NCBI GenBank assembly: GCA_051382295.1
Contig: JBBCAW010000062.1
Span: 32,001 to 96,000, forward strand
Direction: 5' to 3'
DNA: 64,000 bases
Source: Bdellovibrionota bacterium FG-1
GTDB lineage: Bacteria > Bdellovibrionota > UBA1018
The notes below the pieces were generated by a model that worked only from the letters and a program-made list of their open reading frames with translations, was not told where the DNA came from and did not search any database. Of this stretch, positions 1-64,000 are shown one piece after another (position 1 is the first letter of the stretch; every line of letters starts with the position of its first letter). Made by a program: the position numbers and the translations under genes.

Positions 1-1
1 C

Positions 2-496
2 CGCCAAGACCCCGATTACATTCTCGTGGGCGAGCTTCGCGACGCCGAAACCATCGAAATGGCCCTTACCATGGCCGAGACGGGTCATCTTGTCTTCGCG
101 ACCCTACACACCAACGGTGCGGTGCAATCCATTAACCGCCTGATCAACGCGTTTCCACCTCATCAACAGGCCCAGATTCGCCAGCTTCTCTCCTTCACGC
201 TCCAAGCCATTGTCTCGCAGATGCTCATCCCCAAAAGCTATGAACCCGGTCGGGCGATGGCTTGCGAAATCCTGATCCCGACCATGGGAATTCGAAATCT
301 CATACGGGAAGACAAGATCCACCAAGTTTACTCGGCTATGCAGACCGGGCAGGACGACTCCGGAATGCAAACGATGAATCAAAATCTGGTCACTCACGTC
401 CGCACCGGCGCGCTCTCCAAACAAGATGCGATCGAAAACAGCACTATGGCTGACGAATTGACCAAGATGCTGGCTTCTATAACGGATAAAAAATAG
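2..496 (+). CDS. pilT: Type IV pilus retraction ATPase PilT (C-terminal part, truncated by window start)
   Basis: Frame is open from base 2 (RQDPDYILVGELRD, Walker B region). AETGHLVFATLHT His-box and AIRNLIRE-like GIRNLIRE motif; directly followed by pilC. Confidence 0.92.
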   Translation, partial: RQDPDYILVGELRDAETIEMALTMAETGHLVFATLHTNGAVQSINRLINAFPPHQQAQIRQLLSFTLQAIVSQMLIPKSYEPGRAMACEILIPTMGIRNLIREDKIHQVYSAMQTGQDDSGMQTMNQNLVTHVRTGALSKQDAIENSTMADELTKMLASITDKK

Positions 497-519
497 AACA
501 GGAATCCTAACCGCCGCCC

Positions 520-1728
520 ATGCCACAATTTCAATATCAAGGAATCAACAAAGCAGGCAAAAAGGTAAACGGCAGCGTTGAGGCCGGTTCAGACGGCGAT
601 CTGCGCATGATTCTCCGAAGCCAGGGCATTCGCCCCACCAAAATCAACAAGGGTAATGTTCTGAATACGGACCTGGGCACGATGTTTAGAAGCGGTGGGT
701 CCGTCTCGCTCGAAGTCCTAGTGGGTTTTACCCGCCAACTGCAGGTCTTGATCAGCTCAGGCATTCCGATCGTGCAAGCGCTTGAGATTCTTTTAGAACA
801 GGCCTCCGATGGTACAATGAGATCGACCGTCGCGATTCTTAAAGAAAAGGTCTCCAGTGGCTCCTACTTTTGGGAGGCGCTCAGTGGCTTTCCAAAAATT
901 TTCCCAAAGCTTTATATCGCGCTTATTAAAGCCGGCGAAGCCTCCGGTTCGATTGATCAAATGCTCAAACGCCTGAGTCGCTACCTGGAAGATGCCGATC
1001 GGCTCCGCAAAATGCTCAAAAGCGCTATGGTGTATCCCATCGCCGTCGTCTCCATCGGCATCGGCGTCATTACGCTGATGTTGGTTTTTGTGATTCCAAA
1101 GTTCGAAGAACTTCTAGCGACTAACGGCCAAACCTTGCCCGCGCCCACCCAACTGGTCATCAACATGTCCCATTTTATGATCCACAACATCGCCTATATC
1201 CTGGGCATTAGCGGTGTGTGTATTTATTTGCTCATTCAATACGCCAAATCCGACGAAGGCCGGGCGATGATCGACCGTACCTTTTACCATGTGCCTCTTT
1301 TTGGCACTATTATGCAAAAGGGCGGAGTGGCTCGTTTTTCCCGCACGATGCAAACGCTACTTGCCTCCGGGGTCAACATCATCGATGCCATCGATATTTG
1401 CAAGGCCACCATCGACAACGCAGTCATTGAACAAGCCGTTTCGAAAATGCGCGCTGATGTCGAAAGCGGGAAAACCCTGGGTGTGGTCATCGCCAAAACG
1501 GGAGTTTTTCCGAAAATGGCCGTTCAAATGATCTCCGTAGGGGAAAGCACCGGCAATCTCGACAAAATGCTCGAAAAAGTCGCGGACTTTTACGAAGCTG
1601 AGGTCGAAAACCTGATTGGTGGGCTCACCAAACTCATTGAGCCGCTCATCCTCGTTTTTTTGGGGACTACCGTCGGTGGCTTAATGATTGCGATGTATCT
1701 TCCGATTTTAAAGATGGCAGGGAGTTAA
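520..1728 (+). CDS. pilC: Type IV pilus inner-membrane platform protein PilC (GspF family)
   Basis: Two GspF repeats (FTRQL..LISSGIPI, AGEASGSID, VGESTGNLD) and C-terminal IAMYLP; located after pilT. Confidence 0.95.
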   Translation: MPQFQYQGINKAGKKVNGSVEAGSDGDLRMILRSQGIRPTKINKGNVLNTDLGTMFRSGGSVSLEVLVGFTRQLQVLISSGIPIVQALEILLEQASDGTMRSTVAILKEKVSSGSYFWEALSGFPKIFPKLYIALIKAGEASGSIDQMLKRLSRYLEDADRLRKMLKSAMVYPIAVVSIGIGVITLMLVFVIPKFEELLATNGQTLPAPTQLVINMSHFMIHNIAYILGISGVCIYLLIQYAKSDEGRAMIDRTFYHVPLFGTIMQKGGVARFSRTMQTLLASGVNIIDAIDICKATIDNAVIEQAVSKMRADVESGKTLGVVIAKTGVFPKMAVQMISVGESTGNLDKMLEKVADFYEAEVENLIGGLTKLIEPLILVFLGTTVGGLMIAMYLPILKMAGS

Positions 1729-1734
1729 CAGCCT

Positions 1735-2772
1735 ATGAATCGTCCTATTCTTGGCGAGTCCAAGCCTGTTAAGCAAATGATGGAGATGATCAAACGGGTC
1801 GCTCCGGCAAAAACCAACGTCCTCATCATCGGAGAAAGCGGAACCGGCAAGGAACTCGTGGCCCGCATGATCCATGAAAGCGGCCCCCTGCAAGGCAAGC
1901 CGTTTGTTCCGGTCAATTGTGGCGCCATTCCGGAGAATTTGATTGAAAGCGAAATGTTTGGTCACAAAAGGGGAAGCTTTACCGGGGCGGTGAACGAAAA
2001 AGAGGGCCTGTTCGAAGCCGCTAACGGGGGCACCCTATTTTTAGACGAAGTCGGGGAACTTCCCCTCAATATGCAGGTTAAGCTTTTACGAGCGATACAA
2101 GAAAGATCCTTTCGAAAAGTCGGAGGCAATGACGACATCAAAGTGGAATTGCGGATCATCGCCGCCACGAACCGCAATCTCGAATCTGCGGTCGCCGCCG
2201 GCACCTTCCGCGAAGATCTGTATTATCGACTCAACGTGATCCTCATCACGACCCCGCCGCTGCGCGAACGACGGGGGGATGTTAAGCTTCTTTCAGAGGC
2301 CTTTTTGAAACGTTCTGCCGCGAAGATCGGCAAACCCATTGTGGGCATCAACTCCGATGCATTAGCCGCGATGGAAGGCTACGCTTGGCCCGGCAATGTA
2401 CGTGAGCTCGAAAATGTTTTAGAACGCGCCATCACCCTGGAACCCGGTCCCCACATTTCAATCACGGCTCTGCCAGAATCTATCCGCTCTGCGGCCTTGC
2501 ATCGTGCCGAGCAGGTGCCCAAAACAGGGGAAGCCGCCCTCGTGCCGATTCAATTACCCGCCCCTTATTTTTCGAATGGCCCGCTCAACCTAGATGAAAT
2601 TCTCGGACGAGTCGAACGAATCTATCTCAACGCAGCGATCCAAGAGGCCGGAGGCAGCAAGAAAAAGGCAGCTACCCTACTCGGCATCACTTTTAGAAGT
2701 ATCCGCTATCGCCTGCAAAAACAGGGGGTCATAGCTGACCCCGATGGAGAGCCAGATCCTGATTCGGAATAG
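1735..2772 (+). CDS. Sigma-54-dependent enhancer-binding protein, PilR-like, with no receiver domain
   Basis: GESGTGKE Walker A, GSFTGA loop, GTLFLDEV, FREDLYYRLNV, WPGNVRELEN and a C-terminal Fis-type HTH. The ORF begins directly at the AAA domain. Confidence 0.9.
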   Translation: MNRPILGESKPVKQMMEMIKRVAPAKTNVLIIGESGTGKELVARMIHESGPLQGKPFVPVNCGAIPENLIESEMFGHKRGSFTGAVNEKEGLFEAANGGTLFLDEVGELPLNMQVKLLRAIQERSFRKVGGNDDIKVELRIIAATNRNLESAVAAGTFREDLYYRLNVILITTPPLRERRGDVKLLSEAFLKRSAAKIGKPIVGINSDALAAMEGYAWPGNVRELENVLERAITLEPGPHISITALPESIRSAALHRAEQVPKTGEAALVPIQLPAPYFSNGPLNLDEILGRVERIYLNAAIQEAGGSKKKAATLLGITFRSIRYRLQKQGVIADPDGEPDPDSE

Positions 2773-2777
2773 GGCAG

Positions 2778-3713
2778 TCAACCCACCAAAACTTTCCCGG
2801 CGTCCTTGGCATCTTGGTCAATCTGCGTTTTAAGCTCTGCCATCCCGGAAAAACGGCGTTCATCGCGCAGGCGGCGCACAAAACGCACTTCCAGCTCTTT
2901 GCCGTAAAGATCAATCGTCGTATTCAAGAGATGCGTTTCTACCAAGGCCGGCAACTCCGGCCCTTCGCCCTGAAACGTTGGCCGCACTCCGATATTAGTG
3001 ACGCTCGCGAAAGACTGCCCTTCAAGCACAGCCCGCGTGGCATAAACGCCATAAGGCAGGGTGAGTTTGTTTTCGAGTCGGAGATTCGCCGTAGGAAATC
3101 CTATTTTTCGGCCACGGCCCTCGCCTTTAACAACGATGCCCCGATAAAAGAACTCACGTCCTAAAAGGGCATTCGCCAATTCGATTTCGCCGGCTCGCAA
3201 ATGCTGACGAATCCGAGAACTCGACACCACTTCTGCCCCAATCCGGTGCGGTGCAACCACTACCAGCTCCACACCCGCGCTCCGGCAAAATTCTTCAAGC
3301 GCCTCAAGCGTCCCTGCGCGTTCTTTGCCAAACGCGAAATCATAACCAACGACTATCGCCTCAGCGGACAGCCGGCGCAAAATGACGTCTGTAAAAAATT
3401 CGTGCGGTGCCACAGTGGAAAATTCACGACTAAATGGCTCCTCAATCACGCAGTCCAAGCCCGCTTTCGCTAAGAGCTCGAGCTTTTCATCATAAGTGTT
3501 CAGTAATTGAACCTCAGCCGCCGGACGAAGCGCCACCTGAGGATGCGGCCGAAATGTATAGGCAACCGCTATTCCTCCTCGAACACGAGCCTTTTCTACC
3601 GCCAAACGAATGATGTGTTGATGACCAAGATGAACTCCGTCAAAATTGCCAATCGTCAGCACAGGATGAGGCAAACTTTTAGTGAGGTGCTGAATTCCAT
3701 GAATCAATTCCAT
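2778..3713 (-). CDS. ribF: Bifunctional riboflavin kinase/FAD synthetase
   Basis: GNFDGVHLGH, VSSSRIR, GRKIGFPTAN and NIGVRPT motifs. Confidence 0.96.
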   Translation of the reverse strand: MELIHGIQHLTKSLPHPVLTIGNFDGVHLGHQHIIRLAVEKARVRGGIAVAYTFRPHPQVALRPAAEVQLLNTYDEKLELLAKAGLDCVIEEPFSREFSTVAPHEFFTDVILRRLSAEAIVVGYDFAFGKERAGTLEALEEFCRSAGVELVVVAPHRIGAEVVSSSRIRQHLRAGEIELANALLGREFFYRGIVVKGEGRGRKIGFPTANLRLENKLTLPYGVYATRAVLEGQSFASVTNIGVRPTFQGEGPELPALVETHLLNTTIDLYGKELEVRFVRRLRDERRFSGMAELKTQIDQDAKDAGKVLVG

Positions 3714-3716
3714 GAT

Positions 3717-4037
3717 CTATCTCTTAAAACTGTAACCGCATTGGTCGACTTCAGAGTCTCGCGCATCAAAAGGATAATTACGGCAATTGGTCGGCCGCAG
3801 TTCGCCGTACACACGGCAATAAGGCATGTTTTGGCCATCCCGCCCCAAAAAAGGACAACGAAAAAGTAGCTCACAACAGGCGCCACAGCGCTTGCATTCA
3901 CCGGAGCGCGTCGAATCAATGGCCTTTTGGATATGGCCAGGATTAAAGTTTCCAATGAAAAACCGGCGCCATTTACGAAGAAATTGCCCCAGCAAGTTGC
4001 GCTTCTCTACCCGCTGTTCATACCATTTCAAAATCAT
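3717..4037 (-). CDS. Small Cys-rich putative Fe-S/Zn-binding protein (YkgJ-like)
   Basis: CKRCGACC, C..Y..RP..CR.YPF pattern; ends 3 bp before the ribF start. Confidence 0.7.
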   Translation of the reverse strand: MILKWYEQRVEKRNLLGQFLRKWRRFFIGNFNPGHIQKAIDSTRSGECKRCGACCELLFRCPFLGRDGQNMPYCRVYGELRPTNCRNYPFDARDSEVDQCGYSFKR

Positions 4038-4233
4038 CGCAATGAGTTAGCCAAAAAAGAGGGTGTGAGTCAAGCTGTCAAGTAGCCGGTGCACGGAAAC
4101 CTCAGTCCTAATTGTCCAGTACGCCCCCAGTAACGCAGCAAGTCGGACCCCACAAAGCTCAACAGTAGCCATTGATTTTCATGCACAAAAAGAGCAATTT
4201 GAAAGGAACGTTTAATCAAGATGGCGAGGAATA

Positions 4234-5031
4234 ATGATCATCACGGTAGCTAATCAAAAAGGCGGAGTGGGAAAAACCACCACCACCATGAATATCGGCG
4301 TCGCGCTCGCTCGCGAGGGTAAGCGAGTACTATTGATCGATGCTGATCCTCAGGCCAACCTCACCAGCTATCTGGGTGTGACCCCTGGAGAACCCCCACA
4401 CGAAGATATTGGAACCCTGGATGAGGTGTTTTTGGCAAAACGCCCACTAGACGCCGCTGGCCGCAAACGCCTGATTGCAAACACTGCTTCAGGGGTAGAC
4501 CTCGTCGCCTGCGATAAGGCGCTCGCAGGGGTGGAGTACTATCTTTTTTCCAGACCCGATCGCGAACAGGTTCTCGCCCGGTTTCTTGCGGCTGTTCGCA
4601 GCGACTACGACTTTATTTTCTTGGACACGCCCCCGAGCCTGAATCTTCTGACTCTCAATGCCCTTTGCGCCAGTGATGGCGTGATCATACCCGTTCAACC
4701 CGAGTTTTTCAGCCTCGAGGGAATCGTCAAAATCCGCGAGAGTATCGAAGATGTCCAAAAACGCTGGAACCGGAACCTCCGGATTTTGGGTGTCCTCCCC
4801 ACCCAAGTGTCCCATCGGCGTAAACTCACTCAAGAGGTCATCGACACCCTCAAGGCCGAGTTAGGACCTATTTTATTTGAAAGCGCGATTCATGATAACT
4901 CCGCCGTAACTGAAAGCTCAGGACATGCACAATCCGTGATTGAATATGACCGAAGCTCGCGTGGCGCCAAAGATTATATGGCCGCTGCCCGCGAACTCCT
5001 TGTCCGTTGCCAAAAGGAAGCCTCACTATGA
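4234..5031 (+). CDS. ParA/Soj-family ATPase
   Basis: [10 protein letters not shown] deviant Walker [22 protein letters not shown] upstream. Confidence 0.93.
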
Positions 5032-5234
5032 CCCCCGCCAAACGAATGGGACGCAATCCCTTTGAAAAGAAACATCTCCCTACCCCCTCCGCAAAATCGC
5101 GCGCCTCGCTCACCCCTCACGCCCCAGGATCATTCTGTCCCGTGCGATGGGTAGCGATCGAACTCCCGACCCAAGTCATTATGCTCGGACTCAAATCACT
5201 GCTAGTGATGAAGTACCTCATCGGAGGCATCTAA
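5028..5234 (+). CDS. Small hypothetical protein translationally coupled to the ParA-family gene
   Basis: ATGA overlap with the ParA stop; basic N-terminus KRMGRNPF and a hydrophobic C-terminus. Confidence 0.6.
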
Positions 5235-5379
5235 AACTGTAGGGGATCCCCCACGGTTTTGGTTTGCAAACCCTACAGTGGGCCAAAAACTCAGTTCAGC
5301 TCTTTTTTTATTTTTAAAAAAGACATCTACTTTCAATTAGTTACATACAAACTCCCTGAATTTAAACCTTACGCCGGTT

Positions 5380-5395
5380 TGGCATTAAGCTTGCT
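5380..5395 (+). promoter_or_regulatory. Sigma-54 (-24/-12) promoter
   Basis: TGGCAT-TAAGC-TTGCT matches TGGCAC-N5-TTGCW, 45 bp before the 979-aa gene. A near-IHF site TTTCAATTAGTTA lies at 5331-5343. Confidence 0.75.
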
Positions 5396-5440
5396 CTAGC
5401 GCTGGCTCGTTGCGTTAATTTTAAACCAAAGGAGTATCCC

Positions 5441-8380
5441 ATGAAATCCCGTTTTAATAGCCCGCTCATCTTCATCAGCCTAGCCAGCTTGCTCTCACTC
5501 AGTCTGCAGGGCTGTGGCAGCTCAAAAAGTTCGGACACCCCGGCTCTCTCTGATAGCTCGTCACCCACCCCCGCTAGCCAAGCTCAATCCGCCGAAAGTG
5601 CAAAATCAGCCTGGAAAATGCCGGACGAAACCTCTGACTCAGCCAAATTGTCTTCTAACACACGTTCGCTGATCACCGCCCTCTCTTCGGATGCCAACAT
5701 CAACCGATTTTCTCCTCCAGCCTACGTCATGGCCAGCCGCTACGTTAAAGAACTCGCCATTCGCGAAGGACAAGACGGTGGATTCTCAGGGGAACAGGCC
5801 TTTCAGCAACTTATCCCCACCTCGTCCGATCCATCCACCAGTCTCCAAACCATTCAAACGAAGCAAGCCGATGCCAAATTTGCCATGCAGCTCCCGATCG
5901 TCATGTCGGCTAATCAAAGCGATGAACTCAGATCATTAGTACTCCAACCCGATCGGAATGGAGCCGCCTTCAAGCCCTTTAGCACGATTGACAGGCTCGC
6001 CCTCGGCGCCGCGGCCGAAGCATCCCGCCTAGGCGTAGCCGAAGTGATTCAAGAATGGAGTACGTATGCCGAAGGCTTAGCGAAATCCTTCTTGGCCACC
6101 CGGCTTCAAGAGCTATCAGGGTCGGAACTACAGCAGTGGGAATCCTTTCTTCAAACTCCACCTGACCAAGTCGAACCAATCCTGAGTCACCAAGTTCAAA
6201 AATGGGTCGACGAAATACCCGTCACCATGGATAATCCGGAGCGGGTAAAGCCCGTCAAAGCCGCCATCTTTAACTACCTTTTCAAGGCCTCACTCGAACA
6301 AATTCGCTCGCAGCAAACCTTGCAAGATTTTATCAAGGCCCAGGGCAACTCAAATACGAATGAAATATCCCACCAATTAGCCGGGATTGCTAAAACATTT
6401 GTGGAATTTTCAGATGTTTCCCAGGAACACTTAAATTCGATTAAAAAACAGCAAACCGAAATTCAAGCCGGCTTAAAAAAACTAGAAGAAGAAGCTGCGA
6501 CCGAAGCCAAGAGAAGTGAAACATCCACACCAGAAGAGAAAAATGAGGCCCTCTCGATTTCCGGCGCCACCGGTTTTTTAAATCAATTTTTATCGGGGCA
6601 AAAGACCCTCCAAGAAATGGAGGACTATCTCACAAGTCAAAAATTTAAAAAGATGCCCAAAGATCTGGAAAATAAGATTGAAGAAAAAATTAACCTCATC
6701 AGTAAAGCAAAGGGCGTAGAAGCCAAAGTCGGAAACCTCTTGAACGGCGCTGAAGACCTAGTCAACATTGCAAAAACGTTTGGTTTGCCCGAAAATATTA
6801 CCCAAATGGCACAAAAAGGCATTGACCTTGGCAATCAGGCTGCAACCGCCGTCCAATCGATTCTTGAAGGAAATATGATCAAGGCCGCCGGATCGGTTCT
6901 CGGAATGCTGGGCATAGGTGGACCTGACATCGCACAACAAAGACAAGAGCAGGTCATGAAAGGACTGGGCGCAATTCAAAATGGCCAAAAAGAAATCCTG
7001 AACGGCGAAAAGACCCTTGCCCTCGGGGAAAACATGATTATGAGCAGCCAACAGGAGCTCCTCGAATACAATAAGACCATTCTTGATAATCAAAAATCGA
7101 TCATTCAAAACCAAAAGGCCACGTTTGAGGGCCTCCAACAGCTCTCAATCCAAGCCGATGAAGGATTCAACAAGATTCAAACCAGTTTGGATGCTCTGCA
7201 TATCGACGTCAAAACGCTTATTGAACTTGTTGAAAATCTGTCCAAAGTAGAAATTGTCAAATGCGACGCGTTTTTTGATGCTCGAAAAAAGGTCAGCCAC
7301 GGCTATGATGAACAACTGTCGCTCTTTGTCTCTTTTGGGGGCTTCGAGGAACATTTCAACCACAATCTGGACGAATTCAATAAATGTAATAGTGGTTTGA
7401 CTTCATTTATCAACACTCCAAACTGGGCTTCGAATTTTCTAAAATTGAGTAGGGTTGATGAAACCAAGAATCAAGAACTGCTAAAAAAGGTCTATCGCCC
7501 CACGTTAGCGCTGATGAATCAATCCAGAACCGCTACGGACACCCTCAGTCAACTCAGCCTAATGATGCCCCCCCGAAATCTATCGAAATTGGTAGAAAAA
7601 GAACTCATTTTAGCAGCCGCAGAGAAACTCCCCTCAACCATGGCCGATAGCGTCTATAATCCCAGCCTTCTTGCAGAACCCTTAGTGGTCGAGGAAATTA
7701 TCAAGGATGTCCGCTCCTGGCTCTCCCTCTATTTCTACTCCGATTTTTCACCGATTGCAGGACAGGGCCTATCCGACCTCAACCAACTGCTTCAGGCGCG
7801 ACCCACTGAGTTCTTAAACTCACGCTCCCAAAGCATGTTCAGTAATGCCCTTAAGCTGGTTAATTTAGGCATCGCTCAAGAATCGATCATCAGTGGCGAC
7901 AACTTAGTGGATCAGCTCTACAGAAGATTTCCCGTCAATCAAGCGGTCGACTGTTCAGATCCGGCTGGAAAAAACTGGGAAAAACCCCTTTGTGTGCTCG
8001 AGCATAATAGCTATCTTGCTGAAAACCTGGTCAAATACGGAATCAAGCAAGATCTCGAGAAAAGTGGATCCAACTTGCTGATCTACGATTACGCCAAAGC
8101 CATGCAACTTGACGCCAGCACGCTCAGATCCATCACCAGCAATCACTGGAACTTCGTCCGAGACGGTGACCATTGGGCCGTAGCCTTTGGCAAACACAAC
8201 GTGAAACTTCCAAGCTCAATCGAGCTTCAAGATGATCAAGTGGTTTATCGCGCTCAAATGAGCGAGCTACTTAGCCTTCGAGACCAACTCACCGCAGTCA
8301 TGCTCGAAGTAAATACCCAACCTTGGCTGAGCCAAGACCTCAAGAGAGATTTATATTACCTTCTTCTGAAATCTCTCTAA
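5441..8380 (+). CDS. Large hypothetical lipoprotein with coiled-coil heptad region
   Basis: 979-aa ORF, AAGGAG SD, signal peptide with LQGC lipobox, Ser/Pro linker, heptad run NGQKEIL-NGEKTLA-...-DNQKSII-QNQKATF. Confidence 0.85.
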   Translation: MKSRFNSPLIFISLASLLSLSLQGCGSSKSSDTPALSDSSSPTPASQAQSAESAKSAWKMPDETSDSAKLSSNTRSLITALSSDANINRFSPPAYVMASRYVKELAIREGQDGGFSGEQAFQQLIPTSSDPSTSLQTIQTKQADAKFAMQLPIVMSANQSDELRSLVLQPDRNGAAFKPFSTIDRLALGAAAEASRLGVAEVIQEWSTYAEGLAKSFLATRLQELSGSELQQWESFLQTPPDQVEPILSHQVQKWVDEIPVTMDNPERVKPVKAAIFNYLFKASLEQIRSQQTLQDFIKAQGNSNTNEISHQLAGIAKTFVEFSDVSQEHLNSIKKQQTEIQAGLKKLEEEAATEAKRSETSTPEEKNEALSISGATGFLNQFLSGQKTLQEMEDYLTSQKFKKMPKDLENKIEEKINLISKAKGVEAKVGNLLNGAEDLVNIAKTFGLPENITQMAQKGIDLGNQAATAVQSILEGNMIKAAGSVLGMLGIGGPDIAQQRQEQVMKGLGAIQNGQKEILNGEKTLALGENMIMSSQQELLEYNKTILDNQKSIIQNQKATFEGLQQLSIQADEGFNKIQTSLDALHIDVKTLIELVENLSKVEIVKCDAFFDARKKVSHGYDEQLSLFVSFGGFEEHFNHNLDEFNKCNSGLTSFINTPNWASNFLKLSRVDETKNQELLKKVYRPTLALMNQSRTATDTLSQLSLMMPPRNLSKLVEKELILAAAEKLPSTMADSVYNPSLLAEPLVVEEIIKDVRSWLSLYFYSDFSPIAGQGLSDLNQLLQARPTEFLNSRSQSMFSNALKLVNLGIAQESIISGDNLVDQLYRRFPVNQAVDCSDPAGKNWEKPLCVLEHNSYLAENLVKYGIKQDLEKSGSNLLIYDYAKAMQLDASTLRSITSNHWNFVRDGDHWAVAFGKHNVKLPSSIELQDDQVVYRAQMSELLSLRDQLTAVMLEVNTQPWLSQDLKRDLYYLLLKSL

Positions 8381-8386
8381 GGTTAT

Positions 8387-8437
8387 AAAAAGGCCTCTCT
8401 GAGTGTCGGGATACTCCAGAGAGGCCTTTATTTTTTT
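8387..8437. terminator. Bidirectional rho-independent terminator
   Basis: AAAGGCCTCTCTG...CAGAGAGGCCTTT long stem with A-tract and T-tract on either side, between convergent genes. Confidence 0.85.
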
Positions 8438-8448
8438 AAAAAAATTAC

Positions 8449-10677
8449 TCAGGACAAGAACAACATCTCACGATACTTAGGCAGCGGCCAAAAATCATCA
8501 GCCACGATCGCCTCCAACTCATCACATACCGTACGTACGTCGAACATCGACTGGGCCACATCTTTTGCGAGATGTTTAGCCTTTTCCTCTTCGTTGGCAA
8601 GAGCCTCCGTCTTGTTCCAACTCGTTTCGAGTCCCAGGCGTTTGCCCTGGAGATCCATAATGAGCTTAGTCACCCGGCTGAGCGTATCGCTCTGAGGGGC
8701 CCCCACTCCCGCCCCTTTGGCCGAAACCACGTTCGAGGACAACAATCCATGATAGGCATAGCAACCCGGAAGAATTTGGGTGTCGATCATATGCCTCAGC
8801 GTATCCACCTCAATCTGCAGATTTTTAACATAACGCTCGGTACGCACGTGGAACCGCGAAACCACTTCAGCTTCGGTAAAAATGCCCAACCCAGTGAGCA
8901 AGGCCTTTGAGGTTTTGGTCACGATTTGTTCAAGCGCCTCAGGAGTCTTTCGAAGATTAGGTAACCCTCTCCTCTCAGCTTCTTTTACCCATTCCTCAGA
9001 GTAGCCATTGCCTTCGAACCGAATCGACTTGGTCTCAATCACGGCCTCTCTCAGGGCTTCCCAAATGGCCTGATCCTGATTTTTGGCCGTCTTCATTTTG
9101 GCCGTCAATTTTTCGGTCATCTCGATAAAACCATCCGCGACGGCCGCATTGACCAAGGTCACCGGAAAAGCCGTCGAAGCCGACGACCCTACCGCGCGAA
9201 ACTCAAACTTATTGCCCGTAAAAGCAAAGGGACTGGTCCGGTTTCGGTCCGTGTTGTCCTTCATCACTTCCGGAAGCTTGCTAATCCCTAGTTGAATCAC
9301 GGCTGCTTCAGTTCCCTTGGTACCGACTTGGCCTTTTTCAATTTCGTCCAGAATATGTGAAAGCATATCTCCTAAGAAGGCTGAAATAATCGCGGGAGGA
9401 GCCTCATTAGCACCCAAACGATGATCATTTCCACTACTGGCCACCCCAGCGCGCAACAAGCCCGCATGTTTGTGAACGCCTTTAAGCACGGCGGCCAAAC
9501 AAAGTAAAAAACGCAGGTTCTGGTGAGGTGTTTTTCCAGGTTCGAGTAGATTTTCGCCATCCCACTCATCGCCGGGAGCCGCAATGCTCATCGCCCAGTT
9601 ATTGTGCTTTCCGCTGCCGTTAATTCCGGCAAAAGGCTTTTCGTGCAACAACATCGAGAAATTATGCCTGAGCGATACCTTACGAAGAACTTCCATCGTC
9701 AGCTGATTATGGTCCGTAGCGATATTGGCCTCTTCGAAAATGGGCGCAGTTTCAAACTGATTAGGCGCCACTTCGTTATGACGTGTTTTGACGGGCACGC
9801 CTAACTTGTAAAGCTCATATTCTACTTCGGCCATGAAGGCCTGCACTCGGGCGGGAATGGCGCCAAAGTAATGATCCTCGAGCTGTTGACCTTTCGGAGG
9901 CTGACCGCCCACCAAAGTCCGTCCTCCCATCAAAAGGTCAGGGCGAAGACTCGCAAACGCACGATCGATCAAAAAATATTCTTGTTCGACCCCCAGAGTG
10001 GGCACAATCCTTTTAACGTGCTTTTCACCGATGAGATGGAGAAGTTCACATGCTTTCAACGAAAGAACGTCCATCGAACGAATAAGTCCCGTTTTTTCAT
10101 CGAGGGCATCACCATGGTAGCTGATAAAAACCGAAGGAATGCAGAGAGTCTTTCCGTTGGCGTGCTCCATAATGAATACGGGACTAGTGGGGTCCCAAGC
10201 CGTGTACCCACGCGCCTCAAAGGTGGTTCGCATTCCTCCTGACGGAAAACTCGACGCGTCCGGCTCAGATTGAATCAGCTGCGCGCCCGAAAATTTTTCG
10301 ATAGTTCGACCGTTGTCATCATAAGAAAAAAAGGCGTCATGCTTTTCAGCCGTCGTTCCGGTTTGTGGCTGAAACCAATGGGTATAGTGCGTGACCCCGC
10401 GAGCAAGGGCCCACTCTTTGATCGCATGAGCAACCGTGTTTGCGATTTCCTGGTCAAGCTTCATTCCCTCCTTCATCGTCGAAACAAGCTTGAGATAGAT
10501 TTCCTTAGGGAGCTTCTCCTTCATCTTATGGATGTCGAAGGTATTCACCCCGTAAAATTCAGATACTTTCAGTCTTTTGCCCTGCTCATCGCGAGGCGGA
10601 TCAAATTTCCGCGGCGTCCGTAAGTTCACTTCATGACTGGCGTTAAAACGAGCTTTTGCTCCGGTTCCCATGCTCAT
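8449..10677 (-). CDS. glnA: Glutamine synthetase type III
   Basis: THYTHWFQP, EPDASSFPSGG, HEKPFAGINGSGKHNNW, NRTSPFAFTGNKFEFRAVGS, C-terminal WPLPKY; 742 aa. Confidence 0.95.
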   Translation of the reverse strand: MSMGTGAKARFNASHEVNLRTPRKFDPPRDEQGKRLKVSEFYGVNTFDIHKMKEKLPKEIYLKLVSTMKEGMKLDQEIANTVAHAIKEWALARGVTHYTHWFQPQTGTTAEKHDAFFSYDDNGRTIEKFSGAQLIQSEPDASSFPSGGMRTTFEARGYTAWDPTSPVFIMEHANGKTLCIPSVFISYHGDALDEKTGLIRSMDVLSLKACELLHLIGEKHVKRIVPTLGVEQEYFLIDRAFASLRPDLLMGGRTLVGGQPPKGQQLEDHYFGAIPARVQAFMAEVEYELYKLGVPVKTRHNEVAPNQFETAPIFEEANIATDHNQLTMEVLRKVSLRHNFSMLLHEKPFAGINGSGKHNNWAMSIAAPGDEWDGENLLEPGKTPHQNLRFLLCLAAVLKGVHKHAGLLRAGVASSGNDHRLGANEAPPAIISAFLGDMLSHILDEIEKGQVGTKGTEAAVIQLGISKLPEVMKDNTDRNRTSPFAFTGNKFEFRAVGSSASTAFPVTLVNAAVADGFIEMTEKLTAKMKTAKNQDQAIWEALREAVIETKSIRFEGNGYSEEWVKEAERRGLPNLRKTPEALEQIVTKTSKALLTGLGIFTEAEVVSRFHVRTERYVKNLQIEVDTLRHMIDTQILPGCYAYHGLLSSNVVSAKGAGVGAPQSDTLSRVTKLIMDLQGKRLGLETSWNKTEALANEEEKAKHLAKDVAQSMFDVRTVCDELEAIVADDFWPLPKYREMLFLS

Positions 10678-10765
10678 TGCGGGGTCTCCCTGATTTTGAT
10701 CGATTGAGAGAAAGAACCCAATGGCTTTCCCTACTACTATTTATAACGAGGTCTTTGAATCCGGG

Positions 10766-12700
10766 CTAGCTCTTTTGACAAATCTCGCGAACCAATCCTT
10801 GACCCTCGCTCACCCAACGAATCAATTCAGACCGAGCTTCTGCCTCCGAAACCGCCCCCGCCGAGGCGGCAAAGCGGACGGTTTCAGCATACTCAAGAAG
10901 TCTGGCAATTCGCTTCCAAACCGCCAACGACATACCGTACTCCTCGACCAAAATTTCCTGAAGCTGAGCCCTGGGCCTGGATCTCGCACTCACGGTATAA
11001 ACCTGATCAATCGCCTCGAACATCACGCCCACAAGAAGCTCATAGGTCTGAACGACCTCCTGCCAAGAAGCACCTTCGACCGCCGAACGCGCGTTGCGCG
11101 AAAGCCTTTCCCAGCTTCGCGACTGAATTTTGGCGCGTGAAAGGGACCGTTCGGCCAGAATCATTCGGCTCCGTTTAATCCAGTCATAGGCAATGACGCC
11201 GGCCAAACCGAAAACCACTAAGCTAAACAACCAGTAAATCCATCTCCACGCAGGGAAGTCTCTTCTTCCACCGACAAGTTCGGGAGGCTTGAGTCCAAAA
11301 ATAACCGGTTTCTGCTCAGTCTCCGAGGACGTCAAGGCCTTGACTCCGCCTGGCGTTTGAATGCGGGCCGGACCAGACCCAGGAGATCCCTCCGCCACGC
11401 GAATTGTAATCGGCTCTGTCGATCGAGTTACATACGATTTTTTTGCCGGATCAAAATAGCTAAATTCGAGCGGCGGAAGTATTACCTGACCGGCAACACG
11501 CGGGATCAAAACAAATTCAAACACCTTTTCGCCCACGCCCTGCCGCCCGGCCTTAGCCACTCCTTTAGAATCATAGAGCTCGACCTGATCAGGCCATTTG
11601 GCTTTGGGCTCTCCCACTGCGGCTAAATTGCCACGGCCTTCGACCTTAAATGTCAGGGTCAAAGCCTCATTAGCTTTCACATCGTATTTATCCACAGCCG
11701 AGGAAATCGTAAAATCGCCGACCCCCCCGGTAAATGAATTCGGCTTCCCCTGCTCGGGGAGCGCCTCAACGTCAATACTGAGCATCTCACTGCGATCTGA
11801 ACCCTGCTGGGGATTCATTTGACGAAAAAACCCCATAAAAGGATCTTCCTCATCTAGCGAGTTGCTAGTGCCATAATAATTGTACTTGAGTGCGGCTGAA
11901 TCAATTTTGAGCTTCCCATCCTGTAAGGGATACGCTGCATATCTCATCAATAAAGACCGCTCATAGGGAGCCCCATCCAAGATGACCCGCTCAGTGTCTA
12001 TCCGCTGCCCTAATACAGGCATTTCAAGATCTTCGCGCAGAAATCCACTGAGCACCGGAAACTTTTCAACCTGAATATTGAAGACGCGAACACGGCGATA
12101 CAGATAATAACTCACAATGACCTGTTCACCCTTGAAAACACGATCTTTGCTCACTTCCGCGCGCACCTTCACCGAAGGGCCAGAGGAAGTCCGCTTTACC
12201 GCACCACGCAGGCCGATTCCGCCGCCCCCGTATCCTCGTGGAGGAGGCGTCGCGGCTCCCGAGCCCACAACCTGAACCACCAAATCGGCGGCCGAATAGG
12301 TCTTACCATTCACAACCGCACTGATCGAAGTAATTCTCAGATTACCAGTCTTGTTCGGCTTAAGAATCTTGGTCAGCTGTTGGGTATTCTTCATGCCAAA
12401 ACGCCCGGTTGTCCCATCGTAGTACGAACTCACACTCGACCCCGAATACTCGTTCACGACATCAAAGTCAGGGGCCTTAAAATGAACATCCCCCATGCGC
12501 ATCGTCCCCTCCAATAAAAGGGTCAACTTCACTGAAACGGATTCATCGATCGAAATCTGCTCCCGATCGAGCTGGGCCGAAAACTCCACCTCGGCCGCAA
12601 AACTTGGGGCCACAGGAAGAACAAGCAACCAAATCATCGCCCAGATTTTCAGCACTTTTTCACCAATCCTTGGCATTTTCCTGCGCTTCCGGTTTTCCAT
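10766..12700 (-). CDS. batD: BatD-family protein (true start probably somewhat downstream of 12700)
   Basis: Signal peptide (PSFA-AE), FTGGVGDF, G.GNL, FSYFDP motifs, one C-terminal TM segment; last gene of the MoxR/Bat operon. Confidence 0.85.
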   Translation of the reverse strand: MENRKRRKMPRIGEKVLKIWAMIWLLVLPVAPSFAAEVEFSAQLDREQISIDESVSVKLTLLLEGTMRMGDVHFKAPDFDVVNEYSGSSVSSYYDGTTGRFGMKNTQQLTKILKPNKTGNLRITSISAVVNGKTYSAADLVVQVVGSGAATPPPRGYGGGGIGLRGAVKRTSSGPSVKVRAEVSKDRVFKGEQVIVSYYLYRRVRVFNIQVEKFPVLSGFLREDLEMPVLGQRIDTERVILDGAPYERSLLMRYAAYPLQDGKLKIDSAALKYNYYGTSNSLDEEDPFMGFFRQMNPQQGSDRSEMLSIDVEALPEQGKPNSFTGGVGDFTISSAVDKYDVKANEALTLTFKVEGRGNLAAVGEPKAKWPDQVELYDSKGVAKAGRQGVGEKVFEFVLIPRVAGQVILPPLEFSYFDPAKKSYVTRSTEPITIRVAEGSPGSGPARIQTPGGVKALTSSETEQKPVIFGLKPPELVGGRRDFPAWRWIYWLFSLVVFGLAGVIAYDWIKRSRMILAERSLSRAKIQSRSWERLSRNARSAVEGASWQEVVQTYELLVGVMFEAIDQVYTVSARSRPRAQLQEILVEEYGMSLAVWKRIARLLEYAETVRFAASAGAVSEAEARSELIRWVSEGQGLVREICQKS

Positions 12701-14507
12701 TTTGCTTTTTTACTTTAGCTTGAAGTTCACGTTCACGATTCGACAGTTCGGCCATCACGCGTTCAGCATCCTCGGGAGACAACGTCTTAGATTTGAACTG
12801 GCGTTTGCCAGACTTTGAAGGATCTGCAAACTTTTTGTCTTTGTCCTGTTTTCCCTCATCCTGCTTATCTTTCTTGTCTTTATCTTTATCTTTATCTTTA
12901 TCCTGCTTTTGCTGATCCTGCTTTTTTTCGTCTTGTTTCTCTTTGTCTTGTTTTTGCTGCTCCTCCTTTTTCTGCTGTTGGCGCTTTTGAATGAGTAGCT
13001 CAAGATTTTTGCGAATATCTGTTTCTAAATCAGAATCCTTGCTTCGCCGTGCCGAGTCGATCGATCCCAAGTAAGAACGAACAGCCCCAGGAATATCGCC
13101 CTTTTTCGCTAAGACGCCTCCGAGGTTAAAGAGCGCTTGAGCTTCTATTCCAGCGTTTCCTCGCTCCTTCGCCTTTTTGGCGGCATCATCAAAGGCCTGA
13201 ATAGCGCCATCGACCGCGCCCTGTCCCATTTGCACCACACCTTGATTAAACTGGAGCTCGGGCAACTCGGGATCAGTCGCCTGAGCGGTCCCAAAGTTTT
13301 TTTGAGCCTCGCCCAGCTTTCCCTCCTTAAAGTCCTTGAGTCCCTTCTCGTTGTTTAAATAAGCATTCAGGGATGACGAATGGTCTGTCAGCGAAAACGC
13401 AAAGCTATTGGGAGAGGAAACAGCCAATAACGCCCCTAAAAAAACAGCCGCAAGACGCCGCATTCTTCGAACAGGCAACGAAAGCTCAAGAATGAGTAAA
13501 ATGACCGCAATTGCCAAAGGCCACTGAAACCGTTCTTCGTAGACGACATAACGACGCTCAGCGTACTCACTTCTATTGAGGGCGCCCATATCCCGAAGCA
13601 TTTCTTCGAGTTCGGACTCATCGGCGGTAATATTCCAATACCTTCCGCCGGCGGCTTGAGCGACACCCATGAGCGCATCCGGATGAAAACTCGTCACAAT
13701 CGGCTGCCCACGACGGTCTTTTTTATAGCCCACCAGGTTGCCGCCCTCATCACGAATAGGAATAGGGCCACCTTTTTCAGTTCCCACACCCAGCACATAC
13801 AGTTTAATTCCAGAGCCCTTAAGCAGCTGAGCAGCCGCAAGGGCGCCTTCCTCCTGATCCTCACCATCCGACACCAGGACGACCACGTGCGAGGCAGGGC
13901 GAGAGCCCCCCTCTGACGCTTGACCCGCTGGCCCTTTTGAAACCTCTTCCGCTCCGCGTTCGAGCGCCCTGCGCGCGGTATCCAGACCAATTCCAACGTC
14001 CGTGCCTTGATGGGTCACCATCTTGCTGCTCATGATCTGCAGCATCTCGACAAAATAATCGACATCCGTGGTCAGAGGGCAGGCTACATACGAACTTGCG
14101 GCAAAAGCCACCATTCCCAATCGATCCCCCCGAACTCGGTCTGCCAAAGTCTTGATCAAGTGACGAGCTTTTTTTGTTCGACTCGGAACAACGTCCTCAG
14201 CCTCCATACTATTAGAGACATCAAAAACAACCATGATATCCAGGCCGGAAGTTTTGACCGTTTCTTCATGACTTCCCCATTGCGGGCGCGCCAAGGCTAA
14301 AACCAAAAAAATAAAAACTGCGAGCCAAACCCATACCTTGCGCACTCGGGCTAAAGGCTCCCAATCTGGAACAAGAGCGCGCCACACGGCTCGATCGGCG
14401 AATCGAGAAAACCGTTGTTGCCGATAAGACTCATCACGCAAAGCAAGCCATAAAAGGGGGATCCCCGCCGCCAGAAGCCATAGCCATTGAGGCGCTTGAA
14501 ACTTCAT
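12660..14507 (-). CDS. BatB-type VWA protein fused to a BatC-like TPR and Gln/Lys/Asp-rich domain
   Basis: LALARPQWG, DVSNSM MIDAS motif, SDGE, then TPRs, a K/Q/D low-complexity tract and C-terminal KDW. The start at 14507 overlaps the batA stop. Confidence 0.88.
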   Translation of the reverse strand: MKFQAPQWLWLLAAGIPLLWLALRDESYRQQRFSRFADRAVWRALVPDWEPLARVRKVWVWLAVFIFLVLALARPQWGSHEETVKTSGLDIMVVFDVSNSMEAEDVVPSRTKKARHLIKTLADRVRGDRLGMVAFAASSYVACPLTTDVDYFVEMLQIMSSKMVTHQGTDVGIGLDTARRALERGAEEVSKGPAGQASEGGSRPASHVVVLVSDGEDQEEGALAAAQLLKGSGIKLYVLGVGTEKGGPIPIRDEGGNLVGYKKDRRGQPIVTSFHPDALMGVAQAAGGRYWNITADESELEEMLRDMGALNRSEYAERRYVVYEERFQWPLAIAVILLILELSLPVRRMRRLAAVFLGALLAVSSPNSFAFSLTDHSSSLNAYLNNEKGLKDFKEGKLGEAQKNFGTAQATDPELPELQFNQGVVQMGQGAVDGAIQAFDDAAKKAKERGNAGIEAQALFNLGGVLAKKGDIPGAVRSYLGSIDSARRSKDSDLETDIRKNLELLIQKRQQQKKEEQQKQDKEKQDEKKQDQQKQDKDKDKDKDKKDKQDEGKQDKDKKFADPSKSGKRQFKSKTLSPEDAERVMAELSNRERELQAKVKKQNGKPEAQENAKDW

Positions 14508-15487
14508 AGAAGCACCCTCCACCAAACTCGCTCAAGGAGCTGCCCAAGAAACAGTAAAAAAAGGCCAAGTTTCAACGGCTTTTGAAACACATCATCATAC
14601 TTAACTTTTTCAGTGGCTTTGACCTCAGTTTTTTCAAGCTGGTCGATTTCTTTAAAGACGCTTTCGAGCGTGTCGTAATCCGTCACTCGATAAAATTTTC
14701 CATTGGTTTTTTCTGCAATCTGTTTAAGAAGTTCCGGGTTCAAGGCATTTTCAAACCACTGATAACTGGTCACCGGATTTCCTAAGAGTCCACGATGACG
14801 AATCGGCATCTTCACTCGTCCTTCTTTGCCAATCGCAATCGTATAGACCCGAATACCATATCCTGCCGCAAGCTCTCCTGCGGTCGCTGGGTCCACTTGT
14901 CCCAAATTATTATCGCCGTCGGTGAGCAGCACAATCACCTTGCTCTTAGCTGTCGAATTGCGCAATCGACTGATGGCCACCGACAAACCATCGCCGATCG
15001 CCGTGCCATCCTTAAGAACCCCCAGCTGGGCGTCGTGCAATGCCCGAAGAACAAGCCCATAATCCAAGGTGGGCGGCGCCAAGGTCAGTGGCTCGCCACT
15101 AAAAATGACCAATCCAATTCGATCGTTACTTCGTCCCTTGATGAAATTTTCCATCATTTCTTTGGCAATCTCAACGCGGGAACGATCAGCCAAATCCTCA
15201 ATACTCATACTGGCCGAAAAATCCATCAGCATCACAATGTCAATGCCATTCACATTGCGCTCAGTCTGACGATAGCTCGTTTGAGGCCGCGCCAAAGCTA
15301 TAATCAAAAAAAATAACGCTAAATACTTAATGACTAATAAAATTTTAAGCGGACTTTTCCGTGCCGCTTCAGCCGGAATCGGAATTGAAAAAGTCACTTT
15401 GGCTGGCGTATTGCGTGCCAGCCACCATCGATGGAGCAATGGAATCAGAGTCAGTAATATCAGAAAAGGCCAATGCGCCAACCTCAT
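14504..15487 (-). CDS. batA: BatA-family VWA domain protein
   Basis: ALARPQ, DFSASM, GTAIGDGL, LLTDGDNN. Confidence 0.9.
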   Translation of the reverse strand: MRLAHWPFLILLTLIPLLHRWWLARNTPAKVTFSIPIPAEAARKSPLKILLVIKYLALFFLIIALARPQTSYRQTERNVNGIDIVMLMDFSASMSIEDLADRSRVEIAKEMMENFIKGRSNDRIGLVIFSGEPLTLAPPTLDYGLVLRALHDAQLGVLKDGTAIGDGLSVAISRLRNSTAKSKVIVLLTDGDNNLGQVDPATAGELAAGYGIRVYTIAIGKEGRVKMPIRHRGLLGNPVTSYQWFENALNPELLKQIAEKTNGKFYRVTDYDTLESVFKEIDQLEKTEVKATEKVKYDDVFQKPLKLGLFLLFLGQLLERVWWRVLL

Positions 15488-16503
15488 GACAGGGGCCCCC
15501 CCGGTGGGGCAGACTTGATGCGCGTGATGATCACAAATTCACGGGCCTCTCCCAGCAAACGAGCGCCCTCGTCCGGAATCGGAATATGGTCGGTAAATTT
15601 AACGAGATCGAGTTTTCCAAAAAGCAAATCTAACCGATCCAAGGAATCATCGACTATCGTGTGCCGCTGCTCTAATGCGATAATAATTTCACGACTAGTG
15701 GACTCCACCGCATCAATCCGAAACCGTTCTGCAAGGTACACCTTAAGAATTTCGGACACTCTAAAGTAATGACCTTTGAAGTCGCCCCTTTTGAGCGGCC
15801 CCGTTCGTTCGAGTTCTGCCAGAGCCGCCAGCGCCACCTCATCGGCGGGACGCACCGGTTCGGGAGGCCTAGCAGGCGCAGGTTTTTGCTTAGCCCGCGA
15901 AAATCTGCGATAAACTAACACAGCCAAGACAACCAGAACAGCCAGCAATAAAATCAAAGCCCCCACAACCCACCAAGGAAAGCGCAAGCCCAGTGGAGGC
16001 CGCAAGCCCACCGGTTCTTGCGCCTTGGGATCATCCGCCTTGATCGATGATTCTACATCCATCACTAAGGGATTAGTCCTGGCAAAAGCTTTATCCAACG
16101 GCTCCCCTTCTTTGAGGATTACCATCGAAGGAATCGTGAGCTTCCCGCCCTTAAGTGGAGTCACTTTTAACCGTAGTTCTCCGGGAGACTGATTGGCGGA
16201 AGCATCCCCGTCCCGCGCGACGTCCCATCCTAAATCCATCAACGACTCAGAACCAGACGGAGGCTGAACAGTCATCCCCGGGTTAAGGCCAGGACCGCGC
16301 AAGCTCATCAGCAAAGAATCCCCAACCCGAATTTTAGAAGAGCCGGGTGAAGGACTTGGCTGTGGAATAGAGACCCGTTCAAGATCATAGGCTGGGAGAC
16401 TTAAAAAGGCCGGATCAGAATCCCCCGCCATTGCATTGGGCGTGAGCATGACCCCATAAAGCACCCAAAGGACTAATAGGAATCTCAAAATAAAAAATCT
16501 CAT
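15484..16503 (-). CDS. Bat-operon membrane protein (DUF4381-like)
   Basis: Signal peptide, single TM, A.E.T..E and DLVKF motifs; sits between the DUF58 gene and batA. Confidence 0.75.
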   Translation of the reverse strand: MRFFILRFLLVLWVLYGVMLTPNAMAGDSDPAFLSLPAYDLERVSIPQPSPSPGSSKIRVGDSLLMSLRGPGLNPGMTVQPPSGSESLMDLGWDVARDGDASANQSPGELRLKVTPLKGGKLTIPSMVILKEGEPLDKAFARTNPLVMDVESSIKADDPKAQEPVGLRPPLGLRFPWWVVGALILLLAVLVVLAVLVYRRFSRAKQKPAPARPPEPVRPADEVALAALAELERTGPLKRGDFKGHYFRVSEILKVYLAERFRIDAVESTSREIIIALEQRHTIVDDSLDRLDLLFGKLDLVKFTDHIPIPDEGARLLGEAREFVIITRIKSAPPGGPLS

Positions 16504-17384
16504 CGCAGCTTAGCACGACGGGAGCGTGCGCGAAAAAACCGCACCACCGCCTCGCCGTAATCCTCCTGGGTCAGAACTCGCAGAGCTTCAACTTTGCCAC
16601 TCTTAAATGCCGTTTCGCGATCAGTCTCAAATTCACTTCGATGATCCTCAAGCCATTTTTTGAAGGCATAAGACGAAGTATCTACCCAGCTCTCCTGCCC
16701 GGTCTCGGGATCCACCAAAATGACCTGTCCCACTTCGGGTACCTCTCGTTCTCTGGCATCGCCGACCGCAACAGCGACCACATCGTGTTTTCGAGATAAA
16801 CGCTTAAGTGCCACATCGTAGCCCGTGGCCATAAAATCACTAATGACAAACACCACGCCCGAGTGTTTCATGATCCGCCCGGCCGCATCCAGTGCGCCCT
16901 TGAGGTCGGTTCCGCGGGTCTTAGGCTGAAAACTCAGAACATCCCGAATAACCCGCAGAATATGTTGTTTGCCTTTTTTGGGAGGAATGATTTTTTCAAC
17001 TTGGCCGCCAAAAAGCAAAACACCCACCTTATCACCTGTGTGAACGGCCGCATAAGCCAACATTCCAGCGATTTCAGCGGCCATCTCGGCCTTAAGCTTT
17101 TTGGAAGAACCAAAATTTTTAGAACCAGAAACATCAACAATCAAAAATACGGTAAGCTCCCGTTCTTCTTCATATTTTTTAATAAGCGGTTCACGTGAAC
17201 GCGCACTCACTTTCCAATCAATATGTCGAATATCATCCCCAGGCAAATAGACTCGATGCTCGGAAAATTGAACACCTTGTCCTTTGAAGGCACTCCGATA
17301 ACTACCGGACATGACGTCATCCACCATCTTGCGCGTGGTGATCTCGATCAATCGCACCTTGCGGATTAGCTCGTCAGGAAGCAT
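16500..17384 (-). CDS. DUF58 family protein
   Basis: G.G..F.E.R.Y.PGDDIRHIDWKVSAR, EERE, DVSGS, ISDF. Confidence 0.93.
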   Translation of the reverse strand: MLPDELIRKVRLIEITTRKMVDDVMSGSYRSAFKGQGVQFSEHRVYLPGDDIRHIDWKVSARSREPLIKKYEEERELTVFLIVDVSGSKNFGSSKKLKAEMAAEIAGMLAYAAVHTGDKVGVLLFGGQVEKIIPPKKGKQHILRVIRDVLSFQPKTRGTDLKGALDAAGRIMKHSGVVFVISDFMATGYDVALKRLSRKHDVVAVAVGDAREREVPEVGQVILVDPETGQESWVDTSSYAFKKWLEDHRSEFETDRETAFKSGKVEALRVLTQEDYGEAVVRFFRARSRRAKLR

Positions 17385-17407
17385 CCTGCCAAACTCCTCT
17401 CATTCAA

Positions 17408-18400
17408 TTATGGCACTTCCACGTGTTCAAGGATTTTGCGAACCAACTGTTCGCTATCCACACCGTCAGCCTCAGCTTCGAAGGACACCAAAATACGATG
17501 TCTCAAGACATCGTAGGCCACGGACTTAACATCCTCTGGCGTCACAAAGCCGCGATGATGCATAAAAGCGTTCGCTCGGGCTGCTTTGGCCAAAGCCAAA
17601 GTGGCGCGTGGACTTGCCCCGACCTGAATTTGTTGTTTGAGTTGGGGCACGCCAAATTTATCGGGAAAACGTGTCGCAAACACCAAAGCTAGAATGTAGT
17701 CCTTGAGTTTTTCATCCATATAAATCTTAGCGCAGATCTCACGGGCTTCGAGAATCGTTTGAGGATGACAAACCTTACTCGCTTTCGGCGGCTGAACAGC
17801 AGACATTCGGTTCAAGATATTTTTTTCTTCAGCTAAGGTGGGGTAGCCGACCTTCACCTTAAAAAGAAACCTGTCAAGCTGAGCCTCAGGCAAAGGATAA
17901 GTCCCTTCCTGTTCAATCGGATTTTGAGTCGCCAACACGATAAAGGGGTCAGCCATCGGATAAGTCGTCTCACCGATTGTAACTTGATGTTCTCCCATCG
18001 CTTCCAACAGCGCGCTCTGAACCTTGGCTGGTGCACGATTGATTTCATCCGCCAAAACCAGATTCGTAAAAATCGGCCCTTTGCGGATCGAAAAGTCTCC
18101 GGTTTTTTGGTTAAAAATCATCGTGCCAATCAAATCTGACGGCAAAAGATCAGGGGTGAATTGGATGCGTTGAAAGTCAGCATGAATAATGTCAGCTAAA
18201 GTCTTGATCGTCAGCGTCTTGGCAAGGCCCGGAAGCCCTTCCAGCAAAACATGCCCGTCACATAACAGTGCCTGTAGCAGACGCTCAACCAGGAGTTTTT
18301 GTCCGACGATGACTTTACTCGCTTCATTGAGTACAACATCGACAAACTGACTTCGTTGCTTGATCTCTTCGGTAAGGGACTGAACATCGATAGTAGCCAT
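17408..18400 (-). CDS. moxR: MoxR-family AAA+ ATPase
   Basis: GHVLLEGLPGLAKT, RIQFTPDLLPSD, DEINRAPAKVQSALLEAM, ATQNPIEQEGTYPLPEAQLDRF. Confidence 0.96.
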   Translation of the reverse strand: MATIDVQSLTEEIKQRSQFVDVVLNEASKVIVGQKLLVERLLQALLCDGHVLLEGLPGLAKTLTIKTLADIIHADFQRIQFTPDLLPSDLIGTMIFNQKTGDFSIRKGPIFTNLVLADEINRAPAKVQSALLEAMGEHQVTIGETTYPMADPFIVLATQNPIEQEGTYPLPEAQLDRFLFKVKVGYPTLAEEKNILNRMSAVQPPKASKVCHPQTILEAREICAKIYMDEKLKDYILALVFATRFPDKFGVPQLKQQIQVGASPRATLALAKAARANAFMHHRGFVTPEDVKSVAYDVLRHRILVSFEAEADGVDSEQLVRKILEHVEVP

Positions 18401-18434
18401 ATGGGCAAAGTATACTCACAACTATCCCCCCCGT

Positions 18435-21400
18435 CTAGCGATTCAGAGCCCTCCGAGCCTCCGAAAAAAAGGCGCCGAGCTCCCCATCTTGAATATGACT
18501 ACTCAGGGTTTTGAAAATACCCATGACTCCCTCTGGGTTTCGTCGACCTAACAAGAAAAACTGGTCCAATTCACCCTTCTCCAGGCGTTCGGCCAAATAA
18601 AGCCGAATTTTTAACGCGGTTATTTTTGCCATAGGATCAGGGTCTCGCTCCTCAAAAAAATCCAAAGCACCTCGACCCAACCTATCCAAGCCGAGCGCCC
18701 CATACTCTGGCAAACTGGTCAAGATGCCCCACCGTGCATTCACCTCTTGCCATGCCTCGCGCGCCCCCTGGGTATCCTCGTCCACGGCACGCAAAACATT
18801 CAAACCATCCACTGCCAATGTGGACTCCTCAAAAAATTCTCGAATCAAATCTCCCAAATGTTCCTTAGTGGGTTGATCGGTATCCTCATAGAGGGCCCTC
18901 ATCAGATCAGCGATCTTCTTTGATCGCAGCAACCCTTCTATCTTATCCGTATTTTGCGCAAGATAACTTAAATGCGCGTGTAATACAGCACCCCCTGTCT
19001 TAACAACCGGTTGAATTAAACCCAGTGGTCCCGCTTGAGCCAAGGCAAAAAAAGCCATCTGCCTCATTCGGGTATTTTCACGCCCCCACTCAGAGCGAAT
19101 TCGATTCACCTCGTCTACAGACTTTCCTTGAATTTCTTTACTATGTGCGTCATCAAGACTGCGCCCCTCTGCTGCATCGATCACACCAAAGATATTTTTA
19201 AGTACACCCCAAATCAACTCGTGCTTAGAATCCAGCAAAGGATCAACCAAAGAATGAGCCGTGTAATGTGGGTGAACGGGATCCTGCGGGTTATCTACCG
19301 TGGTCGCGCCCTCCATCAGCGAATCAAAAAAATCGACTACCCGAGAATCGTCCACACTCCACCCTTTTAAATGTCGCGTCGCTTCACGGGTTAAGCCCAA
19401 TCGCACAAGCCGATTGATCACCGAGAGGTTGTTTTTAAAGCCGTCGGCAACACGATGAAAATCCGCCTTTTGATATTCATCTGGGGTACTATAATAAAGC
19501 TGATAAAACAGATCCCTCATGATTCGCATTCCATTGACGAATTTTCCGCCCTGACCAAGCGGATAACCTCGTCGAGGCAGATTTTCTTCCAACACACTCA
19601 GCACCTGCTCAAGATTAAACAAGTAGCGACGCATCTGAGGAATATCAAAACCCGGCATCCAGCGAGGAACACCTACCGTATGAGGGGTAGGATCCCAGAC
19701 CTCCTCTGGATCTCCCTCTTGCTGACAAGACGGTAAATTTGGCAAACCTACCACATGCAAAAACATGTTTTTAGTGCCGATAATATCATGAACCGCCTCC
19801 GCCAAAGTAGGCGGTCGAGAACCTCGATATTTCTCTCGAATGTTTTGGGGCCAGGATTCTCTTGGCTCATCCCCCCAGGCATCGGCCACTTTCGACAAAA
19901 ATAACAAACTGAAATTACGATGGTTGCCAAAATCTGGCAAAAACCGCCCCGGAACAAAAGGCCAGATGCTCCAAAAATCCGCGTTCATGAGCACGAGTTC
20001 AAATCGATCCATCGTGCTCACCAGCCTCACGCGTGGTCGAGCCTCACCTGGAAAAAAATAAGAAATCAAACGGTGATCATCCGATCGATCCATCAGAAAT
20101 TTTCGCAACTCATCCCGATGGTAATGTTGAAACTCATTGGGCACGGTTTGGCCGTCTGGCAGCGTGAAATAGCGCAACACGTTCAACATGCTATCCAGCA
20201 CACCGCCCTCACCCACCTTGGTCAGCACATCGTCCAATTGACCCTTAAATTCTTCCAAAGTCCAATCTCGACGTTGCGAACCTCCTACGAGATCCCAAGT
20301 GGTAATGGCCTGTTCCCAATCATCGATAATCTGATGAGTGCGCTGTTGTTTAAATCTCTCGATATCACCCATCGTCGAATGCGACGGAAGGCCATCACAC
20401 TCCTTATTCCACACCCGTCGCTTGATGCGTTCTCGATCATATTCACTCAAGGGACCCACGAGTTCAACCTCGGGTTTACTGTCCAATAATCCGTCCATAT
20501 AGCGCAAAATTCGGACAAAATCGTCGCGCCGAAAAACACGTGCTACAAAACCTTCCAACCGCCGGATTGAAGGCCTGATTCGCTCATCCATCACCGGCCT
20601 GAGTAACTCCACCACAGGCGCCACCACCGACTCGACCCGGCCCGGAATGCCCTTCACAAAAAGTGGAATCGCATCCAAGCCTTTAAAAATGCGCTGATCA
20701 TCTACGAGCTGAGAAAAACGGTTGACCAAAAATCCAAACTCCTGCGCTCCTAGCGCATGGGCGCCCGCCCCGATCTGACCGACAAAATCCATCCCAAAAC
20801 TAAAGAAATCTCGCCCATCTTCCGTCTTTTCTGACCGCAAAAGCTTCAACGCGTCCTCAAGGTCGTCATGACGACTGTCCGAATTAATGCAATGAGCGAA
20901 GTGATCGAGTTCTTTCTCGAAGTCCCGATCGCGAGTGTTTACCAGCGACACACGCAGATCAAGCTGGCGACAATCCGAATTAGCCAGGGAGAACTCCTCG
21001 CGCTTGCCGAAATGGTTTAAATCAGCCGAAATCAGGTTATGCCGCGCACGAGGGATAAACACTGGCTCAGAAGTCAAATGAATTTCCATTTTTCCTTGAC
21101 TAGAAAATTTATGAAAAACTGAAAGCATCGCGCCCATCAGCTCCTTCAGTCTTCCATCCTTGGCCATATTCGAAAAAAGCCGAATCGACGCCTGAAATTC
21201 CTGCAGGTCTGACATCAAAAACAGGGTATTGAAAAGTTCCTGATTGGAATTAGCCTCTGACAAAATTTCTCGAACTAAGTCCACAACCGGATGCACATCA
21301 TTGACATAGTAAGCCTGTCTTAGAGCAATCAGGGCTGGCTCAAGCATTTTTCGGTCTGTTGCCAAAAAATGGCGCATACTGAAAATAAAATTGTAAAAGC

Positions 21401-22895
21401 TTTGTCGCGAATTCCGCGATACTGCCCGACTGAGCACATCGTAAACGCTTTCTTTATCCCCCTGAGAGCCCAAGGTCTTTTCAACCAAAAAACCAAGCTC
21501 GCTCCGAATCCCTGCCCGATCCGCCTCACGGGGGACCGAAAGCAGCAGAACCAGATCTTCCCATGCATGACGGTCCGTTAATTCAGCCAAAACGGGAAGA
21601 AGTCGTTTAAGTCCCGCGGTATTTTCGGAAGGACCTCCCACTGCTGCGTATTCGGCGCTGCCGGTGTCCGATAAAAGATCGACCACCATCTTAGTCATTT
21701 TTGGACTGACTCCCTGAGTGGCCTTGATGATATCCACAACGGGTTCGATAGCTGCAGTATCCGCTAGCGAAACGATCGCTGGATAAAAATCACCCAGTTG
21801 GCGTGGCAACTCACAAATAGGATTGAGCGCCATCAAAGTCAGGGGATTGGACCGTTTCAAAAAAGATGAGGCACTCGGAGTTTCAAGCCGTACCAACTCA
21901 TCCACCATGAACATTGCACCATCGGAAACTGAAACACCGCCCTTCAGACAGGAAATCGGACGATGCGAGTAATGCAAAAGAGAGCTCAGTCCATCCAGCA
22001 ACTGAGCATTATGAGACAGGGTCACGTCCAAAATCGACGCCAATCTGGGTACGGTTAAACCCAAGCGAGCGACATCGGATCCCAATACGGCTGGGTTATC
22101 CAAAACCGAAAAAAAGTTTCCAGAGATCACTTCGCCAATCAACTTGTTCCCGGCATCCACATGCCGGGGATCTCCAATGTCCTGCAAGTAACCCAGGACA
22201 CCATCGGTCAAATCGCGAAGTTTTCGACCCGATAAACTATCGCCGTGGAAACGCTCTTGCAGCGCACCAAAGGACCGCGCCTGCGCAATAGTCAACGCAG
22301 CATCCGTGAAGTCAGAGATATGATCGAGGGACAAACGCGTCGATAGCCGTTCGATCGCCAACAAAAGCGTGCGATCCGCCGAGAAATTCGAAGTTCCCCC
22401 CTCTTCGTTAAATCCTTCCTTCAATAAAGCAATCGAACTTGAGACAAACTCCTCATTTTCCAAAAGTCGGCCGAATTCCACCAAACTGTTATCTAATATT
22501 TTTTTTTCGCTCAACGTTTCAAAAGTCCGCTCCAGCTGAAAAAGAAGCTTTCGGTCGTTTAAAAGGTATCGATTGACAATCCGAACGAGCGGCTGCAAAT
22601 CAACATCCGCCAGCCGACTCGTCAAATTTTCTATTGGCTCAATCGCGCCATGGGAATTAAAACAATGAATAAGCCGTCTAAAAATCGGAACATCTAGACT
22701 AGGGCTCGAAATGTCGATCCCAGAGCAGCTCGTATTCACCCGTCGGTAGCCCGGTGTATTTACAACTCCACCGTCTTGACTTTCACCCCAGAACGTCGCC
22801 GGGGAACACCCGTCCAAGGCTACACAGAGGCCCAAAAGGGCAGTAAATTTACAAAAAGTCTTAAAATTCAACCACACAACGCGGTGTAGTATCAT
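18435..22895 (-). CDS. Very large hypothetical lipoprotein
   Basis: 1486-aa uninterrupted ORF, probable LDGC lipobox, predicted largely helical; no catalytic motif recognised. Confidence 0.82.
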   Translation of the reverse strand: MILHRVVWLNFKTFCKFTALLGLCVALDGCSPATFWGESQDGGVVNTPGYRRVNTSCSGIDISSPSLDVPIFRRLIHCFNSHGAIEPIENLTSRLADVDLQPLVRIVNRYLLNDRKLLFQLERTFETLSEKKILDNSLVEFGRLLENEEFVSSSIALLKEGFNEEGGTSNFSADRTLLLAIERLSTRLSLDHISDFTDAALTIAQARSFGALQERFHGDSLSGRKLRDLTDGVLGYLQDIGDPRHVDAGNKLIGEVISGNFFSVLDNPAVLGSDVARLGLTVPRLASILDVTLSHNAQLLDGLSSLLHYSHRPISCLKGGVSVSDGAMFMVDELVRLETPSASSFLKRSNPLTLMALNPICELPRQLGDFYPAIVSLADTAAIEPVVDIIKATQGVSPKMTKMVVDLLSDTGSAEYAAVGGPSENTAGLKRLLPVLAELTDRHAWEDLVLLLSVPREADRAGIRSELGFLVEKTLGSQGDKESVYDVLSRAVSRNSRQSFYNFIFSMRHFLATDRKMLEPALIALRQAYYVNDVHPVVDLVREILSEANSNQELFNTLFLMSDLQEFQASIRLFSNMAKDGRLKELMGAMLSVFHKFSSQGKMEIHLTSEPVFIPRARHNLISADLNHFGKREEFSLANSDCRQLDLRVSLVNTRDRDFEKELDHFAHCINSDSRHDDLEDALKLLRSEKTEDGRDFFSFGMDFVGQIGAGAHALGAQEFGFLVNRFSQLVDDQRIFKGLDAIPLFVKGIPGRVESVVAPVVELLRPVMDERIRPSIRRLEGFVARVFRRDDFVRILRYMDGLLDSKPEVELVGPLSEYDRERIKRRVWNKECDGLPSHSTMGDIERFKQQRTHQIIDDWEQAITTWDLVGGSQRRDWTLEEFKGQLDDVLTKVGEGGVLDSMLNVLRYFTLPDGQTVPNEFQHYHRDELRKFLMDRSDDHRLISYFFPGEARPRVRLVSTMDRFELVLMNADFWSIWPFVPGRFLPDFGNHRNFSLLFLSKVADAWGDEPRESWPQNIREKYRGSRPPTLAEAVHDIIGTKNMFLHVVGLPNLPSCQQEGDPEEVWDPTPHTVGVPRWMPGFDIPQMRRYLFNLEQVLSVLEENLPRRGYPLGQGGKFVNGMRIMRDLFYQLYYSTPDEYQKADFHRVADGFKNNLSVINRLVRLGLTREATRHLKGWSVDDSRVVDFFDSLMEGATTVDNPQDPVHPHYTAHSLVDPLLDSKHELIWGVLKNIFGVIDAAEGRSLDDAHSKEIQGKSVDEVNRIRSEWGRENTRMRQMAFFALAQAGPLGLIQPVVKTGGAVLHAHLSYLAQNTDKIEGLLRSKKIADLMRALYEDTDQPTKEHLGDLIREFFEESTLAVDGLNVLRAVDEDTQGAREAWQEVNARWGILTSLPEYGALGLDRLGRGALDFFEERDPDPMAKITALKIRLYLAERLEKGELDQFFLLGRRNPEGVMGIFKTLSSHIQDGELGAFFSEARRALNR

Positions 22896-23020
22896 TCCAT
22901 ACTAAATTAATCAACGATAGAAACAAAGAGCATACTTTCCTCATGATATCAACACTTTCTACTTGTATCAGACCCCTGGTTTTCGATATGAATAAACTGA
23001 AAAAATAGGAGATCTCTAAA

Positions 23021-23395
23021 ATGGCTCAGACTGGTTCTTCTAAAAAAAATAAGTCCCGTGTTTCCCAAGTTCTCGATCAGGCTCGAGAATCCCTTAAGCT
23101 CCTAGAAACTCTTGAAAAAGAAACCTTGGCCAAGGCCAAGACCTTTGTTCGTAATCCGCTTCAGGCCGAACGACGCAAAAAAATGGCCAATGAGAAAATT
23201 TTGGCCAAATTTAAAACGATGGGCGTCGCCACCTCGACCGAAGTTCGTGCTCTTGAAGAAAAAATCGAGAGACTCGAAAGAGAGTTTGCCGCACTTCAGG
23301 CCATGGTCGCTGAATCACAACTCAAACGAGCTGCCAAGGCAGCGAATAAGACAGCACCAACTCCTCCATCGACGGAAACATTTCCGAATACTTAA
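23021..23395 (+). CDS. Small coiled-coil protein (phasin/PhaF-like C-terminal pattern)
   Basis: AGGAG SD; GVATSTEVRALEEKIERLE resembles the phasin-type AT..E...L...I..LE motif. Confidence 0.7.
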   Translation: MAQTGSSKKNKSRVSQVLDQARESLKLLETLEKETLAKAKTFVRNPLQAERRKKMANEKILAKFKTMGVATSTEVRALEEKIERLEREFAALQAMVAESQLKRAAKAANKTAPTPPSTETFPNT

Positions 23396-24924
23396 AACCC
23401 CACCTGATCGCCTCTATCGGGCCGCGGCGGATGTACCGGCGTCCCTGGGGCATCGCTGGCTAGATTCGCAAACAAGGTGTATTCGGATAGCCAAGCCAGC
23501 CGAATCGTAGCGGTTTCACCGGCACGGTGTTTGCCGACAATCAGCTCCGCAATGCCTTTTTCTTCAGTGTCTTTATTGTACACTTCATCACGATAGATGA
23601 AGCACACCATATCGGCGTCTTGCTCGATTGCGCCGGACTCACGCAAATCCGAAAGCATCGGACGCTTATTAGGACGTTGCTCAAGACCGCGATTCAGCTG
23701 CGAAAGTGCGATAATCGGCACCTTGAGCTCTTTAGCGAGATTTTTTAGGCCTCGACTGATTTCCGAAATTTCTTGCTCGCGCGAGCCACTCGCTTTTGCG
23801 TTGCGCGACCCCTGCATCAACTGAAGATAATCGATCACAATCAAATCGAGCTTTTTCTCAGTAGCCAGAAGCCGCCGACAACGCGATCGGATGTCCATCA
23901 CCGTAATGCCAGCCGCATCATCAATAAAAATCTTAGCCTTTGAAAGCTGATCAGCCGCCTGGGCTAACCGCGCCCACTCACGATCCGCAATTCGTCCGAC
24001 CTTAAGTCGCTTTGCATCAATTCGAGACATCCCCGAAAGAAAACGCATCCCCAGTTCATCTTTGGTCATCTCAAGAGAAAAAATACTCACCACCGACTTT
24101 GAATGCACTGCCATGTGTTGAGCCATCGACAAAAACATCGATGTTTTTCCCATCGCAGGCCGTGCCGCCAAGACAATCAACTGTCCAGGGCGCATTCCGC
24201 CGGTCAGCTTATCGAAATCGGTAAAGCCCGTCGGAACCCCGATCACATCGGTTTTTCGCGAAGCAAGTTCCTCAATCGTATGCATGTTGGCGACAAGGAT
24301 TTCCTGCATACTCGACATCGTGTCGACTTTGCCGGTATCAGCGACATTGAGAATTTTCGTCTCAACCTCGTCCATAAAGGCTTCCGTATCCTCGATGCCT
24401 TCGTATGCTCGTGCTGCGATTTCAGACGAAGTGTCGATCACCCGACGTAGCAACGCCTTCTCGCGCACAATGCGAGCATAATGGCTCACATTCCCAATCG
24501 CGAAGGTGTCCTCAAAGAGGCTCGTTAAAATCGCACTTCCACCCACCGCCTCATACCAGCCCTTATCGCGCAAGGTCGAGGTCAGAGTGACCAAGTCGGC
24601 CGGCTCTCCCCGACTGACAAGGGCGTAAATCGCATCAAAGATTTTTTGATGCCGCTCATGATAGAAATCGCGGCCCTCGAGACCGACTTCAGAAATTCGA
24701 TAGACTGATTCGTTATTCAGAAGGCAAGCACCTAAAACAGAGCGCTCAGCCTCAAGATTATGAGGTGGAATCCTTCCCCCTGGAGAGCCCGACTTGGACG
24801 AACCAGTCGTCTCCCAAAAAGGAGCCGTAGACACACTCGCAGTACTACCCGATTTTCGAGTAGACTTATCCCAATCGCCAGAAGGCGGATAAAATCCGTC
24901 CCCCGGTCCATTCCCCCCAGACAT
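23392..24924 (-). CDS. dnaB: Replicative DNA helicase DnaB
   Basis: PPHNLEAE, AARPAMGKT, IDYLQL, ALSQLNR, DLRESGAIEQDAD; no intein. Confidence 0.97.
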   Translation of the reverse strand: MSGGNGPGDGFYPPSGDWDKSTRKSGSTASVSTAPFWETTGSSKSGSPGGRIPPHNLEAERSVLGACLLNNESVYRISEVGLEGRDFYHERHQKIFDAIYALVSRGEPADLVTLTSTLRDKGWYEAVGGSAILTSLFEDTFAIGNVSHYARIVREKALLRRVIDTSSEIAARAYEGIEDTEAFMDEVETKILNVADTGKVDTMSSMQEILVANMHTIEELASRKTDVIGVPTGFTDFDKLTGGMRPGQLIVLAARPAMGKTSMFLSMAQHMAVHSKSVVSIFSLEMTKDELGMRFLSGMSRIDAKRLKVGRIADREWARLAQAADQLSKAKIFIDDAAGITVMDIRSRCRRLLATEKKLDLIVIDYLQLMQGSRNAKASGSREQEISEISRGLKNLAKELKVPIIALSQLNRGLEQRPNKRPMLSDLRESGAIEQDADMVCFIYRDEVYNKDTEEKGIAELIVGKHRAGETATIRLAWLSEYTLFANLASDAPGTPVHPPRPDRGDQVGF

Positions 24925-24942
24925 GATGGGATCTCCTAAAAC

Positions 24943-25389
24943 TTATTGTTCTTTTACAACCCAAACTTTAACGGTGGCCGTAACATCAGCATCGAGACGA
25001 ATGGTCACAGGATGCACACCCAAGCTCTTAATAGGATGCTCGAGAATGATATCCTGTTTTTCGATCGGATAGCCAGCCTTTACAAGAGCCGACGAAATAT
25101 CGCTGGAGGTTACAGAACCAAACAACTTATCGTGTTCGCCAGTCTTGCAACCAATGGTGCAAGAAAAGTCAGCCAATTTTTTGGCCAGCTCATCGGCAGA
25201 AGCACGAGCCAAAAGGCGCTTCTTTTCCAATGTTTTTTTGTGATGCTCGATAACAGCAATATTTTTAGCATCAGCAGCGACCACTAGACTTCGCGGCAAA
25301 AGAAAATTGCGGGCGTAGCCATCGGAAACATTAACGACATCACCGATACGACCCAGTTTAGCCACATTTTCACGCAAAACGACCAGCAT
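24943..25389 (-). CDS. rplI: 50S ribosomal protein L9
   Basis: LGRIGDVVNVSDGYARNFLLP, KLFGSVT. Confidence 0.97.
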   Translation of the reverse strand: MLVVLRENVAKLGRIGDVVNVSDGYARNFLLPRSLVVAADAKNIAVIEHHKKTLEKKRLLARASADELAKKLADFSCTIGCKTGEHDKLFGSVTSSDISSALVKAGYPIEKQDIILEHPIKSLGVHPVTIRLDADVTATVKVWVVKEQ

Positions 25390-25437
25390 TGCTTAAACTC
25401 CTTGAAAGAAAAAAACCAAAACCTTTGATATGTCAGC

Positions 25438-26451
25438 CTAAGATGACTGCCTGAACTTGCTCCGAAAGTCAAACCAGAGGTCAAAGAACCCAAGGCTCAA
25501 TAGCAGAGGCATCATCAGAAAAGTCGCAATCAAAAAACCGACTGTTCGAAAGAACCCACGAACCTTCCACAAATCAAAAAAGAAGCTCAAAACACTCAAG
25601 CCCTGAATGGCATAAATCGCCATAAAAAACCTGAACAAATTCAGCGATATATACGAAATCCGCCCTACTTCCACGATCAAAAAAAACGCCGTAACAATCG
25701 TTGGCCACACCAGCCATTCTGGAGCCTTCCACTCGCGCAAAAACCGGGCATTAAGTCCCATTTTGTCACGAATCCCTGCAGGATTAATTCGAAGCAACGT
25801 TACGAGGTTAGCCCACACCAGGACCAGAGCAAAAACAGCGACGGCAGAAGGGAACTCCCGAAACAAGTTTTTCTTCCATTCATCGATATCCCCAGGACTT
25901 AACGAGGACCCATTTGACATGGATTGCTGCAAAAAATCAACCATCGCAGAGATCTGCAAACGGACCTCTTGCATCCAGTTCACTGAGTGTCCAAAAGAAT
26001 ACCAAGCCAATACCACAACCCCGCAAACACCCGCCGTAACCAAACTCATTGCGGCTATTTTCTCTAAAGACTTTCGACGATCAATCCCCTCGCTCATAGA
26101 AACGGCTACGGCCACGACAAAAATAAAGTAAAACGCAAGACTAACCGTCCCTGCGGCGACGCCGACGATGAGACTATTAGTTAAAATCGCAATGAATGAC
26201 CACTTTCGACCCGCCCGAAACCGTAAAAAAAGAATCGGAAGCGGTGCGAAAATTGAAAACAAGGCGCTCAAAAAAAAGAAGGCGCTCAGAAAAAAAGGAA
26301 CTACTCTCAACCATAAAGGCGTCGAGATCGGCTTTCTTCCTGGCATTCCATCTGGAAGTCCGGAAACTTCATCTCCACCCCGAGACGTACCGAGACCCGA
26401 AACGTTCGAATCCGAAGGCTGATGATGAAGCGAAGTTTCCGACGATTCCAT
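25438..26451 (-). CDS. DUF2232/YybS-family membrane protein
   Basis: Multi-TM protein with QGLS and LG..D.WFDFR motifs; conserved position between rpsR and rplI. Confidence 0.85.
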   Translation of the reverse strand: MESSETSLHHQPSDSNVSGLGTSRGGDEVSGLPDGMPGRKPISTPLWLRVVPFFLSAFFFLSALFSIFAPLPILFLRFRAGRKWSFIAILTNSLIVGVAAGTVSLAFYFIFVVAVAVSMSEGIDRRKSLEKIAAMSLVTAGVCGVVVLAWYSFGHSVNWMQEVRLQISAMVDFLQQSMSNGSSLSPGDIDEWKKNLFREFPSAVAVFALVLVWANLVTLLRINPAGIRDKMGLNARFLREWKAPEWLVWPTIVTAFFLIVEVGRISYISLNLFRFFMAIYAIQGLSVLSFFFDLWKVRGFFRTVGFLIATFLMMPLLLSLGFFDLWFDFRSKFRQSS

Positions 26452-26459
26452 AATTGAGC

Positions 26460-26768
26460 TTAGTTGCCCATCGACACGTAGCCAACGAGCGCAAGATTGC
26501 GGGCGCGCTTAACCGAAGAGGTCAGGGCACGCTGATGTAACGCACAGTTTCCAGAGATTCGGCGCGGAACGATCTTCCCATGCTCGGTCACAAAGGACTG
26601 CATCATGCGAATATCTTTATAATCCATGACAAAATCCTGATCGGAGCAGAAACGGCAGACTTTCTTACGAGTAAAGCTGCGGCGCCCGCCGCCATCGGCA
26701 TCTTTGTCCTGACGATCAGAGCGGTCGTCTCGGTCGCGCATATCGGTTTTCAAGTGGGTTGTAGCCAT
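26460..26768 (-). CDS. rpsR: 30S ribosomal protein S18 (Zn-binding C+ type)
   Basis: [26 protein letters not shown]. Confidence 0.97.
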
Positions 26769-26812
26769 TGAGTATATCCTCTTTAAAAAATTGTATTTCT
26801 TTAGATCTCGCC

Positions 26813-27337
26813 TTAAATCTCGTCTGACTCAACATCGCTAACGTCGTCCACGACATCAGGGGCTGGTCCGCGATGACGGCTTTCCGAATGACCTCGATCA
26901 TCTCCGTAGCCACGCCGCTCTTGCATGCGCTCTTCACGACGAGCTTCACGTTCCTCTTCACGACGCTTGGCAGCGGCATGGAGTTCGGCACGGCGCTTAG
27001 CAAAAACCTCACCGTCAAATTCTTTTTCCAAATTCACGGTCAAGAAGCGAAGCACGTGCTCATGGAGACGAAGATTACGTTCAATTTCATGAACGATGTC
27101 ACTGGTGCCAGTATACACAAAATAGGTATATTGCCCACGAGCCTCTTTGTGGATCGGATAAGCCAGCTTACGCTTACCCCAGTCTTCTTGCAGTACGACT
27201 TGTCCTTTATAAGCGGACACTACGCCATTCAAACGTTCCTGCAGTACCTTTAAGGCATCATCGGACATCTCAGCGCGAGTAATAAAGGTCGTTTCGTAAC
27301 CGGGCAAAATACTTGCACCGGCAGTTTCATTTGCCAT
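26813..27337 (-). CDS. rpsF: 30S ribosomal protein S6 with charged C-terminal extension
   Basis: [20 protein letters not shown]. Confidence 0.96.
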
Positions 27338-27344
27338 AACTTCT

Positions 27345-27430
27345 CTCCTTTTGGTTAATGAACCGACTTATGGTTTTCCGGCTCAAAAGCCCATTTGCCT
27401 GAAATCAATGACCAGACACCTGAGCAAGGT
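27345..27430 (-). promoter_or_regulatory. Possible S6:S18-binding rpsF leader RNA
   Basis: Minus strand reads CCTTGCTCA...TGAGCCGG...CCAAAAGGAG. GCTCA/TGAGC stem, CCG next to it, and CCTT able to pair with the AAGG of the SD, as in the described S6:S18 leader motif. Confidence 0.45.
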
Positions 27431-27505
27431 TAACTGAGCAGCAGGATGCCACTCTTCTTCGTTTAAAGAAGCGGTGGAATTAACACAACGATTGGGGATT
27501 ATCCA

Positions 27506-28330
27506 CTACGGTTTTGGGGAGGGCTCACTGGAACGACCGACCAGAGCGTTTTTCTCGACTTCGGCGGCTTCGCGCTCTTCACTGGTCGCCTCGGCAGACC
27601 GCCTGAGCCCCATCCAGTGAACCACCCAAATGGAGCACTCGTAAAGTAGAACCAACGGCCCCCCCAACAAGAGCATGGAAACCGCGTCGGGTGGCGCAAA
27701 GAGGGCCGACACCACTGTAATTAAAATAATAGCCATTCGGCGTTGCTTACGGAGCATGGGTGCATCCACCACACCCAAAAAACCTAATAAGCACACCAAA
27801 ACAGGGAGTTCAAACGACATCCCAAAAAGCAACAGAAGCTTAAGCACGGTGCCATAGTAGGAATCTATGGTCAGCATGGGAACATCCGAGGGGGAGCCGT
27901 AATGCACGAAGTAATCAAATCCCACCGGCATGAGAACAAAATAAGCAAAGCCGGCCCCTGCCGCAAAAAAGAAGGTCGCCGCCCCCACAAAGGGGAACAC
28001 CAACCGACGCTCTTTGGGATAAAGCCCCGGCGCGATAAAGCCCCATATTTGGAAGAAAAAATAAGGAGAAAGAAAAAAGAGGGACGCGTACCCCGAAATT
28101 TTAAGATGGGTCAAAAAGTTCTCAAAAAGACTCGTAAAATATAACTTTCGTTGCTCCGGCGGCAGCGCATTAAAAAGCGGCCTACGCAAAACAGCCAGCA
28201 TGGGTTCTGAAACAAAATAGAGGGCAACAAATCCGCCCATAAATACCCAGAGCGAACGGATCAATCTGACCCGTAATTCCTCCAAGTGACTATAAAAGCT
28301 CATGCTCTTCACGTTATTCTCTTGAGACAT
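27506..28330 (-). CDS. tatC: Twin-arginine translocase subunit TatC
   Basis: HLEELRVRL, QIWGFIAPGLYPKE, FELP, APPD. Confidence 0.96.
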   Translation of the reverse strand: MSQENNVKSMSFYSHLEELRVRLIRSLWVFMGGFVALYFVSEPMLAVLRRPLFNALPPEQRKLYFTSLFENFLTHLKISGYASLFFLSPYFFFQIWGFIAPGLYPKERRLVFPFVGAATFFFAAGAGFAYFVLMPVGFDYFVHYGSPSDVPMLTIDSYYGTVLKLLLLFGMSFELPVLVCLLGFLGVVDAPMLRKQRRMAIILITVVSALFAPPDAVSMLLLGGPLVLLYECSIWVVHWMGLRRSAEATSEEREAAEVEKNALVGRSSEPSPKP

Positions 28331-28390
28331 CCTGAGTTGGGAGTAGAAGGTATAGCTTTGAGTTTCAAGTAGAAATGGAGTGATCTATCC

Positions 28391-29047
28391 ATGCGTCACC
28401 GGATACTGCCGGCTTTGTTCGTCATAATATTGTGTGTTTTCGTTGCCTTAGGTGTTGTTTTTGCTCGCAAAAACACCGTTCGCGAAAGCGCCGTGCAACC
28501 TGCCCTTCCCATCGCAACCCCTTCGGTTGTGGCACTGACCTCACCTACTCCGTCACCGTCCACCACCGTTGCTCCAACCCCCAATCCATCACCGGATCTG
28601 AGCGTCGATCCGAGCGGACTCTCTAATGCAACAGTCGTGATCACGACGACCCAGGGGGTTATCAAATTTAAGTTCTACCCCCAGGACGCCCCCAACACGA
28701 TTCAACGTTTAATCGTACTGATGAATCAGGGTTTTTATAATGGACTGGTCTTTCACCGGGTTGTGCCCGGATTTGTTATTCAAACGGGCGACCCCCTGGG
28801 CAATGGGACCGGCGGAAGCGGACAGAAACTCAAAGCCGAGTTTAATAACCGCCGCCACATAGAAGGTACCGTCGCGATGGCGCGAGCTCAAGACCCAGAT
28901 TCGGCGGATTCGCAATTCTATATCAGCCTAGGGACCCTACCTCACCTCGATCACGGCTACACGGTGTTTGGGCAGGTGATTGAGGGGATGGACGTCGCAA
29001 AGAAGATCAAGATCGGGGATAAAATGACCTCGGTGAGAATTGAGTAG
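28391..29047 (+). CDS. Membrane-anchored cyclophilin-type peptidyl-prolyl isomerase
   Basis: FYNGLVFHRVVPGFVIQTGDP, SADSQFYI, YTVFGQVIEG; N-terminal TM and Pro/Thr linker. Confidence 0.94.
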   Translation: MRHRILPALFVIILCVFVALGVVFARKNTVRESAVQPALPIATPSVVALTSPTPSPSTTVAPTPNPSPDLSVDPSGLSNATVVITTTQGVIKFKFYPQDAPNTIQRLIVLMNQGFYNGLVFHRVVPGFVIQTGDPLGNGTGGSGQKLKAEFNNRRHIEGTVAMARAQDPDSADSQFYISLGTLPHLDHGYTVFGQVIEGMDVAKKIKIGDKMTSVRIE

Positions 29048-29054
29048 CCCCGCC

Positions 29055-30314
29055 CTAACTCAGGTTTTCGAGATAATTTAGGTCTTTTCCAAACGTTTCC
29101 TTCAGTCCGAAAAGAGCAACTGCCGCGATTACGAGCGTGACCGCACCAACGACCATCGCACTCCAGAGCATGGCCAATGGATCTGAGGTGCCGGCCCATC
29201 CTGCCGCGCGGATTAAACCTACCCCCGCTTGAAATGCCAGTGTAACCGGTACGACCGCTCCTCGAACAAAATTAGGTGCGGTGGTTGTAACGGTGGCTCG
29301 TAAATTAGTCCCGAATTGCTCCGAGGCCACTGTCACAAAAACTGCCCAGTAACCGGTAGCAAAACCCAGGGCGGTACAAAGTCCATAGAAGGCCATGGGA
29401 GAGATGCCCCGCAAAGTTCCATAAGCGATGACAAAAGAGGTCGTTAAAAACAAAAAAATTCCCAAAATTTTGCGACGACTTTGAAAATACTGGCTCAAAA
29501 ACCCGCTCGCAAAATCGCCAAAAATCAATCCGATGTAGCAATATTTGATGCTTTGCCCCCCTTTAATGGGACCAGTGACAGCTAAAGCCCGACTGAGTTC
29601 AGGCGAAAACGTAATCAGAATGCCAATCACATACCAGATGGGCACGCCGACCAAAATACAGCACAAATACCGCTGGAACCGTTCACGGTGCGTAAAAAGG
29701 GCGATAAAATCCCCTCTTTTAACGTGGGCATCTGCAGCCATGTGTTCAAACATTCCGGAGTCGCTCAATTGAACTCGCAAAAGCAACAAAAAGAGACCCA
29801 AGCATCCCCCCATCACATAGGCCGCCTGCCAGGATAATGTGTCGCCCACCCAAGCAGCAAACACCGCGCCCGATACGCCCACGGTCGCGACAAGGGTAGC
29901 ACCCCATCCACGAGTTTCTTTAGGCATGATTTCGCTAATCAAAGTGATGGCCGCCCCGAGTTCACCGGCGAGCCCCACTCCCGCCAGAAATCGCAAAAGA
30001 GTATAGGCTGGCACACTGGTCACTAGCGCATTGCCAAGATTTGCCAGGGAGTAGAGAAGGATGGAGCCAAATAAAACCGAGAGTCTACCGCGCTTGTCAC
30101 CGAGTACGCCCCAAAGCACGCCACCCACAAGCATCCCCGCCATCTGCGCATTCAGCAGCCAAACGCCCGTGGAGAGAATCTCACTTTCGGGAGTGCCCAG
30201 TCCTCTGAGGCTCGGCACTCGGACGATACTAAAGAGGACTAAATCGTAAATGTCGACAAAGTAGCCAAGTGAAGCCACCAGAAGGGTAAAGAGAATTTTA
30301 CGACGATCACTCAT
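29055..30314 (-). CDS. MFS transporter
   Basis: Multi-TM protein, GVLGDKRGR motif A, RFLAGVGLAGE. Confidence 0.92.
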   Translation of the reverse strand: MSDRRKILFTLLVASLGYFVDIYDLVLFSIVRVPSLRGLGTPESEILSTGVWLLNAQMAGMLVGGVLWGVLGDKRGRLSVLFGSILLYSLANLGNALVTSVPAYTLLRFLAGVGLAGELGAAITLISEIMPKETRGWGATLVATVGVSGAVFAAWVGDTLSWQAAYVMGGCLGLFLLLLRVQLSDSGMFEHMAADAHVKRGDFIALFTHRERFQRYLCCILVGVPIWYVIGILITFSPELSRALAVTGPIKGGQSIKYCYIGLIFGDFASGFLSQYFQSRRKILGIFLFLTTSFVIAYGTLRGISPMAFYGLCTALGFATGYWAVFVTVASEQFGTNLRATVTTTAPNFVRGAVVPVTLAFQAGVGLIRAAGWAGTSDPLAMLWSAMVVGAVTLVIAAVALFGLKETFGKDLNYLENLS

Positions 30315-30343
30315 GCGGTAGGCATATAGCGGATGTCGGTCAT

Positions 30344-31144
30344 CTACACCTCAAAAAAATCCATCAGCACGGCAAAAGGGGCTTGTTCTGGCGACTTTTC
30401 GACGATTGGCTCGATATCTTGAAGGAGTTGAAGCATCATCGAGCGAATTCGCTCGGCATCGACGCGCGAGATTCCAAACAGGGCCGAATAGTGAAGGGGC
30501 TGACCTTTCGGACTTTCGATCGCACTGAGAGCTTTGACCCGCCAATTGCTATGGTGACGCGGAAGAAGGGGCGATGAAGTCCCGAGATGAATTCGACCGG
30601 TCCCAATGGAAAGCTTGCCGCCCTTTTCTTTAACCAGGCCTCGTTGAATCAAGAAACGGAGCCCCTTTTCAACCAGCTCTGGAGCAAGACCTAACCGCTC
30701 AATGATGGCTTCGCTAGTTTGAGTGCCCGGCAACGCGCTCAGAATGTGAATCGCGCCATACCACCAGGCACTGTAATAAGTGACCTGATCGTCTAAACCG
30801 AGTTCGTTTTTAACCCCGATGCGCTCTTTGACTAACTGGCGTTTTTGCAAAATGGCGTCGGCCTGCGCTTGAAAAAATCGTTCGAGTTCTTTGGACCCTG
30901 CTTTGTCTTTTTGAACCAAGAGCATGAAGAACTGACTTTCTTCAGCGGTGTGCCTGAAAAACTCTGAGGTTTTTAGCGCATGTTCCAGACTCAATTGCGA
31001 CTTTCCACTCAGGACCTGCGACACAAACGAGGTCTGGCACTGAAGATGTCGCGCAAGGCGCGCCCGTCCCCCTTTTTGCAGGGTCTCTTGGTTCATTTGG
31101 GCGATGAGGTAGTCTCGATAATGATTAAAATCAAAGAGGGCCAT
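30344..31144 (-). CDS. TIGR02147/DUF4423-family putative DNA-binding protein
   Basis: N-terminal YRDYL and XRE-like HTH (LARHLQCQTSFVSQVLSGK), YYSAWWY, C-terminal ...DFF. Confidence 0.85.
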   Translation of the reverse strand: MALFDFNHYRDYLIAQMNQETLQKGGRARLARHLQCQTSFVSQVLSGKSQLSLEHALKTSEFFRHTAEESQFFMLLVQKDKAGSKELERFFQAQADAILQKRQLVKERIGVKNELGLDDQVTYYSAWWYGAIHILSALPGTQTSEAIIERLGLAPELVEKGLRFLIQRGLVKEKGGKLSIGTGRIHLGTSSPLLPRHHSNWRVKALSAIESPKGQPLHYSALFGISRVDAERIRSMMLQLLQDIEPIVEKSPEQAPFAVLMDFFEV

Positions 31145-31271
31145 ATTAAGTAATTACTACCTGATTGCGTTAATTTTTCACTACATTTATCTATCGAGCT
31201 TAAAAAATTCAAAGCAAACTCATTTCAAGAAGAGCATTGACCACTTGGATAACAGGGGAGAAAACACGATT

Positions 31272-32297
31272 ATGGGCATCTGGAAAAATGGATTGGGAAT
31301 CGCAGCAGTTTCACTGGGCCTTTTGATGGGGCTAAACGCTCATGCGGGCGTAGGGACAAGTGGCGGGGGTGCCGTCGCGGTTTGTCGAGATGCAGCTGGA
31401 CATATTCAATCGGCAGAATTACTAGATCTGTACGAGGGCAAGGTCAGGTTTGGAATGACGATTGATCAGTCCGCAACCGACCCAAACCAGGGGTTTTTAC
31501 GGGCGGTCTCTCGCTTTGTAGACCAACCTTATTACGGAGCCTTGATCCGCGAATCCGCCAAAGACGTGCTCGAACGAATGGTGTTTTTGCCACCAGGAGT
31601 GGGACTTTCGCCGGGAGTGGACCTCGGAAACGACTACGGTGTGGTGATTCCAGATGGGTGTCGCCTCGAGTATGTGGGCTACTACGAATCGGATGGGACG
31701 CTCAAGGTTGCGCAGCCCGTTTACCGAGCCTTAAGTGCGACTGATCGCGCGGCTTTTGTGATCCACGAAGCGGTTTACAAAATCGCGAGAGAATACCTCG
31801 GCCAAACCGATTCGAGCCATTCACGGAAATTTACGGCGGCCCTTTTTGCGGGGAATAATTCGGAGGGGGATCTGATTCATTTGGCGCAGGAGGTGTTTCC
31901 GATTCAAGAAGGTGATTCTCTCATTGTTCTTCCCAAAAACCTTTCTCATTCAATTGAGGTGATCCAAACCCCACAAGACAGCCAGGTTCTAATACACTAC
32001 AGTCTGGACTGTTTCGCGGATACTAAAGCCACCGAATTAACCCCATTAGAAAGTACGGATTGGGTAGGTAAAGGAAAGAATAAGTTAACCCTCAATCCGA
32101 CCCAACAATGCCGACGGATCGAATTTAGGCTCTATGCGAAAGAGATGGGTTATCACTCTGTCGCTTATAATTTTCAGGTCTTTTATGGGGGAAACTTGAT
32201 CGATATCGGCGAAGTAGCTGCCAATCTTTCGACCTATGCCCACGTCATCCGTTTCGCCACCAACGTTCAAGTCCCCGCCATCCCAACCCTGCCATAG
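31272..32297 (+). CDS. Secreted hypothetical protein with N-terminal GGG motif
   Basis: Signal peptide ending AHA, mature start GVGTSGGG, LLDLYEG, IHEAVY; GGGGAG SD before ATG 31272. Confidence 0.85.
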   Translation: MGIWKNGLGIAAVSLGLLMGLNAHAGVGTSGGGAVAVCRDAAGHIQSAELLDLYEGKVRFGMTIDQSATDPNQGFLRAVSRFVDQPYYGALIRESAKDVLERMVFLPPGVGLSPGVDLGNDYGVVIPDGCRLEYVGYYESDGTLKVAQPVYRALSATDRAAFVIHEAVYKIAREYLGQTDSSHSRKFTAALFAGNNSEGDLIHLAQEVFPIQEGDSLIVLPKNLSHSIEVIQTPQDSQVLIHYSLDCFADTKATELTPLESTDWVGKGKNKLTLNPTQQCRRIEFRLYAKEMGYHSVAYNFQVFYGGNLIDIGEVAANLSTYAHVIRFATNVQVPAIPTLP

Positions 32298-32372
32298 GGA
32301 TCACCCAACCGAAGCGCGTCCTCCACCATGAGGGCTCCGGGTTGACTAGCACGCTGTACCCGCGAACCTCCC

Positions 32373-32510
32373 CTAGCTTCGGTCTAAGTGACTGGAAACG
32401 AAATCGATAAGAAAAACCAGAAGTTTCCAGATCAGTAAAAATAGTGCGGATCTGAACTTCAGTTTTTCATACCGACGCCGAGAAGAATAACATGTTCTTT
32501 TATTCTTCAT
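32373..32510 (-). CDS. 45-aa basic/hydrophobic peptide, candidate type I toxin (MKNKRTCYSSRRRYEKLKFRSALFLLIWKLLVFLIDFVSSHLDRS)
   Basis: Hand-translated. AGAGGTG SD 4 nt before ATG; the frame is conserved in all three repeats. Confidence 0.75.
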   Translation of the reverse strand: MKNKRTCYSSRRRYEKLKFRSALFLLIWKLLVFLIDFVSSHLDRS

Positions 32511-32513
32511 AAG

Positions 32514-32553
32514 GCACCTCTCTTTCTATCAGGAAGGGAGGTGTTTTCCTTTT
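32514..32553 (+). terminator. Terminator-like hairpin antisense to the peptide RBS (R1; identical at 34421-34460 and 34874-34913)
   Basis: CACCTCTCTTTCT-ATC-AGGAAGGGAGGTG 13-bp stem with two G-U pairs on the + strand, followed by TTTTCCTTTT. Confidence 0.65.
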
Positions 32554-32587
32554 CACGCGCGCCTCGGTTGGGCTGGGTGGATCCTAA

Positions 32588-32603
32588 AGCAAGGTCAGTG
32601 CCG
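32588..32603 (-). promoter_or_regulatory. Sigma-54 promoter of repeat R1
   Basis: Minus strand CGGCAC-TGACC-TTGCT; predicted +1 near 32577, the edge of the conserved core. Confidence 0.72.
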
Positions 32604-32937
32604 GAAAAAGATGCAAAAAATGGCGATTTTTGAGCAAGATCTGTTCGAATTTCGGATCAAAGTGGGGAATCCGGACTTCATTACTGAAACTTCAGTAGGC
32701 AGTGCTCATCACCGCCGCTGCGGCTCACTATTACCCACATGAGGAGTTTGCGCATTTGTCACTTCGAGATTCGGGAGTCCCAGATCGTTTCGTGAACGTT
32801 TTAAATGCACAAGCACCTGCAATGGGTTAACAAACTCACTTAAAACCTGAAACGTTTCCTCCTGTCCACTTACCAAGGGTGAGCTAAGCGCCTAATCATT
32901 CAATAACTATTTGTTTTAATAATGATTTACATACCTA

Positions 32938-32966
32938 TTGCACCATACAATATTGTATCATACTAT
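32938..32966 (+). promoter_or_regulatory. Sigma-70-type promoter with palindromic operator
   Basis: TTGCAC-17 bp-TACTAT. The spacer contains the perfect 14-bp palindrome ATACAATATTGTAT (32945-32958). Confidence 0.7.
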
Positions 32967-32973
32967 ATATCTC

Positions 32974-33510
32974 ATGGACGTTCATACAACTCTCAATCAG
33001 TTCGATGAATACCTCGCACAAAGAGGACAAGCCTTTGAAGCCGTTGTCATTGGTGGCGCTGCCCTCATCGTCATGGGGATCATCAGCCGGGATACGATTG
33101 ACGTAGATTGCCTTGATCCAAAAATTCCAGATGAAATTCTGAAACATGCAGCAAATTTTAGAACATCCGCTCCCAATCTTAGACTCCATGAAAAATGGAT
33201 CAACAATGGTCCAGATTCTCTAATTCGAGACTTACCCCATGATTGGCGAACCAGGCTCGTTCCAATTTTTAAGGGAGAATCACTTCATCTTCTTACCTTA
33301 GGTCGACTGGACCTCCTAAAAACAAAACTCTTTGCCTTTTGTGATCGTGATCAAGACCTGCAAGATTGTATGGCATTTAAACCTACTCAAAAAGAACTAG
33401 ACTCCTGCATAGATTGGGTTTCACAGCGAGATGGAAACCCAAACTGGCCCGAAAATGTTCGCCGCCATTTTGAGATCCTCAAAAAGAGACTAGGTCATGA
33501 TCAAACCTAA
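32974..33510 (+). CDS. DUF6036-like nucleotidyltransferase-fold protein
   Basis: VIGGAAL...SRDTIDVD (GG..A / T.D.D NTase signature), DLLKTKL..F.DRDQD..D. ATG 32974 is preferred over the TTG inside the promoter. Confidence 0.8.
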   Translation: MDVHTTLNQFDEYLAQRGQAFEAVVIGGAALIVMGIISRDTIDVDCLDPKIPDEILKHAANFRTSAPNLRLHEKWINNGPDSLIRDLPHDWRTRLVPIFKGESLHLLTLGRLDLLKTKLFAFCDRDQDLQDCMAFKPTQKELDSCIDWVSQRDGNPNWPENVRRHFEILKKRLGHDQT

Positions 33511-34180
33511 CCATGACCTTTCACTCAATCAAAAACTTGCCTCAATCGGCTTTCGAATCAATTATGATTCGCTCGGGTTGAAGTTAAAAAATCTTTCGTT
33601 ACTAGAAAATGCCGACCTTGAAGAAACCCTCATTCACGCAGCCTTTGAAGCAAAAACTGATTTTAGAACTCTATCCATTCTCTTAAGCTGGATTACCGTG
33701 CACGCCGATTACGTGATTGTTGAGAAATTTTTAAAAAAAATAAAATTATTTGAAAAGATCCATGGGGTAAACCGCGTTCTTGATCTCATGGCCGCGCACG
33801 CCGTAATAAACGGCAGCCATAAATGGAAAAAAGCCATCCGAACGCATGTGAAACGTCCCGAGTTTCCAGTCGACCCCGAATTACTTAAAACTTCAATTGA
33901 ATTTCAAGGGGCCGATGATACACTCAAGAAATTTGGAATTTTAATTCCGAAAAAACTCCTCCGAATTCGAACCAGCGATGTTCTACAGCCAGCAGAACTT
34001 TCCACCATTAACCCCCAATATCGCAACCGGCTTCTTTTTGGCGCTTCCTGGCGCTCCGACATTATTACAGCCATTGAGGCTGGAATAAAAAACCCCAATC
34101 AGATCTCCAAAATGCTGGGCTGCTCCTATGAGCCCGCCTATCGCATCTTCAAAGATTACCGAGCGGCACATGGAATCTAA
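33497..34180 (+). CDS. Hypothetical protein with C-terminal HTH, partner of the nucleotidyltransferase
   Basis: Overlaps the upstream gene by 14 bp; C-terminal NPNQISKMLGCSYEPAYRI is HTH-like. Confidence 0.75.
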   Translation: MIKPNHDLSLNQKLASIGFRINYDSLGLKLKNLSLLENADLEETLIHAAFEAKTDFRTLSILLSWITVHADYVIVEKFLKKIKLFEKIHGVNRVLDLMAAHAVINGSHKWKKAIRTHVKRPEFPVDPELLKTSIEFQGADDTLKKFGILIPKKLLRIRTSDVLQPAELSTINPQYRNRLLFGASWRSDIITAIEAGIKNPNQISKMLGCSYEPAYRIFKDYRAAHGI

Positions 34181-34279
34181 AACAACAACTTTTTTGTAGT
34201 TTTAAAATCACCCAACCGAGCCGCGTCCTCCGCCATGAGGGCTCCGGGTTGACTAACACGCTGTACCCGCGAACCTCCC

Positions 34280-34417
34280 CTAGCTTTGGTCTAAGTGGCT
34301 GGAAACGAAATCGATAAGAAAAACCAGAAGTTTGCAGATCAGTAAAAATAGTGCGGATCTGAACTTCAGCTTTTCATACCGATGCCGAGAAGAATAATAG
34401 TACTTCTTATTCTTCAT
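34280..34417 (-). CDS. 45-aa peptide, candidate type I toxin (MKNKKYYYSSRHRYEKLKFRSALFLLICKLLVFLIDFVSSHLDQS)
   Basis: Hand-translated; same SD. Outside the loop it has two synonymous changes versus R1 (AAA/AAG, AGT/AGC) and three missense changes. Confidence 0.75.
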   Translation of the reverse strand: MKNKKYYYSSRHRYEKLKFRSALFLLICKLLVFLIDFVSSHLDQS

Positions 34418-34494
34418 AAGGCACCTCTCTTTCTATCAGGAAGGGAGGTGTTTTCCTTTTCACGCGCGCCTCGGTTGGGCTGGGCGTATCTCAA

Positions 34495-34510
34495 AGCAAA
34501 GTCAGTGCCA
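34495..34510 (-). promoter_or_regulatory. Sigma-54 promoter of repeat R2
   Basis: Minus strand TGGCAC-TGACT-TTGCT, a full consensus match; predicted +1 near 34484. Confidence 0.78.
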
Positions 34511-34729
34511 TGAAAAGGCGCAAAAATCGGCGATTTTCAAGCAAAAGCTGTTCAGACTTCGGATCACGACGGGGAATCCGGACTTCATTGCTGAAACTTC
34601 AATAGGCAGCGCTGATCACCGCCGCTGCGGCGCTAGGGTTTTGATCACTATCTAAAATCACCCAACCGAGCCGCGTCCTCCGCCATGAGGGCTCCGGGTT
34701 GACTAACACGCTGTACCCGCGAACCTCCC

Positions 34730-34870
34730 CTAGCTTTGGTCTAAGTGGCTGGAAACGAAATCGATAAGAAAAACCAGAAGTTTGCAGATCAGTAAAAATA
34801 GTGCGGATCTGAACTTCAGCTTTTCATACCGATGCCGAGAAGAATAGTACTTGGACTTCTTATTCTTCAT
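34730..34870 (-). CDS. 46-aa peptide, candidate type I toxin (MKNKKSKYYSSRHRYEKLKFRSALFLLICKLLVFLIDFVSSHLDQS)
   Basis: Hand-translated. The only length difference among the cores is +3 nt, which preserves the frame. Confidence 0.75.
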   Translation of the reverse strand: MKNKKSKYYSSRHRYEKLKFRSALFLLICKLLVFLIDFVSSHLDQS

Positions 34871-34947
34871 AAGGCACCTCTCTTTCTATCAGGAAGGGAG
34901 GTGTTTTCCTTTTCACGCGCGCCTCGGTTGGGCTGGGCGGATCCCAA

Positions 34948-34963
34948 AGCAAAGTCGGTGCCG
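34948..34963 (-). promoter_or_regulatory. Sigma-54 promoter of repeat R3
   Basis: Minus strand CGGCAC-CGACT-TTGCT; predicted +1 near 34937. Confidence 0.72.
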
Positions 34964-35101
34964 TAAAATATGCCAAAGACAGGCAAATTTCCGGCGAGAG
35001 CTGTTCAGAATTCGGATCGGAGTGGGGAATCCGGACTTCATTGCTGAAACCTCGATAGCCGGCTCTACTCACCACCACTGCGGCTCACTATGACCCACCT
35101 A

Positions 35102-35148
35102 AAAACCGGGTTATAATTGCATTGACATTACACTTATAACCCGGTTTT
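35102..35148 (+). promoter_or_regulatory. Perfect 15-bp inverted repeat enclosing a TTGACA -35 box
   Basis: AAAACCGGGTTATAA-17 bp-TTATAACCCGGTTTT; TTGACA at 35122-35127. Confidence 0.7.
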
Positions 35149-35157
35149 ATAAAAGAA

Positions 35158-35522
35158 ATGCGCTCATTTACGCTCGAGATCGCTTCTTCCTATTTTCCGC
35201 AAAAAACTCAAACAATGGCCCGCCATTTGCTTTTGGGGACCTCGCACGTGAACTCATCGAACTTTCCGCTATACTGAATCAACCAACCGTGGCCGAATTT
35301 GCAAAAAACACCGGCGTACAAGCAAGACGAATTCAAAATCACTTAGATGCTTTAGAAGATCTTTTTGTCCTTTATCGGATAGAATTTTGTTCTTTGTCGG
35401 TTGGAAAAACCCGATACATTCCCTTTGAGTGCGGCGTTGTTGAGCATTTCAAGGCAACCGATGAGCCCAGTCAAAATCTAAAACCTGGAGTAAACGTCCT
35501 GCCCTGGCGGGAAATTTTCTAG
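35158..35522 (+). pseudogene. Degraded AAA_14/DUF4143-type ATPase remnant
   Basis: Frameshifted N-terminus AHLRSRSLLPIFRKKLKQWPAICFWGPR breaks off inside the GPRQ.GKT Walker A. It is followed by an HTH-like fragment (AEFAKNTGVQARRIQNHLDALEDLFVL) and a terminal ..VLPW; large deletions are implied. Confidence 0.65.
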
Positions 35523-35544
35523 AGGTTTCAACGAAGACATAATA

Positions 35545-36375
35545 ATGAAAACCCACATTCGAAACCCCCTCAAACCCAAAGCGCTTTCCAAAAAGCTTCT
35601 CCTTTCGGTTCAATTCAAAAACGTTGAAGCCTCATCGAGTGGCTGGCTTGGGGATTTTGATAAATACACGTTCAAAGACCAAAACGGGTCCGAATACCTC
35701 ATTAAGGTCGGCCAGGACAAAGCTAAAAACCTTCCCGAAGTTGAGTTTTTAAGTAATCAAATATCTAGCATCCTTGGAGTCGAAGTCGCGGATTTTGGTC
35801 TATGGACCGTCGATGGAAAAAAAGCGTTTGCAACCAAGGATTTTCTTAAAAATAATCCGAAAATCCCAGAAACCGCCGGCCTCATCCATTTTAAACGCTA
35901 TTTCAAAACCAGCGGTCGCTGGGCCTGCGAAGACATCCTCGACCTCTTAAAAAAACAATCGAGCAGGTCAGCGCACGATATTCGACAATTCATCCGCCTG
36001 ACCTTGGTCGACGCCCTTATCGGCAACACCGACCGCCATGCCTATAATTTAGCCTTTATCCACGAAGACAGTCATCTTTACCTGAGTCCCATTTATGACA
36101 CCGTCAGCGTTTTCGTGGCCGTCGATCGAGACCCATACGAGGATTTTATTGACACCTGCAAAATCGGCACAAAAGATCAGGATACGGCGAGATTCGAAGA
36201 CTATCTAACAGAGTTTAAACGGCTAGGGTTCGCAAAGGAGGTCACGGTCGTCTTAACGGCCATGACGTCCAAAAAAAATAAAATTTTTGCCTTGATTCAA
36301 AAGTCAAAACTTCCCCTCATCAAAAAAGAGTACTGGTGCGACCGAATCAATAAAACAATCAAGAGCCTCAAATGA
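35545..36375 (+). CDS. HipA-family kinase domain protein (HipT-like)
   Basis: YLIK, E.L, DALIGNTDRHAYN, LSPIYD kinase motifs. Confidence 0.88.
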   Translation: MKTHIRNPLKPKALSKKLLLSVQFKNVEASSSGWLGDFDKYTFKDQNGSEYLIKVGQDKAKNLPEVEFLSNQISSILGVEVADFGLWTVDGKKAFATKDFLKNNPKIPETAGLIHFKRYFKTSGRWACEDILDLLKKQSSRSAHDIRQFIRLTLVDALIGNTDRHAYNLAFIHEDSHLYLSPIYDTVSVFVAVDRDPYEDFIDTCKIGTKDQDTARFEDYLTEFKRLGFAKEVTVVLTAMTSKKNKIFALIQKSKLPLIKKEYWCDRINKTIKSLK

Positions 36376-36743
36376 AAAAAATTCAGGTCACCCTTGAGAC
36401 CCAACTTAAGAAAAAGATCGTCGGATTTTTATATCGGCGACGAGCCGCATGGATATTCGAATACGACCCGTCGTGGATAAATAGCGGCGTTAATATTGAC
36501 CCCCAATTCGAAAAGAAACCAGGACCCCAACCTTTTAAAGAATTGCCGGAGTTTTTTTCAGACAGAATCCCGCCACTGGGGTCTCAGATGAGAGGCGCCT
36601 ACGGAAAAGCATGGAAACTTAATCACTCGGAGCATGACGAAATGTCACTTCTAGTTACCGTCGGCCATCGGGGACCGACGAACTATGTCTTTTACCCCAT
36701 CGGGTTCACCCCAGGACTTTGGGCAGAGCTGGAAAAACGCTAA
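36372..36743 (+). CDS. HipA N-terminal (Couple_hipA/HipS-like) protein
   Basis: VGFL....WIFEYDPSW, LPEFFSDRIP; ATGA overlap with the kinase gene. Confidence 0.8.
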   Translation: MKKIQVTLETQLKKKIVGFLYRRRAAWIFEYDPSWINSGVNIDPQFEKKPGPQPFKELPEFFSDRIPPLGSQMRGAYGKAWKLNHSEHDEMSLLVTVGHRGPTNYVFYPIGFTPGLWAELEKR

Positions 36744-36746
36744 AAC

Positions 36747-37331
36747 CTACTGCCAATGCTTCTTAATTGTCTCGTTTGGCAATATCCCGGCCTCTTGCAA
36801 GGCGCGCGCGGCCCGCTCACTCCGGGTTCGAACCCAAAGCTCATACATGCGCAAGAGGTCGATTTCAGTACGTGGCGTGGTCTTGGCGCTCACCTCCGCA
36901 AAAACATCAACAAATGTGGCAAAACGAGCTGCGAGTTCTTCGTAAACGGCTTTGAGCGTATCCGCGCTCAATCGCGCCGCCACTTGCTGATAGGCCGCCC
37001 CACCCATGTCGATATAGTAGTCCACATCCACCATTTTTCGATTCAAACTATCTTGGAAAAAGCCTCCCACATAAAGCGAAACATCTCCGATATGGCGAAA
37101 ACGAGCACTTTGTACCTGAGGGAGCGTCTCTTCCAGCGCACCCTTTACCAAAAGAGCAAGAGGTTCTTCGGTCAAGCGGTCAGGCTTCATGAACTGATTC
37201 AGGAGATTGACTAGATAAAATTCAGTCTCAGGTTGGGCGGAGACCTTCTGGTGGCCCATGGCTTCGGTAATCAGCTCCCGAAAGTAATCCTGAGGTTGAG
37301 CAACAAGGGTAAGACCACTTTTATCAGTCAT
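36747..37331 (-). CDS. Conserved hypothetical protein
   Basis: YLVNLL, GDVSLY..GFF.DSL, DYYIDMG..AY pattern; 194 aa. Confidence 0.8.
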   Translation of the reverse strand: MTDKSGLTLVAQPQDYFRELITEAMGHQKVSAQPETEFYLVNLLNQFMKPDRLTEEPLALLVKGALEETLPQVQSARFRHIGDVSLYVGGFFQDSLNRKMVDVDYYIDMGGAAYQQVAARLSADTLKAVYEELAARFATFVDVFAEVSAKTTPRTEIDLLRMYELWVRTRSERAARALQEAGILPNETIKKHWQ

Positions 37332-37434
37332 AATACCTATTTTAGACGTATTCTACGGCGTGTCAAATCCACCCAGGCCTGAATCGGTCAAAAATCGTGC
37401 CTCCCCATAGACGAGGCAAGGAATCCCAGGTAAA

Positions 37435-38055
37435 TTGGGTACTTGCATGCGGCATCCTCAAAAACTCCTTTTTAGAGTCGTTTTTATATATGGCCTTAGT
37501 TTATTCGTTCATGCGAATGCGGGTTCCTTGACTGAGATTCAAGTGAGTCTTTTCGGACAGCCCTGCTTTCTTCAAGGACCCGTTGATTCCAAGACGCTCA
37601 AGAACATCCACGCTCTGAGTCCTGAACAACTCTACCCCTTAAGAGAAACCCCCCTCAGCAGCGCGCCGACTCGAAAAGCACTCGAGAAATTGCGAAGCCC
37701 CGCCCCTCCTGCCGGTCTAGAGCGTTACCGCGACAGACTGCTGAAACGTTTCGAAGCCCAACTCGGTTTGCTCGAAGGGATCGAAGCCTTTAAAAAAAGC
37801 AAAAATCCCACCGTACTTCTTAACGTGGGCAAAAAATACCTTTCGGCAAGAAAACTCAAAGACTTTGAATCACTTGTTAAAAAGACTGCATCTCCCAAGG
37901 AACTCTCGCAAACCATTGACCTTCTTTTTGACTCTTTTAGCGACGGAATTGAGGCAGATCCAGAAGAGGAGTTTCACCGGTCGATCCATCGGATGAAGAT
38001 CCAATATATTTGCTCATTCGAGGGAGAGACCAGCGAAAGCGAAGCGGACGAATGA
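37435..38055 (+). CDS. Hypothetical exported protein (start possibly 37447)
   Basis: 206-aa ORF with a signal-like N-terminus; its stop overlaps the next gene's ATG. Confidence 0.7.
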   Translation: MGTCMRHPQKLLFRVVFIYGLSLFVHANAGSLTEIQVSLFGQPCFLQGPVDSKTLKNIHALSPEQLYPLRETPLSSAPTRKALEKLRSPAPPAGLERYRDRLLKRFEAQLGLLEGIEAFKKSKNPTVLLNVGKKYLSARKLKDFESLVKKTASPKELSQTIDLLFDSFSDGIEADPEEEFHRSIHRMKIQYICSFEGETSESEADE

Positions 38056-39251
38056 AATGGAATCCTGCCGAGGTATTGAAGGGTGAACACCTCCCGGCAG
38101 CGCTGGTCGACCTTGATGTCTTCGATCGGAATATAGAGAAGACCGTCAGAATGGTGCAGAGCCAGGGAAACAAAACCGTTCGGCTCGCAACCAAGTCCTT
38201 ACGAGCCCCCGAGCTGATTTCACGCGCGCTCAAAAAAGGAGGCCCAGTTTTTCGCGGAGTCATGTGTTTTTCGGCCCAAGAAGCGCTTTCACTTCATCAA
38301 TACGGCCTCGATGACTTTTTAGTGGCCTATCCCACTTTGCAGCCCAGCGATTTGCACGCCCTCAGGCAAATCCACAATGCTGGCGGACGCGTAACCATCG
38401 TGACGGATCATCCTGAGCAAATCAGCGCTCTTGCTCAAGCGATGCATGGTACCAGTCGCCCCTTTAGAACGCTGATCGATGTCGATATGTCTTGGCGCCC
38501 CCTGGGGGGCTTGCTGCACATCGGGGTGCGGCGCAGCCGAATTCGTAGCGTCGCGGACACCCTGGCGCTTTGTGAGGAAATCAAGAAATTCCCTGACCTT
38601 CAAGTGGACGGGCTCCTGGCCTATGAGGCCCAAGTGGCCGGGCTGACCGACCGGAATCCCTTCAAAAAACTACTCAACCCACTGGCTCATTGGATCCGAA
38701 AAGCCTCAATCCCTCATGTGGCCCGCCTTCGTGCTGAAATCGTCCAAGCCATGCGCGCGCACGGTTACTCCGTCGGATTAGTCAACGGCGCTGGTACCGG
38801 TTCCCTTGATTTTGCACTCATTGAAAGCACGCTCACTGAAGTCACCGTCGGAAGCGGCTTTCTGTCACCGCATCTTTTCGATTATTACTCCAATATTCGA
38901 TTTGAACCGGCGGCCTTTTTCGCACTTCAAGCAGTGCGAACCTCTGATCCCGGCTTTGTGACCTGCCAAGGCGGCGGTTATATCGCCTCGGGAGAACCTG
39001 GCTGGGACCGTGTGCCAATTCCCGTCTGGCCAGAAGGCTTGCGGCTCGTTTCCGCTGAAGGCGCGGGTGAGGTCCAAACCCCGCTGCGCTTGCCGAAAAA
39101 CACCTCGATCACGCTCGGAAGCCCCATACTTTTTAGACACGCTAAAGCCGGTGAGCTCGCGGAGCGGTTTAATGAGTATTTGCTCATTTCATCCGGAAAA
39201 ATCACAGGACGAGCAAAAACTTACCGGGGACTGGGCATATCCTCCGTATAA
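38052..39251 (+). CDS. PLP-dependent alanine-racemase-fold enzyme (DSD1/D-threonine aldolase-like)
   Basis: VRLATKSLR PLP lysine, GLLAYEAQ, NGAGTGS, EGAGEVQTP, FRHAKAGE. Confidence 0.85.
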   Translation: MKWNPAEVLKGEHLPAALVDLDVFDRNIEKTVRMVQSQGNKTVRLATKSLRAPELISRALKKGGPVFRGVMCFSAQEALSLHQYGLDDFLVAYPTLQPSDLHALRQIHNAGGRVTIVTDHPEQISALAQAMHGTSRPFRTLIDVDMSWRPLGGLLHIGVRRSRIRSVADTLALCEEIKKFPDLQVDGLLAYEAQVAGLTDRNPFKKLLNPLAHWIRKASIPHVARLRAEIVQAMRAHGYSVGLVNGAGTGSLDFALIESTLTEVTVGSGFLSPHLFDYYSNIRFEPAAFFALQAVRTSDPGFVTCQGGGYIASGEPGWDRVPIPVWPEGLRLVSAEGAGEVQTPLRLPKNTSITLGSPILFRHAKAGELAERFNEYLLISSGKITGRAKTYRGLGISSV

Positions 39252-39616
39252 ACACCGACCTTATATTCTAAGACGGCATGCGCTTGAGGATGGGAGTAAT
39301 AAAGGGTCATGATCAGGCCCCGCAAGCCAAGCCGAATAAACCGAAGAGGTGCCCCAATCCAGTCGGGCCATCCCAAACTTTTTTCCAAAAGAGCGATAAA
39401 CCCCCTCACCGCGAAGGGGGGAAACCACGACATCAAACTGAACAGCAGTTTGAGATCTTTAAGATCCCCCTCCGGCATATAATCAAGGATGCGATCGACT
39501 TCTTGAGCACAACCGCTCCCTGAAAAAGTCTGAAACTGCTGATCCCCGGGAAGGAGCGAATCTCCCAGTTTTTCAAGCCCCCGCATTTGACCACGATTTA
39601 AGTGTTTAGAAGCCAT
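39221..39616 (-). CDS. Hypothetical protein, possible accessory subunit of the GMC oxidoreductase
   Basis: Start MASKHL follows an AAGGAG SD; directly downstream of the GMC gene; LYYS near the C-terminus. Confidence 0.6.
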   Translation of the reverse strand: MASKHLNRGQMRGLEKLGDSLLPGDQQFQTFSGSGCAQEVDRILDYMPEGDLKDLKLLFSLMSWFPPFAVRGFIALLEKSLGWPDWIGAPLRFIRLGLRGLIMTLYYSHPQAHAVLEYKVGVYTEDMPSPR

Positions 39617-39632
39617 TAGGATCTCCTTGAAT

Positions 39633-41012
39633 TCAACGAGCCAACATGGACTCAGATGCTTTTTGACTGAGAGCCATAATCGTAAATGAAGGATTAATGC
39701 CAGGAGCGGACGGAAACACACTCGAGTCCGCCGCAAACAGATTCGGAAGGCCATGGACCTTAAATTCAGGACTCACAACCGATCGAGCGGAGTCGGTGCC
39801 CATCACACAACCGCCCATGAGATGCAGACCAAACCCCTGGTCACATTCGATCACTTCTTTTGCGCCTACGGCGAGAAAGAGCTCCCGAATTTCGCCCCGC
39901 CCTGCCTTGATTCGATTGCGATCCTGCTGGGTCAATGGCTTATCGACTTTGAGCTTACCGCACTTGCTCATGGTAATGCGCCCCAAGGGTTCGTCCCGCA
40001 CCGCCACCTCCATGGATGCAATATGCCGATATTTTTTCATCTGAGCCATTTGTTGCCGACCGTACCCCGGCATAATAATGGCCGTGGCTACGGGAGGAGC
40101 AAAAACGTTTTCGAGTTTAAAGCCTTTTTGGCGATAACTCGGTTCATCCGATTTCACACACTGAAAGGCGCCCTTGTGGGCATCCACCCGCTCGGCAAAC
40201 ACGCCATAACTCATAAACTGAGGATGACAACTAAACTGCGTACCGAGCGCGGGCAACTGCTTTCCCAACCCTGAACGAAGTAAAATCGCCGTATTACCCA
40301 CGGCACCGGCGGCCAGCACCACTTTGCGAACCACCAGTTCTTTATGAACTCCCCGTTGAAGACCGATAATCCTCACCTGGTCTCGTTCGTGAATAACAGT
40401 TTGAACATCAAAATCAGATTCCACCTCCAGGCCCTTTTCGCGGGCCTTTCTAATGGTCGTCACCAAAGAACTTTGCTTGGAATCCCGGGGGCATCCGCCT
40501 AAACAAACAATACAATCAGTCCCTTTATCCAGCTTGCAGTCGCCCTGTGCGCGATTCAAGGGCTTCCATTTACGGCCCAACTGATCCAGGGCCTTGGTAA
40601 AAATTTTAGCGTTTTTGTTATAGAATTCGACAGGAATGGAGCTTTGTAAAATCGCGCGTGAAGATAAATCATAGTAGGGGGTCATTTCAGCGCGATTCAA
40701 AAAACTAATCCCGCTGCGCGCCTTCCAATCATCCCATGCAATATCGTCAAAAGGATCCAACAGCGCTTGATTAACGATAGATGTGCCCCCCAAACATTTG
40801 GCTCTCAAAAAGCCGAGATCACCCCTCACGCTTACCTCTAACCCGCCCCCCCAAAACATTTGGGTCGAATAATCCATTTCGTTGGAAGGAAAAGTATGAG
40901 CCGAGTACTCACGCCCCGCCTCGATCAACAGGCACTTTGCACCCCCAAAAACAAGTTCGTGAGCTACCCGCCCACCTGAAACGCCAGATCCAATCACCGC
41001 AAAGTCGTACAT
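39633..41012 (-). CDS. GMC-family oxidoreductase
   Basis: IGSGVSGG FAD motif, LGGTSIVN, HLMGGC.MG, DSSVFPSAPGINP. Confidence 0.92.
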   Translation of the reverse strand: MYDFAVIGSGVSGGRVAHELVFGGAKCLLIEAGREYSAHTFPSNEMDYSTQMFWGGGLEVSVRGDLGFLRAKCLGGTSIVNQALLDPFDDIAWDDWKARSGISFLNRAEMTPYYDLSSRAILQSSIPVEFYNKNAKIFTKALDQLGRKWKPLNRAQGDCKLDKGTDCIVCLGGCPRDSKQSSLVTTIRKAREKGLEVESDFDVQTVIHERDQVRIIGLQRGVHKELVVRKVVLAAGAVGNTAILLRSGLGKQLPALGTQFSCHPQFMSYGVFAERVDAHKGAFQCVKSDEPSYRQKGFKLENVFAPPVATAIIMPGYGRQQMAQMKKYRHIASMEVAVRDEPLGRITMSKCGKLKVDKPLTQQDRNRIKAGRGEIRELFLAVGAKEVIECDQGFGLHLMGGCVMGTDSARSVVSPEFKVHGLPNLFAADSSVFPSAPGINPSFTIMALSQKASESMLAR

Positions 41013-41071
41013 TCCATTGCTCCGATCTATCGGTTGGACACTCTAACGAGATATTTCAAACCAAGTATATT

Positions 41072-43750
41072 CTAACCTACGATACTCGTCACCTGGTAAG
41101 GTTCTACAAAATATTTCGCGCAAATTCTTTGAACGTCTTTGGCTGAAATTGTCCGAATCTTTCGAGTGAGTTCCGCCTCATCGACATGCAGAATACCGTA
41201 AAGAGTTTCCAGGCCAAAGTGGGTAGCGAGAGCCGAATCACTCTGTAAATCCATCGCTCTTCGGCCCAAGAAAAACTCTTTAGCACGCGCCATTTCTCTG
41301 GCTGTAGGCCCTTTAGAGGCCAACGTTTCGAGCACTTGGCGAATGCCATCCATGGCTTCTTGTTTCTTTTGAGGCGCGCAAGCGATATAGGTACCCACAT
41401 AACCACGCTCAATACCCTCAAAACTCATCGGAGCTACCGTATAAGCCAGACTCTTCTTTTCACGTAACTCCACAAAAAGTCGGCCACTTTGGCCACCTAA
41501 TAGCGTTTGCAGGAGACGCAATGCATGGCGATCATCGGAGGTAATCTGGGTACCCAATCCCCCGACAATAATATGCGTTTGCTCTCGCTCTAGATTACGC
41601 TCGATCCAGCGCGGCGCCTTAAGAGCCTCCTCATCAGGAGGGATAGAGAAAGTCCCCTGGGCTGGGGTTTGTTGAGCATAGGCTCGAAGTTGCCCATCGA
41701 GATCCTTCAGCCAATGATCTAAAGCAGAACGGTTAACAGAACCACTGACCGACAAGACCAACCGTTCGGGACGAAGCCATTTTTGGTGAAATGAACGCAA
41801 TTTAGTTGATTGAATCGTGGCCAAACTTTCGAGCGAACCAATCGTCAAACGACCATACGGGTGATGTTCAAAAAGAGTTTCTAAAAACAACTTGGAGCAA
41901 AGCTGCGAAGAATGATCCTCCACCGAACGAACCGAATCCTCCGCAATACGGCGAGAATGCCCTACTTCATCTTCTGGAAACGTGGCGCCCACCAAGACCT
42001 CATTAAACAACCCCGAAAGAACGCCCCAATCCCGACTCAACCCCGTCATTTGCAGGCCCACGCTATTGCGGCCCGCAAATCCATCCATCCCAGAGGCATG
42101 CCCCTCGACAATTGCCGAGATTTCCCGAGCGCTCTTATGAGCGGTTCCCTTAGTCCAGCTCAGCGACATCATATAGCTTGAGCCCCAGTCCGCTTCGGGG
42201 CTGGTCACCGGGTTTGCCATTTCAAGCCGTAAGCCGCCAAAAACGGAGGCATGAACGCTGAACACGTGGGATTGTGGCCGATCGAAATAACAAACCTTGA
42301 TTCCAGAAGGAAGTTGCGTGACTTCGACTGGCAATGCCATTTGGTCTCGTAGATTTTTTGGAGTCTTGGCATGACCGCGCGCAATCGCAGGGGCGGCCAA
42401 ACGCTCTGGACAAAGGACCTCTTCAGCCAAATCCCGAATCGTGTCAATATTGAAGGTCTTATCACCCTTAGGCAAAAGAACAATTCCAGTCATTCGAGAG
42501 TATATCAAATATTTGCGCGCCACCTCCTGAATACGAGCAGCATCGACTGCTTTCAGGTCTTCGAGATAGCGGCGGTCGAATTCTAGATCGCCCATGATAA
42601 ATTTAAGGAAGCCCAAACGGCCTGCCATTCCGTCAGCAGTCTGGGTAGCATAGAGCCGTTCGCTCTCGGCGCTGACTATTACTCGAGCCAGTTCTTCAGG
42701 GGTCGGCCCCTCACTCCCGAGGCGCCGAAGTTCCTTGAAAATAGCCCGAGAGACAGTCTCGATCTTGTCCACTGAATCCATTTCAGCCTGAAAATAGAGC
42801 ATTCCAGCATCTTTTGGAACGTAGAGCCCACCGGAAACCTCAGTTACCAGGGAATTTTTGTAAAACAAGTCTTGATAGAGACGCGAAAGCTCTCCCATTC
42901 CCAATATTCCGGCCAATAAATCCAAGGCTGGAATATCCTCATGATTGAGCTCGGGCACGCGAAAAGAAAAGGCAACCGACGGGGTTTTGACATCAAAGGT
43001 TTTTAATGAAAAATGAGGATCTTTGCGCAGCGCAGGCTCCACTGGGCGCTGATGAAGTGTCTCCATTTTTTTAGGTAAAAGCCGCGTTCCCAGATGTTTT
43101 TCAAGTTGTTGCAGAATGGCTTTGCGTCGAGCTCCGGTTTGGTCATTGATGGGCCCGACCAAAACCAGCCCCATTTTTCCGGAGATATAATTCCGCCGGT
43201 AAAAGGCTTCCAGATTTCCAACTTGAGCCGCTTTCAAAGTTTTAACAAAACCGATGACCGGCCGGCCATAAGGATGCTTGCGAAAGGTTCCTGAAAACAG
43301 ACTTTGAAAGAGCTGTCGACTCGGCGAATCTTCGTTTTTGCGAAGTTCTTCCAAAATGACTTCACGCTCACGCACAAAGTCGGATTTCAAAAATTTCTGA
43401 GGCTTAGCCATCGCACCAAAGGCATCGATGACCTTTTCCCAATGTTGGGCGGCACAGGTGACGTGGTACACGGTCTGGTCAAACGAGGTATAGGCGTTAA
43501 TATCCCCCCCCATCGATTCTACCGCCCGCGCCAGCATTCCTGTCGAAGCCTTACCGGTTTCTTTTGCCGCAGCGTCCTTGAACAGCATATGTTCCAAGAA
43601 ATGAGCAAACCCCGCCTCGGCGGTGGTTTCATCCGCGCTTCCGGTTTTGACCCACCAGTACGTCGTGGCAACCGGGCCATCATAATGCTGCAAAATGACC
43701 GGAATTCCGTTAGAAAGCTGATGTTGTTCAGGATGATGAAGTTTTGCCAT
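41072..43750 (-). CDS. M16 (insulinase/pitrilysin) zinc protease
   Basis: GFAHFLEHMLFK inverted zincin, INAYTSFDQT, SGRLFVELREK; tandem M16 halves. Confidence 0.94.
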   Translation of the reverse strand: MAKLHHPEQHQLSNGIPVILQHYDGPVATTYWWVKTGSADETTAEAGFAHFLEHMLFKDAAAKETGKASTGMLARAVESMGGDINAYTSFDQTVYHVTCAAQHWEKVIDAFGAMAKPQKFLKSDFVREREVILEELRKNEDSPSRQLFQSLFSGTFRKHPYGRPVIGFVKTLKAAQVGNLEAFYRRNYISGKMGLVLVGPINDQTGARRKAILQQLEKHLGTRLLPKKMETLHQRPVEPALRKDPHFSLKTFDVKTPSVAFSFRVPELNHEDIPALDLLAGILGMGELSRLYQDLFYKNSLVTEVSGGLYVPKDAGMLYFQAEMDSVDKIETVSRAIFKELRRLGSEGPTPEELARVIVSAESERLYATQTADGMAGRLGFLKFIMGDLEFDRRYLEDLKAVDAARIQEVARKYLIYSRMTGIVLLPKGDKTFNIDTIRDLAEEVLCPERLAAPAIARGHAKTPKNLRDQMALPVEVTQLPSGIKVCYFDRPQSHVFSVHASVFGGLRLEMANPVTSPEADWGSSYMMSLSWTKGTAHKSAREISAIVEGHASGMDGFAGRNSVGLQMTGLSRDWGVLSGLFNEVLVGATFPEDEVGHSRRIAEDSVRSVEDHSSQLCSKLFLETLFEHHPYGRLTIGSLESLATIQSTKLRSFHQKWLRPERLVLSVSGSVNRSALDHWLKDLDGQLRAYAQQTPAQGTFSIPPDEEALKAPRWIERNLEREQTHIIVGGLGTQITSDDRHALRLLQTLLGGQSGRLFVELREKKSLAYTVAPMSFEGIERGYVGTYIACAPQKKQEAMDGIRQVLETLASKGPTAREMARAKEFFLGRRAMDLQSDSALATHFGLETLYGILHVDEAELTRKIRTISAKDVQRICAKYFVEPYQVTSIVG

Positions 43751-43890
43751 ACTTCAAGTACGCTACAGCATTTTTCGGTCCGGCCAAATGCATAAATATT
43801 CACGACCACATACGCAGCGCATCATCCCACTGGACATCGCAGCAAATCAGCGGTAGTCTAGAAGGTAGTGAAAGGAGTCCTGGCCCCCGT

Positions 43891-44406
43891 ATGAATAAGA
43901 AGCTCTATGTAGGTAACCTTCCCTTCGGCGCAGATGAAGCTGCGCTCCGTGCCGTTTTCGAAAGTGAGGGCCACCCGGTCGCCTCAGTTAAAGTGATGAT
44001 GGATCGCGAAACAGGCCGTTCTCGTGGCTTTGCTTTTGTCGAACTCACCACTCCTGAGGGTGCGCAAAAGGCACTCGCGGGCATGAACGGATTTCCATTT
44101 CAGGGCCGCCCCCTGATGATTAACGAAGCCCGTGAACAGGCTCCCCGAACAGGAGGCCCAAGGCCGAATGGCGCTGCGGGTGGATTTAGTCCTGACCGAG
44201 GTCCCAGACCTGTGGGCACCGGTGGCGGCTTTAATTCTGATCGTGGTCCCAGGCCCAATGGGGGTGGTTTTGGAGGTGGATACTCGCCCCCCCCTCCAGC
44301 CGGAATTGAACCTCCAGCAGAAGGTCGCGCCAATAAGGTTCGCGATCGAGGCCGAGAAAAAGAAAAAGACCGGGGCCGCCGAAATCGCGGTAATGATGAT
44401 TGGTAA
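43891..44406 (+). CDS. RRM RNA-binding protein with Gly/Pro/Arg-rich tail
   Basis: KLYVGNL RNP2, RGFAFVE RNP1; AAGGAG upstream of ATG 43891. Confidence 0.92.
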   Translation: MNKKLYVGNLPFGADEAALRAVFESEGHPVASVKVMMDRETGRSRGFAFVELTTPEGAQKALAGMNGFPFQGRPLMINEAREQAPRTGGPRPNGAAGGFSPDRGPRPVGTGGGFNSDRGPRPNGGGFGGGYSPPPPAGIEPPAEGRANKVRDRGREKEKDRGRRNRGNDDW

Positions 44407-44414
44407 TGACCGGC

Positions 44415-45971
44415 TTAAAATAACCGTTTAAGAACCTGAGTCTCCAAGACCCCTGCGGTAATGATCCCGCCAGTGAGCGCTCCGGCGATACCCAAAACCG
44501 CCACATCACAACCCGTCATATATAGATTTTTAACGGGCGTGCGTGCACTCAATCCGTGCGCCCCAAAGCGCTGCGGTGTTGGGGCCAAACCATAAATAGC
44601 ACCCTGCGGAGCTCGAATAAAATACGCCGTCGAAAGAGGCGTGGATAATTCATAGAATTTTACTAGTTCGGCAAGTTTGGGATGGTGCTTTTTAAACTGC
44701 GCAAACAAGCGCTGTTCAAGCCCCTTTTTGAATTCCATATAATCTTTTTCACGATAGCCACGCCGGGTGTGCTTCCATTTTTCAAAGGCGTCCCAAGGCA
44801 CAAACACAACGACTTCCCCCGTGTGCTTCTTTTCGGGGCCCGCAACGTGCCGAGGATCCTTGAGTGAAGGAAATGAAATATACAAAAAAGGCGACTCAGA
44901 TTTTGGATCTGAAATATCCCACTCGCCTTTTTCCATGTCCCAGTCTTCAAAGTGCCATTGATTAGCGAGAGTACCGCCTGCTGCTGCGACATCGCCCTCA
45001 AAACCCAAATATAAGGTCAAATAAGCAGGGGACTGGGGAAGTTCGCGAATTTCACGGACCCACTCTCCCTTTTGCTCAGCCTCAGGCAAAAGCCGATCTA
45101 CGGTCGCCTTGGCCCCTGCTCCCGAAATAATCTTGGGAGCAAATAACTCTTCGCCATTCTCTAAACGCACACCGACCGCGTTTCCGTCGCGAATGATAAT
45201 TTCTTTGACGGATTTTCGAGTTAAGACGTCACCGCCACCGGCCCGGATGGTTTCGACAAAATGGTCGGCAAAGACCTTGGCCCCGCCGCTCGGGTAATAG
45301 CCGCCATTCCAAAAATGACGAACGGTCATGGCATGAACCAAGAAACTCGATTTTTTTGGGGTGCTTCCATAATAGCCCCACTGCGCGGTGAGGACGGAAA
45401 AGAGTTTGGAATTGCTGACGATCGACCTGAGGACTTCATCGGTGGTCTTGAGCCACCATTTCTGTCCTAGCCGATCAATAAGCGGCGCGGTGAGCTTATC
45501 CAACCATAATGGCAAAGTACGGCTGGCAAAACAGTACTTTGCGGCATCGGCGCCTCGGTCGATGAGTTCAAAATACTGATCAATGGCTGAGCCATCTTTG
45601 GGGAAATTTTCTTTAAGAACGGCTCTGAACTTTTCTTTGGTGTCGGGCAACTCCATCTTGAAACCGTCCGGAAAATGAAAACTATCGTAAGCCCGGCCTA
45701 AAGGATTAAACTGAATCTTTCCGTTTGAAAGCCAATCAATCGTTTTTCTGGGCACTTCGGCTATATGCATCTGGCCTACGCAATGCACACCGACATCCCA
45801 GTGATACCCCTTACGAGAAAACATGTGGGTGCACCCGCCGGCTACATAATGCTGTTCTAGAACCAGAATCTTCCAACCATGCTTGGCTAACGCTGCCGCG
45901 CAGGTCAACCCACCGATTCCAGACCCAATGACAATGGCATCCCACTTCGAAGAGGTATTTTGCATTCTCAT
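44415..45971 (-). CDS. Phytoene desaturase/retinol saturase-family FAD oxidoreductase
   Basis: IGSGIGGL, EQHYVAGGC.H.F, WDVGVH, STPLS, GAIYGL. Confidence 0.9.
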   Translation of the reverse strand: MRMQNTSSKWDAIVIGSGIGGLTCAAALAKHGWKILVLEQHYVAGGCTHMFSRKGYHWDVGVHCVGQMHIAEVPRKTIDWLSNGKIQFNPLGRAYDSFHFPDGFKMELPDTKEKFRAVLKENFPKDGSAIDQYFELIDRGADAAKYCFASRTLPLWLDKLTAPLIDRLGQKWWLKTTDEVLRSIVSNSKLFSVLTAQWGYYGSTPKKSSFLVHAMTVRHFWNGGYYPSGGAKVFADHFVETIRAGGGDVLTRKSVKEIIIRDGNAVGVRLENGEELFAPKIISGAGAKATVDRLLPEAEQKGEWVREIRELPQSPAYLTLYLGFEGDVAAAGGTLANQWHFEDWDMEKGEWDISDPKSESPFLYISFPSLKDPRHVAGPEKKHTGEVVVFVPWDAFEKWKHTRRGYREKDYMEFKKGLEQRLFAQFKKHHPKLAELVKFYELSTPLSTAYFIRAPQGAIYGLAPTPQRFGAHGLSARTPVKNLYMTGCDVAVLGIAGALTGGIITAGVLETQVLKRLF

Positions 45972-46055
45972 CAGTCTGACATAGCCGCACGCTGGGTGCC
46001 AGGAAGATTAAGGGAGGCACCGACGCCCAAATTAGCGCCGATGCCCACTTTCAAA

Positions 46056-47291
46056 TCAATTCAAAGCTTCCCATCGAAAAATCCCAGGGATGTACGCTCC
46101 ATCCACCAGGCCATCCAAAACCACCGAATCCGGCATAAGCGACATAATCACATCAAATTCGCGGCCGCCCGGAAGAGCCGGTTTAAACTTTCCAAAAAAA
46201 CGCTGCTCCCGCACCGAAGGGCCGTAAACCACAGGAGGAAGACGCCAATCTGAGCCGCCAAAAATTTTTTGTCCATCGGTCAAAAATATCTTCACACCAA
46301 AAGTCGCAAGCATACCAGCGCCGACAATCTTCCCAGAAATCGACCCCATTTTTTTCTCCGCTCCCACCTTTCCCTCATTGTCGAAAGCCCTGCCAAAAAG
46401 TGCAAACTTCTCTTCACCATCTCCTGGTTTCAAATACGTTCGTATCGGAAAATGAAATTCTGGCCCAAATAACTGGTTAGCCCACTGAGGGTCCACACTA
46501 AACCCACCAAACCACCCTTGCTCAGACTCCCGAGAAGCCTCGAAGTGAAAAAAAGGCAAAATCTCAAGCGAATCTCCCACAGTGTTAGGTAAAATATCCA
46601 AAAGTCCTCTCACCAAAAGCGACTCCGAATACCCTTCGGACATCAAACCCGCCCCTCCATGCGACAACCCAAACACATGGCCGATTTCATGCACAATCGC
46701 GCGATAAAGAACCCCGCCCTTACCCTCATGCCAGGCTCGATCGCGCAGATGACCGCCTTTGTAGCGCAAAGGCCCCGAATCTGCTGAAATATAGATAAAG
46801 CCTTTGCCCCGCAAATGGACTTCATCATAATCAGTCCGCACCGCAACACCCACCAGTCGAGTCGGATCTCCCAAAAACGCCTTTTGCTCAGGAGTTAAAA
46901 CCCCGAACTGAAACGTGACATCCTCGGTCCCTTCGCACGTCGAATGAAACACGAACTCCTGAGTTCCCACACGAATCGGCTCCCACGGACTATTTGGATT
47001 CCCGGTCAGGTACTTAACCACCTCAGCCGCGGGATCACTCATTTGGGTTTTCCAATACGCAATCGCACGACTCACCAAATCCGGCACAAGCGTAGGAATG
47101 TCGCCAAAAACTGTCGGATCGGACAAAATGCAATAAGTTACCGTTGCCGTATTTTTCAAAAACCACGGATTATTGGCATCCTTCAAAATATTCCCGCCGC
47201 CACTCGTCCATCCCCCGGCAAAAACCGTTGACGCGGCAAGACTTCCCAAAACAGCAAAAAACAAATTGAATCTCTTCATTTCTAGTTTCAT
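46056..47291 (-). CDS. Secreted metzincin-type metallopeptidase with N-terminal GGG motif
   Basis: Signal peptide ending VFA, mature start GGWTSGGGN, HEIGHVFGLSH zinc motif followed by an LM Met-turn. Confidence 0.82.
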   Translation of the reverse strand: MKLEMKRFNLFFAVLGSLAASTVFAGGWTSGGGNILKDANNPWFLKNTATVTYCILSDPTVFGDIPTLVPDLVSRAIAYWKTQMSDPAAEVVKYLTGNPNSPWEPIRVGTQEFVFHSTCEGTEDVTFQFGVLTPEQKAFLGDPTRLVGVAVRTDYDEVHLRGKGFIYISADSGPLRYKGGHLRDRAWHEGKGGVLYRAIVHEIGHVFGLSHGGAGLMSEGYSESLLVRGLLDILPNTVGDSLEILPFFHFEASRESEQGWFGGFSVDPQWANQLFGPEFHFPIRTYLKPGDGEEKFALFGRAFDNEGKVGAEKKMGSISGKIVGAGMLATFGVKIFLTDGQKIFGGSDWRLPPVVYGPSVREQRFFGKFKPALPGGREFDVIMSLMPDSVVLDGLVDGAYIPGIFRWEALN

Positions 47292-47370
47292 CTAGGTTCC
47301 CTTCTTACATTTTTAAGCTCATTTTTCCAGTCAATGCCCCGGGCAGTCACCAACGTCGCTCAAAACTCCC

Positions 47371-47401
47371 AATAAATGAATTATGAAGTAATTCATTTAT
47401 T
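47371..47401. promoter_or_regulatory. Perfect 13-5-13 inverted repeat (candidate operator)
   Basis: AATAAATGAATTA-TGAAG-TAATTCATTTATT between divergent genes. Confidence 0.75.
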
Positions 47402-47434
47402 TCAATTTGTTGCACTAAAAGTTAACATTCAGAA

Positions 47435-48262
47435 ATGGACCTCTTTCTTTGTGACGATTACAAAAAAATCCTTCGCAACCGCGTCGAAAAGCTCAAAACC
47501 CAAAACAAGCGGATGACCTTCCAAAACCTGGCCACCTTCTGCCGCATCCAAAAAACCTATCTTTCGCGAGTTTTCAGCCATGACAAAAACCACCTCAGCC
47601 CCGATCAATTCTATCTGGCTCTCGAATTTTTAGGCTTCTCAAACGAGGAGCGCAACTACCTCCACCTCGTTTTTGAACGCCAGCGCACCGATCTTGCTCA
47701 GCGCCGCGAGAACCTGGCCCTCCAAATTGAAACAATCCGCAAGGTCCGCCTTCGTACCGAATCCCACCTCACCATCTCACCGACCGCCGTTCAGCAACAA
47801 GACTGGACGGACTACTACCTGGATCCCAACTGCCAGCTCGTACACCTCTTTCTCACCGTCCCCAAATATGCCGAGCAGGCCGAGCTCATCCGTAAAAAAC
47901 TAGAATTGCCCAAACGACGTTTTGACGAAATCCTGAAACGTCTCCTGCGAATGGGCGTGATTTCGGTTGAACCTGAAGGCTACAAAGTCGTGCGCGAGCA
48001 AATGCACTTACCTTCGGAATCACCCCTTCTCGGACCCTATCGAACTTTGCTCCGAATAAAAGGGTTAGAACGAATGCAAAAGCTCTCTAGCGATGAGGCC
48101 TATACGTTTTCGGTGGTCTTTTCGGCCAGCCCTAAGGAGAAAAAATGGATCCAAACCGAATTCCTGGCCCTTCTTAAACGAATCGAAAAGACGGTCGCCA
48201 AGGCGCCCGCTACCGAAGTCTATCAAATGAGCTTTGATCTTTTTGATTGGAGTGGCGGCTAA
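47435..48262 (+). CDS. TIGR02147/DUF4423-family putative DNA-binding protein
   Basis: DYKKIL, HTH (LATFCRIQKTYLSRVF), YYLDP, C-terminal VYQMSFDLF; paralogue of 30344-31144. Confidence 0.85.
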   Translation: MDLFLCDDYKKILRNRVEKLKTQNKRMTFQNLATFCRIQKTYLSRVFSHDKNHLSPDQFYLALEFLGFSNEERNYLHLVFERQRTDLAQRRENLALQIETIRKVRLRTESHLTISPTAVQQQDWTDYYLDPNCQLVHLFLTVPKYAEQAELIRKKLELPKRRFDEILKRLLRMGVISVEPEGYKVVREQMHLPSESPLLGPYRTLLRIKGLERMQKLSSDEAYTFSVVFSASPKEKKWIQTEFLALLKRIEKTVAKAPATEVYQMSFDLFDWSGG

Positions 48263-48488
48263 CTGAGCACCGAGTAAAAGGGACTGATAAAAACTCAAGA
48301 ACGATCAGCATCATTGACCGCTTTAGTCGGCGCAAGCTTTTTTTAGTTGAAATTTCCAACTCGACCTTCGGTTCGGGACGCTGCCCTGGCCAGGCCTACC
48401 CGATCTCCGCTCGCCTTTGGTGCTCGGTTTGTGGATAATGGAAATAAGGGGGGTAAAATTATGCACCCATCCTCGGGAGGTATGAAAG

Positions 48489-49061
48489 ATGAATTCAACA
48501 GCTAAAAAACTAGCGACCTATAGCGATTTGTTTGCATTGCCAGATCATATTGTGGGGGAGATCATCGCCGGAGAATTGATTACCTCGCCACGACCAGGGC
48601 CAAGGCATGCACGAGCATCATCAATCCTCGGAGGTGAGATAACAGGACCGTTCGACAAAGGGCAAGGCGGCCCTGGCGGCTGGTGGATTTTGGATGAACC
48701 CGAGCTTCACCTGGGTGGAGATATCCTCGTTCCCGATCTTGCTGGATGGAAAAAAGAAAAACTACCTACGATTCCTTTGGACAAACAATACTTTGAAATA
48801 GCACCTAATTGGATTTGTGAAGTTTTATCTGAAAGCACAGCCCGCCTGGATCGAGTAAAAAAGCTTCCCATTTACGCGCGCGAGAAAGTGCATTTCGTAT
48901 GGTTGATCGATCCGAAGGCGAAGACACTGGAGATCTATCAGCAAGAGAATTCACGATGGATATTACTGAATACCTTCGCGGGGGATGAACGTGTGCGCGC
49001 GGCCCCCTTCGATGCGATTGAAATCGACCTGGGTGCTCTTTGGCTCCCGGATGAGCAATAG
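48489..49061 (+). CDS. Uma2-family (DUF820) PD-(D/E)xK endonuclease-like protein
   Basis: GEII.GEL, PGGWWILDEPELHL, VPDLAGW, PNWICEVLS, WLIDP. Confidence 0.92.
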   Translation: MNSTAKKLATYSDLFALPDHIVGEIIAGELITSPRPGPRHARASSILGGEITGPFDKGQGGPGGWWILDEPELHLGGDILVPDLAGWKKEKLPTIPLDKQYFEIAPNWICEVLSESTARLDRVKKLPIYAREKVHFVWLIDPKAKTLEIYQQENSRWILLNTFAGDERVRAAPFDAIEIDLGALWLPDEQ

Positions 49062-49196
49062 CGAAGCGTGCGGATTCCGCCCGCTTTTCCGATCGTCGTG
49101 CCGCCATTAACCAGGGGAATTACATAGATCGAATCCACCAAAAAGTAAAATGACCTTGACTCCGAATTACTTTTTGCCCAAAAATCGAGGTCATCC

Positions 49197-50342
49197 ATGT
49201 CATTACTGAAGACTTTGCCCGAACGAATCTATGCTGGGCCCATCAAAAAGGATCTTGAAAAGAAAATGATTTTTATGGGGGGACCTCGTCAAGTCGGGAA
49301 AACCACCTTGGCCACCTCTTTTTTGAAGGACTTCTACGACGGACACCCCGCCTACTTGAACTGGGATAATGAGCTTTCCAGAAGAATCATTAAAAAAGGA
49401 GACTGGCCCAAAGACCAACCTCTTATTATTTTTGACGAAATTCACAAACGAAAGGGCTGGCAAAGCTTAGTTAAGGGCATTTGAGATACCTGGAAGAACA
49501 CCCAGCGATTCATCGTCACCGGATCTGCTCGACTGAACATATTTCGCAAGGGCGGCGATTCAATACTAGGCCGCTATCACTACTATCGAATCCACCCCTT
49601 TTCTTTGCCTGAGCTAGGAATTTCAAAAAAAAATCTCGAACTGATCTTTGAATTTAGCGGATTCCCTGAACCTCTCCTTTAGCAAGACCAAACCGAGTTG
49701 CGACGCTGGCACCTTCAAAGGGTCTTTAAACTGGTGCGAATTGATTTAAGAGACCTCGAAAACGTCAGCGACTTAGACAAGGTCGAATTACTCGCAGAAA
49801 GCTTAGCTCCAAAAGTAGGAAGTCCCCTGTCGTATAAGTCATTGGCGGAAGACTTAGAGGTTTCTGATAAAACCGTTAAACGATGGGTTCAAATTCTGGA
49901 CACCTTATACTACTGCTATCTTATTCCCCCATTTGACTCACATAAAATTAAGGCCATAAAAAAATCTCAAAAACTCTATCTGTGGGATTGGTCTCAGGTC
50001 GAAGACCCTGGATTTCGATTTGAAAACATGGTTGCTTCTCACTTACTTAAATTATGCGACTACTGGCAGGATGTTTTAGGACACCGATCAGAGCTGAGGT
50101 ATATTCGCGACGAAAAGGGCAAAGAAGTGGATTTTGTCGTTTTGCGAAATCGCAAACCGTTATTTGCCGTAGAATGCAAATTATCAGACACTGACATTGC
50201 CCCCTCTTTGCTCGAGCTCAAGTCAAGGCTGGATATTCCAAAGTGGTACCAAGTTCATATGGGATTAAAAACACGAATCGTAAGTCCTGACTTTTCGATC
50301 ATGCCCTTTGATAAATTCTGCGAAGAGCTGGCTTTAGTATAG
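49197..50342 (+). pseudogene. AAA_14 + DUF4143 ATPase interrupted by two in-frame stops
   Basis: One continuous frame: GPRQVGKTT, IFDEIHK, TGA (49482-49484), VTGSA, GDS..GR, GFPEP, TAG (49680-49682), KLYLWD, FEN.V, EVDF, AVECK. Confidence 0.88.
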
Positions 50343-50381
50343 TAAAATGAGGTACATCATTAGCCTCGGAGGCACCACCCC

Positions 50382-52079
50382 ATGATCCTACTCAATCCCA
50401 AAAAATACGCTCATCAATATCCCGATGCCCCATCCCGCGAAATCATGCTCAAAACGATCGAGTTTTTTGAGTCTCGCGGTAAAAAGCGACTCAAGCAGGA
50501 TGACCATGAATGCGCCTGGTATGCGGACTTTCTAGAGTTCATCAAAAAAGAAAAAATCTTTGCCACCCTCATGACCCCAGCCGGTTACGGTGCCGCGGAC
50601 TCACGCTGGGATACCTGGCGAAACTGCGGTTTTAACGAAATATTAGGGTTTTATGGCCTCAATTATTGGTACACCTGGCAAGTCTCCATGCTGGGCTTAG
50701 GCCCCATCTGGATGGGCGGAAACGAAGCGATTAAAAAACACACGGCCCAACTTCTTCAAGACGGCGGAATTTTTGCGTTTGGTCTCTCCGAAAAAGAACA
50801 TGGTGCAGATCTCTATTCCTCCGAAATGAAGCTACTTCCCCAGCCCGATGGGACCTTCAAAGCTAGGGGAAGTAAATACTATATCGGCAATGCCAACAAA
50901 GCGGCTCTAGTCTCCACTTTCGCCAAAATCGGAAATTCCGACGAATACGTCTTTTTTGCGGTAGACTCCCAACACCCCAAATATGAATGCGTCCAGAACG
51001 TGGTCCACTCACAGAACTACGTGGCCGAATACGCACTGCATGATTACCCCATTACAGAAGCGGACATTTTATCCAAAGGGATCGAAGCCTGGGATTCTTC
51101 ACTCAACACCATTAATGTCTGCAAATTCAACCTGGGCTGGGCCTCCATCGGAATGTGCACGCATGCGTTTTACGAGGCCATCGACCACGCCGCCGGTCGA
51201 CACCTTTTCAATCATGCGGTGACCGATTTTGCGCATATTCAACAGTTCTTTGTCGATGCTTACGCGCGCCTCAGCGCCATGAAGCTTTTTAGCCTGCGCG
51301 CTGCAGATTATATGCGTTCAGCCTCGCCCGATGATCGACGCTATTTGCTTTATAATCCGATGGTCAAAATGAAAGTCACGACCCAAGGCGAAGAAGTCAT
51401 CAATCTTCTTTGGGACGTCATAGCGGCCAAGGGATTTGAAAAAAACATGTATTTCGAGACCGCCGCCCGGGACATTCGCGCCCTTCCCAAGCTGGAAGGC
51501 ACCGTCCATGTCAACATGGCGCTGGTCGTGAAATTCATGCAAAATTACCTATTCAAGCCCGCTCCCTTTCCGGAAATTTCGAGACGCGATGATCCTGCCA
51601 ACGATGAATTTCTCTTTCATCAAGGCGCCACCAAAGGGCTCGGAAAAATTCGTTTCCATGATTACCAGATTGCGTATGACAGCGTAAACCTGCCCAACGT
51701 GGAGATTTTTAAAACCCAAATCAAGCGCTTTAAACGACTCCTCGCGCTCGCGCCGCCCAACAAAACCCAAAAGGAGGACTTCGACTTCTTGCTCATTTTG
51801 GGCGAACTGTTCACGCTCATCGCCTACGGCCAGCTCATTATCGAAAATGCCAAGATTTATGACATCGGCGACGATCTCCTCGACCAAATTTTCGATTTCA
51901 TGGTACGGGACTTCTCGAAGTTTGCCCTTCAGCTCTACTCAAAAACCAGCAGTACCCGGCTCCAAATGTTCCTAGCCCGCCACCTCATTTGCAAACCGGT
52001 GGTCGCTCCAGAACGCTTTGTACGAGTCTGGAAAGAGCAGGTCTTTTCGCTCCGCCGAGCCTATCAAATGAAGGAATAA
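50382..52079 (+). CDS. Acyl-CoA dehydrogenase family protein
   Basis: FAFGLSEKEHGAD, GSKYYIGN, LPKLEGT. Confidence 0.9.
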   Translation: MILLNPKKYAHQYPDAPSREIMLKTIEFFESRGKKRLKQDDHECAWYADFLEFIKKEKIFATLMTPAGYGAADSRWDTWRNCGFNEILGFYGLNYWYTWQVSMLGLGPIWMGGNEAIKKHTAQLLQDGGIFAFGLSEKEHGADLYSSEMKLLPQPDGTFKARGSKYYIGNANKAALVSTFAKIGNSDEYVFFAVDSQHPKYECVQNVVHSQNYVAEYALHDYPITEADILSKGIEAWDSSLNTINVCKFNLGWASIGMCTHAFYEAIDHAAGRHLFNHAVTDFAHIQQFFVDAYARLSAMKLFSLRAADYMRSASPDDRRYLLYNPMVKMKVTTQGEEVINLLWDVIAAKGFEKNMYFETAARDIRALPKLEGTVHVNMALVVKFMQNYLFKPAPFPEISRRDDPANDEFLFHQGATKGLGKIRFHDYQIAYDSVNLPNVEIFKTQIKRFKRLLALAPPNKTQKEDFDFLLILGELFTLIAYGQLIIENAKIYDIGDDLLDQIFDFMVRDFSKFALQLYSKTSSTRLQMFLARHLICKPVVAPERFVRVWKEQVFSLRRAYQMKE

Positions 52080-52097
52080 AACGAGGCCAGAGGAGAC

Positions 52098-53210
52098 ATG
52101 ATTCGATCGCTTTACGTCCACTTCCCTTTTTGCGAAAGCAAATGCCATTACTGTGACTTTTATTCGCTCGGAAAAGAACGCACTCGCCCCGGTGATCCGA
52201 CGGCATTTGAAGCCGCCCTCCGAAAGGAGTCGGAGCAAGCCGCCCCGTTACTCGACACAGAGCTGGATACGATCTTTTTTGGGGGGGGAACGCCCAGTAT
52301 GACTCCCCCTGATTCCATGGCTCGTGCACTGGAGCCTATCCTTAAGCGTTGCAAAATCACTCCCCAAACGGAATGGACCATGGAAGCGAATCCCTCTTCC
52401 ATCAACCGTGAAAACCTCCAAGGTTATCAAAAACTGGGAGTCAATCGAATCAGCATGGGAGTCCAGGCCATGCGTGACGATCTATTATTGAAATTGGGAC
52501 GAGTCCATTCCCGCGAAAAGGCCCTTATCGCACTCGACACGCTTTTTGAGGTCGGCTTTAAGAATGTATCCGTAGATTTACTTTGCGGCGTCCCCGGGCA
52601 ATCCCTAAAAGACATTGAGGAAGCCCTCTCCCTATTGACCCAATTCCCGATTACCCATCTCAGTTGCTATTTACTGACACTCCCACCGCACCATCGGATG
52701 TTCGCAGAACTTCCCCATGAGGATGATCAGCTCGCTCACTTACTCTTTTTGGATCCATGGATGACCGCCCATGGCTTTGAACATTATGAAATTTCCAACT
52801 ACGCCCGCCCCGGCAAGCAGGCCCGCCACAATCTAGCCTATTGGAAGGGGACATCCTATCTTGGCTTGGGGCCTTCGGCCCACTCTTTTGATGCTCGCCA
52901 ATCCAAGCGATGGAAGCATGTCTCTTCGCTCCACAAATACGCCCACCTCTTGCAAACAGGCCAAAGTCCCATCGAATGGACAGAAATCCTGACCGAAGAG
53001 CAAAAAAGCCTTGAAAGATGGATGCTGGCCCTACGCCTCGCCGAGGGTTTTCCGGAGAGCTGGCTAGGGAGTTCCACCCAAAAAGCTCGGGCGCAAGCTC
53101 TGGAAAATGAAGGGTTTCTGGAAGCCCATCCGCAAACGCCCACCCGCAAGCGGCTTACCACTAAGGGATTTGCTCTTTCAGATCAAGTCATTGCTGCGCT
53201 TGCTCGGTAA
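52098..53210 (+). CDS. hemW: Radical SAM heme chaperone HemW
   Basis: LYVHFPFCESKCHYCDF, FFGGGTPS, YEISNY, HNLAYW; upstream of grpE. Confidence 0.9.
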   Translation: MIRSLYVHFPFCESKCHYCDFYSLGKERTRPGDPTAFEAALRKESEQAAPLLDTELDTIFFGGGTPSMTPPDSMARALEPILKRCKITPQTEWTMEANPSSINRENLQGYQKLGVNRISMGVQAMRDDLLLKLGRVHSREKALIALDTLFEVGFKNVSVDLLCGVPGQSLKDIEEALSLLTQFPITHLSCYLLTLPPHHRMFAELPHEDDQLAHLLFLDPWMTAHGFEHYEISNYARPGKQARHNLAYWKGTSYLGLGPSAHSFDARQSKRWKHVSSLHKYAHLLQTGQSPIEWTEILTEEQKSLERWMLALRLAEGFPESWLGSSTQKARAQALENEGFLEAHPQTPTRKRLTTKGFALSDQVIAALAR

Positions 53211-53232
53211 AAGAAAAAATTCGAATTGGAGT

Positions 53233-53258
53233 TTGACTCCACCCGGGTCGTTCCCATA
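53233..53258 (+). promoter_or_regulatory. Possible sigma-32-type heat-shock promoter
   Basis: TTGACT-14 bp-CCCATA upstream of grpE-dnaK-dnaJ. Confidence 0.4.
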
Positions 53259-53300
53259 GTAAGTCAAGACACACGCAGAACTTTTGGAGGTCTTACGGTC

Positions 53301-53870
53301 GTGGATCATACGTCAAACGAGAATCAAACGCCTAGCGAAGCCCCTGCCCCCGCCGAGAATCAGGATGCCAATGCCGCGACAGCTGACGCCAATAGCGCGC
53401 AAGTCATCTTGGAATTGGAAGCACAACTCAAAGAAAAGACCGATAAATACCTTTATCTCTACGCTGAATTCGACAATTTCAAAAAACGCTCCATCAAAGA
53501 ACGGTCAGATTTGATCAAATTTGGCTGGGAGTCGGTCGCCCGTGAACTGATTTTAGTGCTCGATAACTTCGAACGCGCCCTTTCACATATCCCCGCTAAT
53601 ACGGATAAAAACCTGACCGAGGGGCTGAAGATGATCGCAAGTCAATTTCGCGGAACTCTTCAGAAACAAGGCATGCAGCAAGTGCAGGTCATCGGCAAAG
53701 AATTTGATCCTGAGCTGGCTGAAGCCGTGGGGCAAATACCCTCCGACCAGCCTGCTGGCACGGTTGTCAGAGAAGAACTGCCCGGCTATACGCTTCATGG
53801 ACGGCTATTGCGCCCAGCTAACGTCATTTTGAGCACGGGACAGGCAAATCAAGAAAAAGTTGCCAACTGA
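53301..53870 (+). CDS. grpE: Nucleotide exchange factor GrpE
   Basis: AEFDNFKKR, LDNFERAL, FDPE..EAV, GYTLHGRLLRPA; GTG start after GGAGG. Confidence 0.95.
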   Translation: MDHTSNENQTPSEAPAPAENQDANAATADANSAQVILELEAQLKEKTDKYLYLYAEFDNFKKRSIKERSDLIKFGWESVARELILVLDNFERALSHIPANTDKNLTEGLKMIASQFRGTLQKQGMQQVQVIGKEFDPELAEAVGQIPSDQPAGTVVREELPGYTLHGRLLRPANVILSTGQANQEKVAN

Positions 53871-53945
53871 AGATTCGTCACCATTTTCCTAATTAGGATA
53901 TTTGAACTGTTCATCAAGATTGAAAAGAAAGCGAGAAATTGAATC

Positions 53946-55883
53946 ATGGGTAAAATCATTGGAATTGACTTGGGAACGACCAACTCTTGCGTCTCCGTAC
54001 TTGAAGGGGGCGAGCCTAAGGTGATCCCAAACTCCGAAGGAACGAACACGACACCATCGATCGTTGGCTTTAGTAATTCCGGTGAACGTGTCGTCGGACA
54101 GTCTGCAAAGCGCCAAGCCATTACCAACCCAGAACGGACCGTTTTTGAATCCAAGCGCCTTATTGGCCGCAAATTTAGTTCAAAAGAAGTACAAGAATTT
54201 ATCAAAGTTGCTCCTTTTAAAATCATTGAAGCCAAAAATGGTGACGCATGGGTCCAGGTAGGTGATCGCGAATACTCTCCTCAGGAAATCTCCGCGCTCG
54301 TGCTTCAGAAGATGAAAAAAACAGCTGAAGACTACCTCGGAGAACCGGTTACTGAAGCCGTCGTCACCGTCCCTGCTTATTTTAACGACGCCCAGCGTCA
54401 AGCAACCAAAGACGCTGGCCGCATTGCAGGTCTCGAAGTCAAACGTATTATTAACGAACCGACCTCTGCGGCACTGGCCTATGGCCTTGATAAGGGCGGA
54501 AAAAATCACACGGTTGCGGTTTTCGACCTAGGCGGCGGCACCTTTGATATCTCGATCCTCGAATTGGGGGACGGCGTATTTGAAGTGAAAGCGACCAACG
54601 GCGACACCTTTTTGGGAGGTGGCAACTTCGACCAAAAAATTATTGACTGGCTTTCGAGCGAGTTCCAGAAAGAAAGTGGGATCGATCTCCGCAAAGATCG
54701 CATGGCTTTGCAGCGCTTGAAGGAGGCCGCTGAAAAGGCCAAAATTGAACTCTCAAGCACGACCCAGACGGATATCAATCTTCCGTTTATCACGGCGGAT
54801 TCGAGCGGTCCTAAACATCTGAATCTTCAGCTTTCACGCAATAAACTCGAAGCTCTGGTTGCGGAACTCATCGAAAAGATGGTGCCACCGTCCGAGACAT
54901 GCTTGAAAGACTCAGGGCTCAACAAGAGCCAGATCGACGAAGTCATCCTCGTCGGTGGCATGACCCGTATGCCGCGAGTTCAAGCCAAGGTTAAGGAGAT
55001 CTTCGGCAAAGAACCTCACAAAGGCGTGAACCCCGACGAAGTCGTGGCGATCGGTGCTGCCGTTCAAGGCGGCGTACTTAAGGGCGAAGTCAAAGATGTG
55101 CTCTTGCTCGATGTCACTCCACTGAGCCTCGGTATCGAAACTCTCGGTGGCGTGTTCACCAAGCTCATCGAAAAAAATACAACGATCCCCACCAAGAAAT
55201 CGCAAACTTTCTCAACAGCTGCTGATAACCAAAACGCGGTGACCATTCACTGTCTGCAAGGCGAACGAGAATTTGCTGAATACAACAAATCCCTGGGTCG
55301 CTTTGATCTTGTTGGCATCCCTCCCGCTCCCCGCGGCGTACCGCAAGTCGAAGTTACATTCGACATCGACGCTAACGGCATTGTCCACGTTGGGGCAAAG
55401 GATCTAGGCACCGGCAAAGAACAATCGATCAAAATCACGGCCTCAGGTGGTTTGACCGAAGAAGAAATCAAACGCATGCAGACAGAAGCTGAAGCGCATA
55501 AAGCCGAAGACGATAAGCGTAAAGAACTCGTCAACGCCCGCAACACACTCGACGGCTTAATCTATACGATTGAAAAGACGTTGAAAGAAAATGGCGAGAA
55601 AATCGCCGCAGATACTAAGAGTAATGTCGAAGCCGCATTGGTTGAGGCTCGTAAACACTTGGATAGCAAGGAGCTCGAAGAGCTTCGCAAAGCCACAGAA
55701 CAATTGACTGCGGCCTCAAACAAGATGGCTGAGCAAATGTATAAGACTGCCGGCACACCAGGCGCTGATGCTAGTCAACCAGGAAATGGTGCAGAAGCCC
55801 ACGCCGCGGGCGACCAGGGTCATGCAAAAAAAGACGGCGCCCAGGGTGACGATGTCATCGATGCGGACTTCAAAGAAGTCTAA
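53946..55883 (+). CDS. dnaK: Chaperone DnaK
   Basis: [26 protein letters not shown]-terminal DADFKEV. Confidence 0.99.
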
Positions 55884-55902
55884 TTTGAGTAAAATTGAAT
55901 AA

Positions 55903-55934
55903 GGGGTGAATTCGACTCCGTCGGGTTCGCCCCC
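55903..55934 (+). terminator. Stem-loop between dnaK and dnaJ (attenuator or mRNA stabiliser)
   Basis: GGGGTGAATTCGAC-TCC-GTCGGGTTCGCCCC with no strong U-tract. Confidence 0.55.
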
Positions 55935-55982
55935 TAATCAGTTGTCGCCGTAGTGCTTTGCGCCACAAGGAGACTCTGAAAA

Positions 55983-57137
55983 TTGGCCAACAAACGCGAT
56001 TATTACGAAATCCTGGGATTAGCTCGGAACGCGCAGCCCGAAGAAATAAAAAAGGCCTATCGCAGGCTTGCTGTTCAGTTTCATCCAGACAAAAATCCAG
56101 GTGATAAAAAAGCTGAAGAAAAATTCAAAGAGCTTTCAGAAGCCTACGAAGTACTTTCGGACGCACAAAAGCGACAAATGTATGATCAGTTTGGCCATGC
56201 TGCGGGCGCGGGCAACGCAGGAGGCGGGCAAGGTTTTGGCGGTGGCTTCGAGGGCTTCGGAGGCGGTGGCGCATCGATCAACGATATCTTTGGCGATATT
56301 TTTGGTGATATCTTTGGTGCCCAAGGCGGCGCTCGCGGTCGTGGTGGCCGGCGCCGCGCTGGAAAGCCCGGGTCCGACCTTCGCACCACGATAGACATTA
56401 GCTTTGAAGAGGCCGCCTTCGGCGCTGAAAAAGTGATCACAGTCCCAAAAACAGTTCGGTGCGACACCTGCGAAGGAACTGGCGCTCAGGCGGGAACTCA
56501 GCCCGAAGACTGTTCGCAATGCGGTGGCCGGGGCGAAGTCAGCTTTCAACAGGGCTTTTTTGCAATCACTCGTCCGTGCCCAAGATGTAATGGTGCGGGG
56601 CAATCCATCCCACACCCCTGTGCGACCTGCCATGGCTCGGGCAATATAAAAAAACGCACCCAAATTGCGGTCAAAATTCCCGCCGGCATTGACTCAGGCC
56701 AACGTCTCAAACTTTCTAATGAAGGGGAGGCCGGTGAACGAGGTGGAATGCCCGGCGACCTTTATGTCGTCATTAACATTCTTCCCCATGACTTCTTCAC
56801 TCGGGAAGATTTTGACGTGATTTGCGAAGTGCCCATTACCTTTGCTCAGGCAGCCCTAGGCGCTGAAATTCATGTTCCCACTCTAGAAGGAAAGGTCAGC
56901 CTAAAAATTCCAGCAGGGACCCAATCCCACAAAATCCTCAGACTCAAAAACAAAGGTCTCGCAAAACTCGGTTCTTACGGTCGGGGAGATCAATTAATCA
57001 AGGTGATTGTGGAGATTCCGAGCAAGCTCAGTAGCGAGCAGCGTGAACTTCTTAAGAAATTCGAGGAAGCCGGCGCCTCAAGCTCCCATCCGATGCACCA
57101 TAATTTTTTCGAGAAAGTGAAAAACCTCTTTGGATAA
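55983..57137 (+). CDS. dnaJ: Chaperone DnaJ
   Basis: HPD J-domain, G/F-rich region, four CxxCxGxG repeats; TTG start after AAGGAG. Confidence 0.98.
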
Positions 57138-59293
57138 TGCGCTGCGCTATTAATAAAAAAGGTTTTGGTTGCGACGAACTCGGCTCTAGGAGAAAACCAA
57201 AAGGCATGCTTCGTCATCTTTTACCGCTTCTTGCCCTTTCCTTGACCTTGGATCACATTGCACCCCAACTGGGTTGGGGGGGGCAACTTTCTGAGCCCAT
57301 GCCACTCAAAACTACAAACGAAGCACCCACCGCCTCAGCTGCGGAGAACCGCGATTTTCGCGAAATTTCGACTCTTTATGCACGCGGCGCTTTTGAAGCC
57401 ACACTCATCAAGCTGGATATTTTCGAACGCAGATACCCACAAAGCCCTCTAGCTCCCCAAGTAGCCAATCTTCACGGATTGAGCTTCCTGCTGACTCAAC
57501 GACCTTCCCAGGCAATCGCACACTTTAAACATGCACTGGCGGTGGGAGCCGATCATCCAACGCTGATCCCCTATCTCAACTACAATTTGGCCGACGCCCA
57601 ATTCGAGGCCAAACAACTCGATGACGCCCGAAAAACAGCCTCAACGATCGATCTCGATCGCATGGATAAAGAAAACCGACTCAAGGTTCTCTATCTGCGG
57701 GCTCGAATCCACTCCCAACGCGGCTTACCCCTTGAGGCCGCTCGGGAGGCTCTGAATGCCGGAAAGCTCGCCCTTCCGCAAATGCAGATGACCCAGGCAA
57801 CGCCAGGAGAAACTCGCAATGCCATCGCCAATATTCTAGAGCAAAATCTTAAGGCCATCAAAGATCCAGGTGAACTTGAGGATTTATATCAAGGCTCTGA
57901 AGACTCTACCTTAGCCGATGCCGTATTGTTTAGGCTGGGCACGATTGAACTCGAGAATGGTGCCAATGAAAAAGGGACAACTCATCTTAAACTCCTCATG
58001 ACCCGCTTTGCGGATAGCCCACATTATGCTCAAGCTGCTGCATGGGTTCAAAATAGCGCCAAAACTAATCCATCTCCGTCCCCCACTAGCCTGACACCTC
58101 CCGGTCGAGACGGTGGCCCAGTCGACGGAAAAGCCGTAGGGATTCTCCTGCCCATGCGGGGCAAGTTTGCCAAGTTTGGAACCAGAACGTTGCAAGGCAT
58201 TGAGCTCGGGTTCAAGATCTTCAACGCCAACGAACCCGATAATAAAATCACTCTTTTTGTCGAAGATAGCGGAGAAGACCCTGAGACAACAATCAAGGCC
58301 CTCGACAAACTCGTCAAACAACACCATGTTATTGCCGTCATTGGCCCCTTACTCAGCAAGGGGATTGACCAAGTGACGAGCCATGCCGAGGAGCTGGGCA
58401 TTCCCCTGATTTCTCTGGCCCGCCACCCAGGAATCCAATCAGATTTTATTTTTCAGGCGGGACTTACCATTAAACTTCAGGCTCAGGAGATCGCGCGTTT
58501 TGCGATTGAAAAGCTGGGCCTAAAACGTTTTGCGATTATTTACCCTCGAGACAAAACGGGCGAAGACAGCATGCAACGTTTTTGGGACGCAGTAGAATCA
58601 TACGGTGGGAAAATTCGAGGCGTCGAGTCTTTTAACCCTGGCGAAACGGACTTTAGACAGGCTATTGACCGTCTCTCTGGCCTTTATTACACAGATGCGC
58701 GGGAAAAAGAACTGGAAGAACTTGCACGCCAACGCCAACTCAATAATATCAAAAAACGCACTCGCAAGACCGAACAGTACTTTGCACTGCGTCCCGAGGT
58801 CGATTACGATGCCGTTTTTGTGCCAGAAGAGCCTAAGGTTGCGGGACAGATTTTACCCACTTTCGCTTACCGCGACGTAGACCACATCAAATTTCTGGGA
58901 ACCTCTGCCTGGAACTCACCTGAACTATCGGCCCGCGCAGCCAACTATGCGGAGAGTGCGTATTTTTCTGACGCATGGATACCTGATAGTTCTTCACCAG
59001 CGGCCCGCAAGTACGCTGAACACTTCAAAGCAACATTTGATCAAGAGCCGGGAACAATGGATGCCCTAGCTTATGATAGTGCCCGCCTTTTAGACAGTAT
59101 TTTGAGCCAACACTCGTCGATCGGTCGATCTGACCTACGAGATAAACTCAAAGAGATCAAAATGTTTCCCGGAGTCACCGGACAAATATCATACAAAGAA
59201 GGTCAGCTGAGTCGAAACCTCAAAATTTTGACGGTAAAAGGTCCAAAAATTATCGAAGCCGCCGTCCCAGCACTGTCCCAGCCCGAAAAATAG
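57137..59293 (+). CDS. TPR plus periplasmic-binding-fold protein (LpoA/penicillin-binding-protein activator-like); start may be 57205
   Basis: N-terminal TPR-like helices; VGILLPMRG, AVIGPLLS, DAVFVP, ALAYDSA, FPGVTG. Confidence 0.8.
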   Translation: MRCAINKKGFGCDELGSRRKPKGMLRHLLPLLALSLTLDHIAPQLGWGGQLSEPMPLKTTNEAPTASAAENRDFREISTLYARGAFEATLIKLDIFERRYPQSPLAPQVANLHGLSFLLTQRPSQAIAHFKHALAVGADHPTLIPYLNYNLADAQFEAKQLDDARKTASTIDLDRMDKENRLKVLYLRARIHSQRGLPLEAAREALNAGKLALPQMQMTQATPGETRNAIANILEQNLKAIKDPGELEDLYQGSEDSTLADAVLFRLGTIELENGANEKGTTHLKLLMTRFADSPHYAQAAAWVQNSAKTNPSPSPTSLTPPGRDGGPVDGKAVGILLPMRGKFAKFGTRTLQGIELGFKIFNANEPDNKITLFVEDSGEDPETTIKALDKLVKQHHVIAVIGPLLSKGIDQVTSHAEELGIPLISLARHPGIQSDFIFQAGLTIKLQAQEIARFAIEKLGLKRFAIIYPRDKTGEDSMQRFWDAVESYGGKIRGVESFNPGETDFRQAIDRLSGLYYTDAREKELEELARQRQLNNIKKRTRKTEQYFALRPEVDYDAVFVPEEPKVAGQILPTFAYRDVDHIKFLGTSAWNSPELSARAANYAESAYFSDAWIPDSSSPAARKYAEHFKATFDQEPGTMDALAYDSARLLDSILSQHSSIGRSDLRDKLKEIKMFPGVTGQISYKEGQLSRNLKILTVKGPKIIEAAVPALSQPEK

Positions 59294-59393
59294 ACCCGGC
59301 AATATCTGCCCTCTTTGCGATGCGCAAAAACCCCGTCATACTAAAACAAAGGAGCATGATGCTCCCTTGAATAGGATCAGTCAGGAGGACTGA

Positions 59394-60800
59394 GTGGGAT
59401 TGCGCTTTGACCCGATCGGTGGGGGTCAATTCAAACAAGCCGTCAAAGCGATGGTGGACGCTGAAAGCCAGCCTATCCGCCAGATGGAGGTGCGTAAACA
59501 ACGCGACGAAGCCAAGCTCAAGCTTTTTCAGGAATTCAAAAATAAATTTCAAGGCATCGATAAAGCGATTACCGAGCTCGGTTCCTTTCAAAAATTTCGA
59601 GAACTCAAAGTGGATCTGGGTGAAGGTGCTAACAGCGTATCCGTCACCATCGATCGCGAGAAAGCCCAGCCCGGCAGTTACGAACTTGAAATCGATCAAT
59701 TGGCCGCTAGAAGTTCCATGATCTCCAACGGCTTTGACAGTTGTGAGGAGCCCATTTTGGGAATGGGCTTTATCACGATGCAGCTGGCGAACGGCGAATC
59801 CGCCGAGATCTATGTGGATGATTCTGATTCGAGTTTGCGTGGCGTAGCCAATTTGATCAATAAGGAGGCTGACTCGCCGGTGCGCGCGGCGGTCATCAAA
59901 GATGCCGGAGACCCAGAAACTCCATGGCGCCTCATTATTTCGGCAAAAAAAGACGGCGCAGACAACGCGATCAATTTTCCGGATTTTTACTTCCTCGATG
60001 GGGCTCAAGATTTTTACGTCGACGATAATCGTGACGCGGAAAACGCGCGAATCCAAGTCGATGGATTTTCGCTTGAGGCCGATAGCAACGATATCACCGA
60101 CTTTTTACCGGGGATCAACATCCATCTCAAACAAGCCAAGCCGGACCAACCCTTTATGATGATGATCACCCAAGATTATCAAAAGATTGCCGGAAAGATG
60201 AAGTTCTTGGTTGAGGAAGTTAATAAAGTTCTTGATTTCATCGTCAAACAAAATCAGATCGACGAAAAATCCGACACCCGTACGACATTTGCTGGTGATA
60301 CCACCCTTCAAAGTATCGAATATCGCATCCGTAATCTGATGCACGAAGGTTACCCTACCGGCGATCCCGAAAGTGATGACTTCAAACTCGTTTTCCTGAA
60401 CCAGCTGGGCGTTGAGTTTCAAAAAGACGGTACCCTTCAATTCAAGGAAGAAAAGTTTCAAAAAACGCTCGAAAAGGATTTTGACGGAATCTCTCAGGCC
60501 ATATCCGGCGAAATCGGTTTTGCTCAACAAATGCGTGGTGCTTTGGATGCGTTTACCCGCGGAACCACCGGCATCTTAGCGACACGCGAAACCGGACTCA
60601 GAGCACGGATCAAGGAAATGGACCACCAAATCGAAACTAAACAAGCGCAAGTGGACCGCAAGCAGCAGGCCCTGACGGAGCAATTTGCGCGTCTCGAAGG
60701 ATCTTTGTCGACCATGCAGCGTCAGTCGCAGTACCTGTCCGCCACGATGCCCGGTGCGGGCGGCGGCGGAAACTTAGTCTCTCAACTTTTAGGCGGTTGA
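59394..60800 (+). CDS. fliD: Flagellar filament cap FliD
   Basis: PGSYELEIDQLA, SN.I....PGI.I.LK, C-terminal QFARLE..LS.MQ.QSQYL; followed by fliS. Confidence 0.92.
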   Translation: MGLRFDPIGGGQFKQAVKAMVDAESQPIRQMEVRKQRDEAKLKLFQEFKNKFQGIDKAITELGSFQKFRELKVDLGEGANSVSVTIDREKAQPGSYELEIDQLAARSSMISNGFDSCEEPILGMGFITMQLANGESAEIYVDDSDSSLRGVANLINKEADSPVRAAVIKDAGDPETPWRLIISAKKDGADNAINFPDFYFLDGAQDFYVDDNRDAENARIQVDGFSLEADSNDITDFLPGINIHLKQAKPDQPFMMMITQDYQKIAGKMKFLVEEVNKVLDFIVKQNQIDEKSDTRTTFAGDTTLQSIEYRIRNLMHEGYPTGDPESDDFKLVFLNQLGVEFQKDGTLQFKEEKFQKTLEKDFDGISQAISGEIGFAQQMRGALDAFTRGTTGILATRETGLRARIKEMDHQIETKQAQVDRKQQALTEQFARLEGSLSTMQRQSQYLSATMPGAGGGGNLVSQLLGG

Positions 60801-60828
60801 TTGTTTTAACTAGGAGAATCAATAGGTT

Positions 60829-61218
60829 ATGGTTAATAATTTCGGAGCTAATCACTACAAGCAAATGGCGGTGAAAACCGCAAGCCGCGGCCAGATCTTG
60901 CTGATGCTTTACGAAGCAGCGATCAAAAACGTCAAATTTGCGACGCAAGCAATCGAGCGAAAGGATCTGGTGCAAAAAGGCCTCTACATCGGAAAAGCCC
61001 ACGACATCATCAACGAATTGACGAGCACCCTCAATTTTGACGTCGGCGGAGACATTGCTCGAAATCTCGAACGACTGTACAATTTTATCGTGGAACAGTT
61101 GATCAAAGCCAATATCGAAAGCAGCAAGGAACCCCTCATTGCGGTTCAAAAAGTTTTGGAAACCCTCCATGAGGGCTGGAAGGTTGCAGTCGAACAGGTC
61201 AACAGGGGCGTGAAGTGA
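60829..61218 (+). CDS. fliS: Flagellin export chaperone FliS
   Basis: TAS...LLMLYEAAI, KAHDIINEL..TLN, IA.NL..LY.F, L.EGW. Confidence 0.95.
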   Translation: MVNNFGANHYKQMAVKTASRGQILLMLYEAAIKNVKFATQAIERKDLVQKGLYIGKAHDIINELTSTLNFDVGGDIARNLERLYNFIVEQLIKANIESSKEPLIAVQKVLETLHEGWKVAVEQVNRGVK

Positions 61219-61667
61219 GGGAAAGTATGGCGCCGACATCATACGTCATTAAGCTTCTTGCTAGCAAAAATCGCTATCTGCGACGCTATTTGTCGATCTC
61301 CCAGGATTTTCTGGCAAACGCTTTAACCGGCAATTTATCTCAACTTTTTGAGGTTGAACAAAAGCGCGAAAAACTGATTCAAGCGATCGGCGTTCATAAT
61401 CGAAAAATTTCTGACCTCATTAGAGACCTTTCACCTGAATTTCGAACACCTGACCTAGTGGCATGCGCTCAAGCCCAAATGACAGAAGAGGCTGAGGTCG
61501 TTCAAAGCATCCTGAAGGTCGATGATCAAATTATTGAATGTATCGAGCTCGAAAAATTACGACTTAAAAAGGAACTGTTACAGGCCCAAAAACGTAAATA
61601 TTTAGCAGGTCGCTTTAAAAGCGGGTGGATTTCCGAATCTGGAGAAGGACTGGATAAAAAAGTATGA
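61215..61667 (+). CDS. Helical hypothetical protein in the FliT position
   Basis: GTGA overlap with fliS; coiled-coil character. Confidence 0.65.
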   Translation: MRESMAPTSYVIKLLASKNRYLRRYLSISQDFLANALTGNLSQLFEVEQKREKLIQAIGVHNRKISDLIRDLSPEFRTPDLVACAQAQMTEEAEVVQSILKVDDQIIECIELEKLRLKKELLQAQKRKYLAGRFKSGWISESGEGLDKKV

Positions 61668-62815
61668 GTGACATTCGAGAGATTGTGAACAAGCAGTTGA
61701 GGCAGGGCGAACTCGATTTAATAGACGTGGTCGCGATTCCACAAAACGGTGACCGAATGGTCAGACTTCGTACTCTCGAAGAGGCGCTGGATGATTTTCA
61801 CAGCAACAATTCCTCCGAAACCGTGAGTTATCTGATTCAAGTCAAGCCGTCTGATGGGCCCATGGCCGCCAAAAAACCAAGCGCCACCACCGCTTCCCCA
61901 ACAGGCCAGAACATTTACACGCCCGACGGGAAGTTGAACGTTCCCTACCTGACTCAAAATGCTGAAATACTTTTCAAGGCAGGTGAAGTCTTATTGGCTC
62001 GAAACGTCTTTAAGGCCATTCACGACTCTGGCGAACGGACCGGAATGGCCCTTTTCGGGATCGGACGTTGTAATGAGGCGGAGGGAAAGTTGGACGAAGC
62101 TCGAGCTAACTATGAGGAGTCCATTGCCTACCACCCAACGCTAGAGATCTATCATCGTTTGGCAGCTCTCCTCACCGAACAAAAAAAGGAACAACTCGCT
62201 GCTGAGGTTTTTGAACGCGCACTCAGTCTTAAGGACCTAGATCTCACCACTCGTTTTGAGCTTCATAAGGCTTGCGGCAATTGTTGGACACGAGCCAAAG
62301 TACCGGCATCAGCCGAACACCACTTCAAGTCGGCGCTAGAGGTTGATCCCTCTGCGGACGAAATTCGCTCGAATCTCGCCGCTCTTCACCTTCAACAACA
62401 AAACTCGGGGGAGGCTAAACGTCACTTTGAGGATGCTCTCGCCTCAAACCCAAAAAATGACCGCGCGGAAATTGGACTCGCCTCTTGTTACCTGGCCGAA
62501 GGCGATAAACGCCAGGCTCACGACCATTTTGCCAAGGCTCTTGAAATCAATATTCAAAATCCTACGGCGATTTACCATCTCGTGAAATGTGCCTACGATA
62601 TCCGCAGTTACGCCACCGCAGCTCGCGTGGTTGAGGACTATATCGAGGTGGCCCCAGTCAACCCGAATTTACTCTATAGCTTGGCGGGGCTTCAATTTCA
62701 TTTGGGTCGAGGTAACGATGCTCGGCATACCGCAAATCAGATTTTGCAAATGAGTCCGGAACACAATGGAGCTAAGGAGCTTATCAAACTGATCGACCGT
62801 TTTATCCAAGCATGA
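61664..62815 (+). CDS. Tetratricopeptide repeat protein
   Basis: Multiple TPR-like repeats (A...F..AL..DP/NP); ATGA overlap. Confidence 0.85.
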   Translation: MSDIREIVNKQLRQGELDLIDVVAIPQNGDRMVRLRTLEEALDDFHSNNSSETVSYLIQVKPSDGPMAAKKPSATTASPTGQNIYTPDGKLNVPYLTQNAEILFKAGEVLLARNVFKAIHDSGERTGMALFGIGRCNEAEGKLDEARANYEESIAYHPTLEIYHRLAALLTEQKKEQLAAEVFERALSLKDLDLTTRFELHKACGNCWTRAKVPASAEHHFKSALEVDPSADEIRSNLAALHLQQQNSGEAKRHFEDALASNPKNDRAEIGLASCYLAEGDKRQAHDHFAKALEINIQNPTAIYHLVKCAYDIRSYATAARVVEDYIEVAPVNPNLLYSLAGLQFHLGRGNDARHTANQILQMSPEHNGAKELIKLIDRFIQA

Positions 62816-62848
62816 AGCTTGAAGAAAACATTCTGTCATGGAGGACGA

Positions 62849-63010
62849 ATGGCTGTAGATACAACTCTTCTAAAAGGTGAAGTCGTCGCGGAACCCAAGG
62901 TCGATAAGCTCGATGTGGAGGGCTTGCTCGCTGATTTTTTGCGAGCTTTATTAGTTGAACAGAACATTGAAACGGGCCAGATGAGACAAGAAAGACCGGT
63001 GCAACAATGA
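62849..63010 (+). CDS. Small hypothetical protein
   Basis: GGAGG SD before ATG (MAVDTTLLKG); the stop overlaps the next ATG. Confidence 0.45.
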   Translation: MAVDTTLLKGEVVAEPKVDKLDVEGLLADFLRALLVEQNIETGQMRQERPVQQ

Positions 63011-64000
63011 GTGCATCCACTGAGTCCCCGCAAACCTCAATTACTCCGACGGCCAAACCCATTCGATGTTTGGTCATTCAACTCACCAGACTGGGGGACA
63101 CTCTCCAGAGCCTCATGGCGTTAAGGGCGGCGAAACAGCTTTACCCTCAGCTTGAAATTCATTTTGTGGCACGGGAACGTTTCGCAGCCGCCGCCAAACG
63201 TACTCCTTGGATTGAAAGTGTGATTACCCTGCCCACCGACCAAATCTTGGGCTCTGTCATTCGTGGCGAAAAGCCCGAACAGCAGGCGATGGGCGATTTA
63301 GCCCGTTGGGTCGCGCCTTTAGTCGAAAAACCCTGGGATCTTGTAGTCAATTGGTCCTATTCCGAATCTAGCAGCTTCTTGACTGGACTTGTCCCTGCCT
63401 TTATCAAGCTTGGATATACTCGCAACCGGGACAAAAGCTTTTCGAGCGCAGATGGCTGGAGCCATTTCATTCAGGCCATTGTTCAAGGCGGGGTTCCTCA
63501 AAATATCCACCTGACGGACGTTTTGACCACTCAGCTGTTGACCGCCCTCCAAATTCATTTTGGTGACCCTACCAACGATGGCAACGCACCCGTGACATCC
63601 AAAAGTTTTTTTCAACTTGAAATGGGCGAGCGGGACCTGGTTTGGGGTGATTTTTCGCGTAAATGGATTGGCTTCCAACTCGGTGCTGGCCATCCCAGTA
63701 AAACTTGGGATCCCTCCCACTGGGCGGGGCTCGCGCGGCAAATTCTTAATAAACATCCGGAATGCAGCATTGTCTTGTTAGGTGGCAAAGATGATTCGGA
63801 CCGCGCGCGACAGTTCATGACCCATCTCAACCTGGACGAGAAAGAGCAACGCCTCGTATTATCACTCGTAGGTGAAACCGACTTTGATCTCTGGGCTTCG
63901 GTGGTCGGGCGGTGCTCGTGGGTTTTTGCGGGTGATACGGCTGTGGTTCATCTTGCCAGTGTTTTAGGTACCCGCGTTTTCAACCTTTCTATCGGTCCTG
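63007..64000 (+). CDS. Glycosyltransferase family 9 (heptosyltransferase-like), truncated by window end
   Basis: Hand-translated: CLVIQLTRLGDTLQS, IGFQLGAG..SKTW, GDTAVVHLASVLGT. Confidence 0.88.
   Translation, partial: MSASTESPQTSITPTAKPIRCLVIQLTRLGDTLQSLMALRAAKQLYPQLEIHFVARERFAAAAKRTPWIESVITLPTDQILGSVIRGEKPEQQAMGDLARWVAPLVEKPWDLVVNWSYSESSSFLTGLVPAFIKLGYTRNRDKSFSSADGWSHFIQAIVQGGVPQNIHLTDVLTTQLLTALQIHFGDPTNDGNAPVTSKSFFQLEMGERDLVWGDFSRKWIGFQLGAGHPSKTWDPSHWAGLARQILNKHPECSIVLLGGKDDSDRARQFMTHLNLDEKEQRLVLSLVGETDFDLWASVVGRCSWVFAGDTAVVHLASVLGTRVFNLSIGP

Follow-up and report, generated by a model that had tools for sequence, protein, structure and literature searches.

A multicopy family of candidate type I toxin-antitoxin modules with putative sigma54 and sigma28 promoters in one order of Bdellovibrionota

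The repeat found in three copies in the 64,000-nt stretch of DNA analysed here, hereafter the window, is best explained as a type I toxin-antitoxin module that is self-contained, present in multiple copies, and found in one order of Bdellovibrionota. The window belongs to Bdellovibrionota bacterium FG-1 (GCA_051382295.1, contig JBBCAW010000062.1, positions 32,001–96,000 of the forward strand). We assign this explanation a probability of roughly three in four, with the toxicity and the RNAs predicted from the sequence. A preliminary description of the window had proposed a type I-like family, and the hallmarks of such a family that can be tested in sequences hold across 51–58 diverged loci; the loci are akin to each other, and the counts given below therefore overstate their independence. 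A small hydrophobic ORF, a putatively locked Shine-Dalgarno (SD) sequence, a covarying helix that joins the 5' end of the predicted mRNA to its 3' end, and a candidate antisense promoter whose product would cover the RBS (ribosome-binding site) are conserved. The features added to the preliminary description are a putative sigma54-type promoter of the mRNA, a putative sigma28-type antisense promoter within the ORF, the size of the family, and hypervariable loops that may serve in recognition.

The three direct repeats start where they had been reported (Table 1), with 91% identity to copy 2 over ~425 nt, and the sole indel in their core is the +3 nt noted before. The genome of FG-1 contains 28 family matches, of which 25 are intact and three broken. 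Relatives of the peptide family occur in 17 of 74 genomes of the same taxonomic family, and all the members found belong to a single order. The copy number is patchy among the relatives, ranging from 0 to 18 matches, and flagellin-domain genes are present in all of them. Searches of plasmids and of phages by tblastn with one peptide each found no member. A single match in IMG/VR, positioned in frame within a long unrelated ORF, was rejected, and a subsequent IMG/VR search gave none. The toxin-antitoxin-like neighbours reported earlier are real in the window: a DUF6036 nucleotidyltransferase and an HTH-like gene lie between copies 1 and 2, and HipA_C and HipA N-terminal genes are located after copy 3. 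Many other copies, however, sit amid housekeeping genes.

Table 1. Features of the three repeat copies, in positions of the window
Feature	Position	Strand	Basis
Copy 1, whole repeat	32300–32724	-	repeat alignment
Copy 1, 3' arm of 5'-3' helix; predicted mRNA 3' end	32303–32318	-	
Copy 1, peptide ORF, 45 aa	32373–32510	-	translation, family matches, dN/dS
Copy 1, sigma28/FliA-type antisense promoter within ORF	32458–32484	+	motif score
Copy 1, predicted antisense RNA: single-stranded 5' tail, hairpin, U-tract	32490–32553	+	inferred
Copy 1, SD/anti-SD hairpin; mRNA lock, + strand terminator stem	32515–32543	.	
Copy 1, 5' arm of 5'-3' helix; predicted mRNA +1 ~32577	32558–32573	-	
Copy 1, sigma54-type -24/-12 promoter, 9/10	32589–32603	-	motif score
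Copy 1, two candidate activator (UAS) palindromes; distance upstream from -24 box, 54 and 73 nt	32643–32676	.	family-derived consensus
Copy 2, whole repeat	34207–34640	-	repeat alignment
Copy 2, 3' arm of 5'-3' helix	34210–34225	-	
Copy 2, conserved 3'-UTR loop motif GGGU-RCAGC	34260–34268	-	
Copy 2, peptide ORF, 45 aa; residues 5–44 predicted as a single helix	34280–34417	-	translation, AlphaFold, dN/dS
Copy 2, sigma28/FliA-type antisense promoter within ORF	34365–34391	+	motif score
Copy 2, predicted antisense RNA, ~64 nt	34397–34460	+	inferred
Copy 2, SD/anti-SD hairpin	34422–34450	.	
Copy 2, 5' arm of 5'-3' helix; predicted mRNA +1 ~34484	34465–34480	-	
Copy 2, sigma54-type promoter, 10/10	34496–34510	-	motif score
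Copy 2, candidate UAS, 8/12	34550–34564	.	family-derived consensus
Copy 3, whole repeat	34657–35084	-	repeat alignment
Copy 3, 3' arm of 5'-3' helix	34660–34675	-	
Copy 3, peptide ORF, 46 aa	34730–34870	-	translation, family matches
Copy 3, sigma28/FliA-type antisense promoter	34815–34841	+	motif score
Copy 3, predicted antisense RNA, ~67 nt; +3 nt in 5' tail	34847–34913	+	inferred
Copy 3, SD/anti-SD hairpin	34875–34903	.	
Copy 3, 5' arm of 5'-3' helix	34918–34933	-	
Copy 3, sigma54-type promoter, 9/10	34949–34963	-	motif score
Copy 3, two candidate UAS; distance upstream from -24 box, 54 and 73 nt	35003–35036	.	

Each copy contains the proposed minus-strand ORF, and the peptides of the family range from 41 to 53 aa. 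Copies 1 and 2 differ at nine codons, six of them non-synonymous and three synonymous, whereas two synonymous changes had been counted before. The coding evidence from the three window copies alone is weak, and the strong evidence is family-wide: the pooled dN/dS of ~0.40 reveals purifying selection on the ORF, and pS exceeds pN in 21 of 21 disjoint pairs. Decayed copies, which the preliminary description had named as evidence against its reading, are common (3 of the 28 matches in the genome and 6 of 21 additional loci), but they are a minority set against clear purifying selection. The Lys/Arg-rich N-terminal half and the single hydrophobic helix noted in the window extend to the family, with a net charge of +5 to +14 and a hydrophobic 18-mer with a Kyte-Doolittle value of at least 1.5 in 46 of 51 loci. 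The helix predicted by AlphaFold for the peptide of copy 2 has a mean pLDDT of 77.6. The family profile matches 0 chains of the PDB at E ≤ 10, and searches of Pfam, NCBIfam, and PHROGs with all 25 peptides point to no consistent family, with scattered matches in one or two members at E ≥ 0.03. PADLOC gave no match to the one peptide searched. The ESM Atlas search gave unnamed clusters (0.83) and TisB (0.75), a lead that was weak and not used.

The charge and the single long helix would also suit a cationic amphipathic peptide directed against other cells, prey or competitors, and kept silent until a sigma54 signal. Predators are described in the phylum, and a review (PMC8309996) states that the action of some type I peptides is from the outside. 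However, a conserved neighbouring export or immunity gene was found at none of 18 loci, and an antisense RNA acting in cis would shield the producer alone. A role of the peptide outside the producing cell is highly improbable.

The predicted mRNA is ~275 nt long, and the span from arm to arm is 265–288 nt. In the window copies, the SD hairpin, the complementary transcript ends, and the AGAGGTG SD are present, in agreement with the preliminary description, and the SD is positioned 5 nt upstream of the ATG. The 14-bp helix joining the two ends is 97% paired across the family, with double changes at 10 of 14 pairs. The two-helix structure surpasses 500 of 500 shuffles in covariation as well as in pairing, which attains a maximum of 47% in slid registers. 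The unpaired probability of the SD is below 0.3 in 51 of 51 loci. In folding models, removal of the 3' arm or trimming of 20–70 nt from the 3' end leaves the RBS closed (median opening energy 19.0 vs 19.8 kcal/mol; 9.4–11.7 vs 10.6), and thus the AapA-type activation step is not reproduced in silico. Only cuts reaching into the anti-SD open the RBS in the models. A link between the loop motif of the 3'-UTR and flagellin leaders was rejected, as the motif occurs in 1 of 59 such regions and in 23 of 3000 background regions.

The two arms of the helix could instead be the terminal inverted repeats of a MITE- or REP-like DNA repeat with an incidental ORF. Such an element would account for the large number of copies, dispersed as well as tandem, with a 14–16 bp inverted repeat at their boundaries, and for the 13 of 19 assessable copies that lie opposite the 3' end of a gene in convergent orientation. 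However, the arms contain 82 G-U and 3 A-C cells on the mRNA strand, which is a signature of RNA, and the inverted repeats do not bound the whole element, since the conserved promoter and UAS are outside the arms. The dN/dS of the ORF and the conservation of the peptide in relatives, where the DNA-level search of 40 genomes gave 0 matches, also contradict the DNA-repeat explanation, which is largely refuted.

The motif GG-N10-GC is positioned just upstream of the predicted mRNA in 50 of 56 loci. The sigma54 score reaches at least 8/10 in 43 of 56 loci, compared to 49 of 2000 random windows, and the box is placed 13–16 nt ahead of the 5' arm in 52 of 56. Among held-out loci, 14 of 21 have a sigma54-type promoter. 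The box is degenerate in six of the 56 loci, and rpoN is present in all five genomes checked; the FG-1 genome has rpoN and 25 strong activator-domain matches. The palindromes upstream of the -24 box are candidate UAS, scored against a consensus that was derived from the very loci scored. Identity of the family UAS with that of the other sigma54 promoters of the genome is unsupported, because a related but different palindrome is found there, for which none of the 16 family sites scores 10/12. A 90-aa gene lies behind a perfect palindrome of the family type, and its Pfam search gave no match.

On the opposite strand, a sigma28 match of at least 11/16 is present in a single register in 58 of 58 loci, a universality that is partly built in because the profile used to find the loci rewards the residues encoding the motif. 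Scores of at least 12 occur in 56 of 58 loci and in 22 of 500 random windows, and none of 300 synonymous recodings equals the score. The T preceding the Arg codon is found in 51 of 51 loci, across six amino acids. The FliA motif mapped in B. bacteriovorus, given as TTAAG-N16-CCGATA in the description of its regulon (PMC3627812), is matched at 9/11 or better in 53 of 58 antisense strands, but in only 1 of 58 sense strands. The spacer of the intragenic promoter is 15 nt long, as in most flagellin promoters of the taxonomic family (21 of 29 scoring regions), and fliA is present in the genome. A sigma70 antisense promoter (scan match 34371–34398) was set aside, with six sites against 3.8 by chance and a far better sigma28 fit.

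The sigma28-type promoter predicts an antisense RNA of ~60–90 nt over the start codon and the SD, which would meet copy-specific hypervariable loops of the mRNA. The two loop regions diverge by 22.5% and 25.5%, whereas the 5' stems diverge by 1–2%. In 42 of 51 loci, the antisense strand forms the more stable version of the SD stem (31 A-C vs 12 G-U), and a hairpin over codons 2–10 is present in 51 of 51, with 0 of 200 recodings equally stable. The plus-strand terminator described over the RBS has its hairpin and U-tract in the window (34397–34462, z = -5.06), but the U-tract is limited to a subfamily: eight U within the first 10 nt past the stem are found in 5 of 51 loci and two to five U in the other 46, so that the 3' end of the antisense RNA is uncertain elsewhere.

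Promoters of the sigma54 and sigma28 types are those of staged motility programmes. It is conceivable that the peptide is a non-toxic small membrane regulator under antisense control, and that the locus generates a sigma54-then-sigma28 pulse tuning a flagellar, pilus, or respiratory complex during the life cycle. Sigma54 requires an activator, which is unusual in a simple addiction module and counts in favour of such a regulator. However, the family was not found in 57 of the 74 same-family genomes, all of which have flagellin-domain genes. The presence of as many as 25 diverged paralogues, each with recognition loops of its own, the two tight translational locks provided by the end helix and the SD hairpin, and the frequency of decayed copies also speak against the regulator, which we consider unlikely.

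In the favoured toxin-antitoxin mechanism, sigma54 RNA polymerase, probably together with an enhancer-binding activator at the palindromes ~54 and ~74 nt upstream, would make the mRNA. The ends of the mRNA would pair in the 14-bp helix, and its very strong SD would be folded away, so that the full-length message may be stable and silent. Once translated, the peptide would insert its hydrophobic helix in the inner membrane, and the cell would stop growing or die. The antisense RNA spanning codons 1–7, the start codon, and the SD hairpin would be driven by the putative sigma28/FliA promoter, whose sequence is contained in the codons of the conserved Arg and K-L-K residues. The single-stranded 5' tail and the hairpin loop of the antisense RNA would meet the two hypervariable mRNA loops, and each copy may thus be neutralised by its own antitoxin.

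Type I toxin mRNAs are 150–400 nt long and code for proteins of 20–60 aa, as stated in one account of the class (PMC8594479), and the predicted message and peptide are within these ranges. The hydrophobic alpha-helical segment, the SD sequestered in cis, and the long-distance 5'-3' helix of the class are also found here. Of its 60–200 nt cis antisense RNA, the family has a conserved antisense promoter and an antisense-tuned hairpin, with a U-tail in the 5 of 51 loci and the RNA itself predicted. The Lys/Arg cluster is N-terminal here, whereas it is C-terminal in most type I toxins covered by the review cited above (PMC8309996). The Rfam search called for in the preliminary description gave 0 matches in the window at gathering score, and five weak unrelated ones in E-value mode (E 0.14–1.7).

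The closest resemblance in layout is to aapA/IsoA of Helicobacter and Campylobacter, which, in the accounts of PMC5416894 and PMC6733600, has multicopy chromosomal loci with decayed copies, a ~250-nt mRNA with paired 5' and 3' ends, an antisense promoter within the toxin ORF, an antisense RNA over the translation start, and loops that give the copy specificity predicted here. However, the AapA described there has 30 aa, and the peptides of the present family are longer and matched no PDB chain and no consistent Pfam or NCBIfam family. The aapA/IsoA promoters are reported to have TATAAT-type -10 boxes, unlike the sigma54 and sigma28 types here. In aapA, as reported, the SD is hidden by the long-range fold itself and becomes accessible on 3' trimming, whereas in the FG-1 models a local hairpin hides the SD and trimming does not free it. 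The hosts of aapA/IsoA belong to a different phylum from FG-1.

The hok/Sok and ldr/Rdl systems of enterobacteria share the tandem or dispersed repeats and the long-range 5'-3' fold. Sok, a short antisense RNA, consists of a single-stranded 5' tail and a single terminator hairpin, and the same anatomy is predicted for the FG-1 antisense RNA. HokB also has a positive N-terminal part, according to PMC8309996. In contrast to these systems, which have no sequence match to the FG-1 module, the predicted antisense RNA lies over the RBS and the first codons of the toxin itself, and no leader ORF is established.

According to PMC3627812, the FliA motif of Bdellovibrio bacteriovorus occurs in 92 of 140 attack-phase promoters, among them three sRNA promoters. 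The intragenic antisense promoter matches this motif; however, the peptide family was found only in the order of FG-1. The passages of PMC3627812 consulted do not mention an antitoxin role, and the main text of PMC2887945 does not mention Bdellovibrio. The literature search found no paper with a sigma54-toxin/sigma28-antitoxin wiring, and RpoN and FliA are unmentioned in a 2025 review of toxin-antitoxin expression cues.

Type I toxins of the membrane-associated kind have been described solely in Proteobacteria and Firmicutes, according to the review PMC8309996. The family adds a large and well-defined candidate for Bdellovibrionota, in which a genome may have as many as 25 copies, and an unusual predicted control logic, in which a sigma54-type promoter would produce the toxin mRNA and a sigma28-type antitoxin promoter is encoded within the toxin's own codons. 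With loops private to each copy, the 25 paralogues would also provide a naturally occurring collection of orthogonal antisense pairs. A more tentative reading, which we regard as possible rather than probable, wires the family into a developmental sigma cascade, with the toxin mRNA loaded at the sigma54 stage and cleared only once sigma28/FliA, in Bdellovibrio the sigma factor of the swimming phase, fires the antisense promoter. If so, cells mistiming their entry into or exit from the FliA state would be arrested or killed, and the module, in ~25 mutually insulated copies per genome, would act either as a checkpoint of the life cycle or as a selfish element with an addiction to the phase switch of its host. 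With this family, one can test directly if type I systems on chromosomes are timed developmental devices, as opposed to stress or junk modules.

The multicopy small membrane-peptide gene repeated in the window is read, with a probability of about three in four, as a type I toxin-antitoxin (TA) module. Sigma54 would load a stable, locked toxin mRNA, sigma28 would supply a short copy-specific antisense RNA, and in the absence of this RNA the peptide would damage the inner membrane. The repeats, ORFs, Shine-Dalgarno (SD) sequences and hairpins in the preliminary description were all found where it placed them. Copies 2 and 3 are arranged in tandem, a DUF6036 nucleotidyltransferase and an HTH-like gene lie between copies 1 and 2, and HipA_C and HipA N-terminal genes come after copy 3. 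The proposed setting among TA-like genes applies to some loci of the family (PIN, AbiEi, nucleotidyltransferase, GNAT), whereas many others have housekeeping neighbours; of the 19 copies that could be assessed, 13 face a gene in convergent orientation.

Coordinates of features in the window and in the source genome (G000; C, contig; L, individual locus)
Feature	Location	Strand	Remark
Copies 1, 2, 3 (starts)	window 32300, 34207, 34657		peptide ORFs on minus strand
DUF6036 nucleotidyltransferase, then 227-aa protein	window 32974-34180	+	weak C-terminal HTH in 227-aa protein; possible TA-like pair; no PADLOC match
HipA_C kinase, then separate HipA N-terminal gene	window 35545-36743	+	kinase matches PADLOC PDC-M03A
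Leader hairpin, ANGGAN hexaloop	window 34446-34462	-	columns 24-37 of family alignment A3
GGGU-RCAGC	window 34260-34268	-	at hairpin loop; almost invariant in family 3' UTR
L017	G000:C9:1-1900		two broken family copies beside PDC-M05A/B candidate defence pair
L109	G000:C14:7409-7818		perfect family-type upstream palindrome and sigma54 box before unrelated 90-aa ORF; adjoins type ISP restriction-modification gene
L114	G000:C85:1-260	-	10/10 sigma54 box like window copies' and upstream palindrome; contig end cuts off driven gene
GTCTAA-N3-TTAGAC (examples)	C12:28804, C4:61398, C123:11298	-, -, +	upstream palindrome of non-family sigma54 sites

An iterated profile search of all six frames of the source assembly (4.44 Mb, 97.7% complete) gave 28 matches: 25 intact ORFs (43-53 aa) spread over 17 sites, including four clusters of three, and three defective copies (one truncated, one with an internal deletion, one 3' fragment). 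The window corresponds to G000:C62:32001-96000 in this assembly. The assembly is 5.0% contaminated, so a few copies could stem from co-binned DNA. Broken homologues, which the preliminary description had named as evidence against its proposal, form a minority, three of 28 matches here and six of 21 newer loci; broken copies also occur in aapA. Profile matches are present in 17 of 74 genomes of the same taxonomic family (1-18 each) and, phylum-wide, in 19 of 400, every one in the same order. The 75 matching database proteins, some of them the source genome's own, are named 'hypothetical' at best and belong to Bdellovibrionota or Oligoflexia records; with clustering at 50%, the profile finds 58 representatives. 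When a DNA pattern was run against one genome for each species, 41 matches came up, and 29 of these encode the peptide; by record title, 26 are from Bdellovibrionota groups, two from Deltaproteobacteria and one from a Rickettsiales MAG. The latter, L117, is a single member on a 2.2-kb contig, which may reflect misbinning or transfer. Searches of Rfam, Pfam, NCBIfam, PHROG and PDB, and of plasmids and phages, gave no match to the family.

The window alone is weakly informative on coding, because only three of the nine codons that differ between copies 1 and 2 are synonymous; the coding signal first read from these copies is weak. Across the family, pS exceeds pN in 21 of 21 disjoint pairs (<30% divergence), with a pooled dN/dS of 0.40, and it is very improbable that these multicopy repeats, some of them broken, are a MITE. 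Seven of the 58 collected loci (truncated, deleted, or with a 3' UTR too long for extraction) were set aside, leaving 51. Their peptides have net charges of +5 to +14, and 46 of 51 contain an 18-mer with a hydrophobicity of 1.5 or more. For the copy 2 peptide, AlphaFold predicts a single helix, residues 5-44. A charged helical peptide of this kind could also act outward, which is considered improbable.

Sigma54 promoters were scored against a consensus at 56 loci, two contig-end loci being dropped. Scores of at least 8/10 occur at 43 loci, compared to 49 of 2000 random windows, and GG-N10-GC at 50. The box lies 13-16 nt ahead of the 5' arm at 52 of 56 loci, and therefore the predicted mRNA starts at the end helix. 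Among 21 later-found loci, six with broken ORFs, 14 keep the box. The genome carries rpoN and 25 strong activator-domain matches. Palindrome-like 15-mers cluster 54 and 74 nt upstream and plausibly represent an activator site; they reach at least 9/12 in 33 of 52 loci and 96 of 1500 background windows, with a consensus drawn from the same loci, and occur in nine of 20 held-out loci. A sizeable sigma54 regulon marked by a palindrome of its own, GTCTAA-N3-TTAGAC, is also present in the genome; this palindrome reaches ≥10/12 at 25 of 132 strong non-family sites and in seven of 3000 random windows (consensus from a few of these sites). Of the 19 downstream ORFs checked, 15 lack a Pfam match.

The predicted mRNA ends are joined by a 14-bp helix with 97% of cells paired and double changes in 10 of 14 pairs, and slid registers pair at most 47%. 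None of 500 shuffles matches the two-helix structure in pairing or covariation score, although relatedness inflates such tests. The end helix contains 82 G-U and three A-C cells, indicating that the ORF strand is the folded strand. A local hairpin locks the SD in all 51 loci, and a second covers codons 2-10 in all 51 (mean -6.2 kcal/mol, versus -2.3 in synonymous recodings, 0/200 being as stable). In folding models, neither removal of the 3' arm nor trimming of 20-70 nt from the 3' end (scanned in 17 of 51 loci) opens the RBS, which is opened only by 5' cuts reaching into the anti-SD. The leader hairpin (82% paired, double changes in three of four pairs) resembles a CsrA site, a reading that is ambiguous because the same GGA can pair just before the start codon. 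On contig C7, csrA and a divergent flagellin-N-domain gene are ~1.1 kb apart. GGGU-RCAGC also turns up once in a flagellin leader of the source genome and is not general in flagellin leaders.

The antisense RNA would begin near codon 7 and extend across the start codon and SD. For the window, a length of ~64 nt is predicted, with an unpaired tail of 21 nt followed by a hairpin and U-tract. A clear U-tract is present in just five of 51 loci, which counts against it. The antisense version of the SD stem is the stabler one in 42 of 51 loci (31 A-C versus 12 G-U cells), a bias that lends independent support to the putative transcript. Between the members of 14 close pairs, the loop region at codons 4-8, where the +3-nt indel sits, has diverged by 22.5% and the SD loop by 25.5%; the 5' stems differ by 1-2% and other parts of the ORF by ~7%. 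These variable loops parallel the loop-based specificity of IsoA (PMC5416894, in excerpt). A search for sequencing runs listed none.

On the opposite strand, all 58 loci carry a FliA-type promoter sequence in a single register, spelled by codons around the invariant Arg and K-L-K. Sigma28 scores reach at least 12/16 in 56 of 58 loci and 22 of 500 random windows, the loci having been gathered with a profile that favours residues encoding the motif. None of 300 synonymous recodings reaches the mean score, and in 51 of 51 loci a T precedes the Arg codon, with six amino acids represented. The mapped B. bacteriovorus motif, with an N16 spacer in the excerpted PMC3627812, is matched at ≥9/11 by 53 of 58 antisense strands, one of 58 sense strands and 23 of 1000 random windows. 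The spacer here is 15 in 56 of 58 loci, one below that paper's, as in 21 of 29 scoring flagellin promoters (59 regions of the same taxonomic family). The genome contains fliA.

The type I class features testable on sequence, in the available part of PMC8594479, are present in the family, with toxicity predicted. The same antisense RNA could instead time a non-toxic regulator, which is unlikely but the most serious alternative to the type I module. This module would work like aapA/IsoA, but the family fails the aapA peptide test and, in silico, the 3'-trimming test. Nothing among the papers listed by literature searches pointed to a type I system in Bdellovibrionota, or to one under sigma54 or FliA promoters. 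A term search of a 2025 review found no mention of RpoN or FliA, and the main text of PMC2887945 does not mention Bdellovibrio; its supplementary tables and T1TAdb could bear on novelty. Flagellin-domain genes are present in 75 of 75 genomes of the same taxonomic family. In B. bacteriovorus, according to excerpts, two thirds of attack-phase promoters carry the FliA motif (PMC3627812) and deletion of FliA was not achieved (PMC5430801). By extrapolation, the module may be coupled to the life cycle.
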